Source: Eledone cirrhosa (taxonomy: Eukaryota). Taken from it: DNA of 64,000 bases. The translations under genes and the position numbers were made by a program. Under the pieces are notes generated by a model. It was not told the DNA's origin. It did no database searches and saw only the letters and a list, made by a program, of their open reading frames with translations. The stretch spans positions 167,214,001-167,278,000 of the forward strand of contig OZ024743.1 in the NCBI GenBank assembly GCA_964016885.1, written 5' to 3'. Shown here in pieces: positions 1-64,000 of this stretch (position 1 is its first letter; every line of letters begins with the position of its first letter).

Positions 1-19
1 GAAATGTATCATATGTAAG

Positions 20-394
20 GTGAACCCCCGGATAAGCTGTAAAACTAGAAACGTAGTCTATAGCATAAGATGTACAGAGGGTACTTGCAGAAACATGACA
101 ACAACATACATAGGTGAGACAGCTCGTAGCATAGGTGAAAGGATAGACCAACACTGGGGGGAACTAAAAGGACGAAAAAACGGGTCAGTACTATACGAAC
201 ATGCTAGACAACAACATGACGGTAACATAGACAACATAGAAATTAGAATAATATCTAAACATAGGAATGACCCAGCAGATAGGCAAATCAGAGAGGCCAG
301 TGAAATAGAAATTAGAAGACCAAAGCTAAACAGAAAGAATGAGTGGAACAACAACAACACCCAAACAAACAACACTGACCTAAGAGAAGTATAA
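20..394 (+). CDS. GIY-YIG endonuclease domain of PLE (partial, runs off window start)
   Basis: VVYSIRC...YIGET...E...LN motifs. Confidence 0.85.
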   Translation: MNPRISCKTRNVVYSIRCTEGTCRNMTTTYIGETARSIGERIDQHWGELKGRKNGSVLYEHARQQHDGNIDNIEIRIISKHRNDPADRQIREASEIEIRRPKLNRKNEWNNNNTQTNNTDLREV

Positions 395-660
395 ATAAGT
401 AAATAAAATTAAATAAAATAAGATAAATAAATACATACACAAGCACATAAACACTCACTAGTCACCCAGCAGACACAACACTATACACACTAGTCACACA
501 TCACACATAACACTATACACACACGCAAACGCATGCGCAAAGAAGACAAAATAAAATAAGATAAACAAACAAGCAAATAAATAAATAAATATATAGACAG
601 ACTGAACAAAAAAAAATGGCGTAGACATACAACACAACAGGAGGAACAATGAATATAACA

Positions 661-700
661 CCACTGACGATGTTGCAGATGTGCAACGAAAGATTTATGT
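661..700 (+). ncRNA. degenerate hammerhead-like motif
   Basis: CTGACGA-t-gttgca/tgcaac-GAAA-gatt-TA; stem I only 2 bp. Confidence 0.4.
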
Positions 701-967
701 AAACTATATATATGTGTTTGTGTCTATATTGTATCTGTATTATTTTTGACCGCCGGTCAGTCAATGGCAACATTGAGGACCGAGTAAGTTAGATCGCAGA
801 TATATATATATAAAAGACAGCGAGAAGCGAAAACCAACCAAACAGTGAGTGTGTTCTGTTATTAATTCTGGCAATATTACGCAAATATGACCCTCCCCAA
901 ATATAACAATATCTGTTTCGACACACGATTTCATATAAAAAACCTCGCAAAACTAATTCATCGCCGC

Positions 968-1129
968 TATATCTCTATATATATATATATATCTATATAT
1001 ATATATATATATATCTATATATATATATATATATATATCTATATATATATATATATATATCTATATATATATATATATATATCTATATATATATATATAT
1101 ATATATCTATATATATATATATATATATA

Positions 1130-1192
<63 letters not shown>

Positions 1193-1278
1193 ATATATAT
1201 ATATATATATCTATATATATATATATCTATATCTATATATATATATATATATATATATATCTATATATATATATATAT
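968..1278. repeat. (TA)n microsatellite with TC interruptions
   Basis: direct reading. Confidence 0.95.
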
Positions 1279-1593
1279 TACTCACATGTCGCTTCTTTTA
1301 AACACTCAGATAAACGAACATCAACGGCCCTCGCAAGTAAGGTATGGGATCTCAAGGATAGTAATATCCCGTACTCTATTGATTGGTCTATATTAGACCA
1401 TTCGAGGGAGTACCAAAGGGGCACAAAGAATTGTTCTTTGTGTACCACAGAAAAGTATAGGATTTTGCTAAACTTGAGAGACACTTCCGCTTGCCTTAAC
1501 TCTAAGACTGAGATCTTCAGATGCTGTCCTCATCTGAAATCGCATCTGATCTGTAACTGGATTGACACTCCTACGATAAATCAACCGCCTTGA
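1279..1593 (+). pseudogene. 5'-truncated PLE endonuclease C-terminus (Hydra-like); not in the ORF track
   Basis: manual translation [59 protein letters not shown], similar to 37694-38233. Confidence 0.85.
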
Positions 1594-1758
1594 ACTCCTT
1601 CTCTGCTCTTTACTTTTGCTACGGCTTTTATTTTGCTGCTTCTACCTTCTGTACTCTTGTATTTTAAAAAAAAAATGTTCTCCCTTACCTCCCCTTATAT
1701 TTTTACCTCCTCTTAGCCCTCCCCCCATATATTCTTTTTGTTTTGCCCTTCACATACC

Positions 1759-1908
1759 TATGTGTATGTGTATGTATTTGTGTGTGTATATATGTATATG
1801 TGTACGTATATGTTTGTGTATGTATATATATGTGTATGTATGTATGTATATGTATGTATGTATGTGTATATATGTGTATGTATATATGTCTGTATATATA
1901 TATATATA

Positions 1909-1954
<46 letters not shown>

Positions 1955-2230
1955 CGTGTCTGTATGTGTGTATATATTTGTATATTTGTGTGTGTATATG
2001 TATGTATATGTGGATAAACCAGGGCTTTTTTTCATTCTGAAGATTGAAGGAAACTTTTTTTGCTTTTAAGAAACCTCTGGTGAATGGATTAATTGCCTTG
2101 TATGGCTTTATTACTTTACTACTATATATACGTTTATGTAAGGTTCATTTGTCTTATCTAATACTGAGCTTTACACATACACACATGTATATGTGTGTGT
2201 GTATGTGTATGCATGTGTGTATGTGTACGT

Positions 2231-2276
<46 letters not shown>

Positions 2277-2525
2277 GTGTGTATATATGTATATGTATAT
2301 GTATGTATGTATATATGTATATGTATGTGTATGTATGTATATGTTGCGTGTGTTTTTATTTATTTTTATGTATGTGTGGGTTTGTGTGTGGGGGTGTGTG
2401 TGTGTATATATGTGTGTGTGTTTGTATTTGGTTGTGCGTTCTTTTGATATATACGTATTTGCATGTGTATAATTGTTTAGCTATGTATGTATATGTGTGT
2501 GTGCGTTTATATTTTTATATTTTTC

Positions 2526-2564
<39 letters not shown>

Positions 2565-2955
2565 GTGTGTGTGTGTGTATATAATTACATATACATGTGT
2601 GTGTTTATATTGTATACGTGTACGTGTTTGCGTATGTACGTGTTTATGTATTTGTATATGTATATTTATGTGTGAGAGTGTGTGTATGTGTTTACTATTT
2701 CGAACGTATGTATATGTGCTTATGTGTGTATTACTTACCACGCGTGTCTGTCCTGTTAGCTGGGGCATGTATCGCTGTCAAATATTTGTTAATATTATTT
2801 ATATATATTTTTTTCTTATATTTATTTGCGTGTGTTAATATGTAGTGGAGTGCATTCATGTATGTGTATGTATGTACGTTGTATGTTTGTGTGAATGTAT
2901 GTATATGTGTGTGTATATATATGTGTGTGTGTATGTGTAGGCTTGTACACACACA

Positions 2956-2986
<31 letters not shown>

Positions 2987-3003
2987 ATATGTGTGTATAT
3001 GTG

Positions 3004-3040
<37 letters not shown>
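1759..3040. repeat. mixed (TG)/(TA) low-complexity sequence, interrupted at about 2010-2170
   Basis: direct reading. Confidence 0.9.
2031..2088 (+). ncRNA. type I hammerhead motif, probably inactive (GUG at cleavage site)
   Basis: tcatt-CTGAAGA-stem II-GAAA-cctctgg-TG-aatgg; related to 3985-4044. Confidence 0.6.
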
Positions 3041-3049
<9 letters not shown>

Positions 3050-3584
3050 TAAACAAATAATGAATAAAACAATGAAACAGTTCCTTATATTAAACAAAAA
3101 AAGTTCATTATTTAACGATCGTTTCTAGGATATATATGTGTTAGAATTGGCATGCATATTCAACAGATCTATGTACAAAATTATACAAAATTATACAAAC
3201 TATCAAGATTAAATATACATACCAACACATATATACGCCGTCTTCAGAAGACGGCGTATATATGTGTTGGTATGTATATTTAATCTTGATAGTTTGTATA
3301 ATTTTGTATAATTTTGTACATAGATCTGTTGAATATGCATGCCAATTCTAACACATATATATCCTAGAAACGATCGTTAAATAATGAACTTTTTTTGTTT
3401 AATATAGGGAACTGTCTCATTGTTTATTCATTATTTGTTTAATATTTTATCTTGACTCTGTATACCGTTTATCTTTCACCGAAAGTGATTTTTCATTACA
3501 TCTCTTCTTTCCATGATATCCGGAATACATTGAGTTCTTCATACGGATTGGACACTACCGTAAACTCTTGGTAGATTTATCTAC
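3041..3584. mobile_element. PLE-type hairpin insertion: about 205-bp palindrome centred at 3246 plus 3' tail
   Basis: 3041-3245 is the near-perfect reverse complement of 3247-3450; CTGAAGA on minus at the centre; GAAACGATCGTT; tail 3451-3584. Confidence 0.8.
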
Positions 3585-3633
3585 ATATATATATATCTAT
3601 ATATATATGGATATGTACATGTGTATATATATG

Positions 3634-3667
<34 letters not shown>

Positions 3668-3745
3668 AGGGTGTGTGTGTGTATGTATGAATATATGTAT
3701 GTGTATATGTGTGTATATATGTGTATGTGTGTGTAGGTGTACGCT

Positions 3746-3783
<38 letters not shown>

Positions 3784-3984
3784 ATGTGTATATGTGTGTG
3801 CGTGCAAATTATATGTGTATATATGTGTGTGTGTGTAAGTATGCTTTTGTGTTTTTTTGTGTGTGTTTGCATGTGTAGTTTTATTTTATTTTATTTTTCC
3901 TTTCCTTCTCCCTTTTCCAGCCTCACTTTCATATAGATTGCATTTTTGTTTTTAGAATCCATATTCAATAAACAAACCAGGATT

Positions 3985-4044
3985 TTTCATTCTGAGGATT
4001 GAAAGCAAAACCTTTTGCTTTTAAGAAACCACTGGTAAATGGAA
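3985..4044 (+). ncRNA. type I hammerhead ribozyme
   Basis: tttcatt-CTGAGGA-ttgaaagcaaaa/ttttgcttttaa-GAAA-ccactgg-TA-aatggaa; predicted cut after 4037 (GUA). Confidence 0.85.
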
Positions 4045-4149
4045 TAATTGCCTTATGTTGTTTATTACATAATAATAATAATTAAGCTCTGTTGCTTACA
4101 TAGAGCACTCTTTTTTCCTGGACTTTTCCAATGGAATTACTTCATTCAT

Positions 4150-4470
4150 ACATATATATATATATATATATCTATATATATATATATATATCTATATATA
4201 TATATATATCTCTCTATATATATATATATCTCTATATATATATATATATCTCTATATATATATATATATCTCTATATATATATATATATATCTATATATA
4301 TATATATATCTCTATATATATATATATCTCTCTATATATATATATCTCTATATATATATATATCTATATATATATATATATATCTATATATATATATCTC
4401 TCTATATATATATCTCTCTCTATATATATATATATCTATATATCTCTATATATATCTATATATATATATA

Positions 4471-4505
<35 letters not shown>

Positions 4506-4878
4506 CTATATATATATATATCTATATATATCTATATATATATATCTATATATCTATATATATATATCTCTATATATATATATATCTATCTATATATATA
4601 TATCTATCTATATATCTATCTATCTATATATATATATCTATCTATATATATATCTATCTATATATATATATATCTATCTATATATATATATCTATATATA
4701 TATCTATCTATATATATATCTATCTATATATATATATCTATATATATATATCTATCTATATATATATATATCTATATATATATATCTATATATATCTATC
4801 TATATATATATCTATCTATATATATATATCTATCTATATATATATATCTATATCTATATATCTATCTATATATATATA

Positions 4879-4913
<35 letters not shown>

Positions 4914-5070
4914 CTATATATATATCTATATATCTATATATATATATCTATATATATATATCTATATATCTATATATATATATCTATATATCTATATATA
5001 TATATCTATATATATCTATATATATATCTATATATATATCTATATATATCTATATATATATCTATATATA

Positions 5071-5149
<79 letters not shown>

Positions 5150-5224
5150 ATATATATATATATATATCTATATATATATATATATATCTATATATATATA
5201 TATATCTATATATATATATATATA
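4150..5224. repeat. (TA)n/(TC) microsatellite, about 1.07 kb
   Basis: direct reading. Confidence 0.95.
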
Positions 5225-6331
5225 TCATCATCATCATCATCACCGTTTTACGTCCGTTCTTCCACGCTAGCATGGGTTAGACGGGTTGTCCTGTTGTGGG
5301 CAGTGTCTGGTCGGCTGACCATGCCTTGTTCATACAGGAACTGATCTGGCTTGATTTCTACAGCTGGATGCCCTTCCTAACACCAACCTCATTTACAGTG
5401 AGTGCTGGGTGCTTTTTCGTGGCGCCTACACGTCCACTTTACAGTGTGGGCTGGGTGCTTTTTTGCCGTGGCACCTCCACGACCACCTTGCGGTGGGGGG
5501 GGGGGGGCATATTGTTTATATGCTTCAGCATGTACCCATGGGAGGTCGGGTACCCTGTATTACTGCGTGACGCCAGAAGTCACGGTCGTGTGTCATTGAC
5601 TTTGAGAGGCGTAGTTGGGTAAGGTCGGCTTTTATCACCTCATCCCAAGTCATCTTGGGTCTCCCCACTCCGCGGTTTCCATCAACTTTTAGTGCTCTGC
5701 ACCTTTTTATGCAGCTGTCATCCTTCATACGCATCACATGTCCATACCAGCGTAACCGCCTCTCCTGCACGCAGCATTTGATTCCTCTTATGCTCAGTCT
5801 CTCTCTCAATTCCTTTATGCTTTGTCGTTCACGTATATTACTGTTACACATCCATCGGAGCATGCAGGCTTCGTTTCTCTCTAATCTACGTAAGTCTTCC
5901 ACCTTCAGCGCCCAGGTCTCACTACCATGCAACATCGCTGTTTGGATACACGCATCATACAGTCTGCCTTTCATTCTGAGGGAGAAGCCTTTTGCAGCTA
6001 GCAGTGGTAGTAGTTCCCTAAACTTCTTGCATCCCGTTCTTACCCTAGTTATTGTACTTTCTGAGCACCCACCTCCGTTGCTAATTCGGTCACCTAGGTA
6101 GCAGAAGCTGTCTACTGTTTCTACAGGGCCCTCCCAGAGATTGGTGGTACTTGTTTCCTGTGGCTGTTTGCTTGCTGTTTCAGCACAGCTGCTGCATGTG
6201 AATCCTACATTCTTAATTAAGCTTCCTGAGATCCCGCTACATCTCTTGTGTACCCATTGTTTGCATTTGGGGCAGAGAATGGAGTTCCTACCTACACCTT
6301 TCCTACATACTGAGCAAGGCCATTTCCCACA
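5225..6331 (-). mobile_element. 5'-truncated RTE-clade LINE with (TGA)n tail
   Basis: ORF 5525-5974: MLHGSETW, RLRWYGHVMR, GRPKMTW. Confidence 0.9.
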
Positions 6332-6360
6332 TATATATATATATATCTATATATATATCT

Positions 6361-6530
6361 AAGGATTAGAATACTGGAGCGTGTTTGAGTCAAACACCCT
6401 CTTCGTATTATAGAAATGACAGTAAAAGGTATAGCTCAATGCAGTTAAACAGAGCCCACAACAGGACAACCCGTCTAACCCATGCTAGCGTGGAAGAACG
6501 GACGTAAAACGGTGATGATGATGATGATGA

Positions 6531-6533
<3 letters not shown>
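6361..6533. other. PLE tail fragment (6361-6455, minus) fused to an inverted copy of the RTE 3' end (6454-6533)
   Basis: 6454-6533 is the reverse complement of 5225-5301; gctc-tgt..gca-tt-gagc hairpin at 6434-6455 (minus). Confidence 0.7.
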
Positions 6534-6571
<38 letters not shown>

Positions 6572-6696
6572 TATATAGATATATATATATATATATAGAT
6601 ATATATATATATATATATAGATATATATATATAGATATATATATATATATATATAGATATATATATATATAGATATATATATATATAGATATATAT

Positions 6697-6743
<47 letters not shown>

Positions 6744-6762
6744 TAGATATATATATATATAT

Positions 6763-6857
<95 letters not shown>

Positions 6858-6962
6858 TATAGATATATATATAGATATATATATAGATATATAGATATAT
6901 ATATAGATAGATATATATTAAGAGAGTAAAACAAAGAATCCTTTAATACATCAAAAGTTTTT

Positions 6963-7007
6963 ATTAGCCGACAATGTTTCGTCCTATTAAGGACTCATCA
7001 GGGCAAT
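6963..7007 (-). ncRNA. minimal type I hammerhead ribozyme (inverted copy)
   Basis: reverse complement of 7536-7580. Confidence 0.85.
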
Positions 7008-7535
7008 CAAACAACAAGAAGTAATTTCGGCAGATACAAGCCAGAAACTCTGAAGAATATGGGGTTTACATATACTAATGTCTTACAAGGATATACGATA
7101 ATAAAAATGAGGATAAAACTATAATAACTAATTATGTAGATGACATTAAGAACCATATTACAAATATGGTCCAAAGTCACCAACTTAAATCTAAACAGTG
7201 CAATATATACATGTATATATGTATATACATGTATATATTGCACCTTTTGATTTTTGATTTGGAATTTCAGTGTTGGTATAGATATATTATTATAAGAATG
7301 TATTATACTGTGTTATATATAATTCCTGTTCTATATAACCAAATTTGTTTAGATTTAAGTTGGTGACTTTGGACCATATTTGTAATATGGTTCTTAATGT
7401 CATCTACATCCTTAGTTATTATAGTTTTATCCTCATTTTTATTATCGTATATCCTTGTAAGACATTAGTATATGTAAACCCCATATTCTTCAGAGTTTCT
7501 GGCTTGTATCTGCCGAAATTACTTCTTGTTGTTTG

Positions 7536-7580
7536 ATTGCCCTGATGAGTCCTTAATAGGACGAAACATTGTCGGCTAAT
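7536..7580 (+). ncRNA. minimal type I hammerhead ribozyme
   Basis: gcc-CTGATGA-gtcct taat aggac-GAAA-cattg-TC-ggc; predicted cut after 7573 (GUC). Confidence 0.9.
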
Positions 7581-7713
7581 AAAAACTTTTGATGTATTAA
7601 AGGATTCTTTGTTTTACTCTCTTAATATATATATATCTATATATATATCTATATATCTATATATATATCTATATATATATCTATATATATATATATATAT
7701 ATATCTATCTATC

Positions 7714-8095
7714 TCGGAAGAAGGATCAGGATGGAGAGAGAGGTGCTGCACCCCAGCTGTTTCTACGAAAGATGGGTGAAAGTGGCGAGAATGGCCCGTG
7801 TGAATGGGCCTTCACTCTACATCAGACTATAGGTGAGGAAGATGAAAGACCAAGGGAGCACCCCTTCTCTGTGCTCCTGAGGAGAAGGGTTGCACACTTT
7901 TTTCGGGGGTGTGTGCGACCCCCCAAGGCGCCTCCTCTCTATTGAGGATTTTGTTAAAAATTTTATTTTTTGTTATATCTTATTTTATTTTTATATTTTG
8001 TTATTGCCTCCTCCTTATTGAGGACGCCTTTTTGTGTAAACGCCCCCCTTTGTACTTGTCCCACTTTTGATGCCCTAGTGGCAAATAAAAGAAAC
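7714..8095 (+). mobile_element. Tx1-type LINE 3' fragment
   Basis: near-identical to about 18505-18885. Confidence 0.9.
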
Positions 8096-8180
8096 ATATC
8101 TATCTATATATATATATATATATATCTATATATATATATCTATCTATCTATATATTTATATATCTATATATATATATATA

Positions 8181-8251
<71 letters not shown>

Positions 8252-8292
8252 ATATATATATCTATATATATCTATATATATATCTATATATA

Positions 8293-8335
<43 letters not shown>

Positions 8336-8590
8336 ATATATATATATTTCTAAATATATATATCTCTATATATATATCTATATATATATATCTATATATA
8401 TATATCTATATATATATATATCTATATATATCTATATCTCTCTATATATATATCTATATATATCTCTATATATATATATATCTATATATATCTATATATA
8501 TCTCTATATATATATATATATATATATATCTATATATATCTATATATATATATATCTATATATATATATCTATATATATATCTATATATA

Positions 8591-8708
8591 TAATTGTTTC
8601 TACTTTAGGCACAAGGCCAGCAATTACCCAGTGCATTACTGGTACTTTATTTTATCGACCCCGTAAGGATGAAAGGCAAAGTCAACCTCGGCGGGATTTG
8701 AACTCAGA
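8591..8708 (-). mobile_element. Octopus-type tRNA-derived SINE fragment
   Basis: B-box GAGTTCAAATCC on minus; core ttatcgaccccg.aaggatgaaaggcaaagtc; other copies at 46297 and 49158. Confidence 0.75.
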
Positions 8709-8725
8709 TCTATATATCTATATAT

Positions 8726-9155
8726 ATAATATAAGATCAAAAGATGGTTAAAGGAGTTCCATATATTTTATTATGCGCATTTCAAAAACAAACATCATCA
8801 AACAATAATATTTGTGTTTTCATCAGATAAAACAGGAGAACATCATATGAAGGCTAAAAAACACTTGTTGATAGTGCAGTTTTAAATCAACATATCAACA
8901 TATGTTGATTTAAAACTGCACTATCAACAAGTGTTTTTTAGCCTTCATATCATGTTCTCCTGTTTTATCTGATGAAAACACAAATATTATTGTTTGATGA
9001 TGTTTGTTTTTGAAATGCGCATAATAAAATATATGGAACTCCTTTAACCATCTTTTGATCTTATATTATGCATACTCCAGTCCCACAAACTGTAGAGTGC
9101 TTCTTATCCGATATCTGCATTGCTTTATTGTACTACAATAAAACTCACCTCCTAC
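8726..9155. mobile_element. PLE-type hairpin insertion: 170-bp arms plus tail
   Basis: 8726-8895 versus 8900-9069; tail 9070-9155. Confidence 0.8.
8963..9029 (+). ncRNA. type I hammerhead ribozyme (mirror copy on minus in left arm)
   Basis: ttttat-CTGATGA-14-bp stem II-GAAA-tgcgca-TA-ataaaa; palindromic stem III; predicted cut after 9023. Confidence 0.8.
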
Positions 9156-9186
<31 letters not shown>

Positions 9187-9358
9187 GATATAGATAGGTA
9201 AATATACACGGGTGTGTATGATTGTGTATAGAAGATTATATTAATAAGAGGAATTCCAACTTTGTCTGATTTACTCGTTTTATTTACAATCCTTTAAAAT
9301 ATATATAATGGTATTATAATGAAATAGTATGATAGAATATTAAATTCTAAGTGTTAAT

Positions 9359-9397
9359 TGAACAAGTACTTTCATGCTTTCGCAATCTTCAGGTTCA
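9359..9397 (-). ncRNA. minimal type I hammerhead ribozyme in PLE 3' region
   Basis: tgaac-CTGAAGA-t tgc gaaa gca t-GAAA-gtac-TT-gttca. Confidence 0.75.
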
Positions 9398-9772
9398 TGA
9401 TATGTGGTGACAGTCGAGTTTGCAATTTTCAACTGTAATGAGATGGGTAAATTTCCTACCTTTTATACATTTTATACAGAGAAAAGTGGCTCCAGAATGC
9501 AAAGCCCTGTAAACTGTATTTCGACCAATCAGTGTGTAGTTTCACTGAATTACTACAGCTGATTGGTTTAAGCGTCACGGCTGGTTGAGCATGCTAACGA
9601 CCAATAGTCATATCCAACGTATCAATTGTTTTGCTTTTTTGAAATGATGAAAATAGCATTTTCTATTAATCATCACCATCAACATCACTTTTATTATTAT
9701 TATTATTGTTGTTGTTGTTGTTGTTAGTGGTCGTGGTCATAGTGGTAGTAGAAGTAATACCCCTAGGCGTTA

Positions 9773-10057
9773 TTATTGTTCATTTAGCTTGGGTTTGAAT
9801 TTATCAATAAAATTCTTTTCTTTGATTTTTCTCTTGATTTCATTTGGGCTGTGTAATTTGTAGAATGGGAATATTATAAATATTCCCTGACCACATGTTG
9901 CCAGGTGGCCGCTTAGGGGTATCTGACGGACATTTGGGTCTCTGATTTGTTGACGGTGTACCCGTGCACGTTCCGATAGTGCATTTCCAGTTTGACCGAC
10001 ATATAGTTCTTCACAATTCGGGCATTTAATGCAGTAAATTAGATTTCTGCTTTTGCA
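9773..10057 (-). pseudogene. 5'-truncated PLE GIY-YIG domain (Neptune-like); not in the ORF track
   Basis: manual translation [54 protein letters not shown]. Confidence 0.85.
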
Positions 10058-10069
10058 GTGATCCAGCCC

Positions 10070-10170
<101 letters not shown>

Positions 10171-10191
10171 ATCTATATATATATATATCTA

Positions 10192-10258
<67 letters not shown>

Positions 10259-10417
10259 ATATATATATATATATCTATATATATATATATATATATATCT
10301 ATCTATATATATATATATATCTATCTATATATATATATATCTATCTATCTATATATATATATATATATCTATATATATATATATATATATCTATCTATAT
10401 ATCTATATATATATATA

Positions 10418-12336
10418 TCAGGGGCTGGATCACTGCTATGCACAGCAGCCGCATCTGCTCTAGGGTCAAGGTGAACGGCTACCTCTCGGAGCCGTTCAAA
10501 ATCGCGCGGTCCATCCGACAAGGGTGCCCTCTCTCCTCCCTTCTGTATGTGTTGACTCTCGAGCCACTACTGCGGAAGTTGGAGTTGTTGCAGGGCATCC
10601 CTTTGGAACCGGGATTGCGGAAAGCGGTGTCGGCCTACGCCGATGACGTGACAGTAATGGTGTCGACGGCCTCCGAAATCGAGGCGGTCGGCACCTTACT
10701 GGAGGAGTACGAAAAGTTCACAGGGGCTAAGCTGAACCGGGACAAGTCGATCGGTTTGCAACTCGGCAGGTGGAGGGGCAGACCGATGCCCTCCGATGGC
10801 GTCGTCGGACGCTGGACGGAGGGCCCGGTGAAGTTGCTCGGGGTCTGGTTCGGACTGGACCTCCAGGTGGAGAAAAACTGGGCGGAGGTTACGAACAGGG
10901 TGTTTGCACTGACCCAGAAGTGGGCCAGTTGCAAACTATCCCTGAAAGGTCGGGCGGAGGTGGCGAACACCTACATAGCGTCCGTCATCTACTACCGCCT
11001 GACCGTAGTGCCCTGCCCAAGGGAAACCCTCACCAAGATGGAGCGCGCGCTCTTCCAATTCCTTTGGAAGAGGCGGGCTCCTATGGTGAGGAGATCCATC
11101 TGCTGTCAACACCCTTCGAAAGGAGGGCTGGGGATGCCATGGCTAATGATGCGTAAACACGCATTAAGGCTACGGCACCTCTACGTATTCCTCACCGGAC
11201 AACCTGTGTGGGCCTCGTTCGTGAGACGAACCTTTCCCAGACTCGTCTCACTCACCGAGCTGCAATCCTGGGTCAAGCAAAGACCGAGAAAACTGGGCGC
11301 CTGGCACACTGAGTGTGCCCAGGCGCTCACCGCCCTCTGGCAGGCGGATCCGGTTATCAGTGGAGACTCCACCGCAACATTCTATAGAGGGCTGGTACGC
11401 AGCAGGTGCGACGACGCCCTCGGAGAAGCCCTAGACATGGAGGAGGATGAACTGGCCAGCCTGTTCGGTAGGACATTCAGCCCGGGACCTATGGAGAACT
11501 TCCAGAAGTCCCTGGCCTGGCAGTGCTACCGAGGAACTTTACCCGTTCGAGAAAGGCTCTACAGACACGGGCGCCCGGGTAGGGACCCCGCCAAAAAGAT
11601 CTGTCCCAGATGCGTGTGCGACGAGGAAACCGTTGCACACGCATTGGTACACTGCTCGGGCGTAGCCGATCTGTGGGGCTATGTCGAACAACTGCTGTCA
11701 AGGGTGGGACCGATCCGGTTGACCACCGAGTCTATTGTAATGATCAAGCCACCTCCCCCCTTCAAAGATGAAGCAGAGGCGGTGTTTCTGTGCGTAATAG
11801 CCATGGCGAAAGAGGTTGTATGGTGGACGCGTCTGAAAGGACTGAGGTCAGGCACCTTTCTCTCTGGCCAACAACTGGTCCGTTTCTTCCGATATCATTT
11901 CGGAAGAAGGATCAGGATGGAGAGAGAGGTGCTGCACCCCAGTCGTTTTTATGAAAGGTGGGTGAAAGTGGCGAGAATGGGCCGTGTGAATGGGCCTTCT
12001 CTTTACATGAGCCTGTAGGTGGAAAAGAGGAAGGAACGAGGGAGCACCCCCTCTCTGTGCTCCTGAGGAAAAGGGTTGCACACTTTTTTCGGGGGTGTGT
12101 GCGACCCCCCAAGGCGCCTCCTCTCTATTGAGGATTTTGTTATAAATTTTATTTTTTGTTATATTTTATAACAAAATCCTCTATTGAGGATTTTGTTATA
12201 ATTCTATTTTTTGTTATATTTTATTTTATTTTTATATTTTGTTATTGCCTCCTCCCTAGTGAGGACGCCTTGTTTTGTAAACTCCCCCCATTGTACTTGT
12301 CCCACTTTTGATGCCCTTGTGGCAAATAAAAGAAAC
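10418..12336 (+). mobile_element. 5'-truncated Tx1-type LINE (open RT C-half and zinc-finger region, ORF 10438-12018)
   Basis: RQGCPLS, YADD, CPRC..ET..H...C; near-identical to 17023-18885. Confidence 0.95.
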
Positions 12337-12489
12337 ATATATATATATATATATCTATATATATATATATATATCTATATATATATATATCTATATATAT
12401 ATATCTATATATATATATATATATATATCTATATATATATATATCTATATATATATATATATCTATATATATATCTATATATATATATA

Positions 12490-12546
<57 letters not shown>

Positions 12547-12583
12547 ATCTCTATATATATCTATCTATATATATATATCTATA

Positions 12584-12652
<69 letters not shown>

Positions 12653-12708
12653 ATATATATATATATATCTATATATATATATATATCTATATATATATAT
12701 ATATATAT

Positions 12709-12750
<42 letters not shown>

Positions 12751-12802
12751 ATCTATATATATATATCTATCTATCTATCTATATATATATAGATAGATAT
12801 AT

Positions 12803-12876
<74 letters not shown>

Positions 12877-12879
<3 letters not shown>

Positions 12880-13008
12880 CCTCTATTGGGGAAAATCGAC
12901 TAACTTTTAAATTCCATCTGTGATAACATTTTACACGTTTTTATTGTATGTAAACTTCCCCCTTTGTATTTGTCCCCTTCTTTTGTGCCCCTGTGGCTAA
13001 TAAAGAAA
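12877..13008 (+). mobile_element. diverged Tx1 3' UTR fragment
   Basis: ctctattg...ccccctttgtatttgtccc..gtggctaataaagaaa resembles the Tx1 3' end. Confidence 0.65.
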
Positions 13009-13060
13009 TATATCTATATATATATATATATATATCTATATATATATATATATATATCTA

Positions 13061-13181
<121 letters not shown>

Positions 13182-13394
13182 ATCTGGGATGGACACACGC
13201 GTATAACTTGCTGAGTAAGTTCTGTTTAAATTTCTATAGAAATCCTTGTCTGATAACTTTAATTTTTGTACCATTTTGTAGAGGGACTGCCAGGTCAAAC
13301 TTTGATCTGGTCAGTCTCTCAAAATATTCTACGCCTTTAGGCGGAATAGTTAAAAAAAAAAGTTTTTTCTTGTTGAAAAGTCAATATTTTTTAA

Positions 13395-15173
13395 ATGGCC
13401 GAAGCTTCTTCACCAAAATTCGAAGGAGGAAAGGGGAAGATGAACTTACAGCTTCCCCCTGCCACTGTCACAGTAGCAGAGGTCAAGAAGAAAGGTCAGC
13501 CAGAGGAAGAATTCTCTCCACCTGTTAACCAACAACTTGACGTTGCCATGGCAACAACCCAAAGAACCAGCAGCAACAGCAACAACAACAACAATGCGAC
13601 GGACGAAAACAACACCAATAACAATAACAATAACAACAACAACAAGACCAATAACGGTGACAACAACAACACCACCAACGACAACAACAACACAAACAAA
13701 CAAAATTTCTCCTTCGCCGAGACGACAAGGAAAACCCTCGACTATCTGCCAGTAGATATAACAAAAGCGAAGGAGCTACTGGCGGATGCGAAAAAATATA
13801 TAGTGTACGGAGAAAATGGTTCATTCACAATCCATTCCCCCCCGGAACTAAAAAGCCAGAGACTCCTAAACACGGTCATGTTTAGGACAATCTCGAACAA
13901 AAGTAAAAAACCAGCTCAACCATCACAGAGCGAGATAGAGCTGGTTTTAAAAGACGTCATGAAGGACATCACCTTCATTCAGAAGGATAGACTCTACGGG
14001 AGTCTATCCATTCTCATGAAGGACAGGGACACAGCAGTGAAACTGTCCATCAAACCAATCACATCCATCGCATACACCTTCTACCCTACGTACATGGGTA
14101 GAAGAACACAAAAAATAAAAATCCACACCATCCTGCCGATTATGGACATATGGTGGGTTTTGACAGGTTTTCTGGACCTGGAGGATGACATGCTGGTGTC
14201 CATGGGAAAGGCATCGGGTGACGCGTTCAGTGGAACGAGCCTCGAACTTGTAGTTCAAATGAGGCCCGAAAGGATCGCCCAGATCCCTGAACGCGTCATA
14301 CTGGATGATCTAACCTTCATCAACATTACCGTTGAGGGTAGACGGCCCTCGTGTTACCTCTGCGGAACCAGAGGTCACCTGAGGGCTGTCTGTCCCCAAC
14401 TTAATAAGAAAACCCCAATCCTGCCTACACCACCAACAACTGCACAACCAACACAATCACCACAACTACCACTACAAAAACAACCACCACAGCTCAAACC
14501 AAAACAAAACAATGTCCAACCCATCCCCTCCACTCAAAAAACAAAAACAATTTCCAAAACACCCGTACCGCAAACACAACCCGAAAATATACCCCTCCCC
14601 TCCAACGCGGAAGATGACCCTAGTTCGTCGTCAGACGAGGAGGAGCACTTCCACACAATCAAAAGAAAAAAAAGAAAACACACCTCAGACACACAAATGA
14701 AAAAAACCCCTCCCCAAAACATAACACTGACACCAACACAAAAGAGCTCACAACAACAGCAAACAAAAAACACCACACAAAAACAAAAACATGCATACAC
14801 ATACATAAACACAAGAAACAAAAAACTGTTAAACATTGTGTACAACAACAATCTAATAAAAACACAAGGGCCTAACTTCACCCAGGCAGGGGATTTCCCC
14901 CACCTCAAAATGATTAAGGCCCCACAGGACACCTATAAAACTTTAAAAAACAATTTTAAAGAGGACGTGGGTCCCCCCTGCGTCGGGCCCATTAACCGCG
15001 TCCTCCTAAAAAACTATCCCACTCCCTCCCCAAACACCCACACAACTCCAAGCTCCCCAACCACACAACACACTGATGCCCCCACACTTCCACAAACCAC
15101 CACCCCACCCAACAACCCATCCCCCACCCTAATGGAAATTGTGCAGCCCGATACCCGGGACGCAGAGAGGTAA
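13395..15173 (+). CDS. Tx1 ORF1p with CCHC zinc knuckle
   Basis: 592 aa; [14 protein letters not shown]. Confidence 0.9.
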
Positions 15174-15197
15174 GTGCCTTTTCTCTTCACCACCAAC

Positions 15198-18100
15198 ATG
15201 GCTATGCTAAGAGTAGGCTGTTTAAATGCGCGTGGCCTGGGCTCAACTTGGAAGCAAGCAATGCTTCTAAATGACCTCAGGTCACAACGTATAGATGTGA
15301 TGGTTATTTGCGAGGCCCGGATCAGCAACGTGCGACAGCTGGCCCCCACCTTTGATGACTTTGAGATGCACGCATCTCTCTGTCAGCCCGGAGGTGGGGG
15401 TGGAGTTGTCGTTCTGCTGCAAAAACATCTGGGTCTCGCAACACAGATGGTACATTTGGACCCGGAGGGTCGACTAGTGGTTCTGGACCTTGGCAGTGGT
15501 AAAGGCGGAGCGTTTAGGTTGGTAGCCGCCTACGGCCCTTTCGGGTCAATGCGGCCGGACTTCTTCCATCGTCTGGAGACTTTTCTAGGGACGTCCCGCT
15601 CCTTGCTATTAGTGGGGGACTGGAATGGTATCCTAGATGCACGCTGGGACTACGTAGGGGCCTGCCCCGATAGAGAGGGGTGTAATATCCTCAAAGGGTT
15701 AATCGGTCGATTTGACCTGGCCGATAGATATCGACTAGATTTTCCGACTGCGCCAACCTGGACTTGGGCAAATCGTAGCGGATCATCTAGGTCGTACCTA
15801 GATAGGTTCTTAGTTAGAATTAAGGATAAGGACTTCTTAAGTTGTCCAAAAATGCGCATGGTTGGCTATTCAGACCACAAATTAGTGACCTGCATGGTCA
15901 ACCTTGACAGAACTCATAGACAGGGCCCCGGTTACTGGAAGCTCAACTTGTCCTTGCCGGCAAGTAGAGCCTACAGGAATCGGATTAGTACGTTAGTTAA
16001 GGAACGGTTGACTGGAGCGATCGTCAACAGCAGGTGGTGGGTATCTATAAAGAGAGAGATTAGAGTAGTCTCGATAGAATTTAGTAAGGTTCTAGCTGCG
16101 GATAGGAATAGGAAGGAAAGGGAGCTAATAGATAGAGTAGAAGAGGCAATTAGAAGCGGCGACGTGGCCAGAGTGCTAGCGTCGAGAACGGCTTTGAGCC
16201 AGTTTTTCGACGCGAAGCACGAAGGCTGCGTTGTCCAAAGTAAAATACGTGCTCTAGGGAACGAGGGGACCAAAGCTGTTAGCTGGGCCCGCGTGACAGA
16301 GACCAACAGTGGAACTAAATCCACCATCCGGTCTTTGCGAGACCTAGATGGACGGGCGATTCTTGAGCCTAAGCAGATGTGTGAGGCCTTTCAAAGGCAC
16401 TTTGCCCGACTGTTCGGGAGGGGCGGGGAGCCGGTTGGGAACGTGGACTTCGGTCCATACCTCGACGGCCTGCCGCGCCTCTCGGACAGGGAGGCGAAGT
16501 CCTGCGAGGAGCCGATTTCGGCCGCTGAGATAGAGGACGTGCTGAGCCAATGCGGCAAACGCAAATCCCCGGGTCTCGATGGTCTTCCTTACGAATTATA
16601 TCTAGCTATGCCGGACTTGTTCCCCGATCTCCTCGAGGCGGTCTACTGCAACTGGCAACAGAACGGGAGAATTCCCTGTACTGTGACCAAGGGCGTAGTC
16701 ACGCTAGTGAGGAAGGACGAGAACAAGGGGGACGAAATAAGTAACTTCAGGCCCATAACTCTGCTACAGATTTTGGCCAAGGTGCTAGCAAAGAGGTTGG
16801 CGCTTGTCGTGGGCAACCTGGTGGGAGATGCGCAGACATGCGCTATCCCGTCCAGGTCCATCCATGACAACCTCCACCTCATGCGATACATCATAGAGAG
16901 GGTTGGGAACGAACCCGGCTTTGGTGGGGCTCTGATCAACTTGGATCAATCTAAGGCGTTCGATAGGGTCGACCATGGTTACCTGGATGCGGTGCTAGCG
17001 GCGGCAGGCTTCGGACCCGTTTTCAGGGGCTGGATCACTGCTATGCACAGCAGCCGCATCTGCTCTATGGTCAAGGTGAACGGCTACCTCTCGGAGCCGT
17101 TCAAAATCGCGCGGTCCATCCGACAAGGGTGCCCTCTCTCCTCCCTTCTGTATGTGTTGACTCTCGAACCACTACTGCGGAAGTTGGAGTTGTTGCAGGG
17201 CATCCCTTTGGAACCGGGATTGCGGAAAGCGGTGTCGGCCTACGCCGATGACGTGACAGTAATGGTGTCGACGGCCTCCGAAATCGAGGCGGTCGGCACC
17301 TTACTGGAGGAGTACGAAAAGTTCACAGGGGCTAAGCTGAACCGGGACAAGTCGATCGGTTTGCAACTCGGCACGTGGAGGGGCAGACCGATGCCCTCCG
17401 ATGGCGTCGTCGGACGCTGGACGGAGGGCCCGGTGAAGTTGCTCGGGGTCTGGTTCGGACCGGACCTCCAGGTGGAGAAAAACTGGGCGGAGGTTACGAA
17501 CAGGGTGTTTGCACTGACCCAGAAGTGGGCCAGTTGCAAACTATCCCTGAAAGGTCGGGCGGAGGTGGCGAACACCTACATAGCGTCCGTCATCTACTAC
17601 CGCCTGACCGTAGTGCCCTGCCCAAGGGAAACCCTCACCAAGATGGAGCGCGCGCTCTTCCAATTCCTTTGGAAGAGGCGGGCTCCTATGGTGAGGAGAT
17701 CCATCTGCTGTCAACACCCTTCGAAAGGAGGGCTGGGGATGCCGTGGCTAATGATGCGTAAACACGCATTAAGGCTACGGCACCTCTACGTATTCCTCAC
17801 CGGACAACCGGTGTGGGCCTCGTTCGTGAGACGAACCTTTCCCAGACTCGTCTCACTCACCGAGCTGCAATCCTGGGTCAAGCAAAGACCGAGAAAACTG
17901 GGCGCCTGGCACACTGAGTGTGCCCAGGCGCTCACCGCCCTCTGGCAGGCGGATCCGGTTATCAGTGGAGACTCCACCGCAACATTCTATAGAGGGCTGG
18001 TACGCAGCAGGTGCGACGACGCCCTCGGAGAAGCCCTAGACATGGAGGAGGACGAACTGGCCAGCCTGTTCGGTAGGACATTCAGCCCGGGACCTATGGA

Positions 18101-18623
18101 TAACTTCCAGAAGTCCCTGGCCTGGCAGTGCTACCGAGGGGCTTTACCCGTTCGAGAAAGGCTCTACAGACACGGGCGCCCGGGTAGGGACCCCGCCAAA
18201 AAGATCTGTCCCAGATGCGTGTGCGACGAGGAAACCATTGCACACGCATTGGTACACTGCTCGGGCGTAGCCGATCTGTGGGGCTATGTCGAACAACTGC
18301 TGTCAAGGGTGGGACCGATCCGGTTGACCACCGAGTCTATTGTAATGATCAAGCCGCCTCCCCCCTTCAAAGATGAAGCAGAGGCGGTGTTTCTGTGCGT
18401 AATAGCCATGGCGAAAGAGGTTGTATGGTGGACGCGTCTGAAAGGACTGAGGTCAGGCACCTTTCTCTCTGGTCAACAACTGGTCCAGTTCTTCCGATAT
18501 CATTTCGGAAGAAGGATCAGGATGGAGAGAGAGGTGCTGCACCCCAGCCGTTTCTATGAAAGATGGGTGAAAGTGGCGAGAATGGCCCGTGTGAATGGGC
18601 CTTCACTCTACATCAGACTATAG
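15198..18623 (+). CDS. Tx1 ORF2p: APE endonuclease, reverse transcriptase, C-terminal zinc finger
   Basis: LNARGL, GDWN, LDRFL, SDH, GPGYWKLN, KSPGLDG, DQSKAFD, YADD; first ATG at 15198. Confidence 0.95.
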   Translation: MAMLRVGCLNARGLGSTWKQAMLLNDLRSQRIDVMVICEARISNVRQLAPTFDDFEMHASLCQPGGGGGVVVLLQKHLGLATQMVHLDPEGRLVVLDLGSGKGGAFRLVAAYGPFGSMRPDFFHRLETFLGTSRSLLLVGDWNGILDARWDYVGACPDREGCNILKGLIGRFDLADRYRLDFPTAPTWTWANRSGSSRSYLDRFLVRIKDKDFLSCPKMRMVGYSDHKLVTCMVNLDRTHRQGPGYWKLNLSLPASRAYRNRISTLVKERLTGAIVNSRWWVSIKREIRVVSIEFSKVLAADRNRKERELIDRVEEAIRSGDVARVLASRTALSQFFDAKHEGCVVQSKIRALGNEGTKAVSWARVTETNSGTKSTIRSLRDLDGRAILEPKQMCEAFQRHFARLFGRGGEPVGNVDFGPYLDGLPRLSDREAKSCEEPISAAEIEDVLSQCGKRKSPGLDGLPYELYLAMPDLFPDLLEAVYCNWQQNGRIPCTVTKGVVTLVRKDENKGDEISNFRPITLLQILAKVLAKRLALVVGNLVGDAQTCAIPSRSIHDNLHLMRYIIERVGNEPGFGGALINLDQSKAFDRVDHGYLDAVLAAAGFGPVFRGWITAMHSSRICSMVKVNGYLSEPFKIARSIRQGCPLSSLLYVLTLEPLLRKLELLQGIPLEPGLRKAVSAYADDVTVMVSTASEIEAVGTLLEEYEKFTGAKLNRDKSIGLQLGTWRGRPMPSDGVVGRWTEGPVKLLGVWFGPDLQVEKNWAEVTNRVFALTQKWASCKLSLKGRAEVANTYIASVIYYRLTVVPCPRETLTKMERALFQFLWKRRAPMVRRSICCQHPSKGGLGMPWLMMRKHALRLRHLYVFLTGQPVWASFVRRTFPRLVSLTELQSWVKQRPRKLGAWHTECAQALTALWQADPVISGDSTATFYRGLVRSRCDDALGEALDMEEDELASLFGRTFSPGPMDNFQKSLAWQCYRGALPVRERLYRHGRPGRDPAKKICPRCVCDEETIAHALVHCSGVADLWGYVEQLLSRVGPIRLTTESIVMIKPPPPFKDEAEAVFLCVIAMAKEVVWWTRLKGLRSGTFLSGQQLVQFFRYHFGRRIRMEREVLHPSRFYERWVKVARMARVNGPSLYIRL

Positions 18624-18972
18624 GTGAGGAAGATGAAAGACCAAGGGAGCACCCCTTCTCTGTGCTCCTGAGGAGAAGGGTTGCACACTTTTTTCGGGGG
18701 TGTGTGCGACCCCCCAAGGCGCCTCCTCTCATTGAGGATTTTGTTAAAAATTTTATTTTTTGTTATATCTTATTTTATTTTTATATTTTGTTATTGCCTC
18801 CTCCTTATTGAGGACGCCTTTTTGTGTAAACGCCCCCCTTTGTACTTGTCCCACTTTTGATGCCCTAGTGGCAAATAAAAGAAACATATCTATATATATA
18901 TATATATCTATCTATATATATATATATATCTATCTATATATATATATCTATCTCTCTATATATATATATATA

Positions 18973-19059
<87 letters not shown>

Positions 19060-19500
19060 ATATATATATATATATATCTATATATATATATATATCTATA
19101 TATATATATATATATCTATCTATATATATATATATCTATCTATATATATATCTATATATATATATATATATCTATCTATATATATATATATCTATCTATA
19201 TATCTATATATATATCTATCTATATCTATATATATATATATATATATATAGATATATATATATATATATATATATATCTATATATATATATATATATCTA
19301 TCTATATATCTATATCTATATATATATATATATATAGATATATATATATATATATCTATGGTAAGGTTTTGCGTATGCTTGTGTATTTACGTATCTGTTT
19401 GCGTGTATGTATGTATTTGTTTCTATTACTTCTGTATTGTATTTATTTACTTTGTTCTTAACTCTGTAGCGGAGATTCATTCGGTCTCCTAGTTAGAATT

Positions 19501-19770
19501 TTAGTCTACGACTTCTGGTATACCATTTACGTGGTTTTGTCTTTGCGTGCTATTGTTCACCACGCTCCACATATGACTTATTATCTTCGTTTTTTCGTTC
19601 ATTGCCAGAGAACGTCTCTATGCACCACTTAGAGAACATTAGTCTACGACCTCTTTTATACCATAAACGTGGTTCTGTCTTTGCGCGTAATTGTTTTTCA
19701 CCGCTCCTATTAATGACGTATTATTCGTTTTTTCCCGTTCTTTGCCAGCGAACGTCACCATGAACCAAAG
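19501..19770 (+). repeat. diverged tandem duplication, about 138-bp unit x2
   Basis: ttagtctacgac at 19501 and 19639 with colinear downstream similarity. Confidence 0.75.
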
Positions 19771-19845
19771 TATCGTCTTCCTGTCTTCCTCCGGTTGCAA
19801 CGTTTTTTGAAATATCCAGTTCTGCGTTTACAGATTGACTTTGTT

Positions 19846-19896
19846 AGTTTCAGAAGATCCCGTTAAGGGTGAAAGCAGCGATTCTTTGCTTAAACT
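19846..19896 (+). ncRNA. hammerhead motif with mutated core
   Basis: agttt-CAGAAGA-tccc..gggt-GAAA-gcag..ttgc-TT-aaact. Confidence 0.6.
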
Positions 19897-20189
19897 TTAA
19901 TCTGTTATTTTAATAAATATCTCTATATATATATATATATATATCTATATATATATATATATATATATATCTATATATATATATCTATCTATATATATAT
20001 CTATATCTATATATATATCTATATATATATCTATATCTATATATATATCTATATATATATATCTATATATATATATATCTATATATATATCTATATATAT
20101 ATATATCTATATATATATCTATATATATATATATCTATATATATATCTATATATATATCTATATCTATATATATATCTATATATATATA

Positions 20190-20222
<33 letters not shown>

Positions 20223-20235
20223 ATATATATATATA

Positions 20236-20311
<76 letters not shown>

Positions 20312-20314
<3 letters not shown>

Positions 20315-21261
20315 TTTCTGAATTTGTTTAGCAAGATTCTTTATCTGAAATCGTGTGTTGAAACCGATATTGTTATACTTTGGGAGGGTCATGTTGCCAA
20401 TAAGAAATACACGCACCAGTTGCTTTCACTTCAATTCATTATATATTTATAAATTTATAAATTTACAAATCTACAAATTTATAAATTTCTGGTTGGTTGG
20501 TTGGTTCCACAACCAGATAGTTGTTTATATATAGTCATAGTCCTTTCGTCACACACTCTGTGACCTCTTCAGTGACTGGGGATTCCTTTCTTTGTTTCTG
20601 TGCCTTTCCTTTCTTCTGTCCTATGCCATTTTGTTTCTGTGTGTGTGTTGTGTGCTCAGTTTGCGCATGCGCCACATCCGGGTGTCTGTGTGTGTTTGTG
20701 TTCATTTATCTATTTGTTTATTTATTTACATGTTATTGGTTGGTTGTTTGTTCTATGTGTGTGTGTGTTTTCATTTTGTCCTTAATTGTAAGTTGTGATG
20801 TTGCTGTTCCACTCATATTTTCTATTTAATTTTGGTTGTAATTCTTTTATGTTTATTGCCTCTGTAATTTGTCTAAACATTGCATCTTTTCTGTGTGTAG
20901 ATTCTATTTTTATTTCTATGTTCTCTAATTTACCCTTGTGTTCTATCTTAGCATGTTGGTAGAGTACAGATGATTCTTTATTATCTTGAAGGTCTCGGCA
21001 GTGTTCATTTATCCGTTCCCCTATACTACGAGCTGTCTCACCTATGTACACTATATTTTTGTTTCTACATTGTCCTTCAGTACATCTTATGCTATACACT
21101 ACATTTCTAGTTTTACAGTTAATATGGGGGCTTATTTTACAGGTTATACATTTCTTATCTATACATGAGGGTCTTTGGAATGGGTATGTCTTGCTAATAA
21201 GTGTTTTTACGGAGGTACCTGGTCTTTCTACTATCTTAATATTGAGTTTATGTTTATTTAG
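20312..21261 (-). mobile_element. 5'-truncated PLE (GIY-YIG plus pseudo-LTR), Nematis-like
   Basis: KIVERPG..CKTRNVVY..YIGETARS; same family as 61799-63428. Confidence 0.9.
20533..20577 (-). ncRNA. minimal type I hammerhead ribozyme
   Basis: agtca-CTGAAGA-g-gtcaca/tgtgac-GAAA-ggac-TA-tgact. Confidence 0.75.
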
Positions 21262-21840
21262 AGAGAGAAAAAAATATAACAGAAGGGAAAAAAGAAAAAA
21301 ACACAGAGCGTACTGAAAAAGAGGGAAACAGGAAAAGCACATGTTTGAATATGAGTAACTGGGAGAGGGCTGTTGATGGTGAATTAGGGAGAGCGGAGAA
21401 AAACAAGCCTGATCTCAGCAAGAGTAGGCAAAAAGAGGCAGAAACAAGAGAAAACGGAAGCAGCAGAGTAGCAGAGAGAGGGAGAGTAAAAGTGAGAGAG
21501 GGAAACAAAGAAATGAAGGAGTTAATAGCAACAAAGTAGATAGGGAGAAAGAGAGAACAGGTCACAGCAAAAAATTAATAAAAATTCTTGAAACAGGGAG
21601 CTGTGTGGTTACTTGATAACGTGTATTTAAAAATAAATATATATATATATATAACCTGTTTGTATTTTCGTTGTTGTAGGTAACAGCACACCTCTGGTCG
21701 CATTTTTCATTGTCACATTACCTACCTTATGTTAATTACTCTGAGCATTAATTTATTGATTTCTTCTCATTGATTGCAAACCTGCTACTCGCAGATGCAA
21801 CTTCCGTTATACTCACTATTATTATCATAATTATAAATAT

Positions 21841-22363
21841 ATCATAATCATTTAATGTCCATCTTCTATGCTAGCATGGGTTGTATTGGTTTGTCCCACT
21901 TGAGGCAAGATTGGTCGGGTGACCATGTCTCGCTCATACAGAACTGTTTCTGGCAGGTTTTCTATGACTGGATGCCCTTCCTAACACCAACCACATTTAC
22001 AGTGTAGACTGGGTGCTTTTTGTCGTGACACCTACACGACCACTTTACTGTGGGAGGATGGAGTAGGGGTGTGGGGTGGAGTGCATATTGGGTTAAGAAG
22101 GGCCTACTGACTGTAGGTTTAAGTTTGTATGCAAGGGAAGGTGGATCTTCTGTGTAGCTGCAAAGATCTCGATCCAGTGACATTGTCTTAGAGAGTTGTA
22201 AGTGAACATGGTAAATTTTTATCACCTCGTCCCAGGTTTTTCTTAGTCTACCCACTCCATAGCTTCCATCAACTGTGATCAGCATGCACCTTTTTATACA
22301 GCTGTTGTCCTTCATACGCATCACATGTCCATACAAACACAATCTCCTCTCTAGCACACAGCA
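21841..22363 (-). mobile_element. decayed RTE LINE 3' end
   Basis: LYGHVMRM..GRLRKTWDEVI. Confidence 0.85.
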
Positions 22364-22372
22364 TATATATAT

Positions 22373-22550
22373 ATAGGAAAATGTATGACCCCGACGGCAG
22401 AGCTCAAGCCGTTTCGACGGCTATATAGCCATCCAAGCGGCTTGAGCTCTGCCGTCGGGGTCATACATTTTCCTATTACCCACTCTACTACCCTAAGTAT
22501 TGAGTTCTCTGGTGCGTTATGGTCCATCTGGTTCCTTACCACAACTCCAT
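22373..22550 (+). mobile_element. short PLE-type hairpin plus tail containing half a hammerhead
   Basis: imperfect palindrome 22373-22476; same family as 30741 and 55425. Confidence 0.75.
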
Positions 22551-22558
22551 TATATATA

Positions 22559-23647
22559 TCATAATCTATAAAGCTCAGTGTGTGGTCATGCTCCTTTCTT
22601 ATAGAATTTCTCCAATTGAAATTTACAATTCAGTATTTGAAATAGTTTCGATTGCGTCTTGGCACATCTCATTTTTTCAATTTCATCCACAATTACGCAA
22701 AAAATAGATAAAACTCAATATTTTACGATTTTTCTCTGTCATTTAAACTGCTAAACTCTTTCCACTACCATTCAAAATCTATACAACTTCATACTTTCTG
22801 CTACTTTCTCTTTCCAAGCTTGATGGTGATACTGTCCGTTTTACTCTCTCATATAATCTGCTTTATCCTCTATCTACAACCCACACATTTTGCTACTTTC
22901 TCTTTTATACTTCAAATTATTACATTTCATACGAAACGACAATTATTCAAAAGCAACAGATACATTTATTCAACAACAAGCGATAAATCTTTTTTAAAAC
23001 CTCTTTTCCAAACGCATACAAACACACACTCACTTCAACAACAACAACAACAATCTGCCTTTTATATATAATGATAAACAATAATATCCTCTATGAGGTC
23101 ACTAAACCTGCTAGAAACAGCAGCTAACTCTCCCCCATACCACACCCCTCCCTACTGTCTTAAATTTAGAAAACATATCTTCTATGAGGTCACTAAACCT
23201 GCTAGAAACAGCAGCTAACTCTCCTCCATATCACACCACTCCCTACTGTCTTAAATTTAGAAAACACATATCCTCTATGAGGTCACTAAACCTGCTAGAA
23301 ACAACAGCTAACTCTCCCTCATACCACAACCCTCCCTACTGTCTTAAATTTAGAAAACATACAGACAACCATGCAGAACAACTCCATCGCAGCTCTGTTG
23401 TTCGGCTGGCATCGTCTACGCGCGTGTTGCGCAAGTACTGTGAAACAATAAATTTCAACACTTTTTTGCACAGAGATAATATCCATAAGCGAAACTACAA
23501 TTGTCACTGCTGGCGCAGCTCCTGCTTCCAGGTCTGCAATTCATTCACCCAGTGCCTGGCAGACAAAAAAGTGCTGCCATAAAATGGGTGGTGCAACCTA
23601 ACTTTGGTAACTTAATGACCCCGAGCAACGCCGGGCTTTAATGCTAG
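22559..23647 (+). mobile_element. non-autonomous Helitron
   Basis: 5' TC..ctataaagct; 3' hairpin cccgagcaacgccggg followed by CTAG|T; the 5' boundary is less certain. Confidence 0.7.
23084..23360 (+). repeat. 91-93-bp minisatellite x3 inside the Helitron
   Basis: ctatgaggtcactaaacctgctagaaac recurs in units starting at 23084, 23175 and 23268. Confidence 0.9.
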
Positions 23648-23805
23648 TATATATATATAATAATAAGGGTTGACGGACCCAGCATATTTATCAATGCCAG
23701 TACCGGTTGTATCTCAGCGCACTCAATGGGCAATGTAAGATACATTACCAGAGTATACACATAGTTATTTGCCTCAACATACGTAAAACGGGTACCTATA
23801 AGGTT

Positions 23806-23915
23806 CCTGGACTCGAGTTTCTGCAGCACTAAAGCAGCAGTAAGGTGCACTACACCATCTGTCTGCATATATTATGCAACAATTCACAATTGGCTTATGC
23901 GGCTTCATCAGCGGG
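23806..23915 (-). ncRNA. type I hammerhead motif with long stem II, in non-coding element about 23660-24176
   Basis: cccg-CTGATGA-long insert-GAAA-ctcgag-TC-cagg; tail hairpin at 23721-23754. Confidence 0.65.
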
Positions 23916-24413
23916 TATCGCCTAATCAATAACCAATCGATCGACATAATCCAAACACCAGCCCGTGCCGGTCATCACTGTTTGTGACAACCGACATGGT
24001 AAAGCGATTAACTAGCAACCGATAGGACTCTATCTCTCGACTAGCCACTGATTTACAAATTTTACGTGGGGATGGGAAGCTAAAAAGAATCAATCTATTA
24101 GTTCCTGTAAGGTCTCAGCCAACGTGTCTCACACACAAATTATCAAGGGGTGAAAAGATGGCTATTAGAAATAGCATATATATATATATATATAAACAAG
24201 TTTGTTTTCAAATATAAAACCTTGAAAGGTGTAGGTGAAAATAAGGTGTCAGCTCAAAAATCCAGTATTTTATTATAATAAACTGTACACATGGCTACAT
24301 ATAATATTTAAAAAACAACATTTATTTGAATTCCTATTGTGTTTGATTAATTACACGTGGAGCAAATTATTCGTTAAAATATGTTACCAAATACTTAGTC
24401 ACATAATAATTTG

Positions 24414-24452
24414 AATTACAATTGTTTCATCCTCGTGGGACTTATCAAAATT
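24414..24452 (-). ncRNA. decayed hammerhead motif
   Basis: TTGATAA-gtcc..ggat-GAAA-caattg-TA; two core substitutions. Confidence 0.45.
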
Positions 24453-24640
24453 GATTATTTTATAAATAATTACCTCATGTTCATCTTTTCAATCACGTTA
24501 TATAAGGAAAAACTAATTTAAAAAATGCACCTGATATATATATATATAAACAAGATGGAACTTTATAACATGTACATTAATTTTAGCGAAGCTTGCTTTC
24601 TCTTATGTTATCATAACCATTTTTTTAGTTGTTCTTTCGC

Positions 24641-26760
24641 TTAACGTCCACTTTCCACACTAGCATCGGTTAGACGGCTTGTCCCATTTGAGGCAAGTTG
24701 GGTCAGATGACCCTATCCTGCTCATACAGAACTGTTTTTGTCTAGATTTCTACAGCTGGATGCCCTTCCTAACACCAACCATATTTACAGTGTGTGCTGG
24801 GCGCTTTATGCCGTGATTCCTATATGACCACTCTACAGTGTGGGCTGGGTGCTTTTTGTCGTTACACCTACACGACCTCTTTACAGTGCGGGCTGGATGC
24901 CTTTTTGTAATACCAACATAATTTTAGAGTGCAAGAGTGGTGTGGGCTGGAATGGATGTAGGGGTATGGGGGTGTATGGGAGGGAGTATAGGGGATAAGA
25001 GGTGCCTACAAGATGTACATGGGAAGACGTGTTTTCTGAATTACTGTATAACTCCAAAGATCTCGATCTTTGGGGTCAGTTTTTATCATCTCATCCCAGG
25101 TCTTCTTGGGTTTTCCTACTTCATAGCTTCCATCAATTTTGATCACCCTGCACCTTTATATATGACGGTCGTCCTTCATACACCTCACATGACCAAACCA
25201 ACGCAATCTCCTCTCTAGTATATTGCATCTAATTCTTCTTATGCCTAATTTCTCTCTTAGTTCAGTTATACTTTGTCATTCACGTATATTACTATTACAC
25301 ATCCATTGGAGCATGCATGCTTCATTACTTTCCAATCTTCTCAGGTCCTCTGCGCACAATACCCAGGTCTCACTATCATGCAACATTGCTGTTCATATAC
25401 AAGCATCATACAGTCTTCCCTTCAATTTAAGGAAAAAACCTTTAGTAGCTAACAGCAGTAGTAGCTCGCTGAACTTCTTCCTTCCCAGAACACCCTCATC
25501 CACTGCTGATTACATCACCCAAGTAACAGAAATTGTTGACTATTTCTATAAATCTGTTAGGGCATTTGAAGGAGCACTTGTGGGCACTTGCCACTTACTG
25601 CACCTGAACATCAGGCGCATATAAAACCTATGTTCCTTGATAGCCTGCCTGTGATCCCACTACATCTTTTATGTACCCATAGCTTACATTTTGGACATAG
25701 AATGGAATTCTACCTCTTCCTTTCCTGCACACTGAGCAAGGCCATTTCCCAGACTGAATCTGGGTCCTATTTTTTCACTCTACATACTAGGACGTTAGTC
25801 ATAGACAAGTTAACTTTAAGACCTTTTGATCTAGGCTAAGCTTCCAGGTTTCGAATTTCTTCTCTAAATCTGCCATAGTTTCAGATATGAGATTTGATTA
25901 TCTGCATACAGCAGTTCCCACAGGCAGCCAGTCTTAAACTCTTTTGGGGGGCAATAATAAGCAGGAGACGGCTAACAACGGAATCCTGATGCACACCTAT
26001 CTGTATGTTAAATTCTTCACTATAGTCATTGTTAATTATAACCTTGCTGACTGTTCCTCTATACATGGCTTGTACAGCCTTCACAAGCCACTCATCTACT
26101 CCTAGTTTTCTAAGAGCCCACCAAATAATGGTACAGGGGACTCTGTCAAAGGCTTTCTCCAAGTTAACAAAAGCTAAACCTCTATAGTTTTCTCTGTCTT
26201 GTAGCAGTTGATGATGATACAGCTACACCAGTCATTGGGTATGACCCCATTTTGTATTACTTGGTTTACTATATGGGTGACTATGGTGTGTCCTACCATT
26301 CCAGATGCTTTCAGCATCTCATCAATTATCCCTGAGGGACGAGCTGCTTTGCCTGTCTTCATAACTTTGATTGCCTTATTTACTATACCACCATTAACTT
26401 GCACAACTGGTCCCTCTGTTGGGTCAACTTGTAGCAGACTATCTTTATCCCATTCATTCTCCTCATTTAGTAGTCTCTCATAGTGGCACTTCCATGCTAC
26501 TTTCTTTTCAGCATCAGTGAGAGCAAGTACTCTGTTATCATCACAGACACACTTCTCCCCAACAATATCACAATTTTCCATAACACATTGTATTGCAGTC
26601 CTGAAAACCTCACACCTTTGGTCCTTGTGTTGTAGAACATGCTTAAATTTTTCATCTTCTGCTCCCCTTTTTACAAAATACACTTGTCATCAGCTTCTCT
26701 TCTAGCCAACTGGTAGTGTTCTCTACTTCCTCCATCCTGCTATTCTTTCCATGCCCGCCT
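24641..26760 (-). mobile_element. decayed RTE LINE (RT and 3' UTR)
   Basis: EKAFDRVP, GVHQDSV, KAARPSG fragments with frameshifts. Confidence 0.85.
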
Positions 26761-27809
26761 TTTAGCTTTAATTGTCTCTTCCACCCTATTGTTCCACCAA
26801 ACACATATATATGTATGTGTATACACAACAAATTATCAAAACAGAGTGATGACTATTGTCAATTCAGACCTTATAAAATGGGAAGAGGAGAGAAAACAGG
26901 AGAGGCATAATAATACAAATTATTGAGAATAGCAATTTCAAGACAAAAAAATCTCATACATGGCAATGAAACATATGTAAATTTTAGAAATAAATCATAC
27001 TTTATTGCTTATATGTGTAAAACTTTATTTTCTATTTGTAAATGTTCCAAGGATTACTCATAACGGAACCCTAAGTATAACTCTACAATCAACCTCCTGA
27101 AGTAAACCTCTTGTTGAATCAATAACCACTATATGCTGAAATAGTCATCGGTAAAGGTTACTCTAACTCTGAACTTGAGAAACCAAAAACGATATCTTAC
27201 TCTTGAATGCTGCTAATAACATGTAACCCAGTACACCCTGTCACATGGTGAGGAGGGTGATATGGGACATCCTGCAGGACGAAAAACAAAATTTATTTAA
27301 AAGGGCGGTAGAACTCATGACACCCAACAGCCTTCCAATACCTGAGGTGTGCTGTTCATTGGGTTTGTGGCAATCTTCTGCACCAATCCTTTGCTATCAA
27401 CATTTTCAAAAGGTGTGGCTGGCCCTACTTCAGCCTTTACCACTGTAAACAATTATTTTGTGTGGGTAGCTCAACAGCTCTACCAGTTCACTAACACAAA
27501 GCCCAAAGGCGAGAGAGAAAAGGTGACAGGGACAAGTAAAGGGTATTACTGGAAGGCCTTAGCTGGAGCTCAGTGGCAATAATCAGGTGATGACCGTTCG
27601 TGCACAAAATATGAGTAATTTGTGCTGTTCGTGTCCTCTGGTGGTGACAAAGCAGGTCTTTTTAGACATAGCACTGCTTTCCCTACACAGGGAAGGGGCA
27701 ATAAAAGGAGCCCTAAACAAATGCTTACTCGGTGCTTTAACTTGGCAGTCAACCACAAATGTCTGGTTATCCAAATATGCAGTCAAAACAAAAAAAAACA
27801 AAAAAGTTT

Positions 27810-29318
27810 TGGTTCCTGGAATGTTAGAACACTCCAAGGCAGTGACTCCAACTTGGAACGAAGATCAGCCGACATCTGTAATGCACTCAACAGGTACAGT
27901 GTTGATATCAGTGCAGTAAGACCCAACTCCTTGGCATGTCTCAAATAGAAGAAGTGAGAGAGGGCTACTCAGTTTTCTTGTCTGGAAAGAGTGAAGAAGA
28001 CCACCGTTAATCGCTGTTGGTTTTGTCATCAGATTTGACTTTGCCAAAACCCTAACATGATTCCCCAAAGGTGTCAGTGATTGCATAATGACTCTGTCAC
28101 TGGATTTGGCAAACAACACCTCTGTTATGCTAGTAAGTTGCTATGCCCCAACTCAATATTCACCTGAGCAAGAGATTAAAATATTCAACGATCAGCTTCA
28201 CACAGTGGTCTCCTCTGTTTCCAACAAGAACAAGCTGATCATAATGGGTGATTTCAATGCTAGGACTGGAAATAGCTTTCAAATCTGGCATAACGTCCTT
28301 GGATCTAATGGAGTTGGAGCTATGAACTCCAATGGGCTTAGGCTGCTCTCACTCTGTAAAGAATTTGATCTCAGCTTCTTTCAACAACATGCAAATCATA
28401 AAACAAGATGGATGCATCCTAGATCCAAGGATTGGCATATAATTGACTATGTCATCACCCGCAGGCATCACCTAAAAGATTTTAAAATCACTCGTTCTTT
28501 TCACTATTCTTGATATTTCTCGGATCATGTACTGTTGCGCAGTAAGGTTTCATTCAATCTTCCGAACAAAATGTGTCTTCAGAGGCCACCTATCCCACCC
28601 AAGATGTGGGCAAGCTGTGATCAGTTGATGGGGGGCTGAAACTTTCTGCAAAGCTTGACTCATCCCTCGACTCTGTCCAGATTTCTCATGACATTGAGGC
28701 TTCCTGGAAAGATGCCACCTATGCACCCTCTGTGGAGATCTTAGGATTTCCTATGAGAGAACATCAGGACTGGTTTGATGAAGCAACTCGGATGTCCAGA
28801 ACATATCAACAGAATGCATAACCGACACAGGATTTGGATTGGAGATAAAAATTCAGCAACAAAAAATATAGCCTACAAAGATTGCAAGCAGCAGGTACAG
28901 TCCTCATTTAGAAAGATGAAGGATACTTGGTGGATTGCTAAAGCAGGCGAACTACAAGAAGCTGCTGATAAAAAGGACCCACAAAACTTTTATAACGGTC
29001 TCAAGGCAATGTATGGTCCAAGGGAGGGCAGGTCAAATCCAGTCCTTTCCTCTGATGGAACAACCCTATACAGGGACAAAGCTGAGATTCTCACTCACTG
29101 GAAGGAACACTTTCCGAAGGTCCTTAATGCAGAATCAAAGGTCAATGAAAATGTAATTTCATCTATTTCACAAAAGCCGGAGGTCCCTAAATTAGCATTA
29201 AGCCCAAACTTAAATGAAATAAAAGCTGCTATCAGGAGCTATTGCTCCTGTTAAAAATGGCATCCCACCTGAAATCTTCAAATATGGTGTTAAAAAACTG
29301 ATTCATAGGCTTCTTCAA
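27810..29318 (+). mobile_element. decayed RTE-BovB-like LINE (APE endonuclease region)
   Basis: GSWNVRTL, YAPT, GDFNART, WMHPRSKDWHIIDYVI, WWIAKAGELQ. Confidence 0.85.
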
Positions 29319-29634
29319 TATATATATACACACACACATAAACCCTACAAAAAAGAGCATTGGTACAAAAACCTACGTACAAACGTATACACATGCGTGT
29401 GCCTACTCGCACGTAATAAAAAATCAACACACGCATACAAAACCATACGTAAGACTATACAGACAAAAACAAAAGCATATCTACAACCGCATACACACAA
29501 CTAAATACGTGAACACATACATAGAACCATATATAAGTATAATATAAACAAATAAACTCACACACATAAATATGTATACATACAAACACATACACATATA
29601 TATATATATACACATACATACAAATACATACACA

Positions 29635-29671
<37 letters not shown>

Positions 29672-29714
29672 ACATATATATATATACATATACACACATA
29701 CACACACACACACA

Positions 29715-29789
<75 letters not shown>

Positions 29790-30237
29790 GCACACACGTA
29801 CAAATAAATAATCAAAATACTATAAATGTATGTACACATGAGCCTGTCTGCAAATGCGCCCGCACACAGCCCTATGTGAGAACATAAAAACCTAGTGGAC
29901 AAAAGGGGAGTAAAGTTGAAATAATAAACACAATTATTAAGAATAGGTAAGGAAAAAAAGTGTTGTAAAAGGTTTGCGATGAGATCTAGATAAGAGTATC
30001 TGGTTAAAGAGTGAACTGAGTAAAGGATAAAGGTGGTGGGTGTGTAACAATAGATGGTGGGTGTGTAAACAATAGATAAATAAATGATAGCTATTTTATC
30101 CGCGATTAACAGCCACAGAAGATTTACCTAGTATTTCTAATAGCTCGTAGAAATTGACCAGACATATAGCTAACCATACACAATTAGGTACAAAATCAAA
30201 GTTAGAAGAAAAAATGTACATAAATATACCAAAATTA

Positions 30238-30321
30238 TGTTTCTACCCCATGAGATTTCATTCGCTTTTTGGAAATATCCGATCATGGATAAATCACGAG
30301 TTTCGAAATCATCAGGAAACA
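30238..30321 (-). ncRNA. type I hammerhead ribozyme
   Basis: tgtttc-CTGATGA-t ttcg..cgaa t-GAAA-tctcatgggg-TA-gaaaca. Confidence 0.75.
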
Positions 30322-30709
30322 AACTCAATTGGACAAAGATTTTTCTTAAATGATCCCCGCCAGAAATGAATTCAAAATGGTTAAGAATTGTCACATGGTC
30401 AGTGGTCAAGTCAGAAAGCTTGTGATTGGTGCCTGACGGCGAGTAGGCTGGTTGCTAGAAAGCGCAGCCGAATACTTATAGCCTCGTTTAATTGATTTTT
30501 TTATGTGGTTGATTATGCTGATTGGGAGGAGAAATACTGTATATATTTTATCAAATGATTCTATGGACTTACTTTCTTATATATTGCTCTGATTGTTGAT
30601 TATTTAATTAATTAATTCGTCACTGAGCCACACCGTGAAGGGTTGCCAAAAACACATATCTATATCTATATATCTATGGATCTGTCTAGTTTATGTATAT
30701 GTAAACCTA

Positions 30710-30740
<31 letters not shown>

Positions 30741-30928
30741 GCGAGGGAAAAGTGGTAAGGAACCAGGTGGACCATAACGCACCAAAGTACTCAATACTTA
30801 GGGTAGTAGAATGGGTAATAGGAGTAAGTAAGACCCCGACGGCTGAGCTCAAGCCGTTTCGACGGCTAATTCTGTACAGAATTAGCCGTCGAAACGGCTT
30901 GAGCTCAGCCGTCGGGGTCTTACTTACT

Positions 30929-30933
<5 letters not shown>
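30741..30933 (-). mobile_element. short PLE-type tail plus perfect palindrome (30818-30933) containing half a hammerhead
   Basis: centre tctgtacaga; GAAA-cggcttgagctcagccg-TC. Confidence 0.8.
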
Positions 30934-30963
<30 letters not shown>

Positions 30964-31186
30964 GGAAAAAATGAAACGAAATTTCATTTCTCACTCTTAG
31001 TACGGCTGCTACTTAAATATAAGTATGTATACGTACATACATATATGTATACAGACGTACAGTAGTATGTATATATATATACATGCACACATATATATAT
31101 GTACGTATGGATTCACCGAACATTTATTATAATGCTCGGTGTGTTTGTAAACAAACATCCCGAATTAAGCAGTACAGTGTCTAGCA

Positions 31187-31278
31187 ACCATAACAGAGGA
31201 GGGCTGGGCGTGACGTGGCTGATGATGCGCAAACATGCACTGAGGGTGCGACATCTCTGGTGCTTCCTTGACGGTGCA
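31187..31278 (+). pseudogene. diverged Tx1 ORF2 fragment
   Basis: [20 protein letters not shown]. Confidence 0.75.
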
Positions 31279-31417
31279 AAAATGAGGATACACACAGACA
31301 CAGAGACAATTTCACTTTTATATGTATGTATAGATATACATACATACATATACAAACACATATGCACATATATATATATACACATATACATATATATAAA
31401 TATACACATAAAAATAG

Positions 31418-31660
31418 ATCTATCTATCTATCTAGGGCGGGTAAAATTCCCGAGATCCATGGACGAGTTCTCTCCAGCGGTCTCTGTCCCTCATTATCGC
31501 TGCCATGTCCTGCGTCTCCAACAGACTAGTGTCTGTCCTTAGGGCATCAACATAACTTCGGTCTTCCACTTCCAGTGTGTCCATGCAGGGGCTCCCACAG
31601 GAGCACTGAGTGCAGTGTCAACTCTGGATGTCGGTGAGCACGTCCAGTTCGCGAGTTTTT
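31418..31660 (-). mobile_element. RTE/RTE-X-like LINE 3' end with (TAGA)n tail
   Basis: manual translation HRHPEL..VLLWEPLHG..GRPK/YVDALRTDT..MRDRDRWRELV. Confidence 0.7.
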
Positions 31661-31716
31661 AACAGGCACTCACAAATAAACGTTTCTCATTGGAGGTACT
31701 ATTACCAATGGTCTTA

Positions 31717-31744
31717 CCCGTGCAACGCCGGGATACACTGCTAG
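31717..31744 (+). mobile_element. Helitron 3' terminus
   Basis: cccgtgcaacgccggg hairpin, then CTAG|T. Confidence 0.6.
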
Positions 31745-31834
<90 letters not shown>

Positions 31835-32736
31835 TTAATTATACTATTTATGGTTATGCAAATACAAAAACCTTTTGCAGTTATATATATCTTTATAAAC
31901 CCTAAATAGTGGTAGGCAGTAATATATTACTACCTTATTACCAGTAAGTTAAATAGCTCAATGTAAAAACATCAGATAATTTACAGAGCAGTTATATGAA
32001 TTATAATAATCAAAGAACTGTTCAAAACATTTTTATGCTAACAACTGTTTGATACCAAGTCTAATCACCCTAGATCAATATTAAACTCTATCTCTAAGGG
32101 GGTATCCAATAGAATCTCTAATCTATCCTATGACGCAAACATATTTAGCAAAGACTCACACTATTATAATCAAGCATTAGCTAGATCCGGCCATAATATA
32201 GAGATTGAGTTCCTACCTAAGAAAACGCATAGCTACAACATCATCTCGCACAATATGTCCATGAGGAAACCTAATAATATGAATAGCAACCACACGTACA
32301 CTAAAGCAGAGGGTGCCACCAGAAGTAACCATTACCACGGAAACTACCGCAGTACCTTAGGAAGAAACAACACACCAGACACTAAAAACAAAAATAGAAG
32401 AAGAAATAATACATTTTTCAACCCTCCTTTCAACCTAAATGTCTCCACCAACATACCTAGGGCTTTCTTCTCACTACTAGATAAAAACTTCCCTCTAGGA
32501 CACAAGTACCATAACCTTTTAAACAAAAACACTATTAAAATCTCATACTCTACGACGCCTAACTTAGCATACCACATAGCTAGCAGCAATAAAAGTAAAA
32601 TTAATTCTTACTTCCAACGAACGAAATCACAACAGGAGGTAAACCTTCTAAATACCTCTGTAGCAAACAACCATAGTAACGGCAGTAATAATAGAAATAA
32701 CACTAGTATAAGAAATAACACCGGGGTCGACAACCC

Positions 32737-33255
32737 TGTAGTGACGATGGTTGTCAGTCTAGTCACTACTTCTGATCAGATCCGAGAATAGTCCTTAGAA
32801 GGACTGTTTTCGCATACGGTCTGATCAGATATGAAGATAGACCTTAAAAGGACTGTTGTCGCATATAGCCCTTAAAAGAACTGTTGAGGATGGACAGACG
32901 AAAGCACAAGTTGAAAGGACGAAGCAAGGCGAGATGTAAATTCGATCAGCTTTTATTTTCACATGAATCGACGATACGGGGTACAAGGCACTGCCTGTGT
33001 GAGTGGCAAAGCGTGGCAGAGTAAAGGGACAACGATGCGCTAGCTGACTCTGCCAAAAGTCGACTGACGAAAGTGTTAGGAACCACTCTATTTATACAGG
33101 AACAATCCTTTGTTGTTTAGTCGATGTGTAGGCGTTTATTCTGGTAGGTTCTAATTCTGGTAGGTTCTAAGGGTTCTTTTGTTTCACGTTGAGTAGCTAG
33201 CTAACAGGTAGATGGCGCTGTATATTTCACAGCTGTTATTTCCGGTGGCTGTACA
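32737..33255 (-). repeat. 3' LTR (519 bp)
   Basis: TGTA/TACA ends; preceded on minus by PPT-like ggcagggggctaa. Confidence 0.75.
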
Positions 33256-34188
33256 TTAGCCCCCTGCCAGTTCTTTTGTACAACAAAAGAGCGAAATATC
33301 GTATAGGAATGGGCCAGTGGTGCATTTGTCATGACAATAGCCCCAGGATTGTCCAGCACGTTGTGAAATTTTGTGATCATCGAGTACAGGACAGAGTCGA
33401 TGTAGAGATGATATGGCAAGATGTGTGTGTCAGGAAGAGAAAAAAGAAATAAACTATAAAATGACTTTGACCAGCTTTATGCAGGCGTGATGAATGAGCC
33501 TGTTGCAATTTCGGTTGAGCTGCCTGTGAATTGCGTGACAAAAAGTCTAACTGGGCAGTGAAGATAACCGTAATGTGTGAACTGAATGGCCGTAGGCATG
33601 CTGCCTAAAGGTAACAGCTTGCTCCACAGCATATGACTTGAGCGAATGCATGTGGTAAAAAAATAGCGAGGCATTCTCGAGCTATTGAGTGAATGTGTAC
33701 GTGAAAACAGAAGGCCAGTGTTTTGAGGTTGTGATTTGTGAAATGCGTGATCAAAGAGAAAACATTTTGTAGTGTAAGAGTTAGAGGGACACAAATATCT
33801 ATTGCTCAGTGTATGAACCAAAAGGTGAAACAAATGTGGTTTTGTAGTGTGCATGAAAAACAGAATATGTACACGCCTTGTATGTATATAAAAATTATGG
33901 CAATTACACAATCAATGTTACAGAACAAGAAAAATACAAATTTTGCAAAACAAGAGAGAGAAGAAAAAAAAAATGTTATACACAATGATATACACAATGT
34001 TTGTTCTTAAATAGTGTTTGTAATAAATAATGTTCATAATAAATAATGTTCTTCGTGATATGAGCACATGGTCACTAAAAATTGCAATTGTTCAAGCAGA
34101 AAGTTCATTGTACTTGAAACTGGAAATAGTAAACACAAGAAAAATGGAAATGTTTTGCACGAAGAATGATTAAGAAACTCACTTGAGG

Positions 34189-35483
34189 TTAACGGTAATT
34201 CACATATTGTGCCAACTTTGCGGGCCAATGGACGCGTCGTCCGCTTCTCGTGACTGGAGATGAAACAGGTGGCTCTCTGGGACAGCAATCTGTTGGAGTT
34301 TCTGGTGTAGAGACTGTAACAGTATCCATGATGGCTTTTTTTAATCTGTCCACGCTGACAGAATTCTGTTTACCATCTAGATCGAGAATAAAAATTTCGG
34401 ATATTTTTTTAGAACACGATAAGGGCCATAATATGGAGGTCGAAGATGAGCTGAGATGGTGTCGTTTCGAACGAAAACGTGTGTCCAATCATCAATGTCT
34501 GAAGGTACGTGTGTGGCCGTGTTCTGTTGACGGGTGCTTGCAGGAGCAAGGTGAGACATACATTGTCGAAGACGGTGTACGTATGATCCTGGGTCTGGAA
34601 CATCCTGAGGAGAGATGGGAGCAACCATCTGACCAGGTAGAACCAGGGTGGTGCCGTACACTAATTCTGCAGGTGTGTGTCCGAATTCCTCCTTAACGGT
34701 GGATCGAATGCCCAGAAGGATGAGTGGTAGGTATTCAAACCAGTGTGTCTTGTCTGGATATGCTTTTATTGCAGCTTTCAATTGGCGATGGAATCTTTCC
34801 ACGAGACCATTAGCTTGCGGGTGATAAGCTGTCGTGCGGATGTGTTTACATCCTAACAGGCGAGTCAGTTCTCTGAAGAGGTGAGAGTCAAATTGGCGTC
34901 CTCTGTCCGTTGTTATCTTCGCTGGGGCGCCATAACGTGATACCCAGTGTAAAACCAAAGTTTTAGCGACTGTTTCTGCTGGGGTATCATTTATGGGAAA
35001 AGCCTCAGGCCAACGAGAAAATCGATCGATGCAGGTGAGCAAGTATGTGCAGTTCTGTGATGGTGGTAGAGGTCCGACAATGTCGATATGCACATGATGA
35101 AAACGTGCATCAGGTTGCGCGAATGTGCCGAGTGGAGTTTTGATGTGTCTGTGAACTTTGGCTTTCTAGCAGGCAATGCAGCTCCTGGACCAGTCGCGCA
35201 CGTCCTTGTTAATGTTAGTCCACACAAAACGAGCAGAGATGAGTTTCTGTGTAGCCTGGATTCCCGGGTGAGACAAGCAGTGTAAAGCAGAAAAAAACTT
35301 GTCGACGATGCATCTGTGGTACGTACGTTCATGACCGGTAGAAAGGTCGCACCAAATTTGTCTCGGAGAAGAAGGAATGGGAACTTGCTGAAACTTGAGA
35401 GATGGCGAATCTCGGAGTTTCATAAACTCTTCGTCAGTCTCTTGGTCAGCTGCGATTTGTTGAAGGTCGATGCCTGAATGCAC
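34189..35483 (-). pseudogene. pol: Gypsy integrase (frameshifted)
   Basis: [40 protein letters not shown]. Confidence 0.9.
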
Positions 35484-35662
35484 ATGTATTGCGTTCAGCT
35501 GGATTCGGGACAGGGCGTCGGCTGCTACGTTGTCTGATCCCTTGATATGCCGAATATCAGTTGAATATTGGGAGACAAAATCCAGGTGTCGGAGTTCTCT
35601 CGGTGAATGTCAATCAGGTTTGGTTCGGAACGCATAAACTAGTGGTTTATGGTCCGTGTAGA

Positions 35663-37171
35663 TCACGAAATCTGATCCTTCGAGCATGTGCTTAACCGAA
35701 AGATAGGTTGCCAAGAGTTCGTTTCTGTGGGTTGCAACCGCTTAGAAAAGAAGGATAAGGGTTGCCACACGCCGTCGACATGTTGTTGTAGAACGCCTCC
35801 AACCCCCGTGTCTGATGCGTCCACTAGCAGCGAAAGAGGAGCGCCAGACCTGGGAAAAACGAGCATGGAAGCGTTTGCCAACATGCCCTTCAGGCGGTTA
35901 AAAGATGTTAATTCTTCCTCGTTTAGAGTGATCTCTTCGTTTTTGCGAGTCCGGTTACGAAGAAGGTCCGTGAGGAGTCTGGCTGCGTCGGAACAATGAG
36001 GGATAAACCGCCTATAAAAATTCATCAGACCGAGGAATTCACGCAGTGATGTAGGTGCAGGAAAACTGCGGATAGCTTCTACTTTCTCGGGAAGTGGACG
36101 AATGCCGTCTTTGTCGATGATGTGCCCGAGAAAGGACAGTGAAGGAACGCCGAGAAGGCACTTGCTGGGGTTGATGATGATACCGTACTCAGCCAAACGT
36201 CGGAAAAGGAGATCTAAGTGCTTCTCGTGTTCATTCTCGGAAGCACTTGCTACCAGTACGTCGTCAATATACGCGTATACGAAGGGTAGATCGCGTAACA
36301 CGGTGTCAATAAACCGCTGAAAAGTTTGTGCAGCGTTGCGCAGACCGAACGGCATTCGCAGGAATTCGAATAAACCGAACGGTGTTGTGATTGCGGTCTT
36401 CGGAATGTCTGCAGGCTCCATAGGTATCTGGTTATATCCACACACCAGATCTACCTTGGAAAAGATACGTGCGCTTTGCAGAGAGGCAGAAAAATCGTGC
36501 AGGTGAGGTACAGGGTAATTATCGGGCACTGTAGAATTGTTAAGTGCACGATAATCCCCACATGGTCGCCAATCATTCTCGGTTTTTTTTTTAACAAGGT
36601 GTAGGGGTGCAGACCAGTTGCTGGAGGAAGGGCGAATGATTCCGAGGTCCAGCATGTGTTGGAACTCCTGCTTGGCGATTCTCAATCGGTCTGGAGGCAG
36701 TCTCCTTGGTCGGGCAGCTGTGGGTGGTCCCTTTGTCTCGATGTGGTGCGTGACACTATGCTTAATGGGACCATCCTTAAATACCGGGCGAGTGATGTCT
36801 GGGTATTTCTGGAGAATGCTGTTGTACCGCGAAGGCTCTGACTGGCAAATTACAGGGCTCACTGTGGATTGCGTCGTAAATATACCTCTCACAGTGAGGT
36901 TTGTGGTGGTGTCAATAAGCCTCCGGTTCTTCATATCCACCAGAAGGTTGAAGTGGTGGAGAAAATTGGCTCCTAGGATCGGGGTCGGCAGGTCTGCCAC
37001 GACGAACACCCATTGAAAACGCCGCCTCAGGCCTAAATTGAGGGTCAGAGACTTCTCCCCGAAAGTCGGAATTGACGATTGGTTCACTGCCTGCAGAAAG
37101 GACGGGGTTGGGTGTCTTTTTCCCGAGATCAGTGAAACCGGAATAACACTGACCTGGGCTCCTGTATCCAC
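35663..37171 (-). pseudogene. pol: Gypsy protease, RT and RNase H
   Basis: [31 protein letters not shown]. Confidence 0.9.
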
Positions 37172-37199
37172 GAGGTATCGGATGCCTGTCGCCTGGTCG

Positions 37200-37538
37200 T
37201 TAATAAAAAAATAGACGACTTTTCTTTTCAGTACCAGGGGTGAACGTCGTCGCTAGGCCCTGGGTGGCATTCCGGAAAGAGCACGGGGCTTTGCACTTAG
37301 ATGCCTGTGCGCCGAAATTTGTGTGATACCAGCAGATGTTGCCAGGCAGACGATTTTGACTGGGACTACTGGATTTTTGACTGTGAAAAGGCCTGGCTCG
37401 ATTGTTGCTGCGTCGCCGGTGTGTTTGAAAGGTCAAGTTCTCTACCTGATTCGAGAGGTCTTTAATTTGACCAGCCCGCTCTCTGATCATAGCCCGCAGT
37501 TCTGAAATCTCGGCTTCTGTCGTTTGTGATATGTCCAT
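37200..37538 (-). pseudogene. gag: Gag C-terminal remnant (most of gag apparently deleted)
   Basis: CWYHTNFGAQASKCKAPC; only about 35 nt separate it from the PBS. Confidence 0.75.
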
Positions 37539-37571
37539 GTTGATATTTTCTTAGATGCTATCTGGTTGCGC

Positions 37572-37594
37572 GTTCGACTCACGTCGGGTCACCA
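37572..37594 (-). promoter_or_regulatory. primer binding site, tRNA-Trp
   Basis: TGGTGACCCGACGTGAGTCGAAC, 2 nt after the LTR end. Confidence 0.8.
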
Positions 37595-39669
37595 ATTGTA
37601 GTGACGCTGGTTGGTCAGTCTATCTTCATATCTGATCAGACCGTATGCGATAACAGTCCTTCTAAGGACTATTCTCGGATCTGATCAGAAGTAGTGACTA
37701 GACTGACCAACCAGCGTCACTACAACCCGAATGTCCAAAATCCTATAGCTACCACCCGGACTTCTGCACTGCATTATAACCAGCAGACTAACACACAGGA
37801 TAATTGTAACTGTAGAGCTAATAGAACCTGCCCTTTAGATAAAAAATGCCTAACCAAGGATATCATATACTCATGCACCGTCACAATTAGCAACTCTTCA
37901 GAAACCTATGTAGGCTCCACTTCTAACTGCTTCAAAATCAAATATAATTCGCACATCCACTCGTTCAAAAAGCACAGTATAGCCAACTCCACCTCACTAT
38001 CTAGCTACATACACTATCTAAAAACTAAAAATAAACCTTACACACTCAAATGGGAAGTGATAGGTAGCGCGACTTCGTACAAACCACCTAATAAATTTTG
38101 TAACCTCTGTATACTAGAGACCCACAATATTATCTTCTCTAACCGTAACCTACTTAACAAAAAATCTGAAGTGTTTGCAACTTGCCAGCACCGCTTCAGA
38201 CATTCCTTCCAGAACTTTAAGCCCAATATATAGCAATGTCGGACTTGAACCAAACACCACCTCTAGCATCAAACACAAGGGGTACACCTAATACCACATA
38301 CCCAACACTCATTGATCTAATATAACACAAATCGCGACATCCCTCTAGAACCCTTCACAGGGGGAATACCCCTTTGTACCTCTACTTTAGGTGTGACAAC
38401 ATCCACTTGCTTGAACTGCACTACACCACTTTATATTTAATTTAAGCATTGAATTGATTGTATTGTTGGTGCTGTGCGGAGGAAGTGCCATCGTTGGACA
38501 AATGAAAAACTAATTAATCTAGTAACGCTGATGAGCTGTATGACCGGTATGTTGAGTGCAGTGATTGAGTGTATTGCAAGTGGCGTATGGGTTGTACATA
38601 TATGTGTGATTTGATGGTCAGATTGGAGTCATGAGGACTGTGGATTGACTTCTGGTCGGCCCTGGTGATGATTATCTTTCGACATCCAATGTAGCAAGCA
38701 CTGACCCAGAACTTACCAGAGATCATTGTGTGTTGAAGTGATTCTGCAATCACCTTGCCTGGTCCTTTGAGTAGACTGCAATCACAGTGATCATTAATTT
38801 AGAAATCTCGCTCGTCGTGTATAATATTCATTTGTGGCACTCTACGACGGGGGTTAATCACCATTATAAGAACACCTTCAGCACAACTTAATAGACTACT
38901 CTATAGTTAAAACACTTTAAATTTTTAAAAAATTTTTAGAATTTGCGCATAACCATATAAGTTTATTTATAAGTCTATTTTGAGACACAATTTAATAGTT
39001 AGTAATAGAAACTAATGAGTTACCTCCCCTCATGCATTAACTCCCCTTAGCCACACACACACTTCCGGGTAGTATTTCGATGTCGATTCTCGCAACGTAA
39101 CATCCTCCTGTATTGAGCTATAGAACATCAGAATACGATTCTCTAACTGGATTGTCAAACGCCCAATATCGAATCGTCATGGATTATGTGAGGGGCATAT
39201 AATCTGAAAAATACGCTCCCCAGACTATGAAAATGTCGCAGTGCATGAAATCCATATCATCGCTTCGCTACGCATTTCCAATATTTTTAATGCTTACACT
39301 ATTTTTAATACTTATATTATTTCTCCACACACAGACTATAACAATCATATAAAGAATTCATCACCAGATCAACCACCTTAACACTCTCGATTACCTGCTT
39401 AAGTGCTTCTATTACACGTAACTCTCTGCCACACTATATAAACAAGACGCACGTGCTTGCCACACATATAACCTTTGCACTATATAACCGCTTAATTTCA
39501 TGTATTTTAACCTGTATTTTTGATTGTATCTTTTAATATGAATGTAATCTCTAAGTGTGTACTGCCACTCTAAATGCTAAAATGAATGTTGACCCACAAT
39601 ATTTGCATATGTATCTGTATGTCTCTTGGGTGAAAAGGAGGTCATATAAGTGTTCATTCAATAATAAAT

Positions 39670-39716
39670 TGCTCCGAAGAATCCAAACCTCGGTTTGGAG
39701 GAAACAGTTGTAAGCA
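39670..39716 (+). ncRNA. type I hammerhead ribozyme (CCGAAGA core variant)
   Basis: tgct-CCGAAGA-a tccaaacc/ggtttgga g-GAAA-cagttg-TA-agca. Confidence 0.75.
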
Positions 39717-39771
39717 TAAAAATGTTTTGAACAGTTCTTTGATTATTATAATTCATATATATATATATATA

Positions 39772-40607
39772 TATAAACTAATATATATGATGAAACACAA
39801 ATACCAACATATCTGTATTTATATTGCAAAGAAAACGGAACAGGTTTGATTTTGAAATTTAAATGTGTCTAAACATCATGGCCATTTGGCAATACAGTTC
39901 GTCTTTGTTGATTTATTATTTTAAATCGATATGGACAAACTGTAATATTATAATTAGTATACTTCATTCTGGCTAAATTTTCTTTTGCAATATAAATACA
40001 GATATGTTGGTATTTGTGTTTCATCATATATATTAGTTTATACACGGCTCAGAAATATTTCTTTCTTTGAGCTAATTTCATTGTAAAAGAATTCATTACA
40101 CTTAATATAATTGCTCCTTAAGTCGAGCTGAACGTAGCCTTATATATACGGCTGTTATTTCTAGCAGTACGGTTATGAAGCTAGCTAGAAACTGTGAACC
40201 ATGTGCGTTACACAGTCTTTTAAATTATTTAGAAGTGAAGCATATCAAATTGTTCCTGGATGTTTACTGAAGAGAGCAGGACATGATATTCCTTACACTT
40301 TTTCATCTCGAAACATATTTGGATTTTAAAGTTTAAACTTATCTACGGAACAGGTTTGATTTTGAAATTTAAATGTGTCTAAACATCATGGCCATTTGGC
40401 AATACAGTTCGTCTTTGTTGATTTATTATTTTAAATCGATATGGACAAACTGTAATATTATAATTAGTATACTTCATTCTGGCTAAATTTTCTTTTGCAA
40501 CATAAATACAGATATGTTGGTATTTGTGTTTCATCATATATATTAGTTTATACACGGCTCAGAAATATTGCTTGGAGCTAATTTCATTGTAAAAGAATTC
40601 ATTACAC

Positions 40608-40612
<5 letters not shown>
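39772..40612 (+). mobile_element. non-coding HHR element: 510-bp period x1.5 with short inverted arm
   Basis: acggaacagg at 39835 and 40345; 39772-39835 is the reverse complement of 39978-40042. Confidence 0.8.
40260..40386 (+). ncRNA. type I hammerhead ribozyme with long stem III loop
   Basis: atgttta-CTGAAGA-gag..ctc-GAAA-catattt..aaatgtg-TC-taaacat; predicted cut after 40379. Confidence 0.8.
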
Positions 40613-40682
<70 letters not shown>

Positions 40683-40696
40683 GATATATATATATC

Positions 40697-40737
<41 letters not shown>

Positions 40738-40859
40738 AATATAGACATAGAATATTCGAAAATATTCTGTATGTTTATAATAAACATTTTGAAGACCTAA
40801 TCGCTATAGAATAGAATACGTCACGTATTACAATTAGATTCTCGATAAAAGCAAGGGAA

Positions 40860-40902
40860 GTAATCTACGCGTTTCATTCTTATTAGAAATCTTCAGGACT
40901 AC
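40860..40902 (-). ncRNA. type I hammerhead ribozyme (first of 12 minus-strand copies, period 310)
   Basis: reverse complement of 44733-44775. Confidence 0.85.
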
Positions 40903-43900
40903 ATATCCAGTGCTTTTATCGAGAATGACACAGCTAGAGACTTATAGAATACTTAGCTGTGTACATGAACTGGTTTGAAAGAGCGGTTGCCGGTCCGGCA
41001 GAAATTAGAAATTGGAATAAATGCTCTGAAATAGCGATATATATGTGAATATAGACATAGAATATTCGAAAATATTCTGTATGTTTATAATAAACATTTT
41101 GAAGACCTAATCGCTATAGAATAGAATACGTCACGTATTACAATTAGATTCTCGATAAAAGCAAGGGAAGTAATCTACGCGTTTCATTCTTATTAGAAAT
41201 CTTCAGGACTACATATCCAGTGCTTTTATCGAGAATGACACAGCTAGAGACTTATAGAATACTTAGCTGTGTACATGAACTGGTTTGAAAGAGCGGTTGC
41301 CGGTCCGGCAGAAATTAGAAATTGGAATAAATGCTCTGAAATAGCGATATATATGTGAATATAGACATAGAATATTCGAAAATATTCTGTATGTTTATAA
41401 TAAACATTTTGAAGACCTAATCGCTATAGAATAGAATACGTCACGTATTACAATTAGATTCTCGATAAAAGCAAGGGAAGTAATCTACGCGTTTCATTCT
41501 TATTAGAAATCTTCAGGACTACATATCCAGTGCTTTTATCGAGAATGACACAGCTAGAGACTTATAGAATACTTAGCTGTGTACATGAACTGGTTTGAAA
41601 GAGCGGTTGCCGGTCCGGCAGAAATTAGAAATTGGAATAAATGCTCTGAAATAGCGATATATATGTGAATATAGACATAGAATATTCGAAAATATTCTGT
41701 ATGTTTATAATAAACATTTTGAAGACCTAATCGCTATAGAATAGAATACGTCACGTATTACAATTAGATTCTCGATAAAAGCAAGGGAAGTAATCTACGC
41801 GTTTCATTCTTATTAGAAATCTTCAGGACTACATATCCAGTGCTTTTATCGAGAATGACACAGCTAGAGACTTATAGAATACTTAGCTGTGTACATGAAC
41901 TGGTTTGAAAGAGCGGTTGCCGGTCCGGCAGAAATTAGAAATTGGAATAAATGCTCTGAAATAGCGATATATATGTGAATATAGACATAGAATATTCGAA
42001 AATATTCTGTATGTTTATAATAAACATTTTGAAGACCTAATCGCTATAGAATAGAATACGTCACGTATTACAATTAGATTCTCGATAAAAGCAAGGGAAG
42101 TAATCTACGCGTTTCATTCTTATTAGAAATCTTCAGGACTACATATCCAGTGCTTTTATCGAGAATGACACAGCTAGAGACTTATAGAATACTTAGCTGT
42201 GTACATGAACTGGTTTGAAAGAGCGGTTGCCGGTCCGGCAGAAATTAGAAATTGGAATAAATGCTCTGAAATAGCGATATATATGTGAATATAGACATAG
42301 AATATTCGAAAATATTCTGTATGTTTATAATAAACATTTTGAAGACCTAATCGCTATAGAATAGAATACGTCACGTATTACAATTAGATTCTCGATAAAA
42401 GCAAGGGAAGTAATCTACGCGTTTCATTCTTATTAGAAATCTTCAGGACTACATATCCAGTGCTTTTATCGAGAATGACACAGCTAGAGACTTATAGAAT
42501 ACTTAGCTGTGTACATGAACTGGTTTGAAAGAGCGGTTGCCGGTCCGGCAGAAATTAGAAATTGGAATAAATGCTCTGAAATAGCGATATATATGTGAAT
42601 ATAGACATAGAATATTCGAAAATATTCTGTATGTTTATAATAAACATTTTGAAGACCTAATCGCTATAGAATAGAATACGTCACGTATTACAATTAGATT
42701 CTCGATAAAAGCAAGGGAAGTAATCTACGCGTTTCATTCTTATTAGAAATCTTCAGGACTACATATCCAGTGCTTTTATCGAGAATGACACAGCTAGAGA
42801 CTTATAGAATACTTAGCTGTGTACATGAACTGGTTTGAAAGAGCGGTTGCCGGTCCGGCAGAAATTAGAAATTGGAATAAATGCTCTGAAATAGCGATAT
42901 ATATGTGAATATAGACATAGAATATTCGAAAATATTCTGTATGTTTATAATAAACATTTTGAAGACCTAATCGCTATAGAATAGAATACGTCACGTATTA
43001 CAATTAGATTCTCGATAAAAGCAAGGGAAGTAATCTACGCGTTTCATTCTTATTAGAAATCTTCAGGACTACATATCCAGTGCTTTTATCGAGAATGACA
43101 CAGCTAGAGACTTATAGAATACTTAGCTGTGTACATGAACTGGTTTGAAAGAGCGGTTGCCGGTCCGGCAGAAATTAGAAATTGGAATAAATGCTCTGAA
43201 ATAGCGATATATATGTGAATATAGACATAGAATATTCGAAAATATTCTGTATGTTTATAATAAACATTTTGAAGACCTAATCGCTATAGAATAGAATACG
43301 TCACGTATTACAATTAGATTCTCGATAAAAGCAAGGGAAGTAATCTACGCGTTTCATTCTTATTAGAAATCTTCAGGACTACATATCCAGTGCTTTTATC
43401 GAGAATGACACAGCTAGAGACTTATAGAATACTTAGCTGTGTACATGAACTGGTTTGAAAGAGCGGTTGCCGGTCCGGCAGAAATTAGAAATTGGAATAA
43501 ATGCTCTGAAATAGCGATATATATGTGAATATAGACATAGAATATTCGAAAATATTCTGTATGTTTATAATAAACATTTTGAAGACCTAATCGCTATAGA
43601 ATAGAATACGTCACGTATTACAATTAGATTCTCGATAAAAGCAAGGGAAGTAATCTACGCGTTTCATTCTTATTAGAAATCTTCAGGACTACATATCCAG
43701 TGCTTTTATCGAGAATGACACAGCTAGAGACTTATAGAATACTTAGCTGTGTACATGAACTGGTTTGAAAGAGCGGTTGCCGGTCCGGCAGAAATTAGAA
43801 ATTGGAATAAATGCTCTGAAATAGCGATATATATGTGAATATAGACATAGAATATTCGAAAATATTCTGTATGTTTATAATAAACATTTTGAAGACCTAA

Positions 43901-44732
43901 TCGCTATAGAATAGAATACGTCACGTATTACAATTAGATTCTCGATAAAAGCAAGGGAAGTAATCTACGCGTTTCATTCTTATTAGAAATCTTCAGGACT
44001 ACATATCCAGTGCTTTTATCGAGAATGACACAGCTAGAGACTTATAGAATACTTAGCTGTGTACATGAACTGGTTTGAAAGAGCGGTTGCCGGTCCGGCA
44101 GAAATTAGAAATTGGAATAAATGCTCTGAAATAGCGATATATATGTGAATATAGACATAGAATATTCGAAAATATTCTGTATGTTTATAATAAACATTTT
44201 GAAGACCTAATCGCTATAGAATAGAATACGTCACGTATTACAATTAGATTCTCGATAAAAGCAAGGGAAGTAATCTACGCGTTTCATTCTTATTAGAAAT
44301 CTTCAGGACTACATATCCAGTGCTTTTATCGAGAATGACACAGCTAGAGACTTATAGAATACTTAGCTGTGTACATGAACTGGTTTGAAAGAGCGGTTGC
44401 CGGTCCGGCAGAAATTAGAAATTGGAATAAATGCTCTGAAATAGCGATATATATGTGAATATAGACATAGAATATTCGAAAATATTCTGTATGTTTATAA
44501 TAAACATATTCTATTCTATAGCGATTAGGTCTTCAAAATGTTTATTATAAACATACAGAATATTTTCGAATATTCTATGTCTATATTCACATATATATCG
44601 CTATTTCAGAGCATTTATTCCAATTTCTAATTTCTGCCGGACCGGCAACCGCTCTTTCAAACCAGTTCATGTACACAGCTAAGTATTCTATAAGTCTCTA
44701 GCTGTGTCATTCTCGATAAAAGCACTGGATAT

Positions 44733-44775
44733 GTAGTCCTGAAGATTTCTAATAAGAATGAAACGCGTAGATTAC
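44733..44775 (+). ncRNA. type I hammerhead ribozyme (also at 45043 and 45353)
   Basis: gtagtc-CTGAAGA-t ttct aata agaa t-GAAA-cgcg-TA-gattac; predicted cut after 44769. Confidence 0.85.
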
Positions 44776-45553
44776 TTCCCTTGCTTTTATCGAGAATCTA
44801 ATTGTAATACGTGACGTATTCTATTCTATAGCGATTAGGTCTTCAAAATGTTTATTATAAACATACAGAATATTTTCGAATATTCTATGTCTATATTCAC
44901 ATATATATCGCTATTTCAGAGCATTTATTCCAATTTCTAATTTCTGCCGGACCGGCAACCGCTCTTTCAAACCAGTTCATGTACACAGCTAAGTATTCTA
45001 TAAGTCTCTAGCTGTGTCATTCTCGATAAAAGCACTGGATATGTAGTCCTGAAGATTTCTAATAAGAATGAAACGCGTAGATTACTTCCCTTGCTTTTAT
45101 CGAGAATCTAATTGTAATACGTGACGTATTCTATTCTATAGCGATTAGGTCTTCAAAATGTTTATTATAAACATACAGAATATTTTCGAATATTCTATGT
45201 CTATATTCACATATATATCGCTATTTCAGAGCATTTATTCCAATTTCTAATTTCTGCCGGACCGGCAACCGCTCTTTCAAACCAGTTCATGTACACAGCT
45301 AAGTATTCTATAAGTCTCTAGCTGTGTCATTCTCGATAAAAGCACTGGATATGTAGTCCTGAAGATTTCTAATAAGAATGAAACGCGTAGATTACTTCCC
45401 TTGCTTTTATCGAGAATCTAATTGTAATACGTGACGTATTCTATTCTATAGCGATTAGGTCTTCAAAATGTTTATTATAAACATACAGAATATTTTCGAA
45501 TATTCTATGTCTATATTCACATATATATCGCTATTTCAGAGCATTTATTCCAA

Positions 45554-45597
<44 letters not shown>

Positions 45598-45630
45598 CAT
45601 ATATATCATATATATATAAAATATATATAT

Positions 45631-45795
45631 CATCATCACCATCATCATTTTACGTCCGCTTTTCCCTGCTTGCAAGGGTGGGACGGGTCTTATTCAGCAC
45701 ACCATCTCTCCACTTGTCATGGTACTTCGTCATCTCCACCATGAGCTTCAGTAATCTGAGGTCTGTTCTCACCACCTCCGCCCATGTTTTTCGTG
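45631..45795 (-). mobile_element. RTE 3' end
   Basis: SRKTWAEVVR..; similar to 52757-52920. Confidence 0.85.
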
Positions 45796-46029
45796 AAATA
45801 ACGGTAAATAAAAATAAAAATAAAGGGAAAATAATGATATCAACAATAAATGAATAAATGCTAATACATGAATAAATGCAAATAAATAAATAAGTGTTAA
45901 TAAACAAGTTACATTTAGGATGATATAAAACAATACAAAATATGAAAATAAATAAATAAAAAATGTGGGAAGAAAAGTAAACATAGTAAAATTATTGTTG
46001 GTGGTTAAAATATAGAGATTCGAAGGTAT

Positions 46030-46227
46030 AATCAGGATGTTGTTGGAGATATGTGTGTCTGGAATGATGCCGGTGTACTTAGTGTCACGAATGACCAAAA
46101 GAAGGAGGCCTGGAAATGTCATTATGAGAGACTGATGAATGTAGAGAACAAATGGGACAGAGAGGAATTACCCCCCAGTACACCCGACAGAGGGACCAGC
46201 TATTGAGATTGACAAATACAGGGTCCA
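46030..46227 (+). mobile_element. internal RTE fragment
   Basis: similar to about 51288-51483. Confidence 0.8.
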
Positions 46228-46296
46228 CCATCCACCACCACCACCACCACCACCACCAGCGATCGGGCCTTAAGAAAACAACAACTATAATAATAA

Positions 46297-46420
46297 TAAT
46301 TTTTCTGCTGTTGGCACGGGGCAGCGATTGTCCCAGCGCATTGTTCGTGCTTTGTTTTGTCGACTTCGTGGGGATGAAGGACGGGGTTGACCCCTCGTGA
46401 TTTGAGCTCGGAGCGTGGAG
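46297..46420 (-). mobile_element. SINE copy, A-to-G hypermutated on the plus strand
   Basis: aligns with 8591-8708. Confidence 0.75.
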
Positions 46421-46436
46421 GGTCATTTCTCTATGC

Positions 46437-49129
46437 CAGCGCTGCCGAAAGTTTTTTTCAAAACGTACAGAATCTGACCAAAACGCACATAATTTTACTA
46501 AATCCCCCAATTACAATCAAAAACACTCTTTTTATACATATTTTTCAAGTTAACAACATTTATTGACAATTTAAACATAAGGGCATCAAAAAGAAACGTC
46601 ATCTTCCTGAGCAGATTCTCTGTTGTACCAATTTATTTCAAATAATGCTTTGCAAAGATGTTCATCGGACTCCCACGCCGTGCAGTCGGCCTGTCGTAAC
46701 AAATATTCGACCTAACAAGAGCGTTAAGAGTGGAAGTTTTCAAACAATTTAGATTCTTTGTTTTAATAGAGTGGAGAACAGAGAAAATTCTTTCAGCCGC
46801 TGCGGAGGAGTGGGTAAAGAAAGAAGACTAAGCATAAGAAATGACAGCAGAGGGTAAAGGTTCTCATCGCCACATTTCTCTTGTGAGACAGCAAACCAAA
46901 ATTTTTCTGGATCGTTGTGCGGGATGAAGGAAGAACCTTGAATCGTCAGGTGGCGCCATTCCTGATTTATCTCTTCGTAATCTTTCTCATCACAAAGACT
47001 TGGAAATCGCATAACAAGTGGAATTATTGACCTCGGCCTTCCCTCTATCACGTTGGTTGGGTCTAACGCCTCAAGTAGTTCCAAATTGTTCTGCATATTG
47101 CAAGACAAAAACCGCATTAGCATTTGGTTTGAAAGACAAACAAAGAATCGTAGTATATTCTGTCGGAAGGTCAGCAATTCATCAAGGGCAATGGTGGTAG
47201 AATTGTCGTGTAAAATGCTCTCAGCTACACCACCAAAGTAGATACGATCTAATGGTTGGTGTGCTGTTGAATCGTTGACATTCAAATCAGGTTTAATGAA
47301 ATTGCTCAAAATTCCCTTCATTCCAGCGTCGATTGCTCTTTTGAGTTTAGGCATCCAATAGCTTTCGGCCTGGAATTCCAGATTAAGTTTGTTGACGTCG
47401 TTTAAAATAAAAGATAGAAATGCAAAATACATCTTTGTAAGAGGATTCTTCATTTCAGTGAGAATTCTTCGAGCCGTAGACGGACACCCATCCTCTAATG
47501 TTGCTTGGGTGAAATATGCCAGCAATGCTCTAAAATGCGCTCCACAACTTGCTTGAGAGACAGCCACCTCGTGCAGCTTGCATGCAGGATTTTGTGAGGA
47601 TCAATTGAAGCTATTTTCTACAGACCTTTGTATTCATTGAACCGCTTAGGACTGTGACTAAAGTATGCATAAATACTTCTTGTCAATTCTTCCACGGAAT
47701 TTGGTAATTCATTGCACGCTTTTGATGAACTTAAGTGTAATGAATGACAAACACAGGCTTGCACAAGTAGATCTGGTCTCGTCTGCTTCAACAAATGCTG
47801 GACGCCTCCTTTGCTGCCCATCATAACACTCGCATTATCACAGGCGAAACCTATCAAATTTTCCAAAGGAATAGCGTATTCGTTGAAAAACGGTAGAAGA
47901 CAGTTGCAAATACCCACAGCACTGCAATCATTTATTTCTATAAACGTTAGAAAATCGTCGATAGTCTTTTGAATTTCAACGTCGTAATATCTGGATACAA
48001 GGACGAGTTGTTTAAGTGTTGAAACATCAGTTGTTTCATCGAAGATGAGGGAGAATTTTGTCGAATGAAGCTTCTTTAATAAAGTGTTGAAGCCATAGGG
48101 GCCAATGACGTTTGAAAAGATGGATGTGCCTTTTGTTCTGGCACACTTCACATCCTGTGTGATTTTAGAATCAGGACAGGCGTTTACAACAAGGCCAGGC
48201 AATTGGTCCAAAATAGAGATGGGTAGATTATGCTCAGCAACAAATGCAGAGTACTTTAATTCAGCAGATACTACTTTCCTGGAGTGTGAAGAAAACAAAG
48301 AGGCTTGGATAAAAGTTGTCAATTTCATTGCTTTGTTCGCTTCTTTTGCATTCTTGCGGTGCTTTTCTGTCTGCTCATGTCGTAAAATTTGACTCAAACT
48401 GCCGGCAATTTCACATTTGCAAAATATGCATTTGCCTTTAGTTGTATCGTTCTTGCCCACTTCCAACCAAGAAGAAAAGTTTTCATCGTACAACAATTTG
48501 GACGGAAACTTCCTTTCATACGATGCCCATCTAGCCTTCTTCTTATCTGCTGCTTTACGTTCGTTATCTGAAGAATGTTCTCGTTTCACAGTTCTATCAC
48601 TCATATCTGGTTCAAGTGAGTTCTATAAGATTTATTTGAATTAATTAAACTATTAAAAACATCACATACCGTTTACACTGTAGGTTATAAGAATTCTGCT
48701 TTTGTGTTCAGACTGATACGGCGTGGTTGTATAAATTAGCTCTGTAAAATTAAATCTAATCTATCAAACTTTTGAAAAAAAATTCATCCACCTTTTACAC
48801 CAGTTTGTGAGAAAAATTCCTTCGTTATGACAGATATGGCGTGGTAAACTGGACATATACTTCCCCCAAATTTACAGCCGCCCTTGACCTCATAAGTCAA
48901 CGCGCGCTTGCACGCACAAGTCTCGTCTGCATTCTCATGTGCTTTTATTTTTGTGAAGCTCCGAAACGCGCATATGTGAAAATGCACTCAATCAATGCGT
49001 CAAAACAAGAATTTTATAAACCGATGGCAAGATCACTAAAACGTACAGCAAATTCGTCCGAACGTACAGCACATTAAATTTTTGAGCAAAACGTAGTTTT
49101 GTACGAACGTACAGTCATCGGCAGCGCTG
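46437..49129 (-). mobile_element. hAT DNA transposon with 12-bp TIR and 8-bp TSD
   Basis: TIR cagcgctgccga/tcggcagcgctg; TSD ctctatgc at 46429-46436 and 49130-49137. Confidence 0.95.
46749..48604 (-). pseudogene. hAT transposase (frameshifted)
   Basis: C..C..H...H finger, DETTD, DNASVM, C..HSL, dimerisation-like C-terminus. Confidence 0.9.
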
Positions 49130-49157
49130 CTCTATGCTGTAAAACAATTATTATAAT

Positions 49158-49265
49158 AATTGTTTCTACTTTTGGCACAAGGCCAGCAATTACTCAGTAC
49201 ATTACTGGTACTTTATTTTATCGACGTCGTAAGGATGAAAGGCAAAGTTAATCTCGGCGGGATTT
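49158..49265 (-). mobile_element. Octopus-type SINE fragment
   Basis: similar to 8591-8708. Confidence 0.75.
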
Positions 49266-49823
49266 ATAATAATACTGAACAGTAACACACGGCTTCAATT
49301 ATACTAACTCTTTCGAAAGTCAACAGTTGACATGATCTTGTATCAGTAATGACGGTAATATATGTATATATGTGTGTGTGTGTGTGTGTAAGTGAGTGGC
49401 GTGTGTGTGTTTGTATGCATGAGTATTGGTGTGTGTGAGTGGCATGTGTGTGTCGTTACGTATGTGTGTCAATAGGTGATTTTTTTTTTTTGCGCGCGGG
49501 GACATAGAAATAATCGGGTTGGATACTCGATCGCGCAGTTAAACCACTGGGAGTGAAGGACCCCTAGCTTTTGTCAGGGCATTCTTCTAGGAAAAGCATC
49601 TCAGGAAACTGGGTTAACTCCGACATAAAACCTGCGGCTCAGTAGTTACCGATGATGTTGATCTTTTCTTCTTTTCGGGTTATAGTTACTGTCGTTCAGA
49701 GAGTGGGATTGGCTCAGTGCACAGTCTTTCCTCACTTTAAAAAATTCTTCACGCACAGGTATTGCATGATTGTATTAATTAATAATTATTAATAGTGTTA
49801 TTATTATTGTTATTATTATTATG

Positions 49824-52800
49824 ACCACGCTGTAAAATGGACGGGTAAGACATCCTCTCTAGTGCTAGTGGCACGAATAAAAGCACCCAGTCCATGCTGT
49901 AAAGTGGTGCTGGTGTTAGGAAGGGCATCCAACCAGTATATATATACTACTGCCAAACCTATGAGCACAACAAATGAGAATTGCAACAACTGCGTCAACA
50001 GCAATAACACTAACCATGTTAGGGCTGCGCACGGTAGTGGAGTTGCTGGTGAGGCCATGTGCGAGAACCCCCCGACCGTCTTCAAGCAATCACACTACAG
50101 GAAAAGGAATAAGAATATGAAGACATCGCATCTCAGAGTTGCAACACTTAATGTTGATCTGGTGAAATAGTGGAGATGCTGGAGAGAAGGTATGTGGATG
50201 TGTGCTGCATGCAAGAGGTGAGATGGAGAGGTGCCTCTGCAAGACTAATCGCAGGTAAACATCGTAGTTATAAGCTTTTCTGGGTGGGTAAGGATGATGG
50301 GTTAGGGGGAGTAGGCATTTTCCTGGCTGAGAGATGGATCGATAAGACAATAGAGGTAGAATAATTAAGCTTAGATTAGTTGTAGGCAAGAGACTACTGA
50401 CCATCATCTCTGCCTATGCTCCCCAGGCGGGCCTAGGTAAAGAAGAGAAAGACTGCTTTTACGAGCAACTTTTACAAACAGCCGCAATGACAGAGGACGG
50501 AGACATCATTATGCTAGCAGGGTATTTCAATGGACATGTTGGACAGCTCCAGGATGGTTACACTGGGGTACATGGTGGGCACGGTTACGGCTCAAGAAAT
50601 GAAGGAGTGAGACTTTTTGAATTTTGTGATGCATGTGCACTAACAATTTGCAACACTAACTTCTAGAAACCTGCCAACCACCTATTAACCTACAAATCAG
50701 GCGAGCACATAAGCCAGATTGATTTTTTATTAGTTAGGCAGCGGGACAGGCAGATGGTGTCAAATACCAAGGTATACCCTGGGAAAGGATGTACCCCACA
50801 GCATAGGTTAGTCATTAGTGATATCTCAGTAAGCAAGAAACAGAATGAGACATACAGGAAGGTGTGGAGAAGAAGGGTCTGGAAGCTAAAAGACCATTCA
50901 CTAAAATACAAATTTAGGAAAGCCCTTCAAGATGTATATGACAAAAAAGAAGACGATTTAGAGTCGTATTACATAGATGATAACTGGAATTTCTTACTTG
51001 ACAACTTGCTGCAGACTACTGATGAAACTTGTGACTGGAGCAGAGCTCCAACCAGACAGAGAGTGACCTGGTGGTGGATCAGCACGGTAGATAGGGCCAT
51101 TAGAGACAAAAGACTAGCATGGAAAGGGGTGGGAGTAGAGAAGGATATACAGCCACTAAGAGGGAAGCTAGACGTCAGGTATACTTAGCACGCAGGGAGG
51201 CTGAGAGTAGGAGGTTTGCCAATGTTCTGCGACGGAAAGATCTGAGACGTGCGGTGTTCCACATTTCAAGGCAGTGTGTCAATGCAAATCAGGATGTTGT
51301 TGGAGATAAATGTGTTCGGAATAATGCCGGTGTACTTAGTGTCACGAATGATCAGAAAAAGGAAGCCTGGAAATGTCATTATGAGAGACTGATGAATGTA
51401 GAGAACGAATGGGAGAGAGAGAAATTACCCTCAGTAGATCCGACAGAGGGACCAGCTATTGAGATTTATGAATATAGGGTCCAAGAAGCGATTAAGGAAA
51501 TGAAAAATGGTAAGGTCGCTGGACCATCAGGGATAGTTGCTGATATGCATCAGGCATCAGGAGAAGTAGGCACTAAACGCACCATCAATCAGGCTATATA
51601 TGGCGGTGTGATACCCAAAGACTGGTGCAACAGTATTCTCATAAATTGCTACAAAGGTAAAGGGAATGCTCTGGAGAGGAGCAATTATGAAAGTGGCAGA
51701 AAGGATATTAGCGCAACTAATTAGAGAAAGGGTCAAACTAGATGAGATGCAGTTTGGTTTTGTGCCTGGGAAAAGTACAACAGATTCCCTCTTCTTGGTG
51801 GTCCCTAGGGAAACTAGGTGTTGAGGAATGGCTTGTGAGGACAGTGTACATCAGGGTTCGGTCCTCAGCCCGCTCTTGTTCAAGCCATAACAGAGGAGTT
51901 TAAGACTGGCTGTCCATGGGAACTTCTCTATGCCGACGATCTGGTTTTTATAGCAGAATCAGTAGAGGAGCTAGAGAATAAATTCTGGTTATGGAAACAG
52001 CAGTTGGAATCAAGAGAACTGAGAGTGAACCTAGCTAAGACGAAAGTGTTGATGAGTAGAAAAGAGGACAAAACTCTGATTCCGTCAGGGAAATGGCCAT
52101 GTTCGATATGTAGAACAGGAACTGGCATAAATTCCATAAAATGTACGCAATGCAGATCTTGGGTACACAAGAGGTGTAGTGGGGTAGCAGGCAAACTAAC
52201 AGGTAGGGAGAAATAAGTATGCAGTAGATGTACAGGGAAATTTGACAGTAGAAGTCGCATTGATAGACACATTTTTCAAATGCAGGAGGGTGTTATAGAA
52301 GTGGTGGATAGCTTCTGGTACCTAGGAGAACAGATTAGCATGGGAGGAGGGTGTTCCGAGGCCATAGTATCTAGAATAAGGACGGGTTGGAAGAAGTTTA
52401 GGGAGCTGCTTCCTCTGTTGACAAAGAAGGGTTTCTTCCTGCGTATGAAAGGACGGTTATATGATGCCTGTGTGAGGAGCGCGATGCTGCATGGTAGTGA
52501 GACATGGGCCACAACTGCAGAGGATATGCGACGGCTGGAGAGAAATGAGGCAAACATGCTCTGTTGGATGTGCAATGTCAATGTGCGTGAACGACCCAGC
52601 ATGGGTTGAGAGAGAAACTGTGTCTGAGAGGGATAGAATGTAGTGTGCGAGAGACGATACTGAGGTGGTATGGACATGTGATGCGCATGGAGGATGACCG
52701 ATGGGTGAAGAAGTGCCAAGAAATGCCAGTTGAAGGAAGACGTAGTAGAGGAAGATCACGAAAAACATGGGCGGAGGTGGTGAGAGCAGACCTCAGATCA

Positions 52801-52920
52801 CTGAAACTCGCGATGGATATGACGAAGGACTGTGACAAGTGGAGAGATGCTGTGTGGAATAGGATCTGTCCCACCCTTGCAAGCAGGGAAAAGCGGACGT
52901 AAAATGATGATGATGATGAT
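49824..52920 (+). mobile_element. near full-length decayed RTE LINE with (GAT)n tail
   Basis: RVATLNV, CMQEVRW, YAPQ, QFGF, YADD, WPCSICRTG, LRWYGHVMR. Confidence 0.9.
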
Positions 52921-53043
52921 ATATATATATGATATATATTTATATATGATATATATATATGTGATTTATATATATAATATATATATATATATACGATATA
53001 TATATATGATATATATATATATATGATATATATATATATATGA

Positions 53044-53240
53044 TAAGACCAAAGATTAGTATGGTTCGTTGATTACTCAACGAGTACAATTTTACAATAG
53101 ATTAGAAGCACTCAACAGAGGTTTTCCTGGAGTTTTTAATATTATTCAAAATAATAACAAATGAAAAATATTCGCATAATCAAAATATATACTTTATTTG
53201 ATTATGCGAATATTTTTCATTTGTTAACATTTTGAATAAT
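53044..53240 (-). mobile_element. short PLE-type tail plus hairpin
   Basis: imperfect palindrome 53139-53242; tail hairpin 53110-53133. Confidence 0.7.
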
Positions 53241-53336
53241 ATATATATGATATATATATATATATATATATATGATATATATATATATATGATATATAAT
53301 ATATATATATGATATATATATATATATATATATATG

Positions 53337-53367
<31 letters not shown>

Positions 53368-53523
53368 ATATAATATATATATATGATATATATATATTAC
53401 ATATATAAATATATATGATATATATATGATATATAATATATATATATGATATATATATATATGATATATATATAATATATATATATATATATGATATATA
53501 TAATATATATATATATGATATAT

Positions 53524-53853
53524 AACCAAAGATTAATATGGTTCATTGATTACTCAATGAATATAGTTTTACAATAGATTTAAAAGCACTCTACAGTTAA
53601 ATTTTCTGGAGTTATTATTATTCAGAATAATAATAAATGAAGACATTCACATAATCAAAATATTTGTTTTATTATATATATTTCGAAGGTGCTGTGGTGT
53701 TTTTTCTGTACGTCCTCGTCAGATAAAATACATGAATATATTTTATCTGACGAGGACGTACTGAAAAAACACCCCAGTACCTTCGAAATATATATAATAA
53801 AACATATATTTTGATTATGTGAATGTCTTCATTTATTATTATTCTGAATAGTA
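53524..53853 (-). mobile_element. PLE-type tail plus hairpin with an HHR in each arm
   Basis: arms about 53616-53733 and 53736-53853. Confidence 0.8.
53741..53802 (+). ncRNA. type I hammerhead ribozyme (mirror at 53667-53728, minus)
   Basis: ttttat-CTGACGA-ggacgtactg/cagtaccttc-GAAA-tatata-TA-ataaaa. Confidence 0.8.
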
Positions 53854-53955
53854 TATATGATTGTATATATATATATATGATATATATATCATATATATAT
53901 GATATATATATATAATATGTATATATATATGATATATATATATATATGATATATA

Positions 53956-55208
53956 CGAGGTGTGTCAGAAAAGTTCCAGGACTGATGTCACAAAAGATTT
54001 ATTTCAAACCCAAACTTCACACTAAGAGTTTTCTCCCTCAAAGTAATCCCCCTGGAGTCTAATGCACTTTTCCATCCTTTTCTGCCACGCTTGCATGCAC
54101 TCCTGGAAGGATTCTTCCGGGATCCTCCGCAAGTCCGTCGTCACGGCCTTTTTGATGTCGTCCACGTCTTCAAAACGGGCCCCCTTGAGCTTGGGGAATA
54201 GGAAAAAATCACACGGAGCCAGGTCGGGGAGTAGGGAGGTTGCTCCAGCACGGCGATATTCTTCTCGGCCAGGAACTGTCGGATGCTCAGGGCATTGTGA
54301 GCAGGCGTTGTCATGGTGAAGCAGCCACGAGTTGTCCTACCACAACTCTCTCCTCTTGACACGCACTGAACGAAGCAAACGCTGCAGTATCTCTTTGTAG
54401 ACATGTTGGTTGATCGTCTGGCAAGAACTCGTAGTGGATGATCCCCCTCACATCGAAGAATGTGATCAACATGACCTTGACATTGGACTTCGACTGTCGT
54501 GCTTTCTTCGGCGTTGCCGACGACGGACTCTTCCACTGAAGGCTCTGGCGTTTGGTCTCCGGGTCGTACTCGAAGATCCATGACTCATCACCGGTGATAA
54601 CTGTCCCTAGCAAGTCTCGTTCGGTTTCATGCGTTGACCCTTCTGGTCATCATTCAGCAGTTTTGGCACCATCTTCGCGTAGACTTTTCACATGTCCAAA
54701 TCTTCAGTGAGAATTCCAGACGCTGTCCCAATTCATGCCCAGCATATTTGCCATCAGCCGAAACAATCAGCCGGCCGACGATCTCTACGCACCATTTGCC
54801 TGACGCGCTCAACGTTGACCGCAGTCCTGGTTGTTGAGGGCCTTCCGCTCCTGGGGTCATCTTCCACGTCCTCGCGTCCTTTATACCTATTCCACCACTC
54901 AAAAACACATGAGCGTGACATCGTCTCCTATCCATACACTTGCTGTAGCAATCCCAGTTCTTCTGACGGAGTTTTCCCCAACTGTACCAGAAACTTCAAA
55001 TTTGTTCGTTGCTCTGTGCTCATTGCTTGACGACTTGAAACAGAGGACATGTATATAAAATTATGAAGAAAAAAGTTTGATCGCTGCAGAGAGCTAAGAT
55101 TACGGTTACATACTCCAAGGGGATTACTTTGAAGGAGAAAACTCTTAGTGTGAAGTTTGGGAAATAAATCTTCGGTGACATCAGTCCTGGAACTTTTCTG
55201 ACACACCT
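53956..55208 (-). mobile_element. decayed mariner transposon
   Basis: TIR aggtgtgtcagaaaagttccaggactgatgtcac; EQRTNLKF, ITGDESW..YDPETKRQS, PPYSP. Confidence 0.9.
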
Positions 55209-55353
55209 ATATATGATATATATATGATATATATATAATATATATATATGATATATATATATATATATGATATATATATATATAATATATATATATGATA
55301 TATATATATATGATATATATATGATATATATATATATATAATATATATATATA

Positions 55354-55424
<71 letters not shown>

Positions 55425-55425
<1 letters not shown>

Positions 55426-55558
55426 CGAAGGAAATGTGGTAAGAAACCAGATGGACCATAACGCACCAAAGTACTCAATACTTAGGGTAGTAGAGTGGGT
55501 AATAGGAACAAGTAGCATCCCGACGGCTGAGCTCAAGGCGTTTCGACGGCTAATTCTG
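55425..55558 (-). mobile_element. PLE-type tail plus half hammerhead
   Basis: same family as 30741-30875. Confidence 0.75.
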
Positions 55559-55564
55559 GACTAA

Positions 55565-58500
55565 ATAAAAAAATTTTGCGAGGTTTTTGATATGAAATCG
55601 TGTGTCGAAACAAATATTGTTATACTTGGGGAGGGTCATATTTGTGTAATAATATTGTCAGAATTAATAACAGAACACACATATAACAAAATACTGGTGT
55701 GTATGAATATAACAAGAGACTTGGTTTGTGTATATAACGTTTAATTAACAAGCTGCAGTTATTTAGATTAGTATAGTTGACATGTCAATGAATAGATGAA
55801 AGAATGAAGTAAAGTCATTTGTTACCGTTTTGAAGTTAGCTCGCAAGAGGCCATGTTAGAGTTGCCAGACGAACGCGCCTGGCCAAAGGGCCAGGCAGGT
55901 TAGAAGACCAGGAGTCGAAAGGCAAATGAGAGAGAGCTGAAAGTTATTCCCTTTATAGGTGCTGGGGCGGAAGTGACAAAAAGGGCTCTGCCACCCCAAC
56001 GGGAAGCAACTCCAGCTACTTCCTGTCTAGAGAGCGTTACTCTATTGGTGATGTCATCGTCACAATAAGGGAGGCAACTCTTGCTACACACTCACTGTTT
56101 GGTTGGTTTTCGCTTCTGTGTCCTTTATATCGGTTAATTTAATTTAATTTTAATTTATTCGGTCCTCAATGTTACCATTGACTGACCAACGGTCAAAAAT
56201 ACAGATACAATATACACACAAACACATATATATAGTCTAACAAAGTTCTATCGTTGCACATCTGCAACATCGTCAGTGGTGCTATTATGCATTGTATGCC
56301 TACGCCATCTTTATTTAGTCTGTTTATTTATTTATTTATTTGTTTATTTTTTGTCTTCTCTGCGCATGCGTTTGCGTGTGTGTATAGTGTTTTGTTTGAT
56401 GTGTGTTCGTGTTTGGGTGACTGTGTATTGGTTATTGTATTCTATCTTAGTTTACTAGTGTGTGTTTATATGTGTTTGTTGTTATTGTGCTTGTGTAAGT
56501 ATTTATTTATTTATTTATACTTCTCTTAAGTCAGTGTTGTTTGTTTGGGTGTTGTTGTTATTCCATTCAATTTTTCTATTTAGCCTTGGCCTTCTAAGTT
56601 CTATTTCGCTGGCCTCTCTGATTTTCCTATCTGCTGGGTCATTTCTATGTTTAGATATTATTCTAATTTCTATGTTGTCTATGTTACCGGCGTGTTGTTG
56701 TCTGGTATGTTCGTATAGTACTGAACCGCTTTTTCGTCCTTCTAGTTCCCCCCAGTGTTGGTCTATCCTTTCACCTATGCTACGAGCTGTCTCGCCTATG
56801 TATGTTGTTGTCATGTTTCTGCAAGTACCCTCTGTACATCTTATGCAATAGACTACGTTTCTAGTTTTACAGTTTATCCGGAGGTTTACTTTACATATGA
56901 TACATTTCCTATTAGTACAGTGGGTTTTCTTAAAAGGGTAGGTTTTGCTGATCAGGGATTTTATGGTGGTTCCTGGCTTTTCTACCACCTTAATCTTTAA
57001 GTGGGTCTTTCTCAGGCTCTTTCTACACTGGTTAGCTAATTTCCCTCCAGGGGTAGCGTCCACAAACATGACACTCTGGTATCTCTGGTTGTCGTACCAT
57101 GAGGTGGCTTTCCCTATCTTATGTCTAGTCCTATCTAAGCTATTCCATGATTTGCTGCTGTATAATGGGCAAATTCCTTTCATGTCCAGTTCTATGAGGG
57201 TCTTATACTTCTCCGTGGCTCCTTCGTATACTCTGATTCTGTCTCTTTGGTTGTAGCCAGAGAACTGCGTGCGGTTGATGAAGTGTTGGATGTGTCTTTC
57301 CATTTCTGTTGGGTCGCACATGCGGGACACGTTCTTCATCACTCGTACCAAGTCTGCGATCAGAATATTAAACTTAGCACTACTGGACATTGTTGAGTTT
57401 TGAGTATCAGGTATTTGGAGGCCATGGGTTTCGCATAGTGTGAGTGGAGAATTTGGGCTCTCTCGTCTATAGTGTTAATCCAGAGTTCCGTGTCTAATAC
57501 AGGTAGTCTATTGTTAGGGTGTTTGGAAGGGTAGTCGATAGTTACAGTTATACTCTGGTGTATGGAATTAGCTATCTGCTGGATGCTTTCCATTGTGCTA
57601 CGTTCTAAATCAAACTTGTTAGTGCTCTCTTGTGGGGATGTCCTTGTTACTATATTGATGTCGTCTACGTAACGAGAGTACATGATGAGGTCTATGGAGC
57701 TGTCATCAAGGAGATCTTTGAGTGTCCTTTCCCACCATACCATAAAAAGGTTGGCAACATCCCCAGCTATGCTGACGCCAATGGCTGCTCCCTCATTTTG
57801 GGTGTAGATCTTCTCGTTGAACTTGAATATGTGGCCTTTAGGGTAGTTTTGATACTAGCCCATATTGCATGTGCGACCATTTTTCATCATTGTTTTGGGG
57901 GTCCGTATAGCTTTGGTCCACCCAATCCACCTTCCCATGGGAGTCTTTTTTGCCATTGAGGTTATGGTGGGCGGGTGGTCTACCTCTTATGGGTCTACTG
58001 GGGCAGAAACGTCTAAGGTCATGGCTGTCTAGGTAGTCAGTGTCGTAGGTAAGTCTAAGTAGGAGGCCCAGTTCGTCTGTGTAGACGTCGCAGAACTCTA
58101 CCTCACTCTCAATGATCATCTCCACACATTTTCACACAGCAAAATCAATGTTAATGGATGGGTACAGTGATACCACATCCATACTGCCTATTATGCAGTT
58201 GGATAGGTTCCTGGTTTTGTTGCACTCACTGATTCTGCTGAGGAGGTCCTCTGTACTGTCATATACATCTGGGGACATCTTGATTATAGGGTGTATAACC
58301 ATTGAGAGGAAGTAGGAGATCCTGTATTTGCTAGCTATATTTGCTCCGCATACAGGTCTTGTTGGTGGTCCTGTTGTCGGGTCGTCGACTCTCTTGTGGT
58401 CTTTGCGGAGCCCATACAAGGGTGGTATGCCATTGTTAAACGCCTGGAAGTTGTTGGCAGTGCGTCTGCTTGGCTTTAGGATGTCAGTCCACATCATCAT

Positions 58501-58908
58501 GTGAGCGTTGAGGATTTTCTCTCTCCCATCATGTATTTGCTGTGCAATTTCGCTCGTGTTGGTGATGTGGGGTTGCATAGCCTTGATGTAGTTCGGCATG
58601 CTGTCTATTGACATCCTACCAGACTTATCCGTGGGTAGACATACTACCTCACCATCCCTTGTGCGCTGTTTGAGGCTAACCAAGCCTTCTACAGGTTTCC
58701 TCCCAAGATGTTGGACCTCTGGTCTGCTCTGGCTCTTAGTATACCGGTCTACTATTTGTCTAATCTTATTTCTAGCTATGGTGAACTGTGCCTCTGTCTC
58801 GTCATCTATTTGTTGTGGTATACAAACCCTTTTATTAAAGGGTAACCTCGTAGGATAGATATTACCCATCTTATATGTTTTGTCATCTGGGTTGAAGAAT
58901 AGTTTCCC
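55565..58908 (-). mobile_element. 5'-truncated, frameshifted PLE (RT, GIY-YIG, pseudo-LTR), Nematis-like
   Basis: TDKSG, LYGLRKDHK, RPV, SMDVVSLYPSI, RYVDD, LPVLD, YIGET. Confidence 0.92.
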
Positions 58909-59954
58909 TAAGGGGTTGTCATTATATCTCTCGTCATAGTTGTGTGTGTTGCTATTATTGTTATTGTGGTTGTTGTTGTTCCTATCATTAGCATTATTAT
59001 GAGGGCGTCATTGTAGTAGGAGGCAGAGGCGTTAAAAATATCTTCATTGACAGAGAGGCCAGAGATTCTAATAGAGACGCTTTTTACTAAGTTATCAGTG
59101 TTGTTTTTGGGGTGGGTTAGAATTAACATTAATATATCTAAGGGACTCATTAGGTTTGTGGTACGGATAATAGAAGGAAGTATCTAGGTCTAGAGTGACA
59201 TCTAAAAAGTTGGCCCTAGTCATATTAGATTCTATAGTTATACTAAATCCTAGATTACGGAAGAACGAGCTTAAGTTTCTCCGAAACCCATCTGTGGTTC
59301 TGGGGTTAACCTTGTGCAGGGCGAAGAGGCCGTCATCTCGGTATAAACCTCCGGTTAGGTCAGTAAAGAGGTTCTTCAGGTGATGTAAAATGTACAGGCC
59401 CACAAGGTCGCTATTTTCAGCCGAGTCACTCGCTCCTATGCTGACGTCAAATTGGGTCTGAGACTTCTTGTTGATCCAGTAAGATCCATCGTGGTATAGG
59501 ATGTCTTACGAAGTTGAGGAAGTTTCCCTTATGGTCCTTCAGGGTAAAGTGCGGCGTCTTTACCCTTAAAGGTTCGATTCGGTCATGTAATTTAAGGGAA
59601 TGGCGATTTCTTTTCTGGCCGCGTTTGTCTCAGTCAATGCCATCTCTATTACCTTTTTGTAGGTGGTCATGATGGCATTTTTTGCCAGCTTATTGTAGGT
59701 CTGTGGGTCTACCTCATAAACATTTTTGGTTTAATCGGAGGAAATATGAAGATTAGGGGATTTTTTTATATTCCGCAATTCAGTTATACAACGGAGGACA
59801 CAAGTGCTGCGACCTTTGTATCTCAGAGAGCTACGAAATTTTATTCGCCAAGGGCCCGCTACTGAACAAACTCTCTGAACACTGCCCGAACTGCATGCAG
59901 AAAAACTTTGCAACTTTCAAATACCTTAAGCCTGTGATAATGCCCGATGGCTAA
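58909..59954. mobile_element. Hydra-like PLE pieces: RT fragment on minus (58909-59772) and endonuclease C-terminus on plus (59775-59954)
   Basis: GLYRDDGL, NFLDVTLDL, YHKPN; manual translation YNGGHKCCDLCISESYEI..LLNKLSE..C. Confidence 0.8.
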
Positions 59955-60501
59955 AAACGACCCCCCCCCTTTTTTTTAAACGCCAGCCGACAAAATAGTC
60001 CCTCTACCTCCTTCCCACCCCATCCCTCCTCAACCTGAAACACAGCATGGTTATGTAAGTACCTCTTACCTATCTTCATTTTCTGCTTGTAGAGCTGTTT
60101 TTATGTGCCTGTGTATATGCGTATATTTATGAGTACATATTTGTATGTATTTGTATGAGTGGCCGTTCGTTTGTATGCATATCGCTGCGTATACGTGCGT
60201 TCACATGTACCTGCATATGGGCATGTTTGTGTATGTTTGTGTGTGTGTATATATATATATGTATATAAAAGCTTCACGGCTCAGGCATTGCTTTATATCT
60301 CGAGATATCTCTGCACTTGTCGTCACATGGTACCATGGGCCCAGCACTATGTGTCAATAATTGTCACAAGTGAAGGGTTTGTACCAGAGTTTTCAAGTCG
60401 CTGGCTGGACTAAAAAGTCACACTCGTTCAGCGCATCGGTAGGAGTTCTCCTACATGGATATAAAGTAGTGACCGCACTCGAAAACGAGTTGGCAGCCAC
60501 C

Positions 60502-60557
<56 letters not shown>

Positions 60558-60561
<4 letters not shown>

Positions 60562-61752
60562 TTAAGGGTACTATTTATGGTTATGTATGCAATAAAACCT
60601 TTAATGGTAATATATTATATATACAAACCCTAAATAGTGAAAGATAGTCATTAATTATTATCCTATTACCAGTAAGATAAATAGCTCAATGTAATAACAT
60701 CAGTTGTTTTACAGAGCAGTTATATAGAGATTACAATAATCAAAGTTCAGTTTAAGTGATTTATTTGCTTACAATTGTTTCCTCCAAACCGAGGTTTGGA
60801 TTCTTCGGAGCAACTATTTACTGATCTATAACATACTTGACCTCCTTTTCAACCCAAGAGACACATAAAACATATGCGCATATTGATCAACAGTGGGGTG
60901 ACATTCATCAACTGATATAGCATGGCAATTTACATATAATGGTTACAGGATAAAAATAAAATAAAAACAAGAATGAAAATAAAGATAAACATGAAGCGTT
61001 GGCAGTCTATGAAGATAAAGCAAGAGGAAAGTTTAGAGTAGTCAGTGTATGAAACAATCTCACGTGTAGCATGCACGCGTGTCTTATTAATACATGATTA
61101 GAGTGCGTCAGAATGATATCTGCAGGGTCAGGCAGTTGAAGCAGGCAATCGATCTTATTATGTGGGCTGAATTATTAAGTCATATATTCTCATACATCTG
61201 TATGATATACAGTCTCGGATGCAGGGAAACACCAAAATATCAAGAACTTTCAACATACTATAAACCTTATTGTATCGTAGGCAAAGCCGTACCACTGTCT
61301 TCGCTCACACCACCACTCACATAATCCATGAGACGCAATATATACAGAGAACACGTGTCTATCGTGTAATTCGCGATGGTTGAGCATATAATCAAGCTAT
61401 AAACCGTATCCAGTCGGTTCCTAATTAATAGATCATGCTGTCCAGATTCCGGAAGTGTCTGAATGACTAAGGGGAATTAATGCGTAAGGGGAGGTAACTA
61501 GCTAGTTCATTCTTGTTTTTATTTTATTTTTATCCTGTAACCATTATATGTAAATTGCCATGCTATATCAGTTGATGAATGTCACCCCACTGTTGATCAA
61601 TATGCGCATATGTTTTATGTGTCTCTTGGGTTGAAAAGGAGGTCAAGTATGTTATAGATCAGTAAATAGTTGCTCCGAAGAATCCAAACCTCGGTTTGGA
61701 GGAAACAATTGTAAGCAAATAAATGACTTAAACTGAACTTTGATTATTGTAA

Positions 61753-61757
<5 letters not shown>
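60558..61757 (-). mobile_element. PLE 3' region with tail plus about 250-bp inverted tail-less arm
   Basis: 60727-60977 versus 61506-61757; related to 39010-39757 and 31831-32050. Confidence 0.85.
61670..61718 (+). ncRNA. type I hammerhead ribozyme (mirror at 60765-60813, minus)
   Basis: ttgct-CCGAAGA-stem II-GAAA-caattg-TA-agcaa. Confidence 0.8.
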
Positions 61758-61798
<41 letters not shown>

Positions 61799-63607
61799 TC
61801 GTTTCTTAATTTGTTTAGCAAGATTCTTTATCTGAAAACGTGTGTTGAAACCGATATTGTTATACTTTGGGAGGGTCATGTTGCCAATAAGAAACACACG
61901 CACCAGTTGCTTTCATTTCAATTTATTATAATACATTTATAAATTTAGGAATTTATAAATTTCCGGTTGGTTGGTTCCACAACCAGATAGTTGTTTATAT
62001 ATTGTCAAAGTTCTTTCGTCACACATTCTGTGACCTCTTCAGTGACTGGGGATTCTTTTCTTTGTTTTTTGTGCCTCTCCTTTGTTCTGTTCTACGCCAT
62101 CTTGTTTTTGTGTGTGTGTTGTGTGCTTAGTTTGCGCATGTGTTACATCCGGGTGTCTGTGTGTGTTTATATTCGTTTATTTATTTGTTTATTTACATGT
62201 TACTGGTTGGTTGTTTGTTCTATGTGCGTGTGTGTTTTCATTTTGTCCTTAATTGTAAGTTGTGATGTTGCTGTTCCACTCATGTTTTCTATTTAATTTT
62301 GGTTGTAATTCATTTATGTTTATTGCCTCTGTGATTTGTTTAAACATTGCATCTTTTCTGTGTGTAGATTCTATTTTTATTTCTATGTTCTCTAATTTAC
62401 CCTTATGTTCTATTTTAGCATGTTAGTAGAGTACAGATGATTCTTTACTATCTTGAAGGTCTCGCCAGTGTTCATTTATCCGTTCCCCTATACTACGAGC
62501 TGTCTCACCTATGTACACTATATTTTTATCTCTACATTGTCCTTCAGTACATCTTATGCTATATACTACATTTCTAGTTTTACAGTTAATATGGGGGCTT
62601 AATTTACAGATTATACATTTCTTATCTATACAGGGAGGTCTTTGAAAAGGGTATGTCTTGCTAATAAGTGTTTTTATGGAGGTTCCTGGTCTTTCTACTA
62701 TCTTAATATTGAGTTTATGTTTATCTAGGGCCCTTCTAAATTTGTAAGCTAATTCACCTCTAGGGGTTGTATTGATGAACATTACACTCTGGTATTTATT
62801 GCTATCATACCATGAGTTTATTCTATTAGCCTTATTCCTAGTTCTTTCTATTCTATTCCAAAATTTGCTCCTATACAAGGGGCAGGTCCCATTTGTGTCA
62901 TTATTTACCATTTTTTCCCATTTGATTCTGGCTCCTCTATACACTCTGTTTTTATCTCTCTGATTGTAACCAGAGAACTGCATACGGTGGATGAAGTGTT
63001 GTATGTGTCTCTCTAGTTCTTCGGGGTTGCACATGCGGGACACGTTTCTCATCACCCGTACCTATCTTCAATCAGTATGTTGATTTGGGGATGGTCTGAA
63101 ACAGCTGAGTTTCGGCGAATCAGATATTTGGAAGTCATGGGTTTGGCATAATGGGAATGGAGGATTTGTTTTTTGTTATTAATGGTATCTAACCAGAGCT
63201 CTGTGTCTAATACAGGTAATCGATGGTTGGGGTGTTTGCTTGGGTAGTCTATAGTAACTCTAATACTCTGGTGGATGGAGTTAGCTATTTGCTGGATGCT
63301 TTCCATTGTGTTTTTCTCTAATTCCTGACTGTTCTCTAGTGGGGGTGTTTTAACTACGATATTTATATCATCAACGTAGCGAGGGTACATTATCAGGGTT
63401 AAGGGGTCTTCTAATTGTTCTTTAAGTTTAAGTTAAAGAACAATTTAACTTAAAGAACAATTAGAAGACCCCTTAACCCTGATAATGTACTCCCGCTACG
63501 TTGATGATATAAACATCGTAGTTAAAACACCCCCCACTAGAGAACAATCAGGAATTAGAGAAAAACACAATGGAAAGCATCCAGCAAATAGCTAACTCCA
63601 TCCACCA
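61799..63607 (-). mobile_element. 5'-truncated Nematis-like PLE with inverted duplication at the 5' junction
   Basis: RYVDD..YIGET; 63447-63607 is the reverse complement of 63269-63428. Confidence 0.9.
62004..62046 (-). ncRNA. minimal type I hammerhead ribozyme
   Basis: gtca-CTGAAGA-g-gtcaca/tgtgac-GAAA-gaac-TT-tgac. Confidence 0.7.
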
Positions 63608-63656
63608 TATATATATGTTCTACTATATATATATATATATATATATATATTCTTTT

Positions 63657-63751
63657 TCTAGGGCGGGTAAAATTCCCGAGATACATGGACGAGTTCTCTC
63701 CAGCGGTCTCTGTCCCTCATTATCGCTGCCATGTCCTGCGTCTCCAACAGA
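63657..63751 (-). mobile_element. RTE/RTE-X-like 3' end
   Basis: near-identical to 31431-31525. Confidence 0.7.
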
Positions 63752-63853
63752 TATATACACATATATACACATATATACACATATATACACATATACAAAA
63801 TACATAAACACATACACAAAAAAAAATATATATATATAGTTTTAATATGGATA

Positions 63854-63904
63854 AGATTCTACAGGACTAAAACTGTTTCATTCTTTAGAAATCATCAGGA
63901 ATCT
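63854..63904 (-). ncRNA. type I hammerhead ribozyme
   Basis: agattc-CTGATGA-tttctaaagaat-GAAA-cag..ctg-TA-gaatct. Confidence 0.85.
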
Positions 63905-64000
63905 GGGTATCAAAAAATAAATATGGTATTTATAGGCCTTTTCAGGTGCTAGGAGAGGGTAGAGGTCATTGGTTGATAGAAAAGGGAATCCATTAAAAGC

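Follow-up and report, generated by a model that had tools for sequence, protein, structure and literature searches.

The cluster of A-to-G changes in an antisense SINE beginning at position 46298 of the window (the whole 64,000-nt stretch of the Eledone cirrhosa contig OZ024743.1 analysed here) very probably arose through ADAR acting on the RNA of an RTE-type LINE that carries the SINE in its 5' UTR, with the edits being fixed by reverse transcription; this attribution is drawn from sequence comparison. The changes belong to a family of elements, and fossil RNA editing at the level of that family explains the data better than either a single hypermutated copy or a defence acting on cDNA. The features of the window that are needed for the argument are the following.

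8594..8708, minus strand: free unedited SINE, the reference of the original prediction
46030..46227, plus strand: fragment from inside an RTE ORF (90% identity with 51287-51483), fused to the truncated UTR
46225-52920, plus strand: RTE-type LINE hosting the focal piece, its sense strand fixed by its ORF
46225..46297, plus strand: what remains of the LINE 5' UTR ahead of the SINE piece, (CAC)n and then the (AAT)n landing site
46298..46436, minus strand: the focal SINE piece, short-type, 5'-truncated and antisense to the LINE, with 21 A-to-G changes on the plus (LINE RNA) strand
46437..49129, minus strand: hAT-like DNA transposon of 2.7 kb interrupting the UTR, with 12-bp terminal inverted repeats (46437, 49118)
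49160..49265, minus strand: second SINE in the same UTR, a later insertion, unedited (0 A-to-G), used as an internal control
49264..49960, plus strand: remaining LINE 5' UTR, common to a second RTE family with a different ORF
49961..52920, plus strand: RTE-type ORF in decay, with endonuclease and reverse transcriptase parts and a PHD-like insert, followed by an (ATG)n tail

The host element has the features of the RTE clade, namely a single ORF with an apurinic-type endonuclease and a reverse transcriptase and a short tandem-repeat tail, which is the (ATG)n stretch near 52905, and from its motifs and tail we take it to be an RTE element. The RVT_1 and PHD matches of the window copy are weak; the related locus L161 matches both Exo_endo_phos and RVT_1. 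In other LINE copies the head of the UTR reaches several hundred bases further 5' than 46225, and a motif in this head has 331 exact matches in the genome. The junction of the RTE fragment at 46030-46227 with the truncated 5' end lies at a short shared stretch, which resembles a template switch. The final bases of the SINE piece resume at 49130-49146, beyond the DNA transposon, which is flanked by an 8-bp target duplication at 46429 and 49130 and contains long open transposase-like frames at 46749-48622, with a weak match to DUF4371 below the curated cut-off; on account of the 8-bp duplication it is presumably a hAT element. The SINE family has tRNA-type A and B boxes, and its orientation was set by the two boxes as they are visible in full-length free copies. 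Octopus SINE families with a central domain described in the accessible literature include the OR1 CORE-SINE and MetaSINE (for MetaSINEs, PMC4824008). The repeats of the genome also suggest an octopus-like host.

When the focal piece was compared with the majority sequence of free SINEs over 149 nt, 21 of the 42 aligned A's were found to be G, and the other changes amounted to 2 G-to-A, 2 T-to-C and 5 C-to-T. The same G-rich differences appear in alignments with both of the copies named in the original prediction, and the region covered by the copy at 8591 holds 18 of the 21, in agreement with the 17-18 counted there. Only 12 A-to-G changes in total (2.6% per A) were present in 11 free short-type SINEs, and the focal cluster is therefore far beyond chance. 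The neighbour rule put forward for this copy also held, since between SINE positions 9 and 122 all nine T-preceded A's had changed to G and all six G-preceded A's were unchanged. The copy at 49158-49265, which had been cited in support, is indeed unedited; however, this SINE inserted later into the LINE UTR that holds the focal piece, from which it is separated by the 2.7-kb transposon.

The hypermutation had been thought to be private to one copy, and this did not hold. Twenty of the 21 focal G's were found in 25-119 of 120-125 other copies, the remaining one (site 86) in 1/125; this count uses 126 of 141 UTR-embedded copies, 15 having been dropped as too short or too diverged, and one free SINE, one duplicate, one copy without an anchor and six repeated or interrupted loci had been removed before the set of 141 was formed. 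The genome search (3.0 Gb) gave 972 candidates, of which 40 were scored; the scored copies other than the focal one were 82-88% identical, and the 29 other loci retrieved share most of the G's. When loci were sampled by means of an anchor outside the SINE, 29 out of 30 had 11-16 A-to-G changes and the 30th was interrupted. Relative to its own sublineage, the window copy shows 2 A-to-G, 2 T-to-C, 3 G-to-A and 5 C-to-T changes, which is ordinary decay. The proposed check for a multi-copy form with shared sites thus came out positive, and the sharing of the G's rules out a single-copy event.

The other proposed check, that the G-rich form might be ancestral, came out negative. For a 20-base core, the A form had 222,766 exact matches and the form with two or three G's had 205. 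Among 30 loci retrieved with a pattern neutral to A and G, 25 were free A-rich SINEs and five were G-rich, all five inside the LINE UTR. Because the A form is vastly commoner and the G-rich loci are all LINE-embedded, A is the ancestral state and G is derived, and an ancestral G-rich form was rejected. The derived G's lie on the LINE RNA strand, as set by the ORF. A search for the empty-site ancestor of the RTE UTR with one exact pattern returned 0 matches, which does not imply absence.

The changes are strongly one-way. In a set of 102 copies, which wrongly took in one free SINE (L159), the sites changed in more than 60% of copies were 17/43 A's (A-to-G) versus 2/39 T's (T-to-C; P=2e-4), and such a one-way cluster on the transcribed strand is a feature of the ADAR footprint; a few fixed C-to-T and T-to-C changes are also present in the SINE piece. 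In these copies, 0/6 G-preceded A sites had changed versus 22/32 other A's (P=0.003), and the neighbour bias therefore persists against the true majority sequence. Among rare alleles of the UTR flank no such excess was seen (46/6626 versus 61/6909), and in the ORF of 10 copies a slight excess was found (A-to-G 0.74% versus T-to-C 0.46%). SINEs that inserted later into the same UTR served as further controls: 36 antisense insertions had 38 A-to-G changes in 1196 A's versus 27 T-to-C in 1229 T's, 10 of the 38 sitting in one edited copy (L106), and 15 sense insertions had 11/516 versus 12/509. Since these later SINEs are nearly all unchanged, the changes appear to need passage through RNA. Rare alleles within the SINE piece of the 102 copies showed no overall A-to-G excess (25/1517 versus 40/3104, P=0.35), so that fresh editing of individual copies must be uncommon; five rare A-to-G alleles occur in the SINE piece of L037. 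Common alleles in the UTR flank comprised 6 A-to-G and 0 T-to-C, and the effect is thus not strictly bounded to the SINE piece.

The sequence context was also analyzed in seven hand-listed events taken together. By 5' neighbour, the edited fraction was 34/47 for T, 36/65 for A, 17/38 for C and 2/26 for G; the pooled P value of 9e-7 is generous because the same SINE positions recur among the events, and the T enrichment is partly built in because the search pattern required G at two T-preceded sites. The depletion of 5' G with U and A preferred, which is expected of an ADAR footprint, is present both here and in the 102 copies, and the order T>A>C>G is the one reported for ADARs in the available text of two studies (PMC3113232, PMC5625713). 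By 3' neighbour, the edited fractions were 0.64 for C, 0.56 for G, 0.46 for T and 0.32 for A. A downstream-A enrichment of edited sites, as the available text of PMC5625713 reports for invertebrates, was not seen, A being the least edited 3' context by a measure that differs from the published one.

Similar clusters recur in other elements and at other sites. The edited later insertion is a second antisense SINE in L106 with 9-10 A-to-G and no T-to-C changes, partly at sites absent from the family. A pattern requiring G at two sites also led to an unrelated LINE family with 158 exact matches; this family has an RVT_1 match, and a CCHC knuckle, a PD..D motif and TAA flanks were seen by eye, motifs from which we take it to be of the R4/Dong type. 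Of 30 loci of this family, five have an empty site, and at 13 there is one or the other of two edited SINE pieces that are shared among loci; the seven scored have 5-11 A-to-G and 0-1 T-to-C changes. Most single insertions are unedited.

In a sister element that forms a hairpin, the changes are confined to the duplex. This non-autonomous element, found in five copies, has RTE UTR on one side and an RTE-like 3' end on the other, with a short antisense SINE and then a full sense SINE in between. Counts for four of the copies gave 6-10 A-to-G changes in the antisense arm and 8-16 in the sense arm, both on the element strand, and 0-1 changes of the opposite kind. In the sense arm, 16/24 A's had changed where paired versus 1/17 where unpaired (P=9e-5), and the five copies differ among themselves at 33 A/G and 10 C/T columns. 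For the focal piece, its own fold was no better than those of shuffled sequences (z -0.7), and no pairing partner strand was found for it.

Editing is not limited to antisense SINEs. A sense-strand pattern gave eight matches, namely three from the hairpin family, one that is not a SINE, and the loci L277, L280, L281 and L283; the raw count is uninformative, as a reversed control matched 794 times. L280, L281 and L283 are lone SINEs in sense orientation that are edited on the SINE sense strand, and at L277:1279-1882 three SINEs in mixed orientation have 19, 12 and 11 A-to-G changes, all on one strand. The pattern that first suggested editing of antisense SINEs only had one match, which is not an edited copy, and the proposal that only antisense SINEs are edited, and hence that the partner was Pol III SINE RNA supplied in trans, is weakened by the lone sense-edited SINEs. 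The surroundings of L277 are microsatellite-rich DNA in which no LINE was seen, and this locus is possibly a retro-copied host RNA. Two loci, L235:1001-1178 and L243:1206-1382, have tandem antisense SINEs of which the second is edited only at 74-146 and the first only at 9-66, as if one partner strand had paired across both. Landing hot spots for SINEs were observed in the UTR near 49150 and 49790 (L002, L008, L010, L014, L032, L093 and others), with antisense insertions in (AAT)n and sense insertions in (TTA)n; with hot spots of opposite polarity, inverted SINE pairs would therefore form repeatedly in LINE transcripts.

It is unlikely that the shared G's came about by ordinary subfamily evolution, in which a diverged SINE was captured once and received them through errors of reverse transcription, GC-biased conversion or selection on a UTR promoter. 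Shared sites would be expected of any subfamily-diagnostic change, and the few fixed C-to-T and T-to-C changes, the slight A-to-G excess in the ORF and the lack of an overall per-copy excess are all compatible with such a history. However, it leaves unexplained why the excess is one-way, why G-preceded A's were spared, why the pattern recurs in unrelated elements at other sets of sites and why it is confined to the paired arm, and GC-biased conversion would yield T-to-C as often as A-to-G.

A much less probable source is the one offered in the original prediction, in which retrotransposition is countered by an APOBEC-like defence, with an adenosine deaminase acting on first-strand cDNA or on an RNA:DNA hybrid. 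ADAR acts on RNA:DNA hybrids in vitro, and the changed strand of the focal piece, taken alone, is the SINE cDNA strand. However, the cDNA of a LINE copying this piece is the other strand and would give T-to-C. A change on the cDNA strand, the feature expected of an APOBEC-like process, was not found; instead the element RNA strand is changed in both SINE orientations, as the hairpin family (both arms on one element-sense strand, and almost only where paired) and the sense-oriented SINEs of L277, L280, L281 and L283 demonstrate. The near absence of changes in later SINE insertions of the same UTR also argues against it, and restriction is not evident, as the edited elements kept multiplying. 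The least probable explanation is an artefact of assembly or sequencing; homopolymer-rich repeats may be misassembled, but the G's were found again at more than 100 loci, which are spread over many contigs and show lineage structure. Parts of the edited piece are also matched, at 1-2 differences, by contigs from other public runs; these runs are perhaps not independent, the contigs cannot themselves show editing, and part of the stretch is also covered by free SINEs.

Editing of LINE RNA could have proceeded as follows. The SINE landed backwards in the UTR of the LINE, within a run of (AAT)n. In the LINE transcript, this piece would have paired with complementary SINE RNA, either in trans or from a nearby sense copy since lost, and ADAR would have deaminated about 40-50% of its A's, after which the LINE reverse transcriptase would have copied the inosine as G. 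We infer ADAR as the enzyme from the sequence footprint, and adenosine-deaminase (PF02137) genes are present in the genome. The G-rich form then multiplied and is now found on hundreds of copies with two ORF families, and more A-to-G sites seem to have been gained in separate sublineages and in single copies, for which the evidence is partial. The edited masters thus probably spread while gaining more edits, and the window copy would have received almost all of its edits by descent, with normal decay afterwards. The earlier suggestion of a retro-copied, hyper-edited antisense transcript is therefore supported in its essentials; however, the transcript would have been that of a LINE, and the edits are those of master elements and not of the focal copy.

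A stepwise gain of A-to-G sites is partly shown by the lineages. The 13 copies on the window-type ORF form a nested series with 5 to 11 G's over 14 variable sites, and the 37 copies on the other ORF have a different set of G's; 74 copies carry no ORF assignment. The order of the gains is not established because the tree of the UTR flank is poorly resolved, sites 52, 114 and 132 look reverted or converted, and chimeric pieces occur. The SINE pieces of L081, L082 and L192 are part edited and part unedited, which suggests conversion by free SINEs. The other RTE ORF behind the same UTR is nearly intact in L161. The occurrence of one 5' UTR on two RTE families with different ORFs (46225-49960 versus L161 and its relatives) suggests capture or swapping of the leader.

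The nearest known system is that of hyperedited avian retroviruses (Rous-associated virus, avian leukosis virus), which, as far as the available text of a review describes them (PMC12925331), have ADAR-type A-to-G clusters that lie in an inverted repeat, affect about 50% of its A's and passed into DNA by reverse transcription. Those cases are single virus variants; here, in contrast, the elements are inherited non-LTR retrotransposons whose edited masters would have given rise to families with hundreds of members. APOBEC-edited LTR retrotransposons of vertebrates, as the accessible text of two reports presents them (PMC4866542, PMC2873906), likewise carry fixed deaminase clusters in their genomic copies, and these follow a neighbour motif, but their changes are G-to-A through C-to-U on cDNA and damage ORFs. 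In the present elements the changes are A-to-G on the RNA strand, lie in UTR cargo and, in the hairpin family, are duplex-confined, and restriction is not visible. Hyper-editing of SINE and repeat dsRNA by ADAR, including in cephalopods, shares the repeat-derived duplex substrate, the depletion of upstream G and the heavy editing in octopus, but the available text of PMC5625713 and PMC9068888 describes it at the RNA level only, and the invertebrate downstream-A preference is absent here. An RTE LINE expressed in octopus brain, RTE-2_OV, resembles the host element in its clade, long 5' UTR and microsatellite tail; an edited SINE in its UTR is not mentioned in the available part of the report (PMC9115989), and eight of its supplementary files contained no motif match, though its sequence may lie in four others. 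No description of germline-fixed, amplified ADAR edits in non-LTR families was found in the literature outside subscription journals, as far as its accessible text goes.

If this reading is correct, RNA edits would have passed directly into heritable DNA in the group of animals with the heaviest editing. In contrast to APOBEC scars, the edits did not halt the elements: hundreds of copies have edited leaders, and among them is a young subfamily whose ORF is nearly intact. Such scars would indicate that ADAR meets LINE RNA in the germline and mark its double-stranded parts, and they may be used as barcodes for ordering subfamilies and UTR swaps. A broader proposal, which we consider somewhat likelier to be right than wrong, is that ADAR is here a germline mutator of retrotransposons, with edits in SINE cargo ratcheting up over rounds in active masters, driving the sequence evolution of whole families of LINEs and leaving a fossil record, open to dating, of dsRNA in the germline and of the specificity of ADAR. 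Caution is also advisable for A-to-G "editing sites" called in cephalopod repeats, some of which may be genomic.

Several repeat structures were also observed. At G000:C1:296788920-296825871, nine matches to the UTR head motif, several of them about 3.3 kb apart, form a tandem array of the leader. In the window, near-identical 310-bp units lie in an array at 40625-45630 that matches itself in inverted orientation, and long palindromes of 90-98% identity are located at 3041-3450, 6831-7712, 8726-9069, 10055-10436, 53616-53853 and 63269-63607.
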